Below are positions 1 to 64,000 of a DNA stretch of 64,000 nt, piece by piece. Source of the DNA: Candidatus Poribacteria bacterium. GTDB taxonomy: Bacteria > Poribacteria > WGA-4E > WGA-3G. Below the pieces are notes generated by a model, which was given only the letters and a program-made list of their open reading frames with translations, ran no database searches and was not told the origin of the DNA. The stretch spans positions 3,808,001 through 3,872,000 of the forward strand of contig CBDANF010000003.1 in the NCBI GenBank assembly GCA_965197475.1, given 5' to 3'. Position 1 is the stretch's first letter; every line of letters starts with the position of its first letter. Made by a program: the position numbers and the translations under genes.

Positions 1-1275
1 ACCTATTGCCTTGGCACAAGGTGTTATAATAAGCGTGTCGGACAGATTGCTGCGGGTTTCTTAGCGGTTGCGATGTTACATGCCACGAACGAATCGCGTT
101 TCGCACTCGTTGACATTCCTGCCACCTTTTGCGTCACCTTATTCCTCTGGTTAGCTGCGCGAAATACTCATCTCACGTTCCGAACCTGTCTGTGGTTAGG
201 TATCGTTGCGGGGATCGGTATTGCGGTGAAGTTTCCAACCGTCTTCGTCGTTCTATCCCTTTTGATTTTAATTGGTACAGAAAATTTTTATCGGAAGCTT
301 GCTACGATAATTGGTATTTGTGCTTTAACTTTTACGCTTGTTTGTCCGTATTGGCTGATCGATCTGGTGTCATCAGATTGGAATCTCTTTTTTGAGGATT
401 TCTGGTATGAAACGATGCATTACCATCGCGGACACTTTGGACTATTTGCAACTGGGGACACAGGTTGGGCACATCGGTTTCTATACCTGTGGACGCTCTT
501 GAAGTGGGGAATGGGATTGCCACTTGCCCTTCTGGTGAGTTTGGGTGTAATGTTTACACTTGCCAAATCAGTCCCATTTCTGAGAAAAACTTCCGCTACA
601 AATCTATTTTCTGATGAAAAGATACAGAAGGGGTTGTTAATATTGGCTTTTGCGATCCCATATCTACTGTTCATTGGAACGTTTAAGGTTTCCTTTACGC
701 GGCATCTGCTGATTCTCTATCCCGCGCTTACAGTTCTTGCTGCTGTCCTTTTAATTACACTTCACAAGTGGATTGGTATTGTCTTGGGAAATGCAGTCTG
801 GCTTTATTCATTCGTTTACACCGTTGCATTTGCATCCGTTATGCTATCGCAACCTACTGGGCAGGAAGCGTCTGAATGGATATCAACAAATATACCACAT
901 GACAGTTCAATTGCACGCGCCCCAGAAATTTTATTTGATTGGCTTATACCTGAATTAGATAGGGATATGGTATATCCAGATGAAGAGGCAGAATGGATTT
1001 TAATCATCCAACCGAACAGGGAAGTCTTTGAAAAATATACGCAGTATCCCAAAAAATATGAAAAGCAGGATTGGTATCCGCTTGAAGATATTGAAGTTAA
1101 AGGGACGCTTGAATTTTACAAAGAGATTTTAGGTGAGGACAGCCGTTGTGAATTACACAAGACATTCAGACGCAGCCCACAGTTCTTAGGTATCAGCATA
1201 TCCGACAATGGAGCTCCCTTTCCGATGCGAGCATTGATTCATCCTGAGATTCGTCTATATCATCGCCGCGAATAA
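1..1275 (+). CDS. ArnT/GT39-like membrane glycosyltransferase (5' truncated by window edge)
   Basis: Frame is open from base 1; many TM segments with 'SRFALVDIP' and 'GIAVKF' GT-C-type motifs, then a soluble C-terminal domain. Confidence 0.7.
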   Translation, partial: TYCLGTRCYNKRVGQIAAGFLAVAMLHATNESRFALVDIPATFCVTLFLWLAARNTHLTFRTCLWLGIVAGIGIAVKFPTVFVVLSLLILIGTENFYRKLATIIGICALTFTLVCPYWLIDLVSSDWNLFFEDFWYETMHYHRGHFGLFATGDTGWAHRFLYLWTLLKWGMGLPLALLVSLGVMFTLAKSVPFLRKTSATNLFSDEKIQKGLLILAFAIPYLLFIGTFKVSFTRHLLILYPALTVLAAVLLITLHKWIGIVLGNAVWLYSFVYTVAFASVMLSQPTGQEASEWISTNIPHDSSIARAPEILFDWLIPELDRDMVYPDEEAEWILIIQPNREVFEKYTQYPKKYEKQDWYPLEDIEVKGTLEFYKEILGEDSRCELHKTFRRSPQFLGISISDNGAPFPMRALIHPEIRLYHRRE

Positions 1276-1284
1276 GGGTTCAGC

Positions 1285-1706
1285 TTAGATGTGTAAAGTT
1301 TTGTCATTGTAGGCAAATCTAAAATACCAAGATATTTTCTTTTCACGTTACGACAATCTACCGTCGACTCTTGCGTCAGCACGAAAGGAAATGTTACGTA
1401 CCGGACTAAAGGTTGCTTCAATAACCGCATAAACCTTTACTTCTTTGTCATACCAATCTACAGTAGCCGGATATTTTCTCTTTGGGTATTCCTCAAAATA
1501 TTCTAACTGTCCAGTATTCAAATTCTACAGATATTGGACCCCAATGTTTTGCCACCGTTTACCTCACCGACTGTGCTATTTGAAGAGTTCAAATAGACAT
1601 TCGCTGTCGTCGTCAATTCCTGATTTGTTTTGCTTGTGTTATTACCGTTAGCAGTGCTGATTTGCGGTGCGAAGAAAAGCACAACCAATAAGAACATGAA
1701 ATCCAT
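1285..1706 (-). pseudogene. Disrupted small secreted protein
   Basis: Signal-peptide-like start (MFLLVVLFFAPQISTA); frameshift near 1525 into NLNTGQLEYFEEYPKRKY...; in-frame TAA at 1348-1350, after which the frame stays open to 1285. Confidence 0.4.
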
Positions 1707-1724
1707 TTTTCCATCTTTTTTCTC

Positions 1725-2620
1725 TTATTCATTTGCCAGGTGGATTAATATTTGTTCAAACGCCTTACGGGAATCCTTATCTGCCTGGGTTTCCCGTTCA
1801 ATTATGATGCCAAGTTCTGCCTCAATTTCATCAAGGATCTGATTCAGAATCGTATCATCAACGCTGCCATCCCTAGGGGTGGTGTCACTGCGTCAATCGC
1901 CTCGCGTATTAAGCGGTGATCGTGCTCTCTATCAGCGTCCGTGTATTCTCTATCGTAAAGTGCACCTGCAGTAGCACTCGGAGCGGGCCCACGCGTTTTT
2001 TCACGGAGTTCGTCGTACCACTGCTTTGCCAATTCACACGCCGCTAAAGGGTAAGCTAGGAACTGACCCGGACGTCCACCTCCTGCAAGGTGTGATGCCA
2101 CAGATTCTGTGTTTTTGGCAATTCTGCGAAGTGCCTTATATCGCTCATATTCTTCATCGGTGAGTTGATGTAACTGCCCGTATGAGTTTCCTTTCCAACG
2201 AATCGTTATGATAGGTTCATTGTTAGGATGGAGTTCCCACTCCCCAGTTTCACTATTTTGGCCGTAGTGATGTCCCGCTGGTGGTATATCCAGTCCATAC
2301 GACACGTAGAATGCGCGCGCGATGGCTAATCTTGTTTTTCTTGGGAAAGCTTATAGTACTCTTCAGGGGGAGTGCCGTTAACTCTTCCCAATTGACAGGC
2401 CAATCTGCACCTTCCGGCCAGTTTATAGAGACCTCTGCCAATTTTTGGGACTGTGTTTCTACGTGTTCCACTAGTGATGGAGGCTTGCCCCCTTCCTGCA
2501 TAGATGACTGTTGCTTCGGTCTGTCCTCAGTTCAATATTCTGTGGTATTAGTAAGAAAACACCAGCAATTCCGAGTAATAAAACAATCCCACCGAATCCC
2601 CAATACATGTTACGTTTCAT
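1725..2620 (-). pseudogene. Frameshifted N-terminally membrane-anchored hypothetical protein
   Basis: ATG at 2620 (MKRNMYWGFGGIVLLLGIAGVFLLIP); coding continues through ORF fragments 2253-2501 and 1844-2305, then ...DDTILNQILDEIEAELG...HLANE* ending at 1725; about 3 frameshifts. Confidence 0.55.
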
Positions 2621-2907
2621 GTTTTCCTACTACAGTTAAGTTGTTTTATTCCAAATCATTCAAGTATATAGGAGTTATCCCTACACATAATTTATATGGG
2701 GTTTCTGTAAATAATTCGATAAATTGCGAAACTACAAAAATAAAAGAAGCACCTGCAGTGTATCGTTACCTGCTGGTACTAAGCCGAACAATTAGACACC
2801 CCTCTCATTTACGTCAAATTACGTGTGTATTATACCCTAAGTTCAAAAAGTTGCAACTTTTTTGGAAATTTTTTGCGTTTTGCACTTGTAATATACGGAA
2901 AAGGGTT

Positions 2908-3591
2908 TTATAGGTGAGGTGGGGAAAAACATGCCTTCTGAATTGGAATAATCGCAGCTAAAATTTGCGACAACACCTCAGCTGGAATAGTGTCAGCGTC
3001 AATAATTCTAATCATTTCTTGCGGATAGTGATCTATCAACGGTTCCGTATCCCGTTTGTATAGATCCCATCTATACCGAGCAACTAACTCATCAGCATCA
3101 TCCCGTCGTTGTTCTTTTAGTGCTCGCCCGCGTATTCGCTCAAACATTACTTCCCGATCTTCACAAACCATGAAAAGGATCCTAAGGGTATTAATATAAG
3201 GGGATAATAATTCGGCTTGTGCAATATTCCGGGGGATACCGTCAAGAACAAGTAAATCGGTTTCCGGATTGTAGACTTTTTGTTCCACTTTCGTCCTGAC
3301 GTATCCTTGCCATGTTTTAATTGTAATATCGTCTGGGACGAACTCACCGTGCGTTGCATATTCATGAAAGAGTTGCCCCAATTCAGTATTTTCATCAAGT
3401 TCTCGAAACATATCCCCGCTGGAAAGGTGAAAAATGCCGGGAATGTGTGATAACAGTTTGCCTTGTGTTCCCTTGCCGACACCTGGAGGACCGACCAGGA
3501 CTACAGATCGATAACGCGGTCCTCCCTCCTCAAATAGAGGTTTGTCAGGAAATAAAGGCTTCTTCTCCATTGTCATGCTTGTTTTCCTCAA
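2908..3591 (-). CDS. adk: Adenylate kinase (short-LID type)
   Basis: GPPGVGKGTQ P-loop, HLSSGDMFR, LDGIPRN, RRDD; true start may be the ATG at 3570. Confidence 0.9.
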   Translation of the reverse strand: MRKTSMTMEKKPLFPDKPLFEEGGPRYRSVVLVGPPGVGKGTQGKLLSHIPGIFHLSSGDMFRELDENTELGQLFHEYATHGEFVPDDITIKTWQGYVRTKVEQKVYNPETDLLVLDGIPRNIAQAELLSPYINTLRILFMVCEDREVMFERIRGRALKEQRRDDADELVARYRWDLYKRDTEPLIDHYPQEMIRIIDADTIPAEVLSQILAAIIPIQKACFSPPHL

Positions 3592-3668
3592 TCATCCTAA
3601 ATGTTCTGTTGATAAGGGGTTGAATTCATATAAGGTAGGATGGTATTTTAGGTACATCTTCTGAATAG

Positions 3669-4712
3669 CTATATCCCAAGTAAGTGTTCAAGTATATAGA
3701 AATCTAAACCTTCGTAATCTCGCGCTGCGATAAACTCCTGCTCCACTTTTCTATCAAACGTCCGTACCTTTTCAAGTAGGTTAAGAAAAGTTCTGCGACT
3801 ACTTAATAAATGTTTTGTAGAAATGTCACGCGGTTGTGTGCGCATAACTTTGACATCTAATCCTACGAATTCTCCATTCCGCCCGTAGCCGTTTTCTTCA
3901 AGCACTCGCACTTGATTAAAAGCACGCCGTAAATTGGCTGAACCGAATGCTTTATCTTGATCAAATTTGAGACCGTTCTGGTCATTTAGATGCACGCTCC
4001 AAAGTTTCCTGTGAAATAAGGCATACCCCATTTCATCCGATGGTTCTAACCCAGCGAGAATGGCATGTGCTGTTTCAATTAATCCACCAACGCGTTCTGG
4101 GTCTTGGCTCGCATAAGCCAAACCGATAGCGTGTCCAATCGTTGGTATATAAGCAATGTCCATCGGTTCATTTGGTTTCGGTTCAATCAGTATCCGAATC
4201 TCTGGATCGTAGTCAAGTAAAACGTTAATTGCATCTAATATATATCCAACTGCGTTTGCTGAACTCTTTGTTTCACGAATATAGGTGCCTTCACGGGCAA
4301 GCCATAAAACAAAATTTTTACACTCAAGTACATTCGCAATATCAACGCAACGTTTTGAGCGTTCAAGCGCGTACTGTCTTTCTTTTTCCGAATTTGAGGT
4401 GAAAGCACCATCAATCGTCAGTGGTGACTCCCACAACCGGGGTGCAATCACTTCTACGATCAAACCGTGGTTATCAATTTGTGTTTTCACACTTTTTGCG
4501 CGGGATATTAACTGTGCGTGCGTTTTGTTGTCAATATCAGGCACGACATCATCATCATGAAATTGAATTCCGTTAAAGCTAAGGTCACGGTAAAATTCGA
4601 CCTTTTCATCAAAACTGAACGACTCCCGCACAGGAGGCCCAAAAGGATCGGCACCCTCGTGTATATTCCAGGGGCCAAATGAAAAACGATATTCTGTAAG
4701 CGAATTGGACAT
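3669..4712 (-). CDS. xylA: Xylose isomerase-family TIM barrel
   Basis: FHDDD, WLAREG, EPKPNEP, ETAH, HLNDQ, DQD metal-binding motifs. Confidence 0.8.
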   Translation of the reverse strand: MSNSLTEYRFSFGPWNIHEGADPFGPPVRESFSFDEKVEFYRDLSFNGIQFHDDDVVPDIDNKTHAQLISRAKSVKTQIDNHGLIVEVIAPRLWESPLTIDGAFTSNSEKERQYALERSKRCVDIANVLECKNFVLWLAREGTYIRETKSSANAVGYILDAINVLLDYDPEIRILIEPKPNEPMDIAYIPTIGHAIGLAYASQDPERVGGLIETAHAILAGLEPSDEMGYALFHRKLWSVHLNDQNGLKFDQDKAFGSANLRRAFNQVRVLEENGYGRNGEFVGLDVKVMRTQPRDISTKHLLSSRRTFLNLLEKVRTFDRKVEQEFIAARDYEGLDFYILEHLLGI

Positions 4713-4826
4713 CTACTTGCTCCGATGATAACTGGTTTGTGGACAGACACCTTTCAATCGTTGTAACTTATTTGTACAATAACGATTTTGTTTATATTTA
4801 AGTTACCTTGTTTCGTAAGAAACTTC

Positions 4827-4870
4827 TTGACATTCTTAATAAGTATAAAGTATTATTTTAAACGTGTCAA
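4827..4870. promoter_or_regulatory. Overlapping divergent sigma70 promoters
   Basis: Plus strand: TTGACA(4827)-18 bp-TATTAT(4851). Minus strand: TTGACA(4870-4865)-17 bp-TATACT(4847-4842). Confidence 0.55.
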
Positions 4871-4940
4871 GTTTTTTATAGCAAAGCATAAAAATACATA
4901 GATAGTTCTCGGTAGACGCGCTATTCCCTACTCATTAGTT

Positions 4941-7900
4941 ATGATAAGATTTGTGATTAAGCTAGCACATTATCAATTGTCGTTTTGTTTTATTTTGTTT
5001 GGAATATGCCTCTCTGCTCAGTCTATAGAAGCAGTTAAGAATGGAACAGTAGCCACAGCACCCCCTGCAATTTCTTCGCAGACTTTCAGTTTTGAAGATG
5101 TCTACCAATTGCAACTCAATTTAGATATACCTGGTAACGTAAAAATTATTGCTATAGATAGTAATGCGGAAGATAAAGACACAATTAGTGTTACGCTCGA
5201 AAAGCGGGTGCTGGAACACAATCCACTCTTTACAAAGACTTTTCTGGAAAACATATCCCTAACTGGAATAAAAACGGATGGGACACTTCAGTTAAATTCA
5301 CAACTGCCGGAAGACGCGTTCAAGGCGATATTTGAAAACCAAAGTGCACCTGATATAAAAAAACAGCTCCATTTGAACTATGCAATTAAAACACCACCCG
5401 ATGTTTCGGTGCAACTCAAAGTAAAATCCGGAGATATATACCTTCACCGCCTCCGCGGAAAGATAGAAATCACAAATGAGATGGGAAACTTACATTTAGA
5501 TGAAACGTTAGGAAATTACAATGTTGAAGTAATGCAAGGTCGCATTCAAGGCAAAATTTTGTTGACCCCGGGACAAAATCAGATAAAAACACACAATGGT
5601 TCAATAGACCTCACCCTGCTTGATGATCTTGCAGTACCATTGGATTTAACTGCCATTGGTGGTGGAATCGGGCTACTCCTTCCCAATAATTATCCGGCTG
5701 ATGTTGAATTAAAGAGTGAGAAACAACTTTATATTATTAACCTCCCATCAGAAATTGAAAATAACACAGGTACCATCAACGGGGGAGGACCACTGCTCCG
5801 GTTAACAGCAACGGATGCAATTTCAGTTCTACCGAATCCGAGACTCCGCAGCGCACCTGAAGATTCTGAATCGACTGCGCCAGATGAGTTGACCTCAACT
5901 GAATTGGTAGAACCTATCCCCTTAACTGGACAACCTCCCACTATTGATGGAAATTTATCAGAAAAAGCGTGGTTAAATGCTACAGCACTCTCTCCTTTTC
6001 AGAATTCAACGGGTGCTGAAACTGCTGAAAATGCGACCGATGTGTATCTAATGTGGGATGCACAACATCTTTATATTGGTGCAAGAGTACACTTCTCAAG
6101 TTTTGAAGTGCCCCGTGTTTCGCAAACACAACATGATTCACCTATCTGGGAAGATGAGTCTGTTGAAATTCTGCTTGATATGAATCCAGAAACTGAAGGC
6201 TATTCTCACCTAATCGTAAATCCGATAGGTGCGTTTTTTGACCAATGGGTTAAAAAAGAAGGATTCCCGAATTATAGATTCGCTCCGAATGATGTTCCCC
6301 GTGAGCCAATAGATGATTCAGTAGAAATGTTCAAAGGCGATAGTTCTTGGAATTCGGAAGCCAAAGTTGCCACCCAAATTAACACAACTTTCTGGAGTTT
6401 TGAGGTCGCTTTTCCACGTAGCTCTGCGGAAAAAAAAGATATAGACACATGGCTGCTTAATGTGCACCGTAAAGCACAAGGTAAACTTGGAAATAACGAA
6501 GATTTTGAACCGACCCTACATCGTGAGTACAGTTATTGGTTGCCGATTTATGATGAAGAGTATACTTGGTGGCCGCATTGGAAAGAGGGAATGGGGACGT
6601 TAAAATTAGTCAAGACGCAGCCATCTGCATCAAAAACTTTTGAAGTCTCGGAAAGTTTAGAAGTTACAGCAATAGAGATTGAAGGGAACACAACAATTCC
6701 AACTGAGGTTGTACTTGAGCACATCCCAATTGCGTCGGGTGATACCATTACAAACGAACAATTGGCATGGTTAATTGCCGAATTAGAGAACTCTGATTGG
6801 TTTTTGGAGGTGCAATTAAAAACAGTCGTACTGAATACTGACGAAGCTGCATCCCCATCGGTTAATCTGTCCGGCACCTCTCTGGCAGATGCAGAATCTA
6901 AAGGCACCAATAGTAGTGAAATTGTAAATCTTCCGAACACCGAACCATTGAAAGTCATTGTGCAAATCAGTGTAACTGAGGTACCTGTGAAGTTCGCAAG
7001 CCAAATAAAAATCCGCGGAAATAGGAGTTTTCCTGTACAATTTATCAAGGATTGGTTTGACCTATCAGTAGGATATCTTGCTGATGATAATGTAAACTTG
7101 AAACAGCAGATGATAACCGATTTTTATGTGAACCGTGGTTACCCATTTGCTAAGGTTACGCATGAATTCGTCAACGATACGCTGCAGTATAACGTTAACG
7201 AAGGTCACTTGGATGAGATTCGTTTTACTGGAAATCGCCGCATTTCACGAACTGAACTCGTATCAGCACTTGATATAAATACTGAAAGTGTATATTACCA
7301 CACTCTGGGACAAACGAAAATCAATCAATTGCGCGAAAAACTCAGTAAAACCAGCGAAGATTTCAAATCAATTCGGGATTGGCATGTGCAACGCGAAGGT
7401 GGAAGAAACATTTTGATTGTTGATATTGAAGAGCAACCTTTCATTAAACCCGGATGGTATCCTGTTCTTGGTTTCAACCGTGTTCATGGATTGGTCCTCG
7501 GTACAGGTGGAACACTTTCAACTCACTTTACCGGAGAGGAACAACTTTTCGGTTCAATCAGTCGTGGTTTTTCCAGTAAAATTTGGAATTATAACTTTGG
7601 GATTGAAAAAAGTTTTTTTAAGCGTTACCCTTTGGCAATGGGTATTGGTCTATTCAAACTTACAGACATCAGTTCTAATAACTATCGTCTACTGCCTATT
7701 GAAGTTGATCTCAATGCTGCAGTCTACGGCACCACCCTCCAAGATTATTATCAACGTCAGGGGGAACACATTTGGGTTGCCCAAAGGTATGGAAAATCCG
7801 TGCTAATGCGACTTGAATTCACGCAGGAGGACCATAATAATCTTTCTAAATCAACTGACTGGAGTTATTTTGACCGCAAACGCGTTAAACGTGGCAATTC

Positions 7901-8585
7901 TCGAATTGATAGCGGGCTTTTGAAAATGCTTTCCCTCAGTTATACGTTTGATACTCGAGATCACAAATCTACGATTGAAGGTCCTCAATATGTTGGAAGT
8001 CACTTGGTGCTTTGGCCAAATGAACGAACACGGCGTGGATGGCGCGGACATTTTGGGATTGAAATGGCAGGTGGAAATCTTGGCGGTGATTATATATTTA
8101 ACTTTCTCAAATTTGAAATGGTTCGTTATACGCCTTTGTTCGGACCTCATCATTTGAATATCCGATTTTCAGGAGATTTTTCGAACGCAGCCTTACCAAG
8201 GCAACGTCTTCTTTATCTCGGTGGCGCAACCACTTTGCGTGGATACGATTTCAACGTATTTGCAGGAGATAGGCGAATTCTTCTCAATATTGAGTATCGA
8301 CTTTTTCAAGAAACTCGTATTAACACTGACGTAGATGCTGTGTTTGGATGGGCACTCAGCTCCTTTCTGGATACTGGACGTGTGTGGTGGTTTGATGAAA
8401 ACCTGTTTTCTGAATTTTCTCTAAGCCAATTTAAGACTTCAATTGGTGTTGGCGTGTCGTTTTTTATCAGTCCACCTAGTAGTCTACAACCCTTGAGCAC
8501 TGCGATTGAAATTGCCGTTCCACTTAACGTTGTGTACTCGTTACGTACACCAAGGATAATTTGGCGTTTGGAACGGATGTTTTAG
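4941..8585 (+). CDS. Omp85/BamA-TamA family outer-membrane protein with N-terminal DUF4097-like and CBM9-like domains and POTRA repeats
   Basis: Signal peptide; DUF4097-like beta repeats; CBM9/DOMON motifs (PTIDGNLSEKAW, WDAQHLYI, ESVEILLD, WSFEVAFP); POTRA starts (IEIEGN, IKIRGN, IRFTGN); LGGATTLRGY barrel loop; terminal Phe. Confidence 0.8.
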   Translation: MIRFVIKLAHYQLSFCFILFGICLSAQSIEAVKNGTVATAPPAISSQTFSFEDVYQLQLNLDIPGNVKIIAIDSNAEDKDTISVTLEKRVLEHNPLFTKTFLENISLTGIKTDGTLQLNSQLPEDAFKAIFENQSAPDIKKQLHLNYAIKTPPDVSVQLKVKSGDIYLHRLRGKIEITNEMGNLHLDETLGNYNVEVMQGRIQGKILLTPGQNQIKTHNGSIDLTLLDDLAVPLDLTAIGGGIGLLLPNNYPADVELKSEKQLYIINLPSEIENNTGTINGGGPLLRLTATDAISVLPNPRLRSAPEDSESTAPDELTSTELVEPIPLTGQPPTIDGNLSEKAWLNATALSPFQNSTGAETAENATDVYLMWDAQHLYIGARVHFSSFEVPRVSQTQHDSPIWEDESVEILLDMNPETEGYSHLIVNPIGAFFDQWVKKEGFPNYRFAPNDVPREPIDDSVEMFKGDSSWNSEAKVATQINTTFWSFEVAFPRSSAEKKDIDTWLLNVHRKAQGKLGNNEDFEPTLHREYSYWLPIYDEEYTWWPHWKEGMGTLKLVKTQPSASKTFEVSESLEVTAIEIEGNTTIPTEVVLEHIPIASGDTITNEQLAWLIAELENSDWFLEVQLKTVVLNTDEAASPSVNLSGTSLADAESKGTNSSEIVNLPNTEPLKVIVQISVTEVPVKFASQIKIRGNRSFPVQFIKDWFDLSVGYLADDNVNLKQQMITDFYVNRGYPFAKVTHEFVNDTLQYNVNEGHLDEIRFTGNRRISRTELVSALDINTESVYYHTLGQTKINQLREKLSKTSEDFKSIRDWHVQREGGRNILIVDIEEQPFIKPGWYPVLGFNRVHGLVLGTGGTLSTHFTGEEQLFGSISRGFSSKIWNYNFGIEKSFFKRYPLAMGIGLFKLTDISSNNYRLLPIEVDLNAAVYGTTLQDYYQRQGEHIWVAQRYGKSVLMRLEFTQEDHNNLSKSTDWSYFDRKRVKRGNSRIDSGLLKMLSLSYTFDTRDHKSTIEGPQYVGSHLVLWPNERTRRGWRGHFGIEMAGGNLGGDYIFNFLKFEMVRYTPLFGPHHLNIRFSGDFSNAALPRQRLLYLGGATTLRGYDFNVFAGDRRILLNIEYRLFQETRINTDVDAVFGWALSSFLDTGRVWWFDENLFSEFSLSQFKTSIGVGVSFFISPPSSLQPLSTAIEIAVPLNVVYSLRTPRIIWRLERMF

Positions 8586-8617
8586 ATGTGTAAACAATAG
8601 TATAAAAATAGGTAAAA

Positions 8618-9706
8618 ATGAAAACAACTCCGCTTTATAATATCCATCGTAAACTCGATGCTACTTTTGGTGAAAGACACGAAGGCTGGAACTTGGCTGT
8701 CCAATTTACCGATGCTGTTTCTGAGCATAATGCCGTTAGAAGTGATGTCGGAATTGTTGATATTTCATACCTCGGCACGCTTTGTTTGACTGGTGAGGAT
8801 CGGGCAGAATTTTTGCACCGACTCATCTCTAACAATGTTGAAGGTCTCTCATTTGGGGAGGGCAATTACGCTACACTTTTAACAAATCGCGGCAAAATTA
8901 TCGCAGATATGAAGGTATATGTCTTGGAAGATGCAATTTATATCAGCACTGCCCCTGAAAGCGCGGAAGATGTTTTCTCGGAATTGGACAAGTACATTAT
9001 TGCAGATGATGTGGAACTTTCTGTGGCAACGGATAATTTAGGAGCAATCGCCGTTTATGGACCGAAATCTGCAGAATTGGTTCAATCTGTTTTGAATGCA
9101 GAGAATTTGAATAGTTTAACAGAGTATCATTCCCGATTCTGCTTATTCGATCAACAATGGGTTGTTTGTGTGAGATCGGATACTGTCGGAGAATGTGGAT
9201 ACCACCTTTACATTTCGACCGATAAGTTGGAAACGTTATGGGAAAAGTTGATGGATGAGAGGCCTGGTGTTCAAGCAATCGGGTGGGATGCGTTAGAATC
9301 CCTTAGGATTGAAGCAGGCACACCAAGATACGGCACAGAATTAACCGATTCGATCATCCCACTTGAGGCAGAATTAGAACACGCCATTGATTTTGAGAAA
9401 GGGTGTTATATCGGTCAAGAGATAGTCGCACGTATGAAGTATCGCGGACACCCGAACCGCCTTTTGCGCGGGATTGAAATAGACGCAGAAAATCCTATAC
9501 CACAGGACTCAAAAATTTTCAGCGGAGAGAAAGAGGTAGGATGGATTACAAGTTCAACGTATTCCCCAACTCTCAAAAAACCGATTGCGTTGGGATACCT
9601 CCGAATGGCAGTCACAGAAAATGGCAGCCGAATTCAAATTGAAACTTCGGAGGGGCGTGTCAGCGGGACAGTCGTTGGTCTGCCTTTTATATCCAATAAA
9701 ATATAA
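8618..9706 (+). CDS. GcvT/YgfZ-family folate-binding aminomethyltransferase
   Basis: TPLY start, EHNAVR, LRIEAG, KGCYIGQE (YgfZ signature). Confidence 0.85.
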   Translation: MKTTPLYNIHRKLDATFGERHEGWNLAVQFTDAVSEHNAVRSDVGIVDISYLGTLCLTGEDRAEFLHRLISNNVEGLSFGEGNYATLLTNRGKIIADMKVYVLEDAIYISTAPESAEDVFSELDKYIIADDVELSVATDNLGAIAVYGPKSAELVQSVLNAENLNSLTEYHSRFCLFDQQWVVCVRSDTVGECGYHLYISTDKLETLWEKLMDERPGVQAIGWDALESLRIEAGTPRYGTELTDSIIPLEAELEHAIDFEKGCYIGQEIVARMKYRGHPNRLLRGIEIDAENPIPQDSKIFSGEKEVGWITSSTYSPTLKKPIALGYLRMAVTENGSRIQIETSEGRVSGTVVGLPFISNKI

Positions 9707-9738
9707 GACACATCTTGATACACCGACTATAGAATTCG

Positions 9739-9764
9739 GACATGCGGGTTTCCAATCGCATGTC
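9739..9764. repeat. REP-like hairpin
   Basis: gacatgcg...cgcatgtc inverted repeat; core resembles the gcggtttc(c/t)aaccgc family at 19333, 59812 and 63579. Confidence 0.4.
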
Positions 9765-9790
9765 TATGAAGAAAGGAGAAATTCCTTACA

Positions 9791-10630
9791 ATGGGAAACC
9801 CAGATTTTGCTAAAGTTTTACTGGGCTTAGATGGTTCTAATTACGCGGAAGCAGCGAAAGAATATGCCTGTGAAATTGCACTTGCACACAATGCTACAAT
9901 TACTGGAGCCGCCATTATTGATCTACCCGGTATTCAATCAACAGGTAGTCCCGTACCGCTCGGTGGCACACATTATGATGTGCAGCGTGAAAAGCATCTG
10001 TTGGAAGAAACACGTCAAAAAGCGAAGGCGATTCTTGATGCATTTGCGAGTACTTGTGAATCCCGCAAGATCAAATCCGTCCTGCACGCTGATACAGGTA
10101 GCCCTTTCTCTGAAATTATTGAGGAATCCAAATTCCATGATTTTACTGTGATAGGCAAAAAAACCTTTTTCGGATATTCTGATCATGAAACCTTTGGCAC
10201 TCTTGAGAAGATATTGAAAAATGGGCTCACACCTGTCCTCGCTGTTCCTGATTCAGTTCGGAAAATTGAGAAGGTATTGGTTGCGTATGACAATAGTATC
10301 CCTGCTGCAAAGGTTGTTCACATGTTCCTTTTGCTCGGAATTTGGAATGCTTGTGATATAACCTTATTCACAGTGAGCGATAGTAGTGAAGATGCAGAGA
10401 AACTGTTGTCTAACTTAGGGGAGTTCTTTCAGAGTTATGGTATTAATCCAAACTTGGTAACGCGAAGTGGAAATCCTGATGTTGAGGTAAAAACCTATAT
10501 CACTGAAAACGATATTGATCTACTTGTGATGGGAGCTTACGGAAGAAAAAGCGTTCGCGAATTCTTTGTCGGTAGTGTTACACAGCATCTAATTCAAAAG
10601 ACGGATATACCACTTTTTCTTTACCATTAG
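9791..10630 (+). CDS. Tandem-domain universal stress protein
   Basis: VLLGLDGS, VLVAYDNS, DLLVMGAYG..GSVT. Confidence 0.9.
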   Translation: MGNPDFAKVLLGLDGSNYAEAAKEYACEIALAHNATITGAAIIDLPGIQSTGSPVPLGGTHYDVQREKHLLEETRQKAKAILDAFASTCESRKIKSVLHADTGSPFSEIIEESKFHDFTVIGKKTFFGYSDHETFGTLEKILKNGLTPVLAVPDSVRKIEKVLVAYDNSIPAAKVVHMFLLLGIWNACDITLFTVSDSSEDAEKLLSNLGEFFQSYGINPNLVTRSGNPDVEVKTYITENDIDLLVMGAYGRKSVREFFVGSVTQHLIQKTDIPLFLYH

Positions 10631-10718
10631 TGAAATTACCGATGTCGCATTTTTTCGCGACTGAAATTTGCGTCAACACATGGACGCACAACGCTGATAG
10701 GAGGTAAATACAACATCG

Positions 10719-11630
10719 ATGATATACAGCAAGTTTTATTTTCAGATTGCTCTTTTACTACTACTACTACCTATACTTGTAGGTGGATGTGGTTTAAGTA
10801 AGTTATCCAAAATTCAAGAGGAGAGTGACTTAGTGGTGGTGGAATCCACCCTTGAGAAAAACCTCAAGACACTTGAACGTTTATCAAAGTTAGGGAATAA
10901 GTCTTTAATTGTTAAGACTGCCCGCGCACATTCATCTTACAGCGGATTTCTTGAAGATAAGATGGAAGAAGCGGAGATAGAAGGTGACACTGAGACAGCG
11001 GAGAAGTTGCGTGCAGAAGCAATTAATCACTACGCGCGTTCTGAAATGTATGCGTTGAAGGCATTGGCAAAATCAGAAAAAGCCTTAAAAAATGCAAGAA
11101 CAGTTGATAAGGAAGTGTTTGAAAGTGCACTTATGAAACTGAAAAAGAAGGACGTGGAACCGCTATTTTGGGCAGCTTATGCTATTGCACGCGGTATTAG
11201 CCTGCAGAAAGATGACCCGATGCAAGTCATTGACCTTAGTCGGGTGGAACAGATGATGCGGCGTATACTTGAATTAGACGAAACCTTCTACTTCGGTAGC
11301 GCGCACTTGTTCTATGCTGTCTATTACGGCGACAGATCACCAGCAATCGGTGGTGATCCTGAGAAAGCAAAGGAACACATTGATAAGGTTGATGAGATTA
11401 ATAACGGCAAGTTCCTGATGAGTAAATTCTATCTGGCGCGATACTACGCTTATCCGAAACAGGATGTGGAACTTTACAAAAAATCACTACAGGAAATTAT
11501 TGATGCGCCATCGGACATGTATCCTGGACAGGAAGCCGCGACTTCGATAGCAAAGTCACGGGCGAAACGTTGGCTCTCTCAAACTGATGTACTTTTTGAT
11601 TTAGAAATGGAAGAAGGAGAAACTGAATAA
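10719..11630 (+). CDS. TRAP/TPAT transporter TatT component (lipoprotein)
   Basis: Lipobox LVGGC; LFWAA, LELDETFYFGSAH, GGDPEKAKEH motifs. Confidence 0.8.
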   Translation: MIYSKFYFQIALLLLLLPILVGGCGLSKLSKIQEESDLVVVESTLEKNLKTLERLSKLGNKSLIVKTARAHSSYSGFLEDKMEEAEIEGDTETAEKLRAEAINHYARSEMYALKALAKSEKALKNARTVDKEVFESALMKLKKKDVEPLFWAAYAIARGISLQKDDPMQVIDLSRVEQMMRRILELDETFYFGSAHLFYAVYYGDRSPAIGGDPEKAKEHIDKVDEINNGKFLMSKFYLARYYAYPKQDVELYKKSLQEIIDAPSDMYPGQEAATSIAKSRAKRWLSQTDVLFDLEMEEGETE

Positions 11631-12673
11631 TGTGCAACAAGAAAATCAACAAGAAAATCTACGCAGCTGGTTTGGCTGGTGTAATTCTATTAATTTTGGG
11701 GTTGTTCTGTTTACCAACATCTCTTTTTGCTGTTGAGTCTATTAAGTTCGCTACACTCGCACCTAAAGGGTCTACTTGGATGAACAATTTCAATGCGATG
11801 GCAAAAGAAATTCTCACAAAGACGGATGGTCAAATCAAATTCCGATTCTATGCGAACGGTATACAAGGGGATGAACTTGATGTTATTAGCAAAATGCGAA
11901 ATGGCCTCCTTCACTCTGGTGCTATGACAGCCAACGGACTTGGCGAAATACAGAAAGAGGTTCTCATTTTTCAACTGCCCCGAATGTTCAAAACTTACGA
12001 AGAGCTTGACTATGTTCGCAACTATCTTCGTGAAGATTTAGATAAAGCGTTTTTGGATAAAGGCTATGTTCTGATCGGGATGGGGGATATAGGTTATTAC
12101 TACATTTTCAGCAATCAACCGATTAGGACTATTGCCGATCTGCAGTCACCGAGTGTCAAGATGTGGGCACGAACAAGCGACAAGATTGCGCTTGAATTTT
12201 ATAAAAGAGCGAAGATCGCAACTGTTCCCAGAGAAGTTACACAGGTGCTTCAATCCCTCTATTCGGGGCATCTCAATGCGCTAACCGCATCACCTTATGT
12301 CACTGTGGCACTGCAATGGCACGATAAATTTAAATACATGACAGATCTCCCGGTAAGTGTTGGTGTTGGCGCAACTGTTATTACGAAGGAGAAATTTGAT
12401 CAACTTACGCCTGATCAACAAAAAGTTCTACGTGAAATCGGTGACAAATATCAGAACAAGATGATTCTGGAAATCCGGAGAGATAATGAAAAAGCGATTG
12501 AGGCACTGACACAGAAAGCTGGCATTAAGATAGTTAAGTTTGATGAGGCGGAGCGAGAGGCATGGGATGCCCTCGCTGTCGAAACTCACAAAGCACTTGT
12601 CGGGGAAATATACTCTCAAAAGTTTCTTGATAAGATTAACGCGCTTCTACAAGAGTATAGAGCAAAAAAATAG
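11630..12673 (+). CDS. dctP: TRAP substrate-binding protein DctP/TatP
   Basis: IKFATLAPKGSTW, GIQGDE, ALQW motifs; start overlaps the tatT stop (TAATG). Confidence 0.85.
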   Translation: MCNKKINKKIYAAGLAGVILLILGLFCLPTSLFAVESIKFATLAPKGSTWMNNFNAMAKEILTKTDGQIKFRFYANGIQGDELDVISKMRNGLLHSGAMTANGLGEIQKEVLIFQLPRMFKTYEELDYVRNYLREDLDKAFLDKGYVLIGMGDIGYYYIFSNQPIRTIADLQSPSVKMWARTSDKIALEFYKRAKIATVPREVTQVLQSLYSGHLNALTASPYVTVALQWHDKFKYMTDLPVSVGVGATVITKEKFDQLTPDQQKVLREIGDKYQNKMILEIRRDNEKAIEALTQKAGIKIVKFDEAEREAWDALAVETHKALVGEIYSQKFLDKINALLQEYRAKK

Positions 12674-12703
12674 AGGGCAGATAGCATTGTAAACGATTGG
12701 TTT

Positions 12704-12736
12704 AGTAGGCGGGTTTTTTGAACCCGTCTACTTTCT
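12704..12736. terminator. Probable bidirectional intrinsic terminator
   Basis: agtaggcgggtt-ttttg-aacccgtctact hairpin between convergent genes. Confidence 0.65.
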
Positions 12737-12745
12737 TATTTTGTC

Positions 12746-15700
12746 TCACTGTTGAATTCCAACTTTCTCAAACATTAAATCCAAATATGATTTCTCATCG
12801 TTGAAAAGCCGACTGGTTGAACCATCTTCCTTTTTGTCGTGCCAGTCCAATCGGAGAACGTTATAGGACAGCATATTCTCTTCAATCCATTCAACGGATT
12901 TTTCTTTTCCTAACCCCGAACTGTCTCGCAGTAATAGAAATGAATCGAGACAAAATGCTCCATCTTGTTTAACCTTTAATTGCTTTTCAAGGGTGACAAG
13001 CGTTTTGTCCTCTGATTTTTGCGCGAGTTTTACCTTTGGATGGTCCTTATAATCAAGAGTCGTATCGTCAATGATGCCTCGTTGTCCTTTTGGATCAATA
13101 AAAAGAATATGTGTTATATTCTGCCCAATATCAAGCACCCATAGCACAAAATCGGGATAAAAACTTCCTGCATCACTCTCCAAATAGATGCCGATCTTCT
13201 GCACATTCCGCATTAGATAGAATTCATATCTTTCATTCCGCAAATAGTTTAACTTGATATACTCTGTCAGATTTTCAACAAATTTTTTTTCACCTGCATT
13301 CAGTCTATCCGGTGATAATTGAATATCGCGATGCCCGTTTTCCACTTCATTTTGAGGGCGCATCAAAGGTTCATAAATGTGCCGATGTCCTCGGAGCAAA
13401 GACAACTGTAATTTACTTTTGATTTGTGAGTGTGGATTTTCTTCAAGAGGGTTTAATTCTGCGTTTTCAACCTTCTTTAGAAAAGCGTCCAATTTACCTT
13501 GCGTCGAAAATTCTTTCGTGACAGTATACTCGTAGATAAAATTATCCCTATCTAACGGTTCATAAACATAGTTTACACGATTGATATGAGCGTTTATACG
13601 GTTCTGCAGTTTACGAGTGACGTCAATTACGATTTGGCGATTGAGTCGATCTGTCCACGCAATTGGGTCTGGTACCTGTTCCCGATAACGAATTTCCTCA
13701 ACGAGTGATAAGAAATCAATGATAGTAGGCTTACAATTTTCCCTGCCAAAAAGTTGCAGATGGTTTTTTTTCGCCTCACGGTGAATAACGGTGGCAAGCT
13801 TTGCCCTATTCAGATAACAAAAATACTTTTCATTATTTTGATGCAAGTTTTCGTACACATTCAGTGCATTTTTCTCTTTATCCGTTCGGTAATCTAACGC
13901 TAATTTTCGCCATTTTTTGATAGTACCAGATTTTTCAGTGCCATCATCAAAATAGGTATAATGGATTTCTGCTCCGTTGAGAACAACCCGCTTGATACCA
14001 CTACCTGCTGTGTCACCCTGCTTAAAGATGGGCAATTTGTGGCAATAGTTCTCAAAGTTAACTGATGTATTACCATCCACTTTAAAAACCATTGGATTTA
14101 CGGGAATCTTGAAGACGTGTTGAAGCGAAACACCGCCAGCGTGAACTTCATTAATAAAGTGTTCAAGGTAACTTCGCCGCAAACTAAAAACGGTTAACGT
14201 TTCCAATCTACGGATAGCAGATTCCTTATCACTGCTGAGTAAGTAGTAATTAGACTTGTGATCGAAGTGCCGCCGTTTGCCATTGCCGCCTTTCCCACGT
14301 AACCGAACACCGCGCCCAAAAATCTGTATAATGAGGTTGCCTTTGGAGCTTCCCAAGTTAATCAGATCAATTACGGAGAGGCGGTAGGAGTTCCAACCTT
14401 CTGCAAACTTACGACTTCCAATCAGGACATTTATTGGACTGGATTCGTTATCAAGATTTTCAAAGTGGAGATTTGGATTTTCAATTGCCTCATCACGTGT
14501 TTCAATACGGTTATTGACAATGCTGTTGTAAAAACTCGCAGCATCCCCAACGTTAATCATACCCCACTTTTCACCATCGCCATAAGATAAAAGTAATTCG
14601 CTACTGTTTTCTGGATTGCGTGCTACGACAAGTGGACCGATAATATCATCTCTAAAAATGGTTCTAAAACTTTGGCGTTCTTCCTGACTCAGCGCAGCAA
14701 GATAATCCAATACCTTTTGAATGTCAGAGACTTCGTCGCCTTCACCTTCCTCTTTCGGATTTTCGACTGTATGTCCCATAAACGCCATCAAAGGACGATG
14801 TACAGTCAAGTCATTATCATAATCTTCGTCATTTTGGATTCTTTTGAATGTTCGTAACTTTTCCTCCATCACCCTGAGACATTCATCCAAATTGTCTTTA
14901 ATTTCTTCATCAGATTCGGTAGCGACTGCATCCGCAGTGATCGGTTTGAAAAAGTGGTCCTTGCCATAACCATCACCATAAAATCGGGCATAATCGTAGC
15001 GATAGATGATTGCGTTATCGTATTCATCTTTTAATTCTTTGGCGACGTTGTGAAAGGTGGCAGAATATTCAAATAGGAAGGAAGCACCTACATTGAGACG
15101 GCTCCGTAATTCCCTGAATTTTCCTGATTCCTGACTGGTCAAGCCGATGTGTGCTTCGTCTACTAAAATGAGTCGGCGAATTTCTCCGTCATCTGGCAAG
15201 CGGAAATAATCTTCATCCTTCTGCAAAAGCCCTTGTGTCGTATCAATTGTGAGCTCAATTCGGTTATTATAGGTTTCATTGAGTTTGCGTACGTAGGGTT
15301 CTAACTCACGTTCATGTTGTTTAATTAGATTTGCCAAAGGGGTTGTCAGATAGATTTGGAATCGGAAATTATCTTTTTCACAGAAATGGTGCAAATACTG
15401 GAGGATATTGAGATGCATAACGAGGGTTTTGCCGCTCCCTGTTGCCATCCAATACGCCAGCATCCGCTGCTCCTCCTCCTGTCCACTGTTCAGTTCATGT
15501 CCTGCAGATTGTTTGCGGTCAACAAAGAATTGATCAGTGAAAAGCAGTGCCAATACCTGATAATAGCGGAGTTCAAAATTATTTTTTGTCAGATAGTTGT
15601 ATTCGTTAAGGAAATCCTGAATCCGTTCCAAAGGTTCAACGGGCAGTTGTAACGCCTGATTCGGGTCGTACAACTCAATCTCCCGCTTTGTTCCATCATT

Positions 15701-15760
15701 TCGGATGTCAATTCCTTTTTCGGTTAAGATTTTTGCTTCGTATTCTTGATATAGTGCCAT
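12746..15760 (-). CDS. res: Type III restriction endonuclease subunit
   Basis: MATGSGKT Walker A, DEAH, YSATF, QIFGRGVRL, C-terminal PD-(D/E)xK (FYPDF...IDPKG); start probably ATG at 15760. Confidence 0.9.
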   Translation of the reverse strand: MALYQEYEAKILTEKGIDIRNDGTKREIELYDPNQALQLPVEPLERIQDFLNEYNYLTKNNFELRYYQVLALLFTDQFFVDRKQSAGHELNSGQEEEQRMLAYWMATGSGKTLVMHLNILQYLHHFCEKDNFRFQIYLTTPLANLIKQHERELEPYVRKLNETYNNRIELTIDTTQGLLQKDEDYFRLPDDGEIRRLILVDEAHIGLTSQESGKFRELRSRLNVGASFLFEYSATFHNVAKELKDEYDNAIIYRYDYARFYGDGYGKDHFFKPITADAVATESDEEIKDNLDECLRVMEEKLRTFKRIQNDEDYDNDLTVHRPLMAFMGHTVENPKEEGEGDEVSDIQKVLDYLAALSQEERQSFRTIFRDDIIGPLVVARNPENSSELLLSYGDGEKWGMINVGDAASFYNSIVNNRIETRDEAIENPNLHFENLDNESSPINVLIGSRKFAEGWNSYRLSVIDLINLGSSKGNLIIQIFGRGVRLRGKGGNGKRRHFDHKSNYYLLSSDKESAIRRLETLTVFSLRRSYLEHFINEVHAGGVSLQHVFKIPVNPMVFKVDGNTSVNFENYCHKLPIFKQGDTAGSGIKRVVLNGAEIHYTYFDDGTEKSGTIKKWRKLALDYRTDKEKNALNVYENLHQNNEKYFCYLNRAKLATVIHREAKKNHLQLFGRENCKPTIIDFLSLVEEIRYREQVPDPIAWTDRLNRQIVIDVTRKLQNRINAHINRVNYVYEPLDRDNFIYEYTVTKEFSTQGKLDAFLKKVENAELNPLEENPHSQIKSKLQLSLLRGHRHIYEPLMRPQNEVENGHRDIQLSPDRLNAGEKKFVENLTEYIKLNYLRNERYEFYLMRNVQKIGIYLESDAGSFYPDFVLWVLDIGQNITHILFIDPKGQRGIIDDTTLDYKDHPKVKLAQKSEDKTLVTLEKQLKVKQDGAFCLDSFLLLRDSSGLGKEKSVEWIEENMLSYNVLRLDWHDKKEDGSTSRLFNDEKSYLDLMFEKVGIQQ

Positions 15761-15794
15761 GGGTTTACTGAAGATGTTAAGGTTAAATACTCGT

Positions 15795-16825
15795 TCAGGA
15801 TGCACCATCAAGGTCTGCATCCGGTAAATCACGACACTCTTTCAGGTGAGAACTTTCAGCCATATTTAGGGTAAAAAAATTTTGCCGAAATCCACCATTT
15901 TGCTTAAAGAGATCAAAACCTCGATCGACTCTGATAACAGCGTGTTGTGTTTCTAAATATCTTGCATGGAAAATACTGTTGGATCGTCCTTTACAGACAA
16001 CTTTATCTGCCACCAACGAGGGAATTGTTCTTTTAACGGATCCATGAGATGTCGGATAATTTTTCGGTGATTTTCCTGATTCCGTTTCAACTTACTTTCT
16101 CTGGCGTGATCTGTCTCGTCGTCCCGAATCCGATCAGCACTACAGGTAAATATTTCCACGGTTCCAATACCTTGCTCAGCTGCAAAAAAACCGTGTTCAT
16201 GCCATAGCGATAAAATATACTCAATACCCTTTCGGAAACGACTCGTATTTTCTCCGGACCCAATATATGCGTCGTAAAACCGTAGCCATTTGGTGAAACG
16301 GACCGAACGGATAATGATATCTTCTATTTCCGATTTTGAGAGTTCGTCTATAGGTCCTACTTGGTTCTCATATCGCTGGCGGTCTTTCTCAAAATCGCTA
16401 TCACGATATTCTGATAACGGAACAATGCCCTCATTAAACCTTCGGTCAGATTTTAGCGTTTCTAGGCTTTCCTTTCCAACAACTAAAGCATCCGCTTTGG
16501 TATCTGTTTTCAGGTGATATGCTAAATCTGAAAGACTTGCCGATGATGTATCATTTGGGGAGATAAAACATGCAATGACTCGTTTTGATTTCTTTTTCAG
16601 GAGGAGCTCTTGAATTAAAAATCGCAATCGCTGCTGCGGCTTGATTGGCAGAGATACAACTTGTTTAACGAGAGCATCTCGCAGCTTGTTTTTCGAATCA
16701 ACAATCAACAGTCCGTTTCTTTGGATACCCTTTAAGAGATCTACCGTTTGAATCGTGTAAAGTTCGTCAAAATACGCCACATCAAACGCAGAAGGATCAA
16801 CGACTGCACTTACCAGCATGGACAC
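15795..16825 (-). pseudogene. Putative nuclease with PIN-like N-terminus and MIT_C/PLD-like C-terminus; single frameshift near 15980
   Basis: ORF 15953-16825 continues in ORF 15795-16016 (...DDP/NSIFHARYLETQHAVIRVDRGFDLF); FYDAYI + HARY + DRGFD resemble the MIT_C DPYI/HDR/GRGLD motifs. Confidence 0.6.
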
Positions 16826-16836
16826 AACTCCTTCTG

Positions 16837-18489
16837 TTATCTCAATTCCCGAAGACGTTCCAGGAAAAACCCACTAGGCCACTCATCAATAAAATCACCC
16901 TCATCATCAAGACGCAAACGTTCTGCTTTTGCCCCTTCAGGTCCACGACTCACATAGATAACCGAGACATCCTCTGGCTTAATCTCCCTTTTATAGACTA
17001 AGCGTTGCAAACGTAAAATCAGATGCTCACTATGGGTTTCAACAATAAATTGATTTTGGCGCGGTTCTTTAATGCATTCCGCTAACAGGTCACCCAGGTC
17101 CGCTTGCAACTTCGGATGCACATGGACTTCGGGTTGTTCAATGGAGATAATTTGTTTTTCCGATAACAAACTCTGAACGATAAACGGAAGTAGTTGACTG
17201 ATTCCGTAACCGACATCTGGGAGTCCAACATTTACGTGTTCTTTTCGGCGTGTATCTATAAGTCTCACCTCAAAAAGATCACCTGAATTTTCTCTTACTG
17301 ATTTCACATCTAACTCGTACCCCATGTCAAGACGTTTTAGCCATGTGTCTGTTTCTTTTACCAGTTCAGGTCTACGGAAGAGTAAATCTGGTAGCAAGTC
17401 GCCTTGGTATCCGACATCCTCAGGACCGGTGCCTGAAAAGATGTACCATCTTTGCGGGGGGCACCGAAAAGGACTCATCGGGAAAAGATAATCTAAAGTT
17501 TGTTCCAATGCGCGGCCTGCTGCTATAGCAAGTTCACCAACATCAAAAATTTCTGTATTATCGGATTGACGATGGAATAACGAGCGGAATCCTGTTATCC
17601 AATGGTTTCTTTTAATAGACATAATTCTACTTGGTAGGAAACCCTGCAACATTAGAGCCGTGTTTATCTCTTCGTTGTGTCTCTTGGAAATGTAGGTTTC
17701 TAAGTCAAAATCTGATGAGAACAGTTTGAGATTAACACTTAAGTACTCAATCTCTTTCATATACCGTTTTTCAGATTCCTGAAATACCTCGCCAGCCAAT
17801 CTCTGGCTGTTCTTATTTTTTTCTCGCGCTCTCTCATGTGATTCTTTTGAATGTGCCTCATCTACCCTGAGCCGATTAAGTATTTCCTCTTTATTATTTT
17901 TACACCACTCAAACTCATATTTCCAGTACTTTATGGACTTTGTTAACCAAATACAATCTACCAAAGGTAATTTTGAAAGGGTAAAACTAAGCAAAGATGG
18001 ATCCGGAAAAAATCCCATTCTTTCCCAAAATTCCTCAGGTTCTTCAGATGTTTCCAATGAACGAAATTTGGCGATACATTCAGCGGATTCGCCATCGTAA
18101 ATTCCAATTTGATCCAAAAGGATTTCCTCCTCAAGCGAAGGTCTCTTGAAATCAAATTCAATTGCTATTTTACCGCTTTCTGATGGTAACCAAGACGAAT
18201 CCTTTTCATTCATTGTTGTTTCAACGCGAATTGAAAGTGTCCGATCCAGATCGTGATCAAATAGCATTTCCTGGAAACTACCGAGATCTACAATCCCATT
18301 TTCAGTTCGCGGAAGTAGTAAAGCTCCTGACTCTCTGCTTTCTATTGTCTGCTTGAGGAGATAGAGTGCATGCAAGATTGAACTCTTTCCGGCACTATTT
18401 TCCCCGAAAATGAGCGTTATCGGTGCAAACGGAATACGTGCACGTTTTCCAAATGCTTTAAAATTTTCTAATTCCAGTGCATGAAGCAT
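16837..18489 (-). CDS. ABC-type (AAA_15/AAA_21) ATPase with C-terminal DUF3696
   Basis: LENFKAF, GENSAGKS, DVGYGISQ, IEQPEVHVHP, VETHSEH, LDDEGDFIDEWPSGFF. Confidence 0.85.
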   Translation of the reverse strand: MLHALELENFKAFGKRARIPFAPITLIFGENSAGKSSILHALYLLKQTIESRESGALLLPRTENGIVDLGSFQEMLFDHDLDRTLSIRVETTMNEKDSSWLPSESGKIAIEFDFKRPSLEEEILLDQIGIYDGESAECIAKFRSLETSEEPEEFWERMGFFPDPSLLSFTLSKLPLVDCIWLTKSIKYWKYEFEWCKNNKEEILNRLRVDEAHSKESHERAREKNKNSQRLAGEVFQESEKRYMKEIEYLSVNLKLFSSDFDLETYISKRHNEEINTALMLQGFLPSRIMSIKRNHWITGFRSLFHRQSDNTEIFDVGELAIAAGRALEQTLDYLFPMSPFRCPPQRWYIFSGTGPEDVGYQGDLLPDLLFRRPELVKETDTWLKRLDMGYELDVKSVRENSGDLFEVRLIDTRRKEHVNVGLPDVGYGISQLLPFIVQSLLSEKQIISIEQPEVHVHPKLQADLGDLLAECIKEPRQNQFIVETHSEHLILRLQRLVYKREIKPEDVSVIYVSRGPEGAKAERLRLDDEGDFIDEWPSGFFLERLRELR

Positions 18490-18573
18490 TAGTTTTCTCC
18501 TACATCACGGGGAATTTTCCTGGCATCAATAAGAAACTGAATTGCGTCTGTCCAATGTGTCGTAAAAATGTCT

Positions 18574-18981
18574 TTATGCTTTGTGTTTACCAGCGTTCTG
18601 CTGCAAAGATTCAACTTCATCAAAATGCGAGTCTCGTGTAACGAGAATTAATCCATGCTGAATAGCAATCGCTGCAATCCAGATATCATTATCCGGTATG
18701 AGGCTACCTTTCCGCCGCAACTGATCTTTTATATTTCCGTACCATCGCGCGGTTTCTAAATCGCAAGAGAAAAGTGGAAATCATTGTGTGAGACGGTTAA
18801 CTTTCGCGAAATTTTCTGTAGGCCTACTCGATTTACGCGCACCATAGCAAAGTTCACCAACAACGGGTGAAGCCAAGAACATTTTATCTATATTTTGCAT
18901 TTTCTCTTGGATCGCCTTGTCACCGGTAAACATTCCGATAACGATGTTGGTATCTAAAAGGTACTTACCATTCTGACGCAT
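18574..18981 (-). pseudogene. vapC: VapC PIN toxin with in-frame TGA
   Basis: YLLDTN...GEL.YGA; TGA at 18781-18783; same frame continues FPLFSCD...IPDNDIWIAAIAIQHGLILVTRDSHF. Confidence 0.8.
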
Positions 18982-19195
18982 CGACCTGTCCACAGTCCTC
19001 CTCAATCGCTTGCTTTATTTCTTCCAAGTCTTCAGGTGGGAACAACCCAACAAATTTAAGCAGTTCTTTACCAGATATTCCTTTTGGGGATTCTCCGGAC
19101 AACTCTAGCGTGAAGTCTAAGACCTGTCTCTGTTGCCCGGGCGAAAGCGTTTCTAATCGCTGGACAATCTCTCGGATAGTGGTTGATTTTTCCAT
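18965..19195 (-). CDS. VapB-type antitoxin (DUF2281-like)
   Basis: 76 aa, LSPGQQRQVLDF, acidic C-terminus overlapping the vapC start. Confidence 0.7.
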   Translation of the reverse strand: MEKSTTIREIVQRLETLSPGQQRQVLDFTLELSGESPKGISGKELLKFVGLFPPEDLEEIKQAIEEDCGQVDASEW

Positions 19196-19300
19196 TGTAT
19201 TTTCTCCCTTGAGTCGTATTACGGCAGGGGTTTTGCATCTAACGAACTTCTCGTAGCAAGTTTATCATAAACTGTATCAAAAATCAATGTTTTTTATTGC

Positions 19301-19392
19301 TAAATCTCAACAGTATCCCACACCGTCGTCTTGTGCGGTTAGGAAACCGCACCTACCAGGACACGTTTAAATCTCAACAGTATCCCACACCG
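19301..19392. repeat. 25-bp direct repeat of the mod 3' end flanking a REP-like palindrome
   Basis: taaatctcaacagtatcccacaccg at 19301-19325 and 19368-19392; gtgcggttaggaaaccgcac at 19333-19352. Confidence 0.85.
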
Positions 19393-22300
19393 ACCCTGAG
19401 TCAAAATCCGATATGGTGATAATGTGAATCTGCCGCAAATCTGAACCTGCAAGCAGCTCATTCTGATTCGCATCATAGTTAACGTCTAACTGTGTAACAC
19501 CCGCTAACCGCGCATCATTCAAAATCTCCAACAAAGCCTCTGTATCTTCCATGTCATCTGACACGTTGCGGAACACGACTGCCCGTGTACCACTCCGAAC
19601 AACCCGATAGACCTGATCCTCTAAATCAAAACGTAGCCGCCGCTGAACTGCAAGCCCTTTAAGATAACAGTAGGTTTCCAAAACATCTACGTAACCTTCT
19701 GTGCTATCCTTACCGTAAGTGATACGATTAGAAAATGGGGCGCGCATATCCATCATCAACCGAATTTGCTGTTCCTCAGGACGATAGAGGTATTTTACGG
19801 GGAGCTCTGTCTCGGTGTTTTCGTTCGGTGGTAAGGTTGTAAGGTTGTTGAGGACATCCTCATACTGTTCCAGACGTTGATACTTGACAATGCCTACGGT
19901 GCCATCAATTTTCTTTTTTGCGTCAGGTTTACCATCTTTCCAATTTTCAGAGAACATGACGCGACGAATCCGCTCCTTCAATGTACTTTCAAAATAATTG
20001 CCCATTTCAACAAGGATAAATTTGCGATTACCTTTGTCCTTATCTTTTTCTTTATCAGTTTTGTTGAGGTTGAGTACGGCATGTCCTGTGGTGCCGCTAC
20101 CAGCAAAATAATCCAATACCATTCCATCAGATATCAGGCCGCAAGCCAGCAAACAGTCAGATACTAGAAAAACTGATTTTGGAAAGTTGAAGTTGTTATT
20201 TCCCAGAATTTCCTCCAATGCTGTTGTTCCATAGCGGGCTGCGGCATAAGTGCCCTCACTCCACCATGTTTTCGGGACAGCGTCCTCCTGCATACGTGAT
20301 TTATATTCGACTTGAATGTTATCCGCGCGTCGAACCCGGTATTCGTCTCTTTCTCTTGATACTTTTTCCCAGCCATGTCGCCACCTTTTTTCCACCCCTG
20401 CTTTAATAGGCCAGACAGACACTTCATCCTCATAAGGTTTTTCTAAAACATTATAAAAACGTGTTGACTCATCCCATGTCATATCTGGAATTCGGATAGT
20501 GTTATCTCGCTTAACGTAAATCGGATAAAACATAGTTGGCACATCTACTCTGTTATCGCCCGGAGGTCGCCGTATTAGATTGTCCCACGTAAATCGTCCT
20601 TGTGCATCTTGGTGTGGATAACTGTTTTTCTGCTTTTCTGTCTTTGGTAAACTACCAGGTGATGCTCCCGAATTTCCGTAGAAAATAGCATATTCATGCG
20701 CTGGTGAAAAATAACCTTTTCTCGCTCGTCCTTGCGGATTTGAACGCACTGCAGCAATCCCTAACTCTTTCTCAAAAAGATCTGCTAAAAGGAATCGCAA
20801 TGGCGAGATCTCTACGTCGTCAATAGCCACACAAATAATCCCTTTATTCTGTAAAAGCTCTTTTGATAACAAAAGCCGGTCGCACATTAACGACAACCAA
20901 GAAGAATTTTTATAGTCGTTTTTATATAGAATTGGAGAACCTTGAGTGTTGTACGGTGGGTCAATATATACACAATTTAATCGACTTCTATATTTTTCCT
21001 GAAGCAGGTCCAATGCCTGAAAGTTTTCGCTGTTGAGAAGCACTCCATCGATTTGTGATTCTAAATCATCAAATAGCGCGAGGAGTTTGTCAACGAAAGT
21101 TTCATCAAAATACCGCGTGTCAAGCGGTAAAGTCGGATACACCCCGTCAAGCAATGGCAGCTGCTCCCTAATGTCAATACCGAATGTGTCTCGCCAGTCA
21201 TCAAGTTGTGCCTTGTTTTCCAGAATTTGAGAGAAGAGTGCCTCACGTTTCTCAGGGTCAACTTTTGATACCTCCGAAATTTTACCTATAGAGATAAGAT
21301 AATCTGTGGTGATAACCTTTTTCTTCATCAGAAACAGCTGCTTTTGGAACGTCTCCACGGTAACAAGTAGCGCAATTACCTCATCGGTGACTCTGCGGAA
21401 TGCGGTTGCAATAGCGAACGCGGGATTTTCAGGACTGAGGTTCAGGAGTGTGTCCAAATCGCCGAGGATGATGTTTTGGATATAACGGCGTTGCTCCGTT
21501 TTAAGGAATTTATCCAAGTCTTTATGGATAAAGTAATCGGAATCCATGCCAACAAAAAAGGTGTTTAAATATTTATCAAATGTGTGGAATCTACGTACTC
21601 TTGGGCGTTTTTCAAGTGTTGCCTGCCGTTCTGTTTTGTTTTTACCGAGTGCCTTGTCCCTGAAGTCAAGTCGGTCTGCCAACTTTCCCGCATAGTTTGT
21701 CAAGTTAACTTGCAGTGCCTTAATACCTTGCAATTTTCCGTTTTGCACCTTGTCGTAAGTATCTGCCAAGTCCTTAAAGATCGGTTTGCTTTGTTCCTTA
21801 CCCTTCTTTGGGCGTTCGTGCAGATAGATATTCACATCATCTGTCTCGCCAAAAATCTGCACGTTCATCTCACGATATATCTCCACTTTTGGCGTTGAGG
21901 TTTCTGCTAAATGGAGAATAACACACCATGTTGGCTCAGCGTTACCGGGTTCGGGCGGTTCAATTCTATCAAAGCGGTAGTGTTTAAAATTATCACGGTT
22001 ACTGTTCTGTGCAATACTGGAGCTCGCTTTTCCTTCTAACCGATATTCAATCCGTTTACCTTCAATCTCAAAGGCTACGCTATTGAAACCCGTTGCAGTT
22101 TTTACATAATAACTGTCCCGACATTTCCAATGAAAAAGTATATCAGTCCCGTTATAGTTTGTCTCATCAGGATAATTTATTTTATAATGTGCGGTACTTC
22201 TGTCGTTGTAACCGAAATCCCCATCTCTGTAGTAACCTTCAAAAAAGTTGTGGATGTGATTATAGACACGAAAAGCAAGGTGTGCTTTGAGTTTATCTGG

Positions 22301-22666
22301 GTCGGTTTGTAATGGGGAGATAAGTTCTTCCTGATCTTCAGTCTGAAGAAAATCTATGAGTGTTTGAGCTTCCATTACAATGTTCTCAAGACACTCCCTA
22401 TGCCTCCGGCTACCATATTCATTTACATATTCCTTGACCAGTGTAAGTTGACTGTCGTAAAGTGCCTTGGCAACTTCTGTGAGTGCTTCGTCAACTATTG
22501 CAGGCAACTTTTCATCTATGAATTGGTTGACTTCATCACGTTTGATTTTGAGGATGCGAAAGATACCGAAGTCCAGATCGGTATGTGTGAAATGAAACAT
22601 TTCGCGGAGTTTTTCGCGAAGGGTGTTAAGTGCATCGGTTGTAGGATTAATTTCTGGCATTGACAT
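19367..22666 (-). CDS. mod: Type III R-M methyltransferase subunit
   Basis: DLDFGIFRI N-terminus, YIDPPYN (motif IV), FPKS, LDYFAGSGTT (motif I), RKFILVE. Confidence 0.9.
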   Translation of the reverse strand: MSMPEINPTTDALNTLREKLREMFHFTHTDLDFGIFRILKIKRDEVNQFIDEKLPAIVDEALTEVAKALYDSQLTLVKEYVNEYGSRRHRECLENIVMEAQTLIDFLQTEDQEELISPLQTDPDKLKAHLAFRVYNHIHNFFEGYYRDGDFGYNDRSTAHYKINYPDETNYNGTDILFHWKCRDSYYVKTATGFNSVAFEIEGKRIEYRLEGKASSSIAQNSNRDNFKHYRFDRIEPPEPGNAEPTWCVILHLAETSTPKVEIYREMNVQIFGETDDVNIYLHERPKKGKEQSKPIFKDLADTYDKVQNGKLQGIKALQVNLTNYAGKLADRLDFRDKALGKNKTERQATLEKRPRVRRFHTFDKYLNTFFVGMDSDYFIHKDLDKFLKTEQRRYIQNIILGDLDTLLNLSPENPAFAIATAFRRVTDEVIALLVTVETFQKQLFLMKKKVITTDYLISIGKISEVSKVDPEKREALFSQILENKAQLDDWRDTFGIDIREQLPLLDGVYPTLPLDTRYFDETFVDKLLALFDDLESQIDGVLLNSENFQALDLLQEKYRSRLNCVYIDPPYNTQGSPILYKNDYKNSSWLSLMCDRLLLSKELLQNKGIICVAIDDVEISPLRFLLADLFEKELGIAAVRSNPQGRARKGYFSPAHEYAIFYGNSGASPGSLPKTEKQKNSYPHQDAQGRFTWDNLIRRPPGDNRVDVPTMFYPIYVKRDNTIRIPDMTWDESTRFYNVLEKPYEDEVSVWPIKAGVEKRWRHGWEKVSRERDEYRVRRADNIQVEYKSRMQEDAVPKTWWSEGTYAAARYGTTALEEILGNNNFNFPKSVFLVSDCLLACGLISDGMVLDYFAGSGTTGHAVLNLNKTDKEKDKDKGNRKFILVEMGNYFESTLKERIRRVMFSENWKDGKPDAKKKIDGTVGIVKYQRLEQYEDVLNNLTTLPPNENTETELPVKYLYRPEEQQIRLMMDMRAPFSNRITYGKDSTEGYVDVLETYCYLKGLAVQRRLRFDLEDQVYRVVRSGTRAVVFRNVSDDMEDTEALLEILNDARLAGVTQLDVNYDANQNELLAGSDLRQIHIITISDFDSGSVWDTVEI

Positions 22667-22884
22667 ATTGTCCTATATCTGTTCGTATATTCAACAAATT
22701 ACAAGAGATAGCGAAAAATGTCAAGCGATAAATTCTATGAGCTGCGTAAGGGTGTGTAAAGTTTTTGTACGAAGTCATATTGAGTAAAACATAAGGATGT
22801 GGTAAAATAGGGAAAGAAAAGGGTATAATTTATGTCCCATTCTTTCCACTTCAGATACCGATTTACTTTATGAAAGGTGTTATT

Positions 22885-23323
22885 ATGGCAAACGAGGCTC
22901 AAAAATCACCAAAATACAACTGTATTCCCAAACAGGTTTCCCGTAAAGATTTTGCCCGAAGCATTCACCGATCTTATCGCCTTTGCTAATCGTATTGGAA
23001 TGGATCTTAGTGCTTCCGTTCTAACACTGGATTCCGGTTTTGATTCCAAAGAGAATCATAAGATTATCAAACAACACGGGCTGCTCCCGGTGATATATCC
23101 GAACCGACGGAATGCCAAAGAACCTATTGTAATTGCCCGTCCGTTCCGGTGGTTTAACAAAGAAATGGACAAAGACCGATATAAAGTGGAGCGAACCTTT
23201 GGTTGGCAAGGGACTTATCGGAAACTTGCCCTTAGTTATGATAAACTCAAAGAAACCCGTTTAGGTTTTCGTAATTTAGCATATTCAATGATAAACTTTC
23301 GGAGAACTTTCAACGATGCTTAG
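22885..23323 (+). mobile_element. Internally deleted IS5-family transposase remnant
   Basis: N-terminal MANEAQKSPKYNCIPKQVSRKDF joined out of frame to the DDE C-terminus (LDSGFDS, RYKVERTFGW, YRKL..YDK). Confidence 0.7.
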
Positions 23324-23355
23324 CTCGTACTCGCTATGAGTTCATAAATTGAAGA

Positions 23356-24585
23356 TCAGTTCCACGCCATACTAATTTTGGTGATAGCCTCCACAACCTG
23401 ATCCATGTCCGATTCTGATCCAAGGAGAAGATTTTGGAAAAGCCACACACTCTGATCACAAACTAATTCGGCATTTGGGCATGGCAATGACCGTATAAGA
23501 TGCGGGTATTTATCAGCGACGTGTGCCATTCCCGGCTCCTGAGATAAAGGAGAACGGTAACCGATTGAACACGGTATCCCTTCTGCAGATAGGGCGTTGA
23601 CGAATTCCTGTCTCGATTTTCCTCCGAAGCCATCAGGATCATACTTCATACAGTAAAGGTGGTACCCATGTTTTGTAACCCATGCTGCAAGTTTTGGGGG
23701 TGTGATTCCTGAAATCGTTTTCAACGAATTTGAGAGATAGGTTGCATTTCGATTGCGAAGGTCGGTTTGCGCCTCAAGGAGTTCTAAGCGCACCAATAAG
23801 ATTGCTGCGAGATATTCAGATGGACGGTAGTTCCACCCAAGCCGTGGATATTCCCATCTTGCACCGCCGGGCGCACGTCCCACATTCATGAAGGCACAAA
23901 CACGGTCGTGGATATCTTTGTCGTCTGTCGTAACCATGCCACCTTCACCAGAAGTAAGATTTTTCGACGATTGAAAACTAAATGCACCCACATCACCAAG
24001 ACTACCAACCTTTTTTCTCAGGTATTCTGCACCGTGTGCCTGCGCGCAATCTTCAATAATTTTGAGCTGATGATGTTTGGCAATTTCTTGTAACGCGCCC
24101 ATATCTACTGGATGTCCACCGAGGTGGACAGGGAGAATTGCACAAGTTTCTGATCGAATCGCAGCCGCTACCGCTTCGGGATCAATCGTAAACGTATTAG
24201 GGCAAATATCCACAAACGCGACGGTACATCTACGTTCCAAAACAGCACTTGCTGTCGCTACAAACGTATAGTTTGGAACGATGACTTCTCCGCCATCGCT
24301 GAACCCATCAAGGTCAAGCGCACCAGCTAACGCTGCACTGATAGAATCTGTCCCGTGTGGCATAAAAAGGGCGTAATTTGTGCCAGAATATACAGCATAT
24401 TGCTCACAAAAACGTGGTATCATTGTGCCACCTAATCCTTCGTTACCACTCATATAGACATCACGAAGCAACGGCTCAATCTGCAATTCCCATTCATCAG
24501 ATGTCCGTATCGGCCAGAAGGGCCACGGGTGGGTTTGTGTGTTTCGTACAGGCGTGCCGCCAGAAATCGTTAACTGGTTGGACAT
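23356..24585 (-). CDS. DegT/DnrJ/EryC1/StrS PLP aminotransferase
   Basis: YTFVATA, PVHLGG, IEDCAQAHG, FSFQSSKNLTSGEGG, GWNYR. Confidence 0.9.
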   Translation of the reverse strand: MSNQLTISGGTPVRNTQTHPWPFWPIRTSDEWELQIEPLLRDVYMSGNEGLGGTMIPRFCEQYAVYSGTNYALFMPHGTDSISAALAGALDLDGFSDGGEVIVPNYTFVATASAVLERRCTVAFVDICPNTFTIDPEAVAAAIRSETCAILPVHLGGHPVDMGALQEIAKHHQLKIIEDCAQAHGAEYLRKKVGSLGDVGAFSFQSSKNLTSGEGGMVTTDDKDIHDRVCAFMNVGRAPGGARWEYPRLGWNYRPSEYLAAILLVRLELLEAQTDLRNRNATYLSNSLKTISGITPPKLAAWVTKHGYHLYCMKYDPDGFGGKSRQEFVNALSAEGIPCSIGYRSPLSQEPGMAHVADKYPHLIRSLPCPNAELVCDQSVWLFQNLLLGSESDMDQVVEAITKISMAWN

Positions 24586-24760
24586 GTGAGTCTCCGAAGG
24601 GTATAAAAATCGGTTGTAAATTATTGTGTAATTTACATTTTGTAACCCACAGGATACCCTAATATAGAAATAATTGCAAGGAAAATAAGACGCAGCAAAA
24701 TAGTTGACATTTTGCTTTGGAATATGTTAATATGTTATTATGAAATTTTGGGGGGAGGAG

Positions 24761-27700
24761 ATGAAAGAAGAATGAATGACGGAATTGATGGAGAACAAGA
24801 CCCATCGCAAGTAACAGGCGGAGTTACGAACCTTGTCCCGGAGTTAAACCCTCAGCAACGCGACATTCACTTAAACCTGAAAAATATTGGAGAAGAAATA
24901 GCCGCCTTCTATCTGGATGGGCTCAAAATTCTTCATGTTAGGAATCTGCAAACCGCAGCGAGTCTGTTAGGGCATCTTGCCAAGGAAATTGACAGTGGTT
25001 TAAAAGATCTTCTGCCGACAAAAGAGGATACTAAGAAAATATTTAACCTACTTGATGGAAAGGGGTTTGCACAACCAAAACAAATTGCATTAATCCTAGC
25101 AGCCTTAGACTTAGATATTGATAATTTGCGATCATCTACGCCATTGACAAATCATGACAGGGCACGAATGGAGAATCGTCTGTAGGAACAACGGATTAAG
25201 TCTATCAAAAAAACTTGCTTCAATTTTTAAAACACTAAATCTGGATATTGATAATTTACCGCCTTCAAATGTTGCAAACCGTGTAAATATTGCTACCCAC
25301 TGGATAGATGTTTCAATAAGATTTAACGATTTCGACCACGATCATGGTGTTGGAAAACCTCCTCGGCCGCTAGAAGAATTTATGCCCCTTTGGGAAACTT
25401 TTGAGGGTGTTCTAGCAAATCTAGTAGGGAGTTACCTCAATTTTTCCTCTCATGTAATAAAACAAATTCTTGACCACAAGGTTCCTACTAAGGAAATAAA
25501 AAATACTTTGCCTAATATGGTAAAACCTGATCCGTTAGAAGCTGGGCCAGGATATCCATATTTCTTTGGAGAACTTAAACATCGCGGATGGTTGGAATTC
25601 CTGAATAACGCTGAATATTTCAATCCAAAATACAATCCTCCGCCCCAAGAAGTGCCTGATCAGCCCGGATACTATAGGACTCCCAGCTGGCATGCTCTGG
25701 AATACGTAGTGGAGGTCGCAGACCAAACTAAAAATCGACGATCTGGCCAGATAATCAGAATCCTGGTCGAAATAGTTGATGCTATCATCAATTATACTGA
25801 CGACAATGGGGAGAGAATTGAGAATGATCGTACAGACCTGCAGATTATCAAAATTATCGCTGTACTTCCAACGGACAGGATAGAATCTCAACATATCGCT
25901 TTTATGGGAACAGCACTGAAATCCAAATGGAACAGTGGAACAGTGGATCAAGAAATAGGTCAAACAATTCTACCTAAGTTTCTTGATGGAGGCGTACAAA
26001 AGTTAACCCTTGAACTACTCAAAATAATGCTTGAAGTCAGATCTGTTGATGGGCGAATCTGTCCTATAATGGATGAGCATTGGCTTGAAGATGCCCTCAA
26101 AAAACATGGGCAAGCTATCGCGAATTTATGTGGCGTTGAAGCTGCACAGATTGCACTTACGCAAATCCGAACACTTGCTAATGCAGATGCTTATCTGTTT
26201 AATTTCATACAATTAGTTGAAAGTGATCTTTCTCAACTCTCACATGCGGATTACACGGAATTGGTAGTAAGTTTTACAAGTTGTCTCTTTCAGTATGCTG
26301 AACCTAATAATATCAAGGAAACAGTCCAAGCTCTGCTAAACGAACCACATACCATTATTAGACGGATTGCAGTCAAATCGATAAGCCAACATTACGGCAA
26401 TTTGAAACAAATGTTTTGGGAATGGGAAGGCAATCCACTTGATGAATATGAATTGAAACCCGAAATGTACCAATTGATTCAAACCAATAGTTCTACTTTT
26501 GACGATGACGAAATGGAGCAGATATTACAATGGATAGAATCAACCCAGAACTAACAGACAATAAAGACGACGAAACGCAGGCGAAATATGTGGCTTACAG
26601 AAGGCGCGAATGGCTTTCTGCGCTTTTGGAAACAGGCAATGAAAAGGTTGCTACAACCTATAAAAAATATGACCAACTACATAAAGAAAATATAAAGAAT
26701 TCTGGGATTATGCCTAAGTCAGGGGCAATCAGTCCTATGAGACCACTGACAGTTAATGAACTTTCTAAGATGTCAAATACTCAGGTCGCTGCTTATCTGA
26801 ATGATTACAAAGAAGCAAAAATTATCGGTTTGCCAGACCTTGAAGGTCAAGGACTCGCGGATACGTTAGCAAAATGTGTGGAAGCGGACCCTCAACGGTT
26901 TTCGGATAATCTGCTACCCTTCCAAGGAGTTCGCAATCTGTACCTATCTTCACTATTACAAGGTTTCCACAACGCGTGGCGAAATGGAAAAGAGTTCAAC
27001 TGGGCGGTACTGCTGAAATTCATATATCAAACCTTCTCGTCCAAACGATTCTGGACCGAGCAGTATGAAACTGGCTTTAACTATAGGAATTGGTTTTTTT
27101 CCGGTGCAGCAGATTTAATATCAGAGGGAACAAAAAGTGATAAACATGCATTTGATGCACAACTTTTGCCTCTTGCAGAACAAATTTTATTGGTTCTCGT
27201 AGAAAATGCTCAACAGAGTGTGTCAACCCTCAATAATCTCTCTACCGATGTCCTGAATTCAGATAGAGGTAAAGTGTTTTCGGCAATGATAAACTATGCC
27301 TTACGGTTCGCCCGTACAAACGAAGATGAACTTGAAGATTGCCGATGGCCACAGTCCATCAGAACAGATTTCACCAAAAGATTAGATAGAAACGTTGAAC
27401 CATCGCTTGAGTTTTCTTATACGCTTGGGATTTACTTACCATACTTGGCATATCTTGATGAAAGGTGGGTTATAGAGAATATAGACAGCATTTTCCCACA
27501 GCATGATGAAGATCATTGGCAAGCCGCTTTTTCTGGATATTTGTTACATCCCGGAGTCCGCGAGGAATTTTATTCTTTGCTAAAAACACACGGACACTAT
27601 CGAAAAGCATTGAGTACCCATTTTGCTGACGCTGAAGTGTTAGATAGACTTGTTAAGCATATCTGTACCGGTTGGATAGAAGATAGCGAAGCTTTGAATG

Positions 27701-28251
27701 ATAAAAGCAGCCTTATTTATCAGTTGATACACAGTGGTAACCCAAATCTTCTTTCTAGCGTAGTCTATTTTTTCTCGCGCCGCAAGGATAATCTATCCGA
27801 CAAAGTAAAGGTAAAAGTTATGCCAGCGTGGCGTGCCTTGTTTAAAATCCTTTCGCAACATAGTGAAGAAAAGGAATATCAGGCAGTTTTAAGTCTTCTT
27901 TCCATGTGGTTAGGGCTAATTGATAAAATAGATGATGAAGTGCTCGCTTGGATAAGAGTATCCATGAACTATCTTGACAAGGTCCCAGGTTACGCTTTTA
28001 CCTTATCAAGTGTTATTGAGGCTTTGCAGAGACATGTGTTGACAACACCTCAGAAAGTTGGGAAAATTTATTTGGAAATTCCTACGCGTGAAATGTGGTT
28101 CCTCGGACAAACGCAAAAAGTCGAAGTTGAAGAAACCGTTCGAATTCTATATAAAAAAGGGTATAAGGATATTGCCAATGAAATTTGCAATCGATTCGGA
28201 AAGGCAGGAGTTGACTTTTTAAGATCCGTTTATGAAGAATATCAGACTTAG
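24761..28251 (+). pseudogene. Disrupted ~1150-aa protein: HEPN-like N-terminus plus long alpha-helical repeat region
   Basis: Three overlapping co-directional ORFs (24712-25185, 25154-26554, 26530-28251); TAG at 25183-25185, then a frameshift in an A-run near 25210 and another near 26545. Confidence 0.6.
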
Positions 28252-28347
28252 TTATTCTCAAGGTAGTAGGAAAAATATTGATTTCAAAGGAGAATTTTTT
28301 AGTATCCATTCAATCTCTTTAATGGCCAAAGGGAAAGAACAGCACTT

Positions 28348-29952
28348 ATGAAAAAATATAATAGCATTTCCTTAATTTTATGCTTAATTCTTGCAGAAAT
28401 CCTCCTTTTCAACATTTGTATTGGAAAAGCAAATGACGCAGACAGAGTTGTCATCGCCGAATTTGAATGGAGAGGAAAACAGCAAATTACTTTTGAAGAT
28501 ATGATGAAAGAAATTAGTCAGCTGCCAGAACACAAGCAACGTCAATATCAAAGTAAAGAGGGACTTGTGACCTATATGCAACTCATGGCAGAGAGTCGAT
28601 TAATTCTTTGTCTCGCAAAAGACAAAAAACTCAACGAAGATCCACAAATTCTTCAGAAGGTCAAAGATTATCACCATGAATTAATAGGTAGTAAAAGAAG
28701 GATCGGCCACCCCGAGAATTTCCAGGTAACGTCCGAGCATTTCAAAAAACTAGAGGACTATACCCATCAACTGATGATAGAAAAACTTACTGAAATCGAA
28801 GTAGATGCAAAAGTAAGTTATACTGATGAAGATCTTATGTCTTATTACGAAGCACATAAGAATTACTACGTTAGTGAAGCTAAAGTTCGCGCAACTTGTA
28901 TCACATTTAAAGATGAAGATCTAGCTAACAAAACTTTAAAAGTCATCAAGGCCGGTAGAGATATAATTGAGATGGCAAAGCAACTCTTTGAAGAAGGCAA
29001 ATTAGCAGATGGACCAGGGACTACTGAAGAAGACCCTGGTAACACCTTTTTCTTTTCTAGAACTGCTTCGATTCCTTGGTCGGAATTCATTAATGCTGTT
29101 TTTGTCATGAAGGTTGGCGAAATGACAGATGTCGTCTTTGAGACTAAAGTTAATGATGAAACTTATTATCTTATTTTCAGGAAAGAGGAACAGCAACCGG
29201 CTCGCAATCAATCGTTTGATGAAGCCAAAAACGACGTTGAGCGAAAAGTCAAGCAGAACAAGCAACGTACTCGAATCATTGAATGGATAACAGAATTATC
29301 TGAAAAAGGTAGACTCAAAACCTATCCAAAAAAAATATCTGAACTATTTTATCTCGGTGAGTTAACTGTACAAACCCCACAGCAAATCGCCAAAAAAGCC
29401 TTAGCCTCTACAGTCTTAGTCGTTATGGAAGATGCCAATAGACACCCGCTGAGCTCAGGGAGTGGTTTCTTTGTAGAGCGCGGCATGATTGCCACTAATC
29501 TTCACGTCGTAGAAGGAGTACTGAGAGGATATGTTAAACGTGTTGGGACTGATAGAAAGTACCCTATAGCAGGTATTGTCGCTATGGATTCTCGACAAGA
29601 TTTAGCTATTATCAAGGTTTCAGATATTGGCGCGCCGTTCCTTCCCCTCGGCAAAAGTGATAAAGTACAGGTTGGTGAGTCTGTCTACATCGCTGGCAAT
29701 CCGATAGGGTTTTTGGAAGGAACATTTTCAGATGGTATCGTCAGTGGTGTCCGTAAATTCAAGGTTAGTAGCGAACGTATCCAAATTACTGCACCGATTT
29801 CCAAAGGTAGCAGTGGCGGTCCTGTGCTTAACAGCAAAGGAGAGGTTATCGGTATTGCAGTATCAACTATAACAGCAGGACAGAATCTGAACTTTGCCAT
29901 TCCTGCAAACTATCTTAAGAAATTGCTTTCTAAGGTGGGAACGCGGAAATAA
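28348..29952 (+). CDS. PrsA/SurA-like PpiC chaperone fused to a trypsin-like (S1) serine protease
   Basis: Signal peptide, SurA_N/PpiC-like region, then GSGFFV, TNLHV, DLAIIK, GSSGGP catalytic triad; no PDZ domain. Confidence 0.75.
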   Translation: MKKYNSISLILCLILAEILLFNICIGKANDADRVVIAEFEWRGKQQITFEDMMKEISQLPEHKQRQYQSKEGLVTYMQLMAESRLILCLAKDKKLNEDPQILQKVKDYHHELIGSKRRIGHPENFQVTSEHFKKLEDYTHQLMIEKLTEIEVDAKVSYTDEDLMSYYEAHKNYYVSEAKVRATCITFKDEDLANKTLKVIKAGRDIIEMAKQLFEEGKLADGPGTTEEDPGNTFFFSRTASIPWSEFINAVFVMKVGEMTDVVFETKVNDETYYLIFRKEEQQPARNQSFDEAKNDVERKVKQNKQRTRIIEWITELSEKGRLKTYPKKISELFYLGELTVQTPQQIAKKALASTVLVVMEDANRHPLSSGSGFFVERGMIATNLHVVEGVLRGYVKRVGTDRKYPIAGIVAMDSRQDLAIIKVSDIGAPFLPLGKSDKVQVGESVYIAGNPIGFLEGTFSDGIVSGVRKFKVSSERIQITAPISKGSSGGPVLNSKGEVIGIAVSTITAGQNLNFAIPANYLKKLLSKVGTRK

Positions 29953-30239
29953 AAATTTGGCAAACGAAATTAACGACCCATCCAATTTTCAGAGTCGCTT
30001 TAAATAACATCTACCCTTAACCTCCCACAAACCCATACCCAGACTGAATTTATTGCAACTTTTCTATTTATAGATTTTTCACATTTACTCTGAAAACCCT
30101 GAAATTTCCTATCTTTTCTATCCATAAAATTCCAAACAAATTTCCACATTTTAATTCCCACCGTCTCAAAAAACATGTTATAATATTAACGCACTCCAAG
30201 AGACGAATCTAAACTTGCTTTTACAGAGGAGAAATCATA

Positions 30240-30982
30240 ATGCCTAAAGTTACCTTTGTGTTGTTACTATGCTCACTAATTATCACGAGTCTAAGTATTG
30301 CGAACCCTGCTGAAGACGGTCTCGTCGCTTATTGGTCTTTTGACGAGGGCACTGGCAAAACAGCAGCAGATGCTACTGGCAACGGACATGATGGAGAATT
30401 TAAGGGTGCACCCAAATGGGTTGCGGGGAAATTCGGGACCGCACTGGAATTTGACGGCGTGGATGACCACGTTGCAGTTGCAGATAACGCCGCACTGGAC
30501 ATACAAGAAAATATCACGCTGATGGCATGGTTCAGTCCAAACGATGTCCTAACGAGCCGCCGTTTGATGGTTAAGAATAACTCTATCTTCGTCATTTTTG
30601 ACTTCGGCAACACGAACAGCATTGATTTTCTCGTGAAACCGGACAATACTTTTGCTGAATCTAAAACAACCGATTGGAAAGTTGGTGAATGGTATCATTT
30701 CGCCGGAACGTTTGATGGAAAGACTTTGAAGGTCTATATAAACGGTAAATTAGAAGGTGAAAAAGCTAACAATGTCAAAATTGCGCCCTCCGATTTAGAA
30801 CTGTGGATAGGCGGGGATGATAACGGTCGAGCGACTGACTGGTTTCCGGTAAAATAGATGAGGTTCGGCTTTACGACAAGACCCTAAGCGAAGCGGACAT
30901 CCAAAGAGTCATGGATACACCCGCGGACGTGGAAGCACAGGGAAAACCCACCACAACGTGGGGAAAAATAAAGGGTTTTTAG
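30240..30982 (+). pseudogene. Secreted LamG (Laminin_G_3) protein, frameshift near 30847
   Basis: LVAYWSFDEG, GKFGTALEFDG, WYHFAGTFDG; an alternate frame gives GKIDEVRLY...DVEAQGKPTTTWGKIKGF*. Confidence 0.75.
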
Positions 30983-30992
30983 AGGAATTTGT

Positions 30993-32612
30993 ATGACAAG
31001 CCAGCAAAAACGCCCCATCGTTCTCATCATTCGAGACGGTTGGGGCAATAATCCGTATCCTGAATTTCAGGAAGCCAACGCTATTCATCTCGCAAAAACG
31101 CCTGTAGATGACTGGTTGCGGCAGAACTATCCACATGTCCTAATTCACACCTCTGGCAAAAATGTCGGTTTACCACCAGGTGTCATCGGCAACAGTGAAG
31201 TCGGACATCAGAATATCGGCGCAGGACGTATTGTCAATCAGGAACTCCTACGCATCAGTAATATGATTCGTTCCGGTGAATTCTCCCGGAACGAAGTGCT
31301 TTTGGAAACAATTGCACATGTCAAAACCAACCGAACAAACTTACATCTGATGGGGTTAGCAAGCGATGCAGGCGTTCACAGTTCGCTTGAACACCTCTAC
31401 GGATTGCTCTCCCTCGCGAAAAACAACGGATTAGAAACTAATCAAGTCTTCATTCACAACTTCAGTGATGGACGCGATTGCCAACCCGACCTCGGCATTC
31501 AGCTTTGCGAACAGATTAAGGCGAAACTAAAAGAGCTCAGCATTGGGCGGATAGCCTCGGTTATCGGTCGCTACTATGCGATGGATCGAGATGACCGATG
31601 GGAACGAGTAGAGATAGCATATCGTCTATTAACCGAAGGTGTTGGTTCGCGCGTTCCGGATGCTGAAGAAGCATATAGTGATTACTACAAGAATCCTGAT
31701 GATGCCAATCGTAAGGGAGACGAATTTATCAGACCAACTGTAGTTGTTGATAATAAAGGTAAACCATTGCCGCGAATTGCAGATGGAGATGCTGTTATTT
31801 TCTATAACTTCCGAGGGGACCGACCCCGGGAACTCACCAAAGCTTTCTGCCTTGATACATTTCCATATCAAGCAGAAGGAAAAGACGGTGTCACGCGAGA
31901 AATGGGTTTTAAACGGAATTGCAAAATGAGCGTTAAATTTGTTACGATGACTGAATATGAACAGGGAATGCCTGTTGAAGCAGCTGCCAAAAAACCGCCT
32001 AAAATGCGTAATACGCTCGGTGCTTACGTCAGTGAGACAGGTCTAACGCAGTTCCGGTGTGCCGAAACGGAGAAGTTTCCACATGTTACCTTCTTTTTCA
32101 ATGATTACCGAGATGAGCCAGACAAAGGTGAAGAACGTCAAATCATAGCTTCTCCACGCGAGGTTACTACCTACGATCAGAAGCCTGAGATGTCAGCTCC
32201 CGGTGTTACAGATGAGATGTTGCGCCGAATTGCTTCTGACAAATATGATCTGATGGTTTTAAACTACGCCAACGGCGACATGGTAGGACATACCGGTTCA
32301 CTCTCTGCTGCTATCAAGGCTGTAGAGACGGTAGATATAGGTGTAGGAAAGATCGTTAATGCTGTTCTAAAAAAAGGTGGTGCACTCATCGTCACAGCAG
32401 ATCACGGCAACTGTGAGCAGATGATTGACCCAGAGACCGGCGGTATTCATACGGCACACACCACGTATGATGTTGATCTAATTGTTGTTGATGACCGATA
32501 CAGCGGATATAAACTGCGGACAGGGGGACGGCTTGCCGACATTGCACCGACCGTACTTCGTCTCCTCGGTTTACCACAACCTTCTGAAATGACAGGTGAA
32601 TCCCTGATCTAA
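30993..32612 (+). CDS. gpmI: 2,3-BPG-independent phosphoglycerate mutase
   Basis: DGWG, GNSEVGH, GRYYAMDRD, AETEK, DMVGHTG, TADHGN. Confidence 0.95.
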   Translation: MTSQQKRPIVLIIRDGWGNNPYPEFQEANAIHLAKTPVDDWLRQNYPHVLIHTSGKNVGLPPGVIGNSEVGHQNIGAGRIVNQELLRISNMIRSGEFSRNEVLLETIAHVKTNRTNLHLMGLASDAGVHSSLEHLYGLLSLAKNNGLETNQVFIHNFSDGRDCQPDLGIQLCEQIKAKLKELSIGRIASVIGRYYAMDRDDRWERVEIAYRLLTEGVGSRVPDAEEAYSDYYKNPDDANRKGDEFIRPTVVVDNKGKPLPRIADGDAVIFYNFRGDRPRELTKAFCLDTFPYQAEGKDGVTREMGFKRNCKMSVKFVTMTEYEQGMPVEAAAKKPPKMRNTLGAYVSETGLTQFRCAETEKFPHVTFFFNDYRDEPDKGEERQIIASPREVTTYDQKPEMSAPGVTDEMLRRIASDKYDLMVLNYANGDMVGHTGSLSAAIKAVETVDIGVGKIVNAVLKKGGALIVTADHGNCEQMIDPETGGIHTAHTTYDVDLIVVDDRYSGYKLRTGGRLADIAPTVLRLLGLPQPSEMTGESLI

Positions 32613-32682
32613 TTGTGTCTACCAAATTTGTGAAAAACTAATACAATTTCTCGTTGCTATAAATTACTAAGGAGATTTTGGC

Positions 32683-33684
32683 ATGTCCATATTGATAGAC
32701 CAAAACCAGCAAGTTCGCAACGATTTTAGGCTATTTGCCGGACGCGCGAACCCGGCTTTGGCAAAAGAGATCGCCGCGATTATAGGCGTTGAACTGGGTA
32801 AAATTACAATCGGTCCATTTCCTAACAGCGAAACAAAAGTACAACTTGAAGAAAGTGTTCGGGGAACAGACATCTATCACATTCAACCTACGTGTGAACC
32901 CGCTAACGAAAACCTGATGGAACTTCTCCTCACGATTGATGCGATGAAACGCGCATCGGCACGGCAGATCACCGCAATTATTCCATACTTCGGGTATGCC
33001 CGTCAAGATCATAAAACGACAGGGCGCGAACCAATTAGCGCGAAGCTTGTAGCAAATCTAATAACCACTGCAGGTGCAAGTCGTGTCATGGCGATCGATT
33101 TACACGTCCCACAGATCCAAGGTTTCTTTGATATTCCGATGGATCATCTCACTGCCCTAACAACTTTGGCAAATTATTTCCGTGAAAAACAGATTGAAAA
33201 CGGCGTGATTGTTGCACCTGATGTTGGGCGTGCAAAGCTTGCAGAAAAATACGCCAAAATTCTTCGTCTCCCATTAGCCATTATGCATAAGCGGCGGAAC
33301 GGTGCTGATGGACAAGATGTCGAATTCGTTGAACTTGTTGGTGACGTGAAGGGTAAAACCCCGATTGTTATTGATGATGAAATTGCAACGGGAGGTAGTA
33401 TTTACGAGCAAGCACAAGCGTTGGCAGCAGCGGGCGCAAAACCTGCTTATGTCAGCATCGCACATGCAGTGCTCGTTGGTCCCGCATTGGAACGACTCAG
33501 TCATCCTTCAATTCGTGAAGTGGTCACCACAGATACAATTCCTGTCCCAGCTGAAAAGCAACTTGATGGGAAAATCAAAGTGCTTTCCATTGCCCCACTT
33601 CTCGCTGAAGCCATTCTCAGAGTTCACCAACACAGATCCGTGAGTCAAGTTTTCAGAGATCAACATCTCGATTTTCCGGTGTAA
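32683..33684 (+). CDS. prs: Ribose-phosphate pyrophosphokinase
   Basis: PYFGYARQD, DLHVPQIQGFF, APDVG, IDDEIATGGS. Confidence 0.95.
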   Translation: MSILIDQNQQVRNDFRLFAGRANPALAKEIAAIIGVELGKITIGPFPNSETKVQLEESVRGTDIYHIQPTCEPANENLMELLLTIDAMKRASARQITAIIPYFGYARQDHKTTGREPISAKLVANLITTAGASRVMAIDLHVPQIQGFFDIPMDHLTALTTLANYFREKQIENGVIVAPDVGRAKLAEKYAKILRLPLAIMHKRRNGADGQDVEFVELVGDVKGKTPIVIDDEIATGGSIYEQAQALAAAGAKPAYVSIAHAVLVGPALERLSHPSIREVVTTDTIPVPAEKQLDGKIKVLSIAPLLAEAILRVHQHRSVSQVFRDQHLDFPV

Positions 33685-33715
33685 TCAAAGAAATCGCTCC
33701 TACTGATAAAAACAG

Positions 33716-34828
33716 ATGATTCATATACTTTACCTTAGTCATTGTGGATCAAACGTCGGTGGGGGCGAAAAACAACTTTTTTACCTTGTTACACATCTGG
33801 ACAGAAAACGTTATCAACCGATCATTGTCTGTCCAGACGACGGTATATTCACTGAACAATTAAGGGAAGCGAATATCCTCACCACTGTTCTCAATCTTCC
33901 CCCATGGCGTCGAGTTATATCTCGTTTTACTCGCCACACCGCTGCTGCTAAGTTAACCGACCTCGCAATAAAGCACAATATACAATTAGTCCATACCTCC
34001 GATTCGTGGCTCAACTCGTATATGTTGCAAGTTAAAAATCAACTGAACATTCCTGTTATTTCGCATGTGCGGAATCTTTTAACACCTGCACAAGTTGCAA
34101 AGTATGAATTTGATCGTGTCAATCGCATCATTGCGATCTCTGAACAGAGTAAAACTCCACTTATTCAAGCAAGTATTTCTTCTGAAAAAATTGATGTTAT
34201 CTTAAACTGTGTTGATCTTTCCGTTTTTCAACCTGATCCTATAGATAATAAACAATCGGAACCTTTTGTGGTCGGGATAGTAGGTAGGATTGAACCCTTT
34301 AAACGCCAAAAAACTTTTGTTGAGATAGCATCTCAGGTTGTCAAGCAGTGCCAAAACGTTCGATTTCACATCATTGGTGCTGCGCTTGATACACCTGAGC
34401 ATCGCGCTTATGATAAAGAGGTTCGTCAATTGGTATCCCAATATAAGTTAGAAGAGGTGATACATTTCACGGGACATCGTAACGACATGCCCTGCGCAAT
34501 GCGAGAACTTGACCTATTGGTTACATTATCAGCTGGGAGTGTCATCGCTGAAGCGATGGCATCGGGTAAACCTGCCATCGGCACGCCAATCGGTAGCACC
34601 TCTGAAATGATTGTAGACAGTGTAACAGGATATGTTATACCTTTAGACTCAATTGAGGCAATCGCAGATAGGATTGTTCAACTTGCTGGAAATCCTGCGC
34701 GCTGTGTTCAGATGGGTGCTGCAGCCAGAAAACATGCAGAGAATGTTTTCTGCGTTGAAAAGCATGTCCAAAAGGTGCAGAACATATATGAAAAACTAAT
34801 TGAAACTAATAATGAGAATAGTGTATAA
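33716..34828 (+). CDS. GT4 glycosyltransferase
   Basis: GGGEKQ, VGRIEPFKRQ, EAMASGKP. Confidence 0.9.
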   Translation: MIHILYLSHCGSNVGGGEKQLFYLVTHLDRKRYQPIIVCPDDGIFTEQLREANILTTVLNLPPWRRVISRFTRHTAAAKLTDLAIKHNIQLVHTSDSWLNSYMLQVKNQLNIPVISHVRNLLTPAQVAKYEFDRVNRIIAISEQSKTPLIQASISSEKIDVILNCVDLSVFQPDPIDNKQSEPFVVGIVGRIEPFKRQKTFVEIASQVVKQCQNVRFHIIGAALDTPEHRAYDKEVRQLVSQYKLEEVIHFTGHRNDMPCAMRELDLLVTLSAGSVIAEAMASGKPAIGTPIGSTSEMIVDSVTGYVIPLDSIEAIADRIVQLAGNPARCVQMGAAARKHAENVFCVEKHVQKVQNIYEKLIETNNENSV

Positions 34829-34857
34829 TTATGTCATAATATCATGGAGGGATAGAA

Positions 34858-35280
34858 ATGCCAACACTTGAAGTTACTAATATCAAAGCTACTAATATCG
34901 CAGAAGTTGATGAAGCCCTGAAGCATTTTGATCATTTTCATGATGATTACGTTGCGGGGATCGAAATTAAGTTTGAAAATTACAAAGGCTTAGATGAGAA
35001 TGGCGAGGCTACAGGAATCGGAAGTGCTGATAAGACAATTATTCTCACGATCAACTACTACCCTTATGGAAAAGAACATGAACAGTTCGTTTGTGTCGAA
35101 TTTAAGGGTGTCAAATCATTTGAAATATCATCGGCACTGCAGGATTATGGACCAACATGGGGAATTGATTCCGTATTGACTCAATCTGAAGGAATAGATA
35201 TAAAATGGGAATTTTATTGGATATGTGGTGAGACGAAGTTTATAGTCGTTTGCACAGAAATAGTTTTTTCTACCCAATAA
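34858..35280 (+). CDS. Hypothetical protein
   Basis: GGAGG RBS; 140-aa acidic beta-rich ORF with an FHD motif. Confidence 0.6.
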   Translation: MPTLEVTNIKATNIAEVDEALKHFDHFHDDYVAGIEIKFENYKGLDENGEATGIGSADKTIILTINYYPYGKEHEQFVCVEFKGVKSFEISSALQDYGPTWGIDSVLTQSEGIDIKWEFYWICGETKFIVVCTEIVFSTQ

Positions 35281-35403
35281 AACCTCATTTATGATTTTAA
35301 TAGAACCCGACGCGAATAATTAGAGGAAATGAGCAGCCCCGCATTGCGGAAGAAATTTTCCAGGAACTTGCGTAGAATAGCAACATCACATCAAGGAGAC
35401 GAC

Positions 35404-36267
35404 ATGATGCTTACACAGGCACAACTTGATTTTTATGAAAAAAATGGCTATCTCGGTGTTGAGGCTGTGTTAACCGATGCGGAGGTAGCAGCACTTCGTC
35501 GTGTTACCGATGAATTTGTTGAAAAATCGAGAGAAGCCACAGAACATAACGACATTTTCGATCTTGAACCTGGACACTCCGCTGCAAACCCACGCGTACG
35601 CCGTATCAAAAATCCATGTCTATACCATACAGTCTATGACCAGACCTTACGCCATCCTAATATCCTTGGCATTGTTGCCCAGCTCATCGGAGATGGGATT
35701 CGGTATAACGGACACAAACTCAATATGAAATACCCTGAATTTGGTAGTCCCGTTGAATGGCATCAGGATTGGGCGTTTTACCCACACACGAATGACGACC
35801 TGCTTGCAGTTGGCGTAGTTATTGACGACATGACTGTAGAAAATGGAGCACTGATGATACTTCCGGGTTCCCACAAAGGACCAACCCTGAATCATCACCA
35901 AAACGGTGCTTTTATTGGTGCTGTTACCGACCTCGATTTCACGCCAGATGGTGCTGTGCCTATTGAGTTGAAAGCAGGTGGAATTACGATCCATCACGTT
36001 CGAGCCTTACACGGATCTGCGCCAAACACCTCTGACAAACCTCGCCGCTTGATGCTTTTCCAGTATTGTGCTGTGGATGCTTGGCCGCTGAAAGGCATTC
36101 CAGATTGGGATACATTCAACGACTTCATTATTCAAGGTGAACCCACAAACCAACCGCGTATTGTCCCTACGCCAGTACGTATGCCCGAACCTTATTCCGA
36201 AAAGAAGGGTTCAATCTATGAAGTTCAATCTCTCCTTGAAAACCCAATTTATGCGAAAGAGCAGTAG
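35404..36267 (+). CDS. PhyH-family 2OG/Fe(II) dioxygenase
   Basis: WHQD, ENGAL..LPGSH, HGSAPN...PRR; AGGAG RBS before ATG 35404. Confidence 0.9.
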   Translation: MMLTQAQLDFYEKNGYLGVEAVLTDAEVAALRRVTDEFVEKSREATEHNDIFDLEPGHSAANPRVRRIKNPCLYHTVYDQTLRHPNILGIVAQLIGDGIRYNGHKLNMKYPEFGSPVEWHQDWAFYPHTNDDLLAVGVVIDDMTVENGALMILPGSHKGPTLNHHQNGAFIGAVTDLDFTPDGAVPIELKAGGITIHHVRALHGSAPNTSDKPRRLMLFQYCAVDAWPLKGIPDWDTFNDFIIQGEPTNQPRIVPTPVRMPEPYSEKKGSIYEVQSLLENPIYAKEQ

Positions 36268-36469
36268 TTAGATTAAGGTTTCCCAAAAACCCACGTAATC
36301 CATAATTCAGATAACATACATCCCATAAAATACAGATGCGTTTTTAGCTGACATCTCTTAGATCCACTACGTCCCGACTAATCTAAATCTATTACGTTCC
36401 AATAGCTATAGTCAAATCTAAATAGTATACAGAGTGTGTCAAATTAAGAAATTTTGTTGCGTAAATTTA

Positions 36470-36535
36470 ATTTTAACGTTAAAATATAAACAAACTAAAC
36501 TAAACATTACTTTTGTTTTAACGTTAAAATATAAA
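36470..36535. promoter_or_regulatory. Tandem palindromic operator-like sites
   Basis: ttttaacgttaaaatataaa at 36471-36490 and 36516-36535, each containing the perfect palindrome TTTTAACGTTAAAA. Confidence 0.6.
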
Positions 36536-36559
36536 TAGGTAACAGTATTTCTAAAGAGG

Positions 36560-37186
36560 ATGCAGATCGTGCTGTATTTGGACACATTCGAAAACCGAAC
36601 AACAAATGACACGCATAATAAGTTCCTTATCTGCCATCAAAAAGTGGAAGGTATCAGAGCAATACCTGAACTCACACCTTCTGTGTCTTTGTTGGAAAAA
36701 TGGGAGTCGCGTGTTATTGGATGGGATGAGTTTCAGCAAAGGTTCAAAGCTGAATTGCGCCAGGAATACGGAAAAGGTGATATTAGTCTGCTCAAAAGGC
36801 TCGCGAATTATTGCATCCGAAACGAAGTGACGCTTTATTCTCCTGAACCTCCCGGTGAACAAACATATCGCGCCATCCTGGCAGAGGTTTTTAACAAAAT
36901 ATGGGCACGATTTGGAGAGAAAAAACGTGCAATAGACCTTGCCGCTAAATCTTGGTTGAATAACATCGTTTTCCAAACACATCTAAACGAGATGGGTGAA
37001 ATAGCGAACAGATGCGCGCATTTTCAACCTATTCCTGAAACTCGCCTTTTTTACTCTTGTCTACTTTGTGAACATTTAGATGCGCGCATTTATGCATGCA
37101 AAAAATTGGGGAAGCCAGTTATTAACTATAGATGGAGTTCGGAATGCTATTCCAAAAATTCGGCAATAATAGGTGGGACTAAATGA
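36560..37186 (+). CDS. DUF488/YeaO-like protein with C-terminal Cys cluster
   Basis: LTPSVSLL...WDEFQQRFKAEL, VTLY.PE....TYR.IL; C-terminal C...CxxC...C. Confidence 0.55.
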   Translation: MQIVLYLDTFENRTTNDTHNKFLICHQKVEGIRAIPELTPSVSLLEKWESRVIGWDEFQQRFKAELRQEYGKGDISLLKRLANYCIRNEVTLYSPEPPGEQTYRAILAEVFNKIWARFGEKKRAIDLAAKSWLNNIVFQTHLNEMGEIANRCAHFQPIPETRLFYSCLLCEHLDARIYACKKLGKPVINYRWSSECYSKNSAIIGGTK

Positions 37187-37878
37187 GAGATGATATCTCC
37201 CTCCGCTATTCGCTGACGCACCTCAGTGGAGGAAACTTCTGCATAGAAATCTGGAAGTATTAGGTGTGCCACAGATAAACTGTACGGTTGAAGTTTGGGT
37301 TGAGCAAGGAATTGTTTTATCGTTTCTATGTCCACATGGTCACGATTTGCCACAATGAAACGGCACTGCGAAAAAAGATGCTGTAATTCTGCATGCACAT
37401 CCGCGTAGTATTTCGGATCAAAAATCCGTACCAGCGTATCGTAACCAATAATAAAATGATACTCAGTTTCGGCAGGATACACCGCTTTTAGAGCCGTGAC
37501 TTTGTCAATGTATCGACCATGACTGGATATACCAACTGAAACATCGTTTTGATTTTCCGCATAACGTTTGAGTGTCAGAATTCTGCCAGCTAACGGCCAC
37601 CCAAATATGTCTTTATCAACGTTTGCCTTAGCAAGAAGCAAAAGCAGTTCATCAAGTTGAAAACGCTCGCGTGCTTCCTCAACCATTTTGATGTGCGCTA
37701 CAGTAAGCGGATTAAAAGAACCGGAAAAGATACCGAGTTTTTTACCTGATTCACAAATGGGATCAGATGTTCGATGTACAATTACTACCTGTGGTGGTGC
37801 GTTCGGATCCAATTCACTGATAAGCTGGGAATACTTTTCATATTCTGGGTAGGTTCGAAACTTATCAAGGGCTTTCAT
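37147..37878 (-). CDS. Nucleotidyltransferase, NadD/NMNAT (Pof1-like)
   Basis: GSFNPLTVAH, NVDK, GYDTLVRIFDPKYY, VSSTEVR. Confidence 0.8.
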   Translation of the reverse strand: MKALDKFRTYPEYEKYSQLISELDPNAPPQVVIVHRTSDPICESGKKLGIFSGSFNPLTVAHIKMVEEARERFQLDELLLLLAKANVDKDIFGWPLAGRILTLKRYAENQNDVSVGISSHGRYIDKVTALKAVYPAETEYHFIIGYDTLVRIFDPKYYADVHAELQHLFSQCRFIVANRDHVDIETIKQFLAQPKLQPYSLSVAHLILPDFYAEVSSTEVRQRIAEGDIISHLVPPIIAEFLE

Positions 37879-38657
37879 GGTTCATCTTTTTTGACATCTT
37901 CCCAAATTTCGTCAAGTTCTGCAAGTGTTTGCCCGGCAAAGGTTTTTCCCTGTTTTTCAAGTTCTGCTTCCATTCGTTTAAAACGCGCGATAAACTTACG
38001 GTTTGATTTTCGCAACGTCTCTTCGGCTTGGAGATCCACAAAACGACACAAATTTACAACAGCAAACAGAAGATCCCCGATTTCCATCTCAACTGCGTCA
38101 GGGTGATTTTCGTTCAGGCTTTCCTTGACCTCTGCTAACTCTTCGTCCACCTTCGCAAGCACATCAGCGATGTTATCCCAATCAAAACCGACTCGCGCTG
38201 CCCGTTTCTGTATTTTCTGACTACGCAGCAAAGCAGGAAGCGCATTCGGAATACCATCAAGCACAGATTTTCGATCTTCGTAACCAGTCTCTTGGCGTTT
38301 AATGGCTTCCCAGTTTTTAACGACTTCTTCAGCGTTATCCACATGAACATCGCCAAACACATGCGGGTGTCTTCGAATTAATTTTTCTGTTAACGAGTCA
38401 ATCACATCGTAGATGTCAAAATCTCGGTTTTCTGCAGCGATCTGTGCTTGGAGCATGATGTTCAGCAAGAGATCACCAAGTTCCTCTTTTAATTTTCCTG
38501 GATCGCCAGAATCAATTGCTTCAACTGTCTCATAAGTTTCCTCAATCAGCGTGGGTTTTAGCGATGCATGCGTCTGTTCCCGATCCCAGGGGCACCCGTT
38601 TTCACCTCTTAATGTCGCTATAACTTCGACGAGTGATTCAAATAGTTCTCTCTGCAT
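37875..38657 (-). CDS. mazG: Nucleoside triphosphate pyrophosphohydrolase
   Basis: GCPWDREQT, EELGDLL, RRHPHVF, GFDW, EIGDLLF. Confidence 0.95.
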   Translation of the reverse strand: MQRELFESLVEVIATLRGENGCPWDREQTHASLKPTLIEETYETVEAIDSGDPGKLKEELGDLLLNIMLQAQIAAENRDFDIYDVIDSLTEKLIRRHPHVFGDVHVDNAEEVVKNWEAIKRQETGYEDRKSVLDGIPNALPALLRSQKIQKRAARVGFDWDNIADVLAKVDEELAEVKESLNENHPDAVEMEIGDLLFAVVNLCRFVDLQAEETLRKSNRKFIARFKRMEAELEKQGKTFAGQTLAELDEIWEDVKKDEP

Positions 38658-38670
38658 AAAACGAATTCCT

Positions 38671-39372
38671 TTAATCAGTTTCATTTTCTTGTAGGTTTTC
38701 TAACTGGATAATCAGTTGCCCGAGTTGGAACCGTAGTAACATGGTGTAAATTTGCATCAGTAATGTTATTTGAGCTTCAGTGGTAAAATCACTAACCTGG
38801 ATGAGTTCTATAAACTTTTCTGCGCGTTCCCGAATCCTTTCAGACTGTGCCACATCAACTGGTTCTGATTGTTGTTGACTCTCTTTGATGAACTGCCAAA
38901 TCCTATCCTGAATCTCAAGCATATAATTTTTTGTCAGCGCAGTGCGTGCCTTCTTAGCAGAATCTACCCAGATAGTATTCGCCTTCCAATTTAGCATAAA
39001 AGCGATACTGTTGATAATCACATCCCGAAGCGTGTCCTCGCCAGAGAGGAGTTCTTCTAAGTTGGTTACTCCTTCTGCTTCTGCGGAGAAGGTGCGAACG
39101 CGCGTAAAATCTTTCAAGTTCGTCAGCAGCAATTCGTTTTCGGCGATTAGGTGCCAAAAACTTGCACTCGTTGAAAGCATTACCTCAACTTGATTGCTAA
39201 TCTCATCCGACAGTTGTGCACGAAGACAAAAGTTGTGGATGCTATGCAAACGACTACGAAATTGGTGCAACTCAGTTACTGACTGGAACTCAGTAAGGCT
39301 TGCAACCCGTGGCAGAAGATGTTGACGAATCTGAGTGAGTAGTTCGTCTATAGCGGTTGGTTCAGCGTTCAT
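38671..39372 (-). CDS. Hypothetical all-alpha protein
   Basis: 233-aa ORF, first gene of the operon with mazG and the nadD-like gene. Confidence 0.7.
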   Translation of the reverse strand: MNAEPTAIDELLTQIRQHLLPRVASLTEFQSVTELHQFRSRLHSIHNFCLRAQLSDEISNQVEVMLSTSASFWHLIAENELLLTNLKDFTRVRTFSAEAEGVTNLEELLSGEDTLRDVIINSIAFMLNWKANTIWVDSAKKARTALTKNYMLEIQDRIWQFIKESQQQSEPVDVAQSERIRERAEKFIELIQVSDFTTEAQITLLMQIYTMLLRFQLGQLIIQLENLQENETD

Positions 39373-39667
39373 AAGTGAAATACCTTTACAAGATAACTAT
39401 TTCAATATAATAACAAATTTTTTCGCTGATATCAACGCAAAATTAGAGGTAATGTTTTCCAGAGCCATTCAATGCTCCAGTAGTTACTATTTTCTGCTCA
39501 AGATCCCTCCTCTGTAGGAACGACCCGACAAATGCCACACGATAAGTGCCATACACGCACTTGTCGTTGATTTGACGCATTTAGCGTTGATTCACCGGTC
39601 GCGACTTTACGCCTAAAACGCACAAAAAACCGAAAACTGAATAGCTCTGAATATTTTCCGTCACTAC

Positions 39668-39697
39668 TTGACATCAATTTACCAGTTATGCTAAAAT
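39668..39697 (+). promoter_or_regulatory. Sigma70 promoter, probably leaderless transcript
   Basis: TTGACA-18 bp (with TG)-TAAAAT ending 6 nt before ATG 39704; no SD sequence. Confidence 0.5.
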
Positions 39698-39703
39698 ACA
39701 AAT

Positions 39704-40234
39704 ATGATGAAAATAGCCACATGTCTGTTCATTTGCATTATGTTAGTAGGTGTTGCAAGCTTTGCGAAGGATAAACCACCAAAAATGGGTGATGCTGCAC
39801 CGGATTTTACACTTCAAGATGCTGAGGAGAAACAGCATCATTTAAAGAAGTTACGCGGAAAACTTGTTTTTTTGATTATGGGCAATCGGAAAATTCGGAA
39901 GGAAGATGACAAATGGGCAGAAGCATTCCAAAAAGATTATAATAAAGATAAGCGAGTAACTGCTTATATTATTGGTGATTTGCGAAGTGTACCAGGATTT
40001 ATACCCAAACGGTTTATCCGGTTTCAATTGAAGAGAAAACCACCACCCGTGACGTTCCTGCTTGATTGGAAAGGGGAAGCACATCAACGTTATCATACAG
40101 AAAAGAAGAAGCCGAATCTGTATCTGATTTCATCACAAGGAAAAATCGTGTTTCATCGAAAAGCGAATTTCAAACCAGAGATTTATGTGGAACTCAAAAA
40201 ACAGATTGATGTTCTATTAACTGAAAAACCTTAA
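39704..40234 (+). CDS. Secreted redoxin-fold (AhpC/TSA-like) protein lacking catalytic Cys
   Basis: Signal peptide, GDAAPDFTLQD, LRGKLV; no CxxC. Confidence 0.7.
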   Translation: MMKIATCLFICIMLVGVASFAKDKPPKMGDAAPDFTLQDAEEKQHHLKKLRGKLVFLIMGNRKIRKEDDKWAEAFQKDYNKDKRVTAYIIGDLRSVPGFIPKRFIRFQLKRKPPPVTFLLDWKGEAHQRYHTEKKKPNLYLISSQGKIVFHRKANFKPEIYVELKKQIDVLLTEKP

Positions 40235-40288
40235 TCTGTGATTCCACATAATGGACTAAGGTATTATACGACCCAAAGGAGAGAAAAA

Positions 40289-41200
40289 ATGGATTCCAAA
40301 GCCAAAGGCGAAATCACAAAATACTTGTCCTTTCCAATGGTTCTCATAGGCAGCGGTTCATTTTTCGGTGTAATAGGATGGCTGGGATTGGCTCAAGCAG
40401 CGGGAAGCATCATATTTTTTATCGGTTCAATGCTCCTCTCATTTTCAGGTTCAATGGTGACTTTATGTGGCCTCATGAGTCTGGAAAGAGCTGCGCCAAG
40501 TCATCTGAAAGTCCGTAAATTGAAAATTGAGATTTCAAAGAATCTTAAGATTGAGTACCCATCCTATATCTTAAAAGTTGAAAAACTGAAGCAGAAATAT
40601 CGGGAACTCCATGGCAAACTTCCTGATTTTCGTGTCTATTGTGAAGAATTTAGACAGAATATAAGAAATCTACGATCAGAATTAGCGAACTTAGAAAAAC
40701 AACTTCAGAAAAATCTTAGAAACCACGCACCTGTAATTGACAACAACAGCGCGGATGGCATCGCAAAAAAGATACTCTGGTCTGAAAAGCAAATTCAACT
40801 TACTGAATTGAGTGAAACTTTAGAGAAACTCTCTGACTTTTTTACTACTGCAGACTTAGAGCGGTATCGTATTGAACTAACTTATGTAAGCGGTGGTTTG
40901 TCCAAGTTAGATCGAGGAATAGGATTTTTCCGAGAACTAATGATACTTTGCAACAAGCCGGACGCTAATTATGAAAATATCATACGCATTAAGCAGAAGG
41001 TTGATAGAACTAACAATTTAATGGCACAGCAGGAACCGAGATTGCAAGAACTTGGAACAGAAATGGAGACGAAGTGTGAAGAAGCAAAAATGGAACTATC
41101 GCTTTTTCTACAGCAGATTGATGATTTCATGGCAGATGGTGAGTGGACGCATAACCATGAGATTGTTTCTGAAGATATGCCAGAAGGTGGCGCAAGTTAG
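40289..41200 (+). CDS. Hypothetical protein, 2 TM helices plus coiled coil
   Basis: AGGAG RBS; hydrophobic hairpin followed by a heptad-rich region. Confidence 0.65.
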   Translation: MDSKAKGEITKYLSFPMVLIGSGSFFGVIGWLGLAQAAGSIIFFIGSMLLSFSGSMVTLCGLMSLERAAPSHLKVRKLKIEISKNLKIEYPSYILKVEKLKQKYRELHGKLPDFRVYCEEFRQNIRNLRSELANLEKQLQKNLRNHAPVIDNNSADGIAKKILWSEKQIQLTELSETLEKLSDFFTTADLERYRIELTYVSGGLSKLDRGIGFFRELMILCNKPDANYENIIRIKQKVDRTNNLMAQQEPRLQELGTEMETKCEEAKMELSLFLQQIDDFMADGEWTHNHEIVSEDMPEGGAS

Positions 41201-41224
41201 TTCAGATGAATTAATGAGGTTGGT

Positions 41225-42196
41225 ATGAAATATCTTGTCACAGGATGTGCTGGATTTATAGGGTGGAAAGTTACCGAATTTCTAATAGCAGACGGACATA
41301 CCGTAGTAGGCATTGATAATCTAAATGATGCTTATGATGTGACAGTTAAGAAATGGCGACTTGCCCAACTCCAAGAGTTACCCGAATTTCATTTTCAGTC
41401 TGTAGATATTTGCGATTATGCGTCTTTAGATTCAATATTTAACATATCTTATGATGCGGTAATTAATCTCGCAGCGCGTGCCGGAGTTCGGCAATCCGTT
41501 GAAGATCCGTGGGTTTACATTGATACGAACGTGACAGGCACCTTAAACTTGTTGGAACTCTGTCGTAAAACTGAAATAAAGAAATTTGTGTTGGCTTCTA
41601 CCTCAAGCTTATACGGGGCAAAAAATCTGCTTCCGTTCAGTGAAGAGGCAGACACAAACGGTCCACTGTCCCCCTATGCTGCTTCAAAAAAGGGAGCAGA
41701 GGCACTCTGCCACAGTTACCACCATCTCTACGACATTAACGTAACTATTTTTCGTTTCTTTACCGTCTACGGACCTGCTGGTCGTCCAGATATGAGCGCA
41801 TTCCGTTTCGTCCAATGGATTAGTGAAGGGAGACCGGTAATTGTTTACGGTGATGGCAAACAATCCTCACGCGATTATACCTATGTTGAAGATATTGCAC
41901 GCGGTGTGATAGCAGGGTTGAAACCGCTTGGATATTCGGTCATCAATCTCGGTTCAGATAATCCAATTGTGTTAATTGATACTATTAGACTGATAGAGGA
42001 ACTTGTCGGCAAGAAGGCGGAACTATCACATAAACCGTTCCATCCTGCGGACGTGCGTGCTACGTGGGCAAATATCCAGAAAGCTGAACAACTTTTAGGG
42101 TGGCGACCACAAGTCAGTTTCCGAGAAGGGATAACAGCACTTGTTGAATGGTATCAGGAGCATCGTGACTGGGTAAAGGATATTCCAACCAGTTAA
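41225..42196 (+). CDS. NAD-dependent epimerase (UDP-glucuronate 4-epimerase-like)
   Basis: TGCAGFIG, LAARAGVR, STSSLYG, YAASK, RFFTVYGP.GRPDM. Confidence 0.9.
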   Translation: MKYLVTGCAGFIGWKVTEFLIADGHTVVGIDNLNDAYDVTVKKWRLAQLQELPEFHFQSVDICDYASLDSIFNISYDAVINLAARAGVRQSVEDPWVYIDTNVTGTLNLLELCRKTEIKKFVLASTSSLYGAKNLLPFSEEADTNGPLSPYAASKKGAEALCHSYHHLYDINVTIFRFFTVYGPAGRPDMSAFRFVQWISEGRPVIVYGDGKQSSRDYTYVEDIARGVIAGLKPLGYSVINLGSDNPIVLIDTIRLIEELVGKKAELSHKPFHPADVRATWANIQKAEQLLGWRPQVSFREGITALVEWYQEHRDWVKDIPTS

Positions 42197-42756
42197 GCAG
42201 CTGTCAAGATTTCCACCGCTTTTTCTAACGCACCCTCATCCACTTTCAGTTTGGCGTTTTCTACCTCGCGTTTTACATAAGTCAAAGTATGCGCGAGGTT
42301 CATAGGAGTTGCTATGTCCTGAATAATTTTGTGTAAGCGTTTGACATCGGTTTTCTTAATCCCCGTCTGCTCTTCCACACGAGTATGTAATTCTGCTGGC
42401 GACTCAGGTTCTTTTGTGGATTTATCCGGTTTAGTTGTTGTCTCCTTTGAACCTGAATTCAGCGGTTTCACCGTGTGAGTCCGTTTTCGGGATGTCGTTT
42501 TCTGGATTTTTCCCGCTTTCAACGCTTTAAAACCGCATTCCTTGCACAATTTAGCTGTAACATCAGCCAACGTCATCGTTACAATCACTTCACTGATAGC
42601 ACCACAGAGTTCGCATTCAGTTAGACTTTCAATGCTGGATAGGATATCGGTGTGTAGTGCCAGCATCTTTTGCTTATCGGTCTTTGTTGGTTTCTCTTTT
42701 TGGCACAGCGCGATAAGTTTCTGTGCATCCTTCTCAATTTGATCTAAATTTCCCAT
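42193..42756 (-). CDS. Hypothetical protein with CxxC...CxxC zinc ribbon
   Basis: CELC...CKEC; GGAGG RBS. Confidence 0.7.
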   Translation of the reverse strand: MGNLDQIEKDAQKLIALCQKEKPTKTDKQKMLALHTDILSSIESLTECELCGAISEVIVTMTLADVTAKLCKECGFKALKAGKIQKTTSRKRTHTVKPLNSGSKETTTKPDKSTKEPESPAELHTRVEEQTGIKKTDVKRLHKIIQDIATPMNLAHTLTYVKREVENAKLKVDEGALEKAVEILTAA

Positions 42757-42783
42757 GTTACACCTCCAATAAATGTTATAATT

Positions 42784-42812
42784 AGTATAACATTTGCGAA
42801 AATTACTGTCAA
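42784..42812 (-). promoter_or_regulatory. Near-consensus sigma70 promoter
   Basis: TTGACA-17 bp-TATACT with extended TG, upstream of ATG 42756. Confidence 0.6.
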
Positions 42813-42845
42813 GGAAATTTAGGGTTACATGTCAGTCGATTGGAT

Positions 42846-44417
42846 TTACCGTACCGAATCTTTGTCTTTGTACAGCTTATATTCAAAACTATCAATCAGA
42901 GCCTCGTAACTTGCCGATATGATGTTCTCTGAAACACCGACAGTCCCCCAACTCGTTTCCCCATCGCTTGCTTCAATAAGCACTCGCACCTTTGAACCGG
43001 TACCAGCTTTGGTGTCTAGTACCCGAACCTTGTAGTCCATCAATCGGACTTTCTGTAGGGCAGGGTAGAACTGTTCAAGTGCCTTTCTGAGTGCGGTATC
43101 CAGCGCGTTGACGGGACCATCACCATCCGCTGCAGTGTGGGTAGTAGCATCATCTGGTGTTGTGACCTTCACTGTTGCCTCTGAACGCATAGTGTGGTCG
43201 GTGAATTTCTCGATAATGACGCGAAAACCGAAATGTTCAAAAAAGGATTCATATCCATTAAAGACTTTACGTGTCAAGAGCTCAAAAGAGGCTTCAGCGG
43301 CTTCATATTGATATCCATCGCTTTCGGCTTCTTTGAGGCGGTTGAAGAGTTCCAGTACCTGTGGAGAGTTTTTGTCGTAATTCGGATACTCCATCTCAAT
43401 TTTTTTCATGATGGTGCCTCGCCCCGCCTGGTCGGAAACAAGAATGCGTTGCGCATTACCAACTTTTTCAGGGACAATATGTTCATACGTGAGGCGGTTT
43501 TTACGGATCGCATCCGTGTGTAAGCCACCTTTGTGTGCGAAAGCGGAACGCCCAACATACGGCTGACGTTCATCATGCGGAAGGTTTGCTAACTCACTGA
43601 TTAACCGAGATACGTTCGTCAATGCTTGTAACTGGGTATCGCTGATACACTCAATACCTAACTTCAGCTGAATTGTGGGGATGATAGAGGCAAGATTGGC
43701 ATTTCCACATCGTTCACCGTAGCCATTGAATGTTCCCTGAACATGATTTGCACCGGCTTGCACGGCTAAGACAGAGTTGGCTGCGCCCATACCCGCGTCA
43801 TTGTGTGCATGAATCCCAATAGGTAAAGGGAGTGCCGACATTGCTACTTTAACACCTTCCTGAATTTCTAAGGGCAGTCTGCCTCCGTTCGTATCACACA
43901 GGACAATACATTTTGCACCACCTGCTGCAGCAGCACGTAGCGTCTCAACTGCATACTCTGAGTCGTCAGCGTAACCATCAAAAAAGTGTTCCGCATCGTA
44001 AATCACTTCACGGCCGTTTTCCACGAGATACTGAACAGAACTCTCAATTAATTCTAAGTTCTCTTCTGGTGAAACCCGTAAGACATCAGTTGCATGGAAT
44101 CGCCAACTTTTACCAAAAATCGTAACATTTCTTGTGCTTGTATCAAGCAAAGCAGACAGGTTGGGGTCATCCTCTGGATCATAGGAGGGATATCGAGTAC
44201 TACCAAACGGCACAATTGTTGCTGTCTCTAATGTCATACCTTTTACGCGCTTGAAAAATTCTATATCTTTGGGATTCGAACCGGGATAACCACCTTCAAT
44301 GTAGCGGATTCCTAACTTATCAAGTGCCTCTATGATGATAAGTTTATCTTCTACAGAAAATGCTACGCCTTCAGCTTGGCTACCATCCCTGAGTGTTGTA
44401 TCGTAAAATTCAACCAT
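42846..44417 (-). CDS. cimA: Citramalate synthase
   Basis: YDTTLRDG, LCDTNGG, HAHND, GYGERCGN, AFAHKGGLH, C-terminal GPVNALD regulatory domain. Confidence 0.9.
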   Translation of the reverse strand: MVEFYDTTLRDGSQAEGVAFSVEDKLIIIEALDKLGIRYIEGGYPGSNPKDIEFFKRVKGMTLETATIVPFGSTRYPSYDPEDDPNLSALLDTSTRNVTIFGKSWRFHATDVLRVSPEENLELIESSVQYLVENGREVIYDAEHFFDGYADDSEYAVETLRAAAAGGAKCIVLCDTNGGRLPLEIQEGVKVAMSALPLPIGIHAHNDAGMGAANSVLAVQAGANHVQGTFNGYGERCGNANLASIIPTIQLKLGIECISDTQLQALTNVSRLISELANLPHDERQPYVGRSAFAHKGGLHTDAIRKNRLTYEHIVPEKVGNAQRILVSDQAGRGTIMKKIEMEYPNYDKNSPQVLELFNRLKEAESDGYQYEAAEASFELLTRKVFNGYESFFEHFGFRVIIEKFTDHTMRSEATVKVTTPDDATTHTAADGDGPVNALDTALRKALEQFYPALQKVRLMDYKVRVLDTKAGTGSKVRVLIEASDGETSWGTVGVSENIISASYEALIDSFEYKLYKDKDSVR

Positions 44418-44639
44418 GTTGCGTCTAACAGCAAGTTTTGGCTTGCAAACTTCGCCCTACAACGCCAAAATTCAATGTCTCCTTTATGTGGCAATACCCG
44501 TTTAATTCTTTATTGGAATTCTATCACATTTCAGGGAAAAAGTCAAGATTATTGTAATCGTACATTTATCTTGCAACTCTTGTAAATTCACAAGATGTTT
44601 TGCTTTCATAATCTAAAAAAGTATGCTACTATTAAAATC

Positions 44640-45905
44640 ATGAGAAGCAATAATATCTTTCTTATCTGCTGCGTATTGTTGTTTGCAAGTTGTGGGATAT
44701 TGACAACAAAACCGATCGAAACCCCACCGCCAACAACGCCTTGTGACTCACTCGAAAAACTACATACTGATATAGATACTGTTTTGCAGGACGTGTTGTT
44801 TACAACTGCAAGTATCGGCATAAAGGTGGTTGCAGTTGAAACAGGTGAGGTGGTTTACGCTAAAAACGCGCAAAAATTACATCATCCCGCTTCTACGACG
44901 AAACTCTTTACGGCAGCAACTGCTCTGGCGAAACTGGGATCGGACTATCAGTTTGAAACAACGCTTTATATTGATATGGCTACAGACGCACAAATGGTAG
45001 AAAATGTCTATCTCAAAGGCAGTGCTGATCCGGTGCTTCAGTCTGAAGATATAGTAAAATTGTGTGATGCGTTAGTTCAATCTGGCATAACCTCAATAGA
45101 GGGTGACATTGTTATTGACGAAACCTACCTTGACACTGTTCGGGAAGGTCCAGGATGGATGTGGGATGATAAACTACTTCGGATTAGTGCTTTAAGTATC
45201 CGAAGCATTGAACCTGATACGAGCATGGAAAGTAGAGCCATCGCATGTGGACATCTTCTGAAAACCACACTGATGCAAAAAGGCATTAATGTAGTAGGAC
45301 AGGTGGTATCGGGAAAGGTGCCATCAGATGCACGTAGTGTCGCTACACATCTGTCGCCGCCACTTGCCGACATTATCAAATTGATGAATAAACCGAGCGA
45401 CAATTGGATTGCGGAGTTCCTTTTCAAAACAATTGGTGCTGAAGTGAAAGGCGAACCGGGAACATGGAAAAAAGGGAGAGAGGCTGTCACTGAATTTTTA
45501 GGTGAAATAATGGGTGAACCACCTGCACACCGATTTGTTGATGGTTCTGGACTTTCTCGGTACAATCTCCTCAACACTGAATTGCTCACAAAGCTGCTTG
45601 TTTATATGTATCACAATTTTGAGTTGATGCCAGAGTATATGGCATCGCTGCCGATTGCTGGTGTTGATGGCACGTTAAAAAATCGGATGCAAGGGATGTA
45701 TGCTGAAAAAACATTGCGTGCAAAAACGGGGACGTTGAGTGGTGTTTCCGCGCTTGCTGGCTATACCAAAACAGCGGAAGGTGAAGTATTTGCATTCGGT
45801 ATTCTTATTAGCCATTATGTTGGATCGGCGACATCAGCGCGGGGTATTCAGGATAAAATTGGGAATTATCTAGCTCGGTTTAGTCGGCATTTGACTAAAG
45901 AATAA
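44640..45905 (+). CDS. dacB: D-Ala-D-Ala carboxypeptidase PBP4 (S13), lipoprotein
   Basis: Lipobox LFASC; PASTTK, SDN, DGSGLSR, AKTGTL. Confidence 0.9.
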   Translation: MRSNNIFLICCVLLFASCGILTTKPIETPPPTTPCDSLEKLHTDIDTVLQDVLFTTASIGIKVVAVETGEVVYAKNAQKLHHPASTTKLFTAATALAKLGSDYQFETTLYIDMATDAQMVENVYLKGSADPVLQSEDIVKLCDALVQSGITSIEGDIVIDETYLDTVREGPGWMWDDKLLRISALSIRSIEPDTSMESRAIACGHLLKTTLMQKGINVVGQVVSGKVPSDARSVATHLSPPLADIIKLMNKPSDNWIAEFLFKTIGAEVKGEPGTWKKGREAVTEFLGEIMGEPPAHRFVDGSGLSRYNLLNTELLTKLLVYMYHNFELMPEYMASLPIAGVDGTLKNRMQGMYAEKTLRAKTGTLSGVSALAGYTKTAEGEVFAFGILISHYVGSATSARGIQDKIGNYLARFSRHLTKE

Positions 45906-46104
45906 TTCCTGAGAGAGTATGAGTAAAGAAAGTGCTGTTCTATCAAAGCATTTTGCTTGTTCTTTAGATTCTTGTATGCTATAATAATTGAGAATTGTGA
46001 CGTAGATCCAACAAGATAGTGAAATGCATTGTCTCCAGGGTTTCATCCGCCATTGAAAATAGATACATCTTTTGAGACAGTATACATACTATACGACTAA
46101 TTTT

Positions 46105-46425
46105 ATGCGAATAGTTCGAGAAAATGAATTAACGAAATTTGCTATACGACATCCTAATACACGAGATTCTCTTAACCGTTGGACACAATTGATGAGGGAA
46201 GGAAATTTTAAGTTAATTATTGAGTTGCGTGAAACGTTCGGACGCGTTTCTCCAGTGAAGGTTCGTCCTCAAAGATTTAATCGCAACCCAATTACACTGA
46301 CGGTTTTCAACATTAGTGGAAATGATGCTCGCCTGATTACAGTTGTTCAGTACACAATGCAGGTTGTGGTTATTGATCAGGTGTTAACTCATAACGAATA
46401 TGATACAGGAAATTGGAGAAAATGA
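46105..46425 (+). CDS. higB: HigB-family mRNase toxin
   Basis: MRIV...F..RHP...L..W, VFNISGN..RLI, LTHNEYD.G.W. Confidence 0.85.
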   Translation: MRIVRENELTKFAIRHPNTRDSLNRWTQLMREGNFKLIIELRETFGRVSPVKVRPQRFNRNPITLTVFNISGNDARLITVVQYTMQVVVIDQVLTHNEYDTGNWRK

Positions 46426-46428
46426 ATT

Positions 46429-48525
46429 ATGTTAACTGAGATGTCTATTGGACAAAAATTGTCACAAACATCAACATATTCAGAATCTAATTTCTCCCTT
46501 GATTACACTGAGATTAGCACTTTACTCCAAAAAGAGGCAATTGCTGAGTTCAGTGTGAAGCAGCTGAATATGATGTCGGAATTTGCACCTGAAATTTTGA
46601 TGTTTCCTTCTGAACCAAAGCATACCTCTACACAACAAATTGAATTTGATCCTTACCCAGAAAGCGATTACGAATGGCTTGAGGAAGTTCTAAAAGGGTT
46701 AACTGACTTAGTAATGCAAAACGAGAATCATGATTTTGCCTCATTGACAAAAACTGATTATAAAAGACTTGATGAAACGTTGAAAGAGTTAATCTATATC
46801 GTCGGTGATAATGATGAACATCCCTTGGCATCATTGATGGATTTTATCGGTGTTCTCACCACAAAGTATGAAAATGATCATTTTCCAAAACTGACAGATT
46901 TATTTCCTGAACTAATGGAAGGAGTAAATCCGAACTACATGAAAGATGAGGATAAAAGGGAAAATCCTACCAGTGCATCTGAAAAATCCATAAACGCTTT
47001 AGCCGCAGAGGCTTTTTTCTCCATCGGAAACCTTTTTTTGGAAGGAGGTAAGAAAAAAGATGCAATTTCTGCTTACGATCAGGCAATACGTTTGCATCGA
47101 AATTACGCTATGGCTTTCTACTATCGCGGCGAAGTTAAACGGGCACAGAGAAATTATGAATCTGCAGTTGACGACTTTAATGAAGTACTTCGGATTAATC
47201 CTGTTGATATTTATGCCTACCTCAGACGTGCCAGTGTAAAATGCGCGCTGAGTCAATATGAAACTGCTATTGCTGATTTCGATGAAGTTATCCAATTGAA
47301 TTCGGATGAAGTTTGTGTTTACTCTGCTTACCTCATTCGCGGTTGTATAAATAGGGTACTTGGTCAATATGAGGCTGCCATTACTGACGTTAATAACGCA
47401 CTTCAATTAACAGTGGATGAGACCTCTGTCCATATTGCTTACGCGACTCGGGGCGGTGCAAGAAACGCTCTTGGGCAACATAAGGAAGCTATTTGTGATT
47501 TTAACGAGGTTCTTTTACACAACCCAGATGATGGAACAACGTATTTTATGCGAGGGTACGCAAAGTCAGTGCTAGGTCAACATGAGGCTGCGATTGCTGA
47601 TTATAACGAAGCATTACACTATAACTCTGACGATGCGGAGACCTACTTCAGACGGGGACTAAGTAAGGTAATGCAAGAAATGTTGGATTCTGCCATTGCT
47701 GACTTTGATGAGAGTATCCGACTTAGACCAGATTATTTCTATATTTTCCTTATGCGGGGAGTAGCGATGTTCATGAAAGGGGAACTTGAAGAAGCGATTA
47801 AAGACCTCAATATAGCCCTAAACCTAAAAGTTGATTCTGCTATAGATATGACAGATTTTGCTTATTTCCTCCGTGGAAATGTAAAAAGTCTGATCGGACA
47901 GTACGCAGACGCTATTATAGACTATAGTGAGACCATTCGATTAAAACCCAATTATCCACAAGCATACAAAAGCAGAGGGGATGCAAAGCGGGAATTAGGT
48001 CAACTTGAAGATGCTATTGTTGATTATGATAGTGCTCTCTGCTTAAAACAGGATGCTGTTACCTATTATAACCGTGGATATATAAAAGGACAGTTAGAAA
48101 GACACGAGTTTGCAATTCGTGACTACAGCGAGGCTATCCGACTCGATCCAGATTATGCGTATGCTTACCTTAACAGAGGAATTGATCAAGGTAAACTAGG
48201 TCAACTTGAAGATGCTATTGCTGACTTTGATAAGACTATCCAATTAAATAAAGATTGTATCTATGCTTACCACAATCGTGGAATTTCTAAAATCTTACAA
48301 GGTAACTATGAAGATGCTATTGCTGACTGTACCGAATCCATCTGTCTTAGTTTGGATTATGCTGAAGCCTATGATACACGAGGTAAAGCAAATCTCATAT
48401 TGGGTAGAACTCAGGAAGCAAGAATAGATTTTCAAAAAACTTTGGAATTGGCAGAACAAGAAGACAACCAAGAACTTATAGATGAAGTTAAACAATCACT
48501 GCAAGAACTTGACAACACTGAGTAG
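46429..48525 (+). CDS. HigA N-terminal (toxin-binding) segment fused to a long TPR array
   Basis: DYKRLDETLKELIYIVGDNDEHPLASLMDFIGVLTTKYENDHFP followed by >12 TPRs (AY..RG...AI.DY..AI.L.P); no HTH. Confidence 0.8.
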   Translation: MLTEMSIGQKLSQTSTYSESNFSLDYTEISTLLQKEAIAEFSVKQLNMMSEFAPEILMFPSEPKHTSTQQIEFDPYPESDYEWLEEVLKGLTDLVMQNENHDFASLTKTDYKRLDETLKELIYIVGDNDEHPLASLMDFIGVLTTKYENDHFPKLTDLFPELMEGVNPNYMKDEDKRENPTSASEKSINALAAEAFFSIGNLFLEGGKKKDAISAYDQAIRLHRNYAMAFYYRGEVKRAQRNYESAVDDFNEVLRINPVDIYAYLRRASVKCALSQYETAIADFDEVIQLNSDEVCVYSAYLIRGCINRVLGQYEAAITDVNNALQLTVDETSVHIAYATRGGARNALGQHKEAICDFNEVLLHNPDDGTTYFMRGYAKSVLGQHEAAIADYNEALHYNSDDAETYFRRGLSKVMQEMLDSAIADFDESIRLRPDYFYIFLMRGVAMFMKGELEEAIKDLNIALNLKVDSAIDMTDFAYFLRGNVKSLIGQYADAIIDYSETIRLKPNYPQAYKSRGDAKRELGQLEDAIVDYDSALCLKQDAVTYYNRGYIKGQLERHEFAIRDYSEAIRLDPDYAYAYLNRGIDQGKLGQLEDAIADFDKTIQLNKDCIYAYHNRGISKILQGNYEDAIADCTESICLSLDYAEAYDTRGKANLILGRTQEARIDFQKTLELAEQEDNQELIDEVKQSLQELDNTE

Positions 48526-48548
48526 AATAGACATCTTCATTCACACCA

Positions 48549-49307
48549 CTACGAAATATCAGGTGGCGGCTCACCCACAGCAGACTTCCCATCTTTCAAC
48601 AACGGCTCCGCACTACCCCACAAACGGCTACCATCGTGTGAAAGAAGAGGCTCTGCGGAATACTGTGCAAGGTACGCACGCCGCATCGTGTTTGTAGAGT
48701 TCGTGCCGCTACAGTGAAAATTGATACTTGTAAACACAACAATGCTCCCCGCAGGCACGATGGCAGGCACACCCTTTTCCGGACCGAAATATCCCACAAG
48801 ATCGTTGCTTTCCTCATCACGGATATGCTTCACCCACGAACGAACGCCAATGTGTGAAAACGGCATAACATATACTGTGCCATTCTCCTCAGACATATCA
48901 TCAAGCGCACACCAGCATGTTAGATAAGGTTTATGATCCGGGTAACCGACATAACCTGAATCCTGATGCCAACTAAACTTCATACCTGCCTCAGCACCTT
49001 TGACAACATACTGTTCCCAAAAAAGATAAGCGGTATCACCTAAGGTAGCACGGCATACATCAGCCATCAGATCGCTGCACAGAAATTCTCGAAGCGTTGG
49101 TTGTTGTCTGAAGCAGTTTGAAACAAAATAACGTTTGTTCCTATGATTAAGACCGAGCACATCTGTGTTTTCCCGATCCATCCGCTCATCCATCTGACTG
49201 ATGAATGTTCCGCATTCGCCACGAAGCAGCTCAGGAATCACACTCTCCAAAATGAAGTAGCCTTCTTTTTGGTACTGCTGCTTCTGTTCATCGGTTATGT
49301 TTATCAC
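48549..49307 (-). CDS. PhyH-family dioxygenase
   Basis: WHQDSGY, ENGT, FHCSG.N...RR; GTG start after AGGAG. Confidence 0.85.
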   Translation of the reverse strand: MINITDEQKQQYQKEGYFILESVIPELLRGECGTFISQMDERMDRENTDVLGLNHRNKRYFVSNCFRQQPTLREFLCSDLMADVCRATLGDTAYLFWEQYVVKGAEAGMKFSWHQDSGYVGYPDHKPYLTCWCALDDMSEENGTVYVMPFSHIGVRSWVKHIRDEESNDLVGYFGPEKGVPAIVPAGSIVVFTSINFHCSGTNSTNTMRRAYLAQYSAEPLLSHDGSRLWGSAEPLLKDGKSAVGEPPPDIS

Positions 49308-49318
49308 AATTCGTTCTC

Positions 49319-50452
49319 CTATTTGATAAGAATCTTGCGGACAATCTGTCCGTTGCTTTCCCAATAGGTCTGTTTTCCTGTAATGTAGTCAGAATCAGCT
49401 GCCGGTTGGATATTGCCATCAGTATCAATTGCTCTTGAAACGATGGTGTGTTCACCTTTTAACGGATTGTCCCATTTGAGATGCCAGATTTTCCATGCGA
49501 ATTCTGCATCTTCTTCAGGGTCAATAGTTGCCTTTTGCCAAGGTCCGCCGTCAATGCTGACCTCAACTTTCTGTATAGGTGCACCCCAGGCAGCTCCATA
49601 GATACGGTATTCATCGCCTATATGTGTCACCTTTGCAGCTAAGGATTTCAATTGCGTTTTTCCGACAGAAGTTTCCATCCAGACCTCTTCACCGTCGGGA
49701 CGGGTTTCTTTACGTATTGTTACATAGTCTCGACCCATGAATCTTCCCATAAACTGGGTATCACGAACCTCAATACGTTTGAGCCATTTGACGCATGCAA
49801 TGCCATACCAACCAGGGGCAATTAGACGAAGTGGTGCCCCGTTCCCATCAGGCAAAGGTTCACCGTTCATCTCGTAACAGAGTAGGTGAGTGTCCTGCAG
49901 TGCGTCTTCAACAGACATGCTCCGTGCAAAGTTTTGCCGCATTTTGACCTTTCTCACTTCCTCCGTGCCAGAGTCGTGTCCGAAGAAAATAACCTCAATA
50001 CCTTTCTCTTGGATACCTGCCTCTTTAAGAATAGGTGCAAGGGGTGTACCGCCCCATTTTGCGTTACCGATTGCACCAGTGAATGTAGGAAAGCCGTGAT
50101 TACCGGAACATTCTAAAGTAAAGGTCACATCCTGCTTTGGTCGTGCCTTGATATCTTCAATAGTCAGCATCAGTGGATTGTCAACCAAACCACTGATTTC
50201 CAGTGTCCATGTCGCGAGATCTATTTTTGGTCTGCCGTAATGAGATACGTTAAAGAACTTATCGTTCGGTGTGATGAACGCATCCAATTCAGTCCAATCA
50301 AGCAGAACTCGCTTTGAAGATGATTCAGGCTGATCAAGAAAAGGAATGAGTTCTTCACCTTCGCGACTTGGGAAAGCGTAAACTGCCATAGGACTTAACA
50401 GTAATCCTGTAAGTGTTAAGCCACTACGTCGTAAAAAATCTCTGCGCTTCAT
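49319..50452 (-). CDS. Tat-exported sulfite oxidase-family molybdopterin oxidoreductase
   Basis: MKRRDFL; LECSGN, MNGEPL..GAPLRLI.PGWYG..VKWL; C-terminal dimerisation Ig domain. Confidence 0.9.
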   Translation of the reverse strand: MKRRDFLRRSGLTLTGLLLSPMAVYAFPSREGEELIPFLDQPESSSKRVLLDWTELDAFITPNDKFFNVSHYGRPKIDLATWTLEISGLVDNPLMLTIEDIKARPKQDVTFTLECSGNHGFPTFTGAIGNAKWGGTPLAPILKEAGIQEKGIEVIFFGHDSGTEEVRKVKMRQNFARSMSVEDALQDTHLLCYEMNGEPLPDGNGAPLRLIAPGWYGIACVKWLKRIEVRDTQFMGRFMGRDYVTIRKETRPDGEEVWMETSVGKTQLKSLAAKVTHIGDEYRIYGAAWGAPIQKVEVSIDGGPWQKATIDPEEDAEFAWKIWHLKWDNPLKGEHTIVSRAIDTDGNIQPAADSDYITGKQTYWESNGQIVRKILIK

Positions 50453-50462
50453 AATACTTCCT

Positions 50463-51188
50463 TTACGCTTTCATAGCAGCGACGTAGTTGAGGTTAACCT
50501 GTGTCCAATTGACGACTTTGCTCCACGCATCAATATAATCGGCGCGTCTGTTTTGATATTTCAGATAGTAAGCATGTTCCCAAACATCAAGTCCAAGAAT
50601 AGGTGTATGCCCCTGCATCAGTGGACTATCCTGATTCTTAGTGGCGTAAATCTGCAATTTCTTCTTATCATCAACAACGAGCCAAGCCCAACCTGATCCG
50701 AAATGCGTTTTTGCTGTTTTGTCAAACATCTCGCTGCCTGCATCAAGCGAACCAAAGGCGGATTGAATAGCTTCTGCAACTTTCCCTTTTAATTCTCTAC
50801 CGCCAGAAATCATAGCACTCCAGAATAGCGTGTGATTGGCATGTCCACCACCGCTATTAATAACGGCTTGGCGGATATTCATCGGCACTTTTTCGATATT
50901 TCGAAGCAAATCCTCAATTGACTGGTCTGCTAAGTCATGATTGTCTCCGACAGCAGCATTGAGTTTATTCACATAACTTTGGTGATGTTTACCGTGATGG
51001 ATTTCCATTGTACGTTTGTCAATATGCGGTTCAAGTGCATCATATTTATAACGTAGTTTTGGAAGTTCGTAACCGTGTTCATGCTCATCATGTTCATCTT
51101 GTTGTGCATAGAGACTAAATGGATTGGTAGCCAGAAACATTCCTGCTAATGCTGTGCTTCCAGTAATTAAAAAGTTTCTACGGTTCAT
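50463..51188 (-). CDS. sodA: Tat-exported Mn(Fe) superoxide dismutase
   Basis: MNRRNFL; [31 protein letters not shown]. Confidence 0.9.
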
Positions 51189-51274
51189 GGATTCTCCTCA
51201 TCTTGTTGTTTTGACATTATTTTAGCAAAAATTGTGGGTTTGTGTCAAGTAGTATAAATGTTTCCAAAATTCTT

Positions 51275-51304
51275 TTGACAATTGAGCAGATGTTTGGTTA
51301 AAAT
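51275..51304 (+). promoter_or_regulatory. Sigma70 promoter
   Basis: TTGACA-18 bp-TAAAAT. Confidence 0.45.
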
Positions 51305-51418
51305 AATAGATGTGGAAAACACAATAATGCAGATATATAACATAAACTTGGCACATACTTTTGAGACAGGGAACCGATATTATCCACAGTTGAGCGACGT
51401 TAGCAACGATTAAATCTT

Positions 51419-53746
51419 ATGATCTATAAAACCTTTTCATATTGGCTGTGGTTCACAGGTTTTGGGGTTTTAGCATTGGTACTTGCCACAGTACCACTGT
51501 TTAATATCCTTGCTTTCGAGTTTTGTGCGATTATTACACTCTGTATAACTTTTGCTGGTGCACATGTGGCAATGACCGAATTACAGGTTATGAAACGGGA
51601 TCCGGATGTTCTCACTGGATCGCCTCGTCATATAGTTCTGAGGTGTTTTTTACGTGCATTGAGGTCTAATGCTCTATTACTCATATTACCACTTACCATA
51701 ATCTTACTTAATGCGTTCCGCGTTAAAAACTGCAATTTTACCGAAGGATTTCTTTTTTTCTTCATATTGCCAATACTCAGTTGTGTTGCTGTAACGGCAG
51801 CTGGCGTGTTTTTCAATATCTGGATAGCAAAACGGTGGCTTGCATATCTGGCATATCTCGCGTTTCTGATTCTTTCATGTGTTCCTGCCATAACAAATTT
51901 GATTTTTCATCCGCCAGTATTTGCTTTTCATCCTATTCTCGGATATTTTCCTGGACCAATTTACGATTTTGTGATTCCAATTACATCTGTGCTGTTAACA
52001 GCACGAGTAAAAACGCTTTTATGGGCAATACTATTCTTAACAATTTCAATCTATGCATGTGAAGTTGGCAGGGAAACAAGTTTCGTTCCTAAACTTCGGT
52101 GGCGAAACCTTATACAACATCCTTCTGAGAATTCACTTTGGCGAATTATATCGGTATGCGTATTGGTTGTGGCAATAGTCAGTTTCGAATTTTTCTCAGG
52201 GAAATTATGGATACGTCCAACGCGTGGCGACATCGCACAAGAATTGGGTGGCTATAGAGAAACAGCGCATTTTGAAATCTTCTATGCCCGTGAACTTGAG
52301 GAAGAAATAGATCTATTTGCGGACGATTGTGAGTTTCGTTATACTCAGTTGTCTGGCTATTTGCAGACACAAATTTCAAGGAAAGTTCGCGCTTATCTGT
52401 ATGCGTCCCCTGAACAGAAAAAAAGACTGATCGGGGCTGGGAGTACATTTGTTGAAGACCCGTTTGGTTACGGATTTCACATCCATTCACTAAGTTTCCC
52501 ACATCCTGTTCTAAAACATGAACTTGTCCACGTGTTGACTGCCGATTGGTCACCTTGGAATGTTAGTTTGAACGTAGGAGTCCACGAAGGCATCGCGGTT
52601 GCTGCAGACTGGGATGAGGGAAAACTTACAGTCCATCAATGGGCTAAAGCAATGCATCAATTTAAGGTTGCACCACCCCTCTCCAGTGTCATGAGTATCG
52701 GGTTTTGGAGACACGCGAGCTCGCGAAGTTATCTGCTTGCAGGATCCTTTATCCGTTTCCTTGTGAACACTTATGGATTAGATAAGTTAAAAAGTGCTTT
52801 TCCGTTTGGGAATTTGTCGAAAAGTTTCGCGAAAGATTTGAGTGTTTTGGAGAGAGAATGGACTAAATTCTTATTAAACGAAGTGACTTTGCAAGACAGC
52901 GAGATATCTTATGTCGAACGCCGTCTAAAACACGGCGGAATCTTTGAACAAGTATGTGCTCATGAAATGGCGGCATTACGAGAGAAATCTTGGCAGGCAT
53001 TTTATAGGAAAGATTACGTTTTTGCAGCCCAAACGTTTCAACAGATGCTGTCGGATGAACCTGATAATTCAATAACATTGCGAGGATTGATGTTCAGCAC
53101 ATTTTACACCGGAGATTTTGACCTTACTATATCCCATGCAAAACGAATTATTTCTAATGAAAAAGCATCTTATAGAGCTGAGGCGGCACAACTATTAGGA
53201 GATATTTATTGGCTTCAGGCTAAACATGAAGATGCGCTATCTGCCTATACAAAAGCAGTTTTGCTCGCGCCTCGCGAAACAGTAGAACAGAATCTTTTCA
53301 AACGTAAAGCGGCACTTTCGGAAACTTATACATCTGATTCAAAAAGACGGTTGCGGCGTATTCTTATTTCAAACACTCATGCAGAACGCATTGGGAGTGC
53401 AACAAAAATGGCTTTACTACAGCAAGTTATCGGTGCTGAACCTGACGCTTGGTTAGCCTATTTTTTGGCAGGGGAGTTACTTCATAAAGAAAAGGCTTGG
53501 GAGCTAAGCACACAATATCTCCACCATGCGTTAGACTTGAGCCGAAAAAAAGATAAGGAGATAATACCACCTCAACTTGCATTGAAATCCCGTTGGTTAT
53601 TGGGGATCAATGCATTTCGCCAGAAAGATTACAAAATTGCCGAAAAAATGTTTTCAGCAATAGCGACCAATCAAACATTATCTTTGGGAACTAAACTTTC
53701 TGCACAAGATTGGATTCAACGGTGTCAGCATGCCCGAAAGATGTAG
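51419..53746 (+). CDS. Membrane protein with gluzincin-like metallopeptidase (HExxH) domain and TPRs
   Basis: About 7 N-terminal TMs; LKHELVH...HEGIA; C-terminal TPR-like helices. Confidence 0.7.
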   Translation: MIYKTFSYWLWFTGFGVLALVLATVPLFNILAFEFCAIITLCITFAGAHVAMTELQVMKRDPDVLTGSPRHIVLRCFLRALRSNALLLILPLTIILLNAFRVKNCNFTEGFLFFFILPILSCVAVTAAGVFFNIWIAKRWLAYLAYLAFLILSCVPAITNLIFHPPVFAFHPILGYFPGPIYDFVIPITSVLLTARVKTLLWAILFLTISIYACEVGRETSFVPKLRWRNLIQHPSENSLWRIISVCVLVVAIVSFEFFSGKLWIRPTRGDIAQELGGYRETAHFEIFYARELEEEIDLFADDCEFRYTQLSGYLQTQISRKVRAYLYASPEQKKRLIGAGSTFVEDPFGYGFHIHSLSFPHPVLKHELVHVLTADWSPWNVSLNVGVHEGIAVAADWDEGKLTVHQWAKAMHQFKVAPPLSSVMSIGFWRHASSRSYLLAGSFIRFLVNTYGLDKLKSAFPFGNLSKSFAKDLSVLEREWTKFLLNEVTLQDSEISYVERRLKHGGIFEQVCAHEMAALREKSWQAFYRKDYVFAAQTFQQMLSDEPDNSITLRGLMFSTFYTGDFDLTISHAKRIISNEKASYRAEAAQLLGDIYWLQAKHEDALSAYTKAVLLAPRETVEQNLFKRKAALSETYTSDSKRRLRRILISNTHAERIGSATKMALLQQVIGAEPDAWLAYFLAGELLHKEKAWELSTQYLHHALDLSRKKDKEIIPPQLALKSRWLLGINAFRQKDYKIAEKMFSAIATNQTLSLGTKLSAQDWIQRCQHARKM

Positions 53747-53824
53747 AACGAATCCTGATATAACATAGAGTAACAAGGGAGACAAAATCATCTCTACCGA
53801 TCAGTAGGAATGTAAGGAGGAATT

Positions 53825-55744
53825 ATGAAACTTTTTGTGCCAGGACGTATCTGCCTTTTTGGTGAACACAGCGATTGGGCAGCTCGTTATCGACTAAATA
53901 ATGCAGAGCTTGAGAAGGGGTATACCCTAATCACAAGCACGAATCAAGGGGTCTACGCTGAAGTACAACCGCACCCAACAAGCCTCATTTTGAAAACGAG
54001 TCTTAGCGATGGCACACGCCACGGCCCCTATACTTTGCCGATGGAACCTGCAGCATTACTTGCAGAAGCGGAAAAAGGGAGCTTTTTCAGCTATGCTGCG
54101 GGAGTCGCCTATCAGATACTCACTAATTACCGCGTCCAAGGATTAGAGATTGATAACTATCTGACAGATTTACCTGTAAAAAAAGGGCTTTCCTCAAGTG
54201 CAGCTATCTGCGTGTTGGTTGCACGTGCTTTTAACCGAATATATGACCTCAAAATGACGACGCGCGGAGAGATGGAATATGCCTACCGTGGTGAGACTAC
54301 TACCCCTTCAAGGTGCGGAAGGATGGATCAAGGATGTGCGTATCAACATCCAATCCTCATGAGTTTTGATGGAGACCTGATTGATGTTCGAGAATTCAGT
54401 GTGCCAGCGAACTTATACATGGTAATTGTTGACTTGGGGGCAGGGAAAGATACACTCCTCATATTAAATCAGTTACATCACTGTTATCCATTTGCTGAAA
54501 ATGATTTACAGAAAAGTGTCCAACACTATTTAGGTCCCTTGAGTAAGGAAATCACACACGCCGCTTATGAAGCACTTCGACAGGGAGATGCCAAAGCTGT
54601 CGGAAAGTTGATGACACGCACCCAACATGAGTTTGACAAACATCTGATACCCGCCTGTCCATCACAATTGACTGCACCAATCCTTCACAAAGTTCTAAAT
54701 TATGAACCAATTCAACCATACACATGGGGCGGCAAAGGGGTTGGTTCACAAGGTGACGGATCAGCACAATTCATTGTCAAGGACGAAGAGAGTCAAAGGC
54801 GAGTCATTGAAATCATTGAAAGAGATCTACAGATGTCGTGCCTGAAACTCGTCATTGAGGCAAGCCGACATGTTCGTAAGGCTGTTATCCCAGCCGCTGG
54901 ATTTGGCACTCGACTTTTTCCTGCTTCAAAGGCGATGAAGAAGGAGCTCTTTCCCATTATTGATCGTAATGGGCGCGCTAAACCTGCAATTATGGCAATC
55001 GTTGAGGAAGCTGTTAATGCAGGCATTGAGGAAGTGTGTCTGATTGTACAGCGCGCGGATATAGACCTATTTGAATCTTTTTTTAAAATGCCGCCTCGTA
55101 TTGAACACTACAACAAACTTAGCAAAGAAAATAAGGCTTACTGTGATTACTTAATCGAATTAGGTAGCCGAATTTCTTTTGTCACTCAGGACGTTCAGGA
55201 AGGTTTCGGTCATGCTGTCTACTGCGCTCGTGAGTGGGTTGGGAATGAACCTTTTCTGTTGATGTTAGGTGATCATCTCTACGGTTCTGATGAACCAAAC
55301 TCATGTGCCAAACAGGTCTTGGAGGCTTACGAACGAATTGGGCACAGCGTGTTAGGATTAAAAGAAACACCAATTGAGGAACTCTCGAACTTTGGATGTG
55401 TTACGGGTATATGGAAAGAAGAAGGCTCAATGCTATCAGTCACAGAATTTTACGAAAAACCGGACCCTGAATACGCACGACAACATCTACATGTTGATGG
55501 AATGGATGATAATAGTTTCCTTACAGTATTCGGTATCTATGTCATAGAACCACAGATTTTTGGGTTTCTTGAGCAGAATATTGAACACAACTTCCGTGAA
55601 CGAGGCGAATTTCAACTCACTTCTTGTTTGGATGAATTGCGAAAGGCGGATGGGTTTTCCGGTTATGTTGTGAAGGGAAAACGATTTGACATCGGGCTTC
55701 CAGAGGAATATCGCCAATCAGTGATTGACTTTAAAAATGCATAG
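53825..55744 (+). CDS. GHMP (galactokinase-like) kinase fused to UTP-glucose-1-P uridylyltransferase
   Basis: PGRICLFGEHSD, GLSSSAA, GRMDQ; then KAVIPAAGFGTRLFP..K...KE, GFGHAV, FYEKP, GEFQLT. Confidence 0.85.
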   Translation: MKLFVPGRICLFGEHSDWAARYRLNNAELEKGYTLITSTNQGVYAEVQPHPTSLILKTSLSDGTRHGPYTLPMEPAALLAEAEKGSFFSYAAGVAYQILTNYRVQGLEIDNYLTDLPVKKGLSSSAAICVLVARAFNRIYDLKMTTRGEMEYAYRGETTTPSRCGRMDQGCAYQHPILMSFDGDLIDVREFSVPANLYMVIVDLGAGKDTLLILNQLHHCYPFAENDLQKSVQHYLGPLSKEITHAAYEALRQGDAKAVGKLMTRTQHEFDKHLIPACPSQLTAPILHKVLNYEPIQPYTWGGKGVGSQGDGSAQFIVKDEESQRRVIEIIERDLQMSCLKLVIEASRHVRKAVIPAAGFGTRLFPASKAMKKELFPIIDRNGRAKPAIMAIVEEAVNAGIEEVCLIVQRADIDLFESFFKMPPRIEHYNKLSKENKAYCDYLIELGSRISFVTQDVQEGFGHAVYCAREWVGNEPFLLMLGDHLYGSDEPNSCAKQVLEAYERIGHSVLGLKETPIEELSNFGCVTGIWKEEGSMLSVTEFYEKPDPEYARQHLHVDGMDDNSFLTVFGIYVIEPQIFGFLEQNIEHNFRERGEFQLTSCLDELRKADGFSGYVVKGKRFDIGLPEEYRQSVIDFKNA

Positions 55745-55747
55745 ATT

Positions 55748-58700
55748 CTAAACTTCTGGGAGTGCATACACACCCCATCGCACCTTTACAATCTCACCGA
55801 GTTTGGTAAGCCGCACGAGTTCATGATGTATCGCTGCTGGGTTTCCATCAATAGCTGCGATCATTTCAGCTGCTTTTTTCTCACCATTGGCGAGGAAAGA
55901 GAGGATTTGTTCGCGGAAGGTTGAATCTAGAAGCTTACCGCCCCTGAGCTTTTGTAGCACACGGTGCGCCTGCCTTTCAGAGCATCCCAAGACCTGCTGC
56001 ACTTTGTCTTTGCCGGATTCAGCCGTTAGATTGTCACGTTCCGTTTCAAAACGTTGACGTGTTTCTATCATTTTAGCCAGTCTATCTAACCCGCCAGCTA
56101 TCTCAAAATCTTCCCAATCGAAAAGAAGCGTTTCAGGTCTGTCGGTAATATCTGGCAACGGCAAGCCTGTGAGCAGCATGACTTTCTTACCGGTCTGGCG
56201 ATTCAACTGCGCGTGTCCTACAAATTGCGTGATGACCCGGACCATTGCCGCTTCATAAACACTCTGAACCCGTTCGTCTTTATAGTGATAGGGATCCGTT
56301 TCTCGGTCATAACAGAGCGGTTTGTCATCATTTCCGAACAGCACTTGCGAACGTTCCCAAATGACACCTATTGGTCGCTCCGGCAATCCGATTATCCAGA
56401 TGACATCTGCCCCTTCAGGATCGGTGTTCACACCGACTGTGCTACCGATATCGGTTAGGAAACAGACGTTCTCCGTTGCTACGATCTTCTCCAACTTATT
56501 TTGCATTAGCCAACCCGCGACAATTAGATGCTTAACGCTCGGTTCTCTTTCAATTTCTGCACGAATACCAGCAAAAATGCGTTGTCCTATTTTGGAAACG
56601 CCAATCGCCTTCCATACATTGCCGTAGTCTAAAATTGCCTCGCGTGGATAAAGACCTGTGCGAATCTGAAAAACCTGGTTTCCCGTTAGCCACGGTGTTG
56701 GCTTAATACGACTCACTTCAATATCATCATTTGGAAACGTTTTACGAAGGTGCTGCTCAGAAAGTGTTATTGCCATTAACACAAGTTTTTTTACACTCGG
56801 GTGCAGCACCGGTGGCACCCTGAATCTCAAAACTTTATGCTTCCACCACCGAATCGGTGCGTCAGCATCTCGCGTGTAGGACGCAAAAAAGCACTTGAGC
56901 TGATGCCAATACGTCCAAGTTGGATCCGGACAGACTGTCGGGAATGTCTGAATGCACTGTATGTTCTCAAGACACAAGATACCTAATTGAATTGCTTGTG
57001 CCATCGGCATCGGGATTCTCGTGTCTTCGCTTAGCACGAAATCTCGAAGTGAGAAAACAAGTAGTCCCTTCGCTGTGAGTCTATCTGCGGCGTTTTCGTT
57101 TAAAGGGATGTAAGCAGCGGCACCACCCTCAAACTCAATAGTAAAGCGCGCCAATTCCTTGTCAGTATCTTCATCAACCGTCCCCCGCTTTACCACCCTG
57201 CCCCGCACGTTGACGTGGCACATCTGATAGATAAGTTCTTTTTCTTGCCATTCAAACGTCTGTATCACAGTGCGGACCCGTTTGACAGCATCGCTATGGG
57301 TGTTACCTCTAATTTCTAAAGCATTTAGTAAGGCGTTGGCAAAGTTTCCTAAAGCACTCCCTTGCCAGTTTACAATCCACGCCTCCATTACGGTTCTTGG
57401 GAGTCTACATACCAGGAACAGATCGTACGCCTGCACATGATTGAGGATACAAACCCGATTTTCTGTTTCAAATATCTCTTCAGTCACTTTCGCGTGTTGT
57501 GGATCGAAAAAGAGTTGGGGTGACTCCAATATCTGTGTTTTGGCGCGTTGTAATGCGGCGGGTTGCGATAAATATCCACGTTCCTGACACGCTGTCCAGA
57601 CGGGACACTGCGGACATATAATCTCGCTTGGGTTTCCACCCTTTTCCTCAAGCGTTTGGCACCGTTCTGCATCCTCACAGACATTGCCGTGTTGAAACGG
57701 GTTCACTATACGCACATCAAAAGGTATATCTTTCACCTGCTCCCAGAGATGCATCCGAGGTTTCCAACGGACGACCGATGGCAGATTCTGATTTTGAAGA
57801 CGTTGTTCTGCTTCTTCCGCTAACGTGGCGGTCGGCACGTTTAGGCAGGTTACCCTGTTGTTGAGGAGATGGAATTCTGTATCATCACCTGCCTCAACAT
57901 TAAGTCCGATAATGTGTGCTTTTCTGTCAAACGGACGCTGCAGCTGCGCGGCAGTCTCTTCAGAAGACCCATAAGCGTTTTGAGGAACTTCCGGCTTATG
58001 CAGCATCGGCGCGGGACGTCTTACCGCCAATGGACTCAGTTTTCCTTCCTGCACAACGAGCATATTATCGGAGACAGGTAGTGTAGACGCGAGTGTCGGT
58101 GGCACAATACCGGTCTCGTTCCATATATCTGTTATGGGGGTTGCTTCCATAGGAAGTCCAGCATTAGGAGTTAGGGTGCGGACCCATACAGTGTCCTCGT
58201 TTTCCCACAACAGGACCTCTGTGTTGCTAACATCGCCGCCGTGTTGTGTCCAGTGGTGAAAACCGTTCTCCTGTCGTAAGTACGTGAAACCGCGCTTCAG
58301 AAACGCCTCTTTTGCGAGATCAAGATTCTGTGAGCCGAGGGATGATGGCGTATTAGTGACAATCTGTTCCTGTATGTGGTCGGAAGCTGGTTCGTGCAGT
58401 TTCACGCGGAGTGCATCAAGTGGAGCAAAGAGAACTTCCTTTGAAATCATAGGGGGGTCTAACAAATTTCCCAAGAGAATCTCGTAACGTGCATCCCAAC
58501 GGCTATATCCCTTTTCACCAAATATTTCGAGGTAAACATCTCGGTGATATGGATTTTTCAGGGTCGGTGTGTGTTTATAGGTGTACAGCTTTTCCTCTAT
58601 AGTGTCCGAATGGAGGTAATCCTGGATTCTGCAAGAGAAACGCAGCCCGCCAGACTTTGACAGCGTTAATAGCGGGTTCACAACGGAGTTGACAAGTGCC

Positions 58701-59107
58701 TCAATACAGGCGAAGACGGCATCGGGGGCGGCAAGAATCGCTTCATATTTGAAATCGATATCGTGCCATCGCGCGCTGTTGCGTTCTGAGGGGACACCGG
58801 TGTAAATCTGAATTCCCCAGGATGCGTCCCATCGTCTGGTTCGCCACTCTTTCATCCCTTGGCGTGTGAAGAACCGGTGCCCTCCAAAATCTCTGGGTCC
58901 CCTATCGTAATCGGGTGCGCGCCCTATTGGCATAAAGGAAATTTCCGCCTGCTCCAGGTCATCAAGCAGCACAGGATGCTTGTATGCGCAATAAACTTTA
59001 TACTGATGCGGATAACCTTTGCTCAACATGGCAGGTGTCGGCACCGTTTTCCGCTGCTTAAGCGATTTTTTATGCCGTTGGTGGCAGCATTCAATAATAT
59101 TTTTCAA
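55748..59107 (-). CDS. Large protein: Prim-Pol/AEP-like N-terminus, Cys cluster, degenerate helicase-like region, C-terminal wHTH
   Basis: WGIQIYTG, HDIDF, SKSGGLRF, LEIFGEKGY; CEDAERC...CPQC...C...GYLSQ; C-terminal ELVRLTKLGEIVKVRWGVY. Confidence 0.6.
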   Translation of the reverse strand: MKNIIECCHQRHKKSLKQRKTVPTPAMLSKGYPHQYKVYCAYKHPVLLDDLEQAEISFMPIGRAPDYDRGPRDFGGHRFFTRQGMKEWRTRRWDASWGIQIYTGVPSERNSARWHDIDFKYEAILAAPDAVFACIEALVNSVVNPLLTLSKSGGLRFSCRIQDYLHSDTIEEKLYTYKHTPTLKNPYHRDVYLEIFGEKGYSRWDARYEILLGNLLDPPMISKEVLFAPLDALRVKLHEPASDHIQEQIVTNTPSSLGSQNLDLAKEAFLKRGFTYLRQENGFHHWTQHGGDVSNTEVLLWENEDTVWVRTLTPNAGLPMEATPITDIWNETGIVPPTLASTLPVSDNMLVVQEGKLSPLAVRRPAPMLHKPEVPQNAYGSSEETAAQLQRPFDRKAHIIGLNVEAGDDTEFHLLNNRVTCLNVPTATLAEEAEQRLQNQNLPSVVRWKPRMHLWEQVKDIPFDVRIVNPFQHGNVCEDAERCQTLEEKGGNPSEIICPQCPVWTACQERGYLSQPAALQRAKTQILESPQLFFDPQHAKVTEEIFETENRVCILNHVQAYDLFLVCRLPRTVMEAWIVNWQGSALGNFANALLNALEIRGNTHSDAVKRVRTVIQTFEWQEKELIYQMCHVNVRGRVVKRGTVDEDTDKELARFTIEFEGGAAAYIPLNENAADRLTAKGLLVFSLRDFVLSEDTRIPMPMAQAIQLGILCLENIQCIQTFPTVCPDPTWTYWHQLKCFFASYTRDADAPIRWWKHKVLRFRVPPVLHPSVKKLVLMAITLSEQHLRKTFPNDDIEVSRIKPTPWLTGNQVFQIRTGLYPREAILDYGNVWKAIGVSKIGQRIFAGIRAEIEREPSVKHLIVAGWLMQNKLEKIVATENVCFLTDIGSTVGVNTDPEGADVIWIIGLPERPIGVIWERSQVLFGNDDKPLCYDRETDPYHYKDERVQSVYEAAMVRVITQFVGHAQLNRQTGKKVMLLTGLPLPDITDRPETLLFDWEDFEIAGGLDRLAKMIETRQRFETERDNLTAESGKDKVQQVLGCSERQAHRVLQKLRGGKLLDSTFREQILSFLANGEKKAAEMIAAIDGNPAAIHHELVRLTKLGEIVKVRWGVYALPEV

Positions 59108-59145
59108 GATGTTTATCTCATTGACATATTTTTGTTAAAGTTTCA

Positions 59146-59179
59146 ATGTTGGGTTTCGCTGCGCTCTGCTCAACCTACA
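59146..59179. repeat. REP-like element
   Basis: tgttgggtttcgctgcgctctgctcaacctaca; imperfect hairpin with GTAG foot on the minus strand. Confidence 0.5.
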
Positions 59180-59291
59180 TCTGTATTGTTTATTTTCCGA
59201 TCTACACACGCTAAACATAATATCACAAATCCTCTGCTTAGTCAAGTGTTCGCATCTTCCCCAATCTATTTATTTTCTACTCTCTAAAAAA

Positions 59292-59415
59292 TCAGGACTT
59301 ACGCAATAGGTTCAAAAGTCCCCTTGTAAGGGGGATTTAGGGGGTTAAAAACACCGAAATAACGACTTTTTAAGTCCAATACTTCCTTTTTCTCCCCAAT
59401 TTGCGTAAGTTCTGA
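59292..59415. mobile_element. MITE-like element
   Basis: Terminal inverted repeats tcaggacttacgcaa / ttgcgtaagttctga enclosing a tccccttgtaagggggatttaggggg hairpin; no ORF. Confidence 0.6.
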
Positions 59416-59554
59416 AAATGTATAAATACTATATTATGACATATAAAAAAAGTAACTTAATTATCAATAATTGACATATCCTATATTTTGAAAAGAGAGA
59501 ATTTAACAATGAACTATCAAGTTTTCATCGTGAATCTAATAAGGAGAAAAAGAA

Positions 59555-59797
59555 ATGTGTGAATCTAATTATGATAATATGCGCCTGTTGGCAATCGGCA
59601 TTGAAACAGCGCAATCCATCGACCCTGTCGCGGTTCGCGATGCAATTGCCGCTATCACCGATTACAGTGGTGCAACTCTTATTTCACATTTTGACGAGAA
59701 ACGTAGAGCAGTCAAAAGTGCAGGCATTTTGGTGATTCGTAACGGCATGCCACAACCTTATTCAGTTGTCGCACCCGACACGGATGCGCCTGAATAA
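59555..59797 (+). pseudogene. C-terminal fragment of a branched-chain-type ABC substrate-binding protein
   Basis: YD.MRLLA.GIE.AQSIDPVAVRDAIAA..DYSGAT...FDE.R.AVKS; N-terminus missing. Confidence 0.65.
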
Positions 59798-59811
59798 CAC
59801 TGATCGACAAC

Positions 59812-60032
59812 TGCGGTTAGAAAACCGCATCGGGCTTATACAAGTTGGCAGCCAACAGTCGGTAAGATTTCTTTGGGGAGCACTTTGTAAGCGCGATATA
59901 TCGGCGTTGCAAACGCCTCCCACAAGAGCGTCTGTTCGTTTTCGGACAATAGGAGCGGTGAATCAACGCCAAATGCGCCTGGCAGAATACGCGTATGATA
60001 TTCTGCATGATTTGTCGGAAAATCGCTCCTAC
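59812..60032. repeat. REP/BIME-like palindrome cluster
   Basis: tgcggttagaaaaccgca; atcggcgttgcaaacgcctcccac; taggagcg ... cgctcctac inverted pair. Confidence 0.55.
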
Positions 60033-60128
60033 CGAACAGAATAAGAAAACGACTTGGCATACCAGTATACGGTGCTGAACAAGCAAACGATTTCATAATA
60101 TTATTCAACATAAGAGAGGACAGGTCAG

Positions 60129-60941
60129 ATGAACGCAAAAAAAGGTTTGATTTTGGCTTTAGCGATCTTGGTTTTGCAGACTAATCCCCTTGAAAGCCAA
60201 GTTGTTAAAGACAGACTAGTTAGTTACTGGAGTTTTGATGTTGCAGATGTTCAAGGCAATACCGTTAAAGATCGTGTAGGAGGCAATGACAGAACGATTG
60301 TAGGTGCACCTCGGCATATCAAAGGCAAATTCGGTGAAGCGTTTGAATTCGGAGGGGAACCAGACGCGATTGATGTTGTCTCGCCCGCCAATGGTAGTCT
60401 GGATTTTGGCGATGACAAAGATTTCTCGATGATGGCATGGATCAAAGTTGACAAACCACCAGAATTGGACGGAGCACAGTCTACAATTGTTAGTAAGGGA
60501 GATGGAGGCGGCAACGGCAGGATCCTCTGGAAAATCAGGACGACTCAAGTGAGTGTGACGATTGCGAACGAAGGCGGTGCCGGTCCGATGCTCGACTTTA
60601 TTTCAGCCGGGGAAGTGGTTGATGGAAAATGGCATCATGTCCTCTTTATTGCAGATAGATCGGATACGACTCGCATCTATATTGACGGTAAGTTCGACGC
60701 TGAGGGAGGAGAGACTGAAGGCACAGATATTACCACAGAATCTCCCTTGTTCATTGGCGCATCTGTCCGAATCAACAAAACCACTCGTAGATATTTTGAA
60801 GGGCTAATAGACGAGGTGGGTATCTATAATCGTGCGCTAACAGATGATGAAATCGAACGGAACTTCAATTCAAAAGGACTTGCTGTTAGTCCTCAAAAGA
60901 AACTTGCTATCGCATGGGGAGAGATAAAGGTTTCAAGGTAA
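60129..60941 (+). CDS. Secreted LamG protein
   Basis: Signal peptide, LVSYWSFD, GKFGEAFEF, DGKWHH, FEGLIDEV.IYNRAL, C-terminal AVSPQKKLAIAWGEIK. Confidence 0.85.
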   Translation: MNAKKGLILALAILVLQTNPLESQVVKDRLVSYWSFDVADVQGNTVKDRVGGNDRTIVGAPRHIKGKFGEAFEFGGEPDAIDVVSPANGSLDFGDDKDFSMMAWIKVDKPPELDGAQSTIVSKGDGGGNGRILWKIRTTQVSVTIANEGGAGPMLDFISAGEVVDGKWHHVLFIADRSDTTRIYIDGKFDAEGGETEGTDITTESPLFIGASVRINKTTRRYFEGLIDEVGIYNRALTDDEIERNFNSKGLAVSPQKKLAIAWGEIKVSR

Positions 60942-61045
60942 CTAAAGTTTGGACGATTTTTAGATTTTTGTTTAGTTGCTTGGTTATAGTGAATTCCCAT
61001 AATACGTTGATACTATCAAGAACCAAGATCATTCAAAAGAACCTC

Positions 61046-62031
61046 CGCTCATGTCAAGAGTAAGTGCTTTTGACGAGTTTTGCTATAAAATCAACACTGA
61101 CAGCTTTTAGATTCATGACGAACTCACAGATTGCGACGTAACCGGCGAGGAACTTTTTATGAACGCCACGAAAGGGACGAAGGAAGTTTCGCAGCGTCGT
61201 CCAGGCACCTTCAATCGTCCTTGTATGGATCTCGTAAAGACCATCACCGTCTGCGTCTCTTGCCCACTCGCCATCCTTATGGAGAACAATCTCACGGGCG
61301 CGCTGAATACGGTTATAGCCACGCCAACCATCCGTATACACCGTTGAAGTCGGCAACGTCCACTGATGAACGTGTGTTGAAAGCGTCGCAGAATCGGTGT
61401 GCCGCACAACACGTAATCTCAGGAGACCGCTTTCGCGACCTTTCGTCCCAACAATAGGCGGACGATCATTGTCATAAGTCCCATGTCCCCTGCGTTTATT
61501 GCCACGCCGACGCGGCGGATCCGAAGCATCAACGTGCTTATCGCCTTTTTCACCGGCGTTTTGAAACATCTCATCTGTTTCGACTTCAGCATCAGGTAAA
61601 GCAGCTTCGGGTTGTATCTGCTCTGCCGAAGTTTGGAGTTTACGTCTTATAGAAAGAACGGTTTGACGACTTAGACCCAGTTCACACCCGAGTTGTGCAC
61701 TTGAAACACCTTGACAGACACCGCGCAAAAGCAGAACGACCTGTGAGGGACGAAACTGCGTGCCAGCAAAGACCGTCCCGGTATAGAGGTTGTAGATGCT
61801 CTCACAGTGTTTGCAGCGATACACTTGTAGACCACTTGTTTCAGTCGGACGGAACTTGCGTGCCTCCGCCACGCTCGCTTGGCATTTTGGGCAACACAGC
61901 CCTTGAGGGTGGAAATGATCCAACACCCACGCTTGAGTTTTTTCTTCATCCAGGAGAGATTGTATTGGAAAGTCCATAGGTAACACGCTAACATAACTTT
62001 GAAAAAATAGCACTTACTTTTTACATGAGCC
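61046..62031 (-). mobile_element. IS1595-family insertion sequence, apparently complete
   Basis: TIRs cgctcatgtcaagagtaagtgct (61046-61068) and agcacttactttttacatgagcc (62009-62031); gaacctc directly repeated at 61039-61045 and 62032-62038. Confidence 0.85.
61054..61977 (-). CDS. IS1595-family DDE transposase
   Basis: Zn ribbon CPKC...CKHC, HTH, VETDE, VYTDGWRGY, HT.TIEGAW..LR. Confidence 0.9.
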   Translation of the reverse strand: MDFPIQSLLDEEKTQAWVLDHFHPQGLCCPKCQASVAEARKFRPTETSGLQVYRCKHCESIYNLYTGTVFAGTQFRPSQVVLLLRGVCQGVSSAQLGCELGLSRQTVLSIRRKLQTSAEQIQPEAALPDAEVETDEMFQNAGEKGDKHVDASDPPRRRGNKRRGHGTYDNDRPPIVGTKGRESGLLRLRVVRHTDSATLSTHVHQWTLPTSTVYTDGWRGYNRIQRAREIVLHKDGEWARDADGDGLYEIHTRTIEGAWTTLRNFLRPFRGVHKKFLAGYVAICEFVMNLKAVSVDFIAKLVKSTYS

Positions 62032-62041
62032 GAACCTCTTT

Positions 62042-62342
62042 AGTCCTGTAGGGACAGGATGTTTATAGAAACGTGTTGTTACGATATCTTTAGCTCCGTA
62101 GAAGCGGTATGTGAGTGCCAATTGTGTTTTCGGACAAGGATAACCTATTTATAGACATATCGCCCCGCTGGGGCTGTCCAAAGTATTTTTCAACGACTTC
62201 TGTCAGTCCGTAAAATCGCAGAAAAATATAAGTTTTACAAGATTAAACATTAGCCCCAGTGGGGCGACAGGTGTATCAAACTCTGTAGCGCAAACTTTTA
62301 GTTTGCGTCTAATAGGGCACAAACTAAAAGTTTGTGCTATAA
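62042..62342. repeat. REP/BIME-like palindrome cluster
   Basis: Inverted pairs acatatcgccccgctggggct / agccccagtggggcgacaggtgt and gtagcgcaaacttttagtttgcg / gcacaaactaaaagtttgtgctat. Confidence 0.6.
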
Positions 62343-62415
62343 CGCGCCAGCGATTCAGACAAGCGACAGTTCCTAAAATTGTCCAAACTTTAATATTTTA
62401 CACTGGAGGAAAAAG

Positions 62416-63222
62416 ATGAAATTTAGAATCCAAATTAAACACATAGCAGTTTGTTTAACTGTTATCATTTTCACGGTGTCAATTACCGGTATCAGCCATT
62501 CTGCCGTGATTGACGGGGACACTATTGAGTTCGCCTATCTCTTTGACGATGGAAACGAAAACGTTGCCAAAGACTTCTCTAATAATGGTCGAGATGGTGA
62601 AATCATTGGGGCAAAATACGTTGAGGGTGTCTTTGGGACCTGCCTGGAATTCGATGGGGATGATGATAACGTCATTGTCACAGGTTACAACGGCATCGGT
62701 GGCTCTGAACCACGAACGACTATTTTCTGGTTTAAAACTACAGTTGTAAGAGCTCATTCCTTGGTTAAATGGGGAGTGAATAGTTCGGGACAAAAATACT
62801 ACATCCGGGCGCACCCATCAGGCAATGAATGCTTTTTGCGGGTGGAAGTCAACGGTGGTAACGATATCGGTACAGACAACATCTGCGATGGCGAGTGGCA
62901 CCACATAGCTGTCGTTTTGCCAATAGGGTCGGATGCTGTGGAAGCTCACGACCTATATATAGACGGTGAACTTCAGGAAACAACGGGAGTCAAACACGCC
63001 ATGGGCACGAACATTGAGACGCAAGCGGTCAATATTGGTGCAAAGTTGACAGGTGGCACCCACGCCTTTATGCTCGGTTCATTTGATGAAGTCGCTATCT
63101 TCAATGTTGACTTGAGTTTGAGTCAGATTGATGCCATCCGACAGAACGGATTAGAAGGGGCCACCAGTGTAGACCCACAAGGTAAATTAGCCACAAGTTG
63201 GGGGATGATTAAGAAATATTAA
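62416..63222 (+). CDS. Secreted LamG protein
   Basis: Signal peptide, YLFDDG, GVFGTCLEFDG, DGEWHH, GSFDEVAIFN, C-terminal SVDPQGKLATSWGMIK. Confidence 0.85.
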   Translation: MKFRIQIKHIAVCLTVIIFTVSITGISHSAVIDGDTIEFAYLFDDGNENVAKDFSNNGRDGEIIGAKYVEGVFGTCLEFDGDDDNVIVTGYNGIGGSEPRTTIFWFKTTVVRAHSLVKWGVNSSGQKYYIRAHPSGNECFLRVEVNGGNDIGTDNICDGEWHHIAVVLPIGSDAVEAHDLYIDGELQETTGVKHAMGTNIETQAVNIGAKLTGGTHAFMLGSFDEVAIFNVDLSLSQIDAIRQNGLEGATSVDPQGKLATSWGMIKKY

Positions 63223-63410
63223 CCCATCTTCTGTAGAGTGACCTCTTGGAGATTAAAGTCTGTTGGTGTAATAACATTGGCAGAGAACGGCAGATATCAA
63301 ACACTTTAAGGTCTCGCTATGAGGGAGGGCGTGTAGAGAAAATATTCCCAACCTGAAAAATGCTTATGTTTACAACCGTCCTGCGGGAAGACGTAAAACT
63401 CACGCACGTC

Positions 63411-63458
63411 TATGACGTGACTTTCATAGACAGATATGACGTGACTTTCATAGACAGA
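63411..63458. repeat. 24-bp tandem duplication
   Basis: tatgacgtgactttcatagacaga x2. Confidence 0.85.
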
Positions 63459-63578
63459 CTCCTGCGTCCTGCGAGGAGACGTTAAAACCCTCACACTTAC
63501 CATAAATGGAGGTGGAAAAAAATGAGATTATTACTGTAAGCACAGTTGGAAACAGCGCATACCGAAGATGTCCGAGCT

Positions 63579-63604
63579 GGTAGGTCCGGTTTCTAACCGC
63601 ACCG
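63579..63604. repeat. REP-like palindrome
   Basis: ggtaggtccggtttctaaccgcaccg; near-identical to the reverse complement of 19333-19357. Confidence 0.65.
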
Positions 63605-63626
63605 AAACAAAAATAGGAGAAATAAA

Positions 63627-64000
63627 GTGAAAACAAGTTTTATGTTTCATGTTTCAGTTCTTTTGATGGCAGTGCTGATTTTCAGCACGTCGTTTACCAC
63701 GCTCGCGCAACAGGTTCCGCCGCAGACTCAAACAGAATCTGCGGCGGCACGAGATACAAACACTATGCGTCTTGAGATAAAAGCCGCTGCAGAACAGGAT
63801 GCGAGTAGCGATATCAATAGATTTTTGTGGTTCGGGACAGGTGTAGGTATTACTGTCCTTAGCTGTACAACCGGTATGATCGTTGGGTTGGCTACAGGTT
63901 CAGAAAGTGATTATTTCGGTTACGGGTGCATTGATCCTAATTTGTTTGGAGTGTTTGGATGTGCCGTAGTTAGTCTCTTCGTTCCATTCACTGCGATTTA
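63627..64000 (+). CDS. Hypothetical secreted/membrane protein (3' truncated by window edge)
   Basis: AGGAG RBS, GTG start, signal peptide, KAAAEQDASSDINRFLWFGTG then hydrophobic segments; open to the window end. Confidence 0.65.
   Translation, partial: MKTSFMFHVSVLLMAVLIFSTSFTTLAQQVPPQTQTESAAARDTNTMRLEIKAAAEQDASSDINRFLWFGTGVGITVLSCTTGMIVGLATGSESDYFGYGCIDPNLFGVFGCAVVSLFVPFTAI

Follow-up and report, generated by a model that had tools for sequence, protein, structure and literature searches.

A toxin-first gene pair in a conserved neighbourhood

The window analysed here, a 64,000-nt stretch of contig CBDANF010000003.1 from a Candidatus Poribacteria genome, carries on its + strand a gene pair (46105..48525) in which a HigB toxin gene comes first and an antitoxin-like gene second; all parts of the pair that are given coordinates below lie on the same strand. 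The organism is a sponge symbiont of the phylum Poribacteria, and such organisms are uncultured.

The first gene, higB (46105..46425), encodes 106 aa and falls into the RelE-fold mRNA interferase family PF09907. It matches Pfam HigB_toxin over profile positions 2-73 of 74 (E 3.3e-18; 66.2 bits, the curated threshold being 27), the E. coli-type HigB chains 5ifg_A, 5ycl_B and 6kml_A in the PDB (E ~2e-4) and the PADLOC profile PD-Lambda-2_A (E 1.4e-15). Its start, ATG 46105, is kept across the aligned orthologous loci, and the protein carries both family motifs, VFNI.GN..RLI and LTH.EYD. Alignment of 21 Poribacteria HigBs yielded 22 invariant columns, and the window's HigB is intact, with every family-invariant residue in place. 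Members of the HigB family are ribosome-dependent mRNA endonucleases and, judging from family membership, the window's HigB is presumably one as well.

Three bases separate the higB TGA from the ATG of the next ORF (46429-48525, 698 aa), in agreement with the 698-aa gene 3 bp behind higB that a sequence-only reading of this DNA had described, and a GGAGAA lies 10 nt ahead of this ATG, within the 3′ end of higB. The ORF list of the window holds no third co-oriented gene behind the pair, the following gene being a convergent PhyH dioxygenase. In 11 related genomes the locus is flanked in conserved synteny by a citramalate/isopropylmalate-synthase-like gene, an S13 peptidase, PhyH and a molybdopterin oxidoreductase, that is, the surroundings are conserved housekeeping genes, neither a defence island nor a mobile element.

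Upstream alignment of orthologous loci revealed an extended -10-like motif, TGnTATAAT (45978..45986), approximately 125 nt ahead of higB. TATAAT (45981-45986) is invariant, the TG is kept and the base between them varies in 8/8 aligned orthologous upstream regions, which suggests that the motif may act as a promoter. A sigma-70 scan returned promoter-like sites no more numerous than in shuffles and none upstream of higB; the simple promoter scan missed TGnTATAAT for lack of a good -35 hexamer. RNA-seq contigs from two libraries of one study (X17 and X18) map to stretches of both genes, 46395-46641 among them, and leave other parts uncovered, a pattern compatible with expression and short of proof.

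A HigA-type N-module on a TPR solenoid

The antitoxin-like gene (46429..48525) combines a HigA-type N-module with 14 tetratricopeptide repeats (TPRs), and 14 fused relatives (417-519 aa) were found. Its protein opens with a leader (residues 1-72, 46429..46644) that is conserved in the closest orthologues (alignment A1) and returned no family match; it is modelled at pLDDT <45 with one predicted helix (27-52). No signal peptide-like start is visible by eye on the 698-aa protein.

Behind the leader lies the presumed HigB-neutralising N-module (residues 73-160, 46645..46908), with helices predicted at 78-96, 108-125 and 134-150, all at low pLDDT. Thirteen positions are invariant across 17 sequences, orphans included: L84, L91, D93, Y111, L114, H131, L133, M137, Y147, E148, P153, K154 and L155. 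The first helix had been said to appear twice, and indeed residues 78-106 and 108-136 (46660..46836) are a tandem duplication: they form an ungapped 29-residue local alignment with a score of 61 that none of 5000 shuffles reached.

The same reading had placed a HigA N-terminal signature at residues ~80-155, and here too direct comparison bears it out. A core at residues 110-153 (46756..46887) is the homologous counterpart of canonical HigA residues 27-70: against the annotated HigA of an A. baumannii plasmid (CP042210.1), BLASTP gave 45% identity over 44 residues (E 6e-11), and a profile built from 26 N-modules gave an hhalign probability of 97.9% (E 3e-13). A phmmer search with residues 1-185 against 1.84 billion proteins found HTH_3-bearing matches of 132-143 aa (P0138, P0140, P0162 and P0163; E 3e-5 to 1.4e-4), two of which, P0163 (E 5.5e-11) and P0140 (E 2e-10), align with almost all of the E. 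coli HigA chain 5ifg_B. Residues 1-194 matched no solved structure at E up to 10, the sole Pfam match of the N-terminal part was PBP_sp32 at chance level (E 0.027), and a PDB search with the N-module profile A2 brought up nothing beyond designed Kelch proteins and weak matches at chance level, E. coli HigA being absent. Relatedness to E. coli HigA is thus established through intermediates, whereas that to the Acinetobacter HigA is direct.

An acidic/polar linker with an FPEL... motif (residues 161-186, 46909..46986; pLDDT <45, variable in alignment A1) leads into the repeats. The AlphaFold2 model thus sets a low-confidence N-terminal part beside a confident solenoid, as is expected of an antitoxin segment that folds on binding.

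The C-terminal 510 residues consist of 14 TPRs (46987..48459) and a cap helix. Pfam and NCBIfam report TPR families alone from about residue 190 to the end (TPR_1, E 2e-73, 12 stretches), AlphaFold2 models 14 helix pairs (28 helices) plus the cap at pLDDT >90, and 13 A-x-D-F-type motifs are spaced 33-39 residues apart, followed by one last repeat. Conservation peaks in the first TPR (A192, A193, F196, G200, G206, A212, A215 and Y216 in alignment A1). No HTH family was reported by Pfam or NCBIfam for the 698-aa protein, while HTH-bearing relatives do give HTH_3; the C-terminal Xre-type HTH (HTH_3) by which a HigA is recognised is thus missing, and the proposal that more than 12 TPRs stand in its place holds. 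The cap helix (..ELIDEVKQSLQELDN; 48469..48513, helix 681-695 in the model) is preceded by a ..DFQK.LELAEQ.. motif, and both also terminate related antitoxins and other TPR proteins of the same genome, where the TPR-plus-cap module is joined to unrelated N-terminal parts.

Distribution, pairing and modularity in Poribacteria

The N-module is present in 136 of the 176 genomes of the phylum, at 1-9 copies per genome and roughly 500 or more in total, as found with scan patterns specific for the Poribacteria-type module, so that absence of the fusion from other phyla cannot be deduced from this count. Adjacency was evaluated for 87 N-module ORFs at 78 loci of other genomes, thereby following up a suggestion of the sequence-only reading to look for higB next to HigA_N-TPR genes elsewhere. 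Such neighbours are frequent: a HigB ORF lies at most 60 bp upstream in 58/87, the spacer being 3 bp in 39 of these, and HigB measures at least 95 aa in 51. Together with the window's own genome, where all three N-module copies adjoin a HigB gene, this is the adjacent, co-oriented and conserved gene pair typical of type II toxin-antitoxin (TA) systems. Among the own-genome copies, the contig 2 paralogue has its HigB gene disrupted by an IS1595-type element, and one copy is a 105-aa protein comprising the N-module only. The 90% cluster of this last protein has 16 members (105 aa in 11 of the 15 listed), so the N-module exists without any C-terminal domain; many stand-alone N-modules of 57-110 aa occur elsewhere.

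Pairing is not universal. No HigB ORF lies within 60 bp upstream of 29/87 ORFs (28 loci), and seven of these 28 loci retain upstream traces of HigB: five short remnants and two C-terminal halves. Among the 13 loci closest to ours, HigB is broken or absent in four (L014, L015, L018 and L019) with the TPR gene still open. Such HigB-less copies imply that the TPR protein may act independently of the toxin or that many pairs are decaying.

Orthologues in 11 related genomes range from 440 to 739 aa, with a variable number of TPRs (approximately 6 to 15). DNA contigs from an independent study span both the higB-antitoxin and the N-module-TPR junctions. A one-off assembly chimera absent from reads and relatives, the outcome that would have undone the original idea, is excluded since many independently made assemblies share the fusion.

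What follows the N-module varies among relatives: TPRs alone, TPRs with a Phd/YefM tail, two TPRs with an HSDR_N-like domain, or nothing. In 17 of the 87 ORFs (class B) the tail behind the TPRs matches the C-terminus of ~80-aa Poribacteria proteins, with 70-89% identity in BLASTP local alignments that span between roughly half and two thirds of a 63-residue query; PF02604 occurs in some of these small proteins, and some go by the name 'prevent-host-death family antitoxin'. Six class B ORFs have HigB upstream and a PIN-domain gene (VapC) overlapping their stop codon; two of these six PIN genes were run against Pfam and matched at E 1e-15 and 5e-17. These six loci thus place one antitoxin between two toxin genes, with the solenoid between two putative toxin-binding ends. 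The window's own protein stops at the cap helix, with no Phd/YefM tail and no PIN gene behind. The TPR-bodied HigA-type antitoxin is, all in all, a common and modular design across the phylum.

Relation to known systems

Type II antitoxins usually consist of a toxin-binding segment and a DNA-binding domain by which the operon is autoregulated. In E. coli, the N-terminal region of HigA is the part that binds HigB, while the HTH of canonical HigA dimerises and binds the operator. The pair shares with the E. coli K-12/Acinetobacter-type HigB-HigA systems (YgjN-YgjM; 5IFG, 5YCL, 6KML) the toxin-first order, a PF09907 HigB and a homologous N-terminal helix-loop-helix segment in the antitoxin. It differs in that the window's antitoxin has no C-terminal HTH_3, and hence would neither bind an operator nor form an HTH-mediated dimer, and in several additions: the duplicated first helix, the 72-residue leader, the 14 TPRs with their cap and a loop insertion in HigB.

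Avs/STAND sensors carry a central STAND NTPase between effector and TPR sensor. By analogy, a long TPR array in a protein tied to a toxic effector could be regarded as a shared trait; however, no STAND NTPase is present in our case, and the effector is unfused, being a separate small RNase presumably held by the antitoxin module. Membership in this group was rejected, residues 1-185 having no family match and the remainder being TPR. With Phd/YefM + PIN (VapC) modules, a common C-terminal tail is shared by the class B relatives, including the PIN gene behind it at six loci, in contrast to the window's protein.

PD-lambda-2 is reported to comprise three genes (Vassallo et al. 2022, PMC9519451): the first is HigB-like, the second fuses a HigA-like Xre HTH to a peptidase, and the third is related to a P4 antitoxin and needed for defence. 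A HigB-like first gene and a second gene fusing a HigA-like part to a further domain are common to both, but where PD-lambda-2 retains the Xre HTH and adds a peptidase, the pair studied here retains the N-module and adds a TPR array, with no third gene. We rejected membership in PD-lambda-2 given a 698-aa protein devoid of HTH and peptidase and a convergent PhyH as the next gene. In the toxin-antitoxin-chaperone (TAC) modules HigBAC and CmdTAC, as described in PMC11980606 and bioRxiv 10.1101/2024.02.24.581848, an extension of the antitoxin likewise makes function hinge on another protein-protein contact, and one such contact, that between antitoxin and chaperone in HigBAC, is reported to be the target of the lambda major tail protein acting as trigger (PMC11980606). 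The SecB-like chaperone gene and the short ChAD tail of TAC modules are absent here, the extension being a 510-residue folded solenoid; with neither such a chaperone nor a third co-oriented gene in the operon, TAC membership was rejected too. No description of a HigA-TPR or otherwise TPR-bodied antitoxin was found among the papers listed in the literature searches, at the level of titles and the beginnings of abstracts.

A probable scaffold-bodied antitoxin and competing explanations

We consider it probable that the locus is a higBA-type pair on a Poribacteria chromosome whose antitoxin carries the HigA N-module on a TPR solenoid serving as a non-DNA-binding scaffold body. Gene order, homology, architecture, conservation and modularity are as observed above, and it is from these that we infer toxicity, neutralisation, loss of autoregulation and the scaffold role. 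The pair would then be a chromosomal, higBA-like type II TA operon in which the toxin gene leads, probably transcribed from the conserved TGnTATAAT and probably translated in a coupled manner given the 3-base spacer and the Shine-Dalgarno sequence inside higB. HigB would be neutralised via residues ~73-160, a segment whose homologue is the N-terminal part of HigA of the E. coli/Acinetobacter type and which probably folds only upon the toxin. The HTH of canonical HigA seems to have been swapped for the 14-repeat solenoid, so that the pair would be unable to autoregulate through antitoxin-DNA binding. TPR arrays are protein-binding surfaces, and the solenoid may accordingly form the folded body with which a modular antitoxin binds proteins: a scaffold that bears short toxin-neutralising segments and would set the stability and the partners of the antitoxin, a sensor role not being taken as proven. 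Since relatives carry a second toxin-binding tail behind their TPRs, a scaffold fits at least as well as a sensor. A scaffold alone leaves the 14 kept repeats and the variation from ~6 to 15 among orthologues unaccounted for.

A sensor-gated module, the functional proposal of the sequence-only reading, in which a phage or host protein settling on the TPRs would free or destabilise the N-module and release HigB, leading to abortive infection or growth arrest, strikes us as rather unlikely, though several lines, none of them specific to it, can be cited in its favour. Besides the protein-binding nature of TPR arrays, HigB-family genes with unusual multi-domain second genes serve phage defence, PD-lambda-2 being the reported example (PMC9519451), and the window's HigB matches that system's profile; HigBAC is reportedly triggered by a phage protein (see above); the fast change in repeat number and sequence between orthologues might suit an arms-race surface; and one paralogous pair sits beside a DNA methylase. 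Against this stand the housekeeping synteny conserved over 11 genomes, away from any defence island or mobile element, the absence in Pfam searches of an NTPase or any other signalling or Avs-like domain, and PADLOC matches for the second protein that are generic TPR only. Moreover, the TPRs of relatives are internal, between two putative toxin-binding ends, and their number changes freely even among orthologues.

A broader variant treats these proteins as 'hub' antitoxins of Poribacteria, in which the solenoid is a receptor carrying HigA-N (for HigB) and/or a Phd-type tail (for VapC), and binding of a phage or sponge-host ligand, or loss of a partner, would free one or two RNase toxins. We regard such a ligand-gated TA switch, operating outside transcriptional autoregulation, as unlikely.

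Paralogue insulation appears improbable to us. Here the first conserved TPRs would touch HigB, for instance at its loop insertion, making the contact tighter and more specific and thereby sparing the up to nine pairs of one genome any cross-talk. In alignment A4, all 20 HigBs partnered by TPR-bearing antitoxins carry a 6-20-residue insertion before the TVFNI strand, which is missing from the L004 HigB, whose partner is an N-module-only antitoxin, and from E. coli HigB, which is 8 residues shorter at that site; the superior conservation of the first TPR and the 1-9 copies per genome fit as well. Nevertheless, insertion and TPRs may share one origin, in which case the correlation amounts to approximately one independent event, and the repeats past the first two are left without explanation. 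Least probable is a decaying or domesticated locus, with HigB inactive as a toxin, the N-module a relic and the TPR protein a self-standing 'eukaryote-like' protein of a sponge symbiont. The contig 2 paralogue and four of the 13 nearest loci, where HigB is lost or broken while the TPR ORF stays open, speak for it, along with the 29/87 ORFs devoid of an adjacent HigB ORF, but the window's HigB is intact at all family-invariant residues, the N-module keeps its 13 invariant positions even in orphans, the TPR protein shows no signal peptide-like start by eye, and 51/87 copies have directly upstream a HigB ORF no shorter than 95 aa.

The toxin-binding segment of HigA acts here as a module in its own right: it stands by itself or is joined to an HTH, to a TPR array, to TPRs and a nuclease-like domain, or to TPRs and the tail of a second antitoxin, the last next to a second toxin gene. 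An active pair would offer a natural case for TA control by an antitoxin that does not bind an operator, for what a large protein-binding domain adds to an antitoxin and for whether one antitoxin can hold two different toxins. It would also assign a definite function to some of the large and unexplained TPR repertoire of sponge symbionts.

Gene pair and N-terminal module

The toxin gene higB (46105–46425, forward strand) encodes 106 aa that fit the Pfam HigB_toxin profile (PF09907) at positions 2–73 of 74 with E 3.3e-18. Among solved structures, HigB chains of the E. coli type (5ifg_A, 5ycl_B and 6kml_A) also match it (E ~2e-4), and 22 invariant columns, family motifs included, are common to 21 aligned Poribacteria HigBs. 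As the sequence-only reading had proposed, a 698-aa antitoxin-like gene follows on the same strand (46429–48525), starting three bases past the higB TGA; inspection of the sequence finds GGAGAA inside the end of higB, 10 nt upstream of the second ATG.

Searched alone against Pfam and PDB, the N-terminal part of the 698-aa protein gave no match. A phmmer search of 1.84 billion representatives with residues 1–185 returned 219 matches at E up to 1e-3, which were assigned to four groups by reading the sequences: TPR-fused proteins; many stand-alone proteins of 57–110 aa, ending just past a ...YEDEHVPELTE motif; a few proteins in which other small parts resembling antitoxins are joined on, e.g., AF2212-like in P0066; and proteins of 132–143 aa with a C-terminal HTH_3 (P0138, P0140 and P0163 by Pfam). 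From the last group, P0163 (E 5.5e-11) and P0140 (E 2e-10) match E. coli HigA (5ifg_B) nearly full-length. By tblastn, the stand-alone P0072 matches the 5′ part of annotated genes on 71 plasmid records, annotated as 'Antitoxin HigA' or 'helix-turn-helix domain-containing protein'; the hit on CP042210.1, an A. baumannii plasmid, falls in higA, immediately 3′ of higB. Residues 27–70 of this HigA and 110–153 of the window protein are 45% identical (E 6e-11), and a 26-sequence profile of the module (N-module, residues ~73–160) aligns with it at an hhalign probability of 97.9%. Given that a profile search of the PDB failed to retrieve E. coli HigA, the link to that protein is transitive. The first helix is indeed duplicated, as previously suggested by eye: residues 78–106 against 108–136 score 61, a value reached by none of 5000 shuffles.

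The N-terminal region of E. coli HigA reportedly holds HigB. In E. coli HigA the HTH sits at the C-terminus (PMC7984235).

TPR solenoid

From residue ~190 to its end the 698-aa protein matches TPR families only (Pfam and NCBIfam). Motif counting gives 13 regularly spaced repeats and one last repeat, thus 14 TPRs, which bears out the earlier estimate of more than 12. In an AlphaFold2 model built from 17 sequences, residues 183–698 are modelled with confidence (pLDDT mostly >90) as a solenoid in which 28 helices stand in pairs and a cap helix follows, while the first 186 residues are of low confidence, with helices at 27–52, 78–96, 108–125 and 134–150. The first of these helices lies in a 72-residue leader (46429–46644) that has no family match, is kept in the closest orthologues and is absent from paralogues.

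Conservation of the locus

Eleven of the 13 closest loci have common flanks, the upstream gene encoding an S13 D-Ala-D-Ala carboxypeptidase and the downstream genes PhyH and a molybdopterin oxidoreductase, with the flanking proteins being 72–96% identical across these syntenic loci. Such synteny shows the pair to be old, chromosomal and outside any defence island. Antitoxin length in the 11 syntenic orthologues spans 440–739 aa, so entire repeats are gained and lost with frame and cap preserved. HigB is damaged or missing in four of the 13 loci (in-frame stop in L014 and L015, N-part lost in L018, absent from L019), each of which retains an open TPR gene. TGnTATAAT lies upstream in all eight aligned orthologues, with TATAAT invariant. 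In one syntenic orthologue higB and the S13 peptidase gene are separated by an extra 186-aa ORF (L013:2119–2679) that partially matches the N-module.

Distribution in Poribacteria

Fourteen fused relatives (417–519 aa) share 52–59% identity in the N-part. A pattern scan with one genome per species gave 78 loci, of which 75 lie in records titled as Candidatus or uncultured Poribacteria; the records of the other 3 are titled 'uncultured bacterium'. Whole-genome search found the N-module in 136 of 176 genomes of the phylum (107/133 of good quality; 106/111 in the window's own family), with up to 9 matches per genome. A one-off assembly chimera, which the sequence-only reading had raised, is rejected by this recurrence and by contigs from an independent study's DNA that cover 45952–46481 and 46454–48438.

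The genome that holds the window has three N-module copies, each adjoined by HigB, the 698-aa protein being the first. The second, on contig 2 (L002:27–1347), is a TPR form of 530 aa; an insertion of ~1 kb, encoding an IS1595/ISXO2-like transposase, interrupts its HigB, and the remainder of HigB (..IRHVITHEEYDKGSWKR) lies 3′ of the insertion, directly before the intact antitoxin. The third, on contig 3 (L004:1162–3140), is a 105-aa N-module-only protein, free of HTH and TPR, after a 95-aa HigB that lacks a loop insertion; this pair adjoins a gene for an N6/N4 DNA methylase. The short protein is a stable form: 16 members make up its 90% cluster, and 11 of the 15 listed are 105 aa long. Only one relative has a source-given name (P0226, 'tetratricopeptide repeat protein'); the proteins looked up among the fused relatives and this cluster have none or 'hypothetical protein'. 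Among the papers listed by literature searches, judged by title and abstract opening, none described a HigA–TPR or TPR-bodied antitoxin.

Pairing and modular forms

Among 87 N-module ORFs in loci L007–L084, 58 follow a HigB ORF at a distance of no more than 60 bp; the spacer is 3 bp in 39 of them, HigB has at least 95 aa in 51, and every one of the 58 carries a C-terminal tail of 60 aa or more. The other 29, spread over 28 loci, have no adjacent HigB ORF, and HigB traces occur upstream in seven of these loci (five short remnants, two C-terminal halves).

By their C-terminal part the 87 ORFs were sorted into four forms. Form A/other (44 ORFs, 33 with HigB upstream) has TPRs, many with a terminal cap like the window's; form B (17, 13 with HigB) has TPRs, cap and a tail (...RRGGQWKGKVKIAEDFDELPESF...); form C (17, 12 with HigB) has about two TPRs and then a ~140-aa domain; and none of the nine short ORFs adjoins a HigB. 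Form C (L020, L025, L030 and 14 more loci) comprises ORFs of ~360 aa, e.g., L025:5968–7083, with an ..ECK.. motif in the C-terminal domain, and is paired with HigBs bearing a loop insertion of ~20 residues. Its ~140-aa domain has a borderline match (E 2e-5, 24.9 bits vs. a cut-off of 25) to HSDR_N_2, which represents the N-terminal part of type I restriction R subunits.

The form B tail resembles the C-terminus of many Poribacteria proteins of roughly 80 aa (local BLASTP, 70–89% identity in alignments spanning roughly one half to two thirds of the 63-residue query); PF02604 (PhdYeFM) is present in some of them, and some are called 'prevent-host-death family antitoxin' by their sources. In Pfam the tail itself has only a weak DUF2281 match (E 0.021). 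At six form B loci with HigB upstream (L033:2329–4856; also L026, L027, L050, L053 and L059), the start of a PIN-domain (VapC) gene overlaps the stop codon of the HigA-N–TPR–Phd-type-tail antitoxin, with PIN matches of E 1.3e-15 and 4.7e-17 in the two of the six genes examined. One antitoxin-like protein thus has a predicted toxin-binding segment at each end and is encoded between two different toxin genes.

The TPR-plus-cap module ends other proteins of the window's genome (C1:30459–32048, C3:1603182–1604768 and C2:1432474–1433994), whose N-terminal parts, judged by eye, are putatively a trypsin-type protease with secretion in two of them and an FRG-like domain in the third. A 944-aa protein (L021:3129–5963) with a predicted membrane anchor, more than 20 TPRs and the same cap motif at its end is encoded directly upstream of an orphan N-module–TPR–tail gene, followed by a complete HigB and TPR-antitoxin pair.

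Candidate mechanism

One idea of low probability, drawn from sequence comparison, is that the conserved first TPRs might touch the HigB loop insertion, which every one of the 20 TPR-paired HigBs in our alignment has and the HigB of the N-module-only pair lacks; this correlation, however, may be a single evolutionary event. We regard as unlikely the proposal of the sequence-only reading that the TPR array is a ligand sensor gating HigB. Precedent comes from PD-lambda-2, which likewise joins (PMC9519451) a HigB-like gene to a HigA-like fusion protein, and whose HigB-gene model the window HigB matches (E 1.4e-15), and from the HigBAC toxin–antitoxin–chaperone module, reported to be triggered by a phage tail protein (PMC11980606). 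The window's locus, however, has no defence context, the pair has no NTPase and no ligand is known for its array.

More probably, the TPR solenoid is a scaffold that gives a modular antitoxin its folded body, because TPRs are internal in form B and the TPR-plus-cap module is promiscuous; why so many repeats are kept is left unexplained by this. Overall, the pair is probably a functional higBA-type module in which HigB would be the toxin and the N-module its neutraliser, and which would operate without DNA-binding autoregulation.
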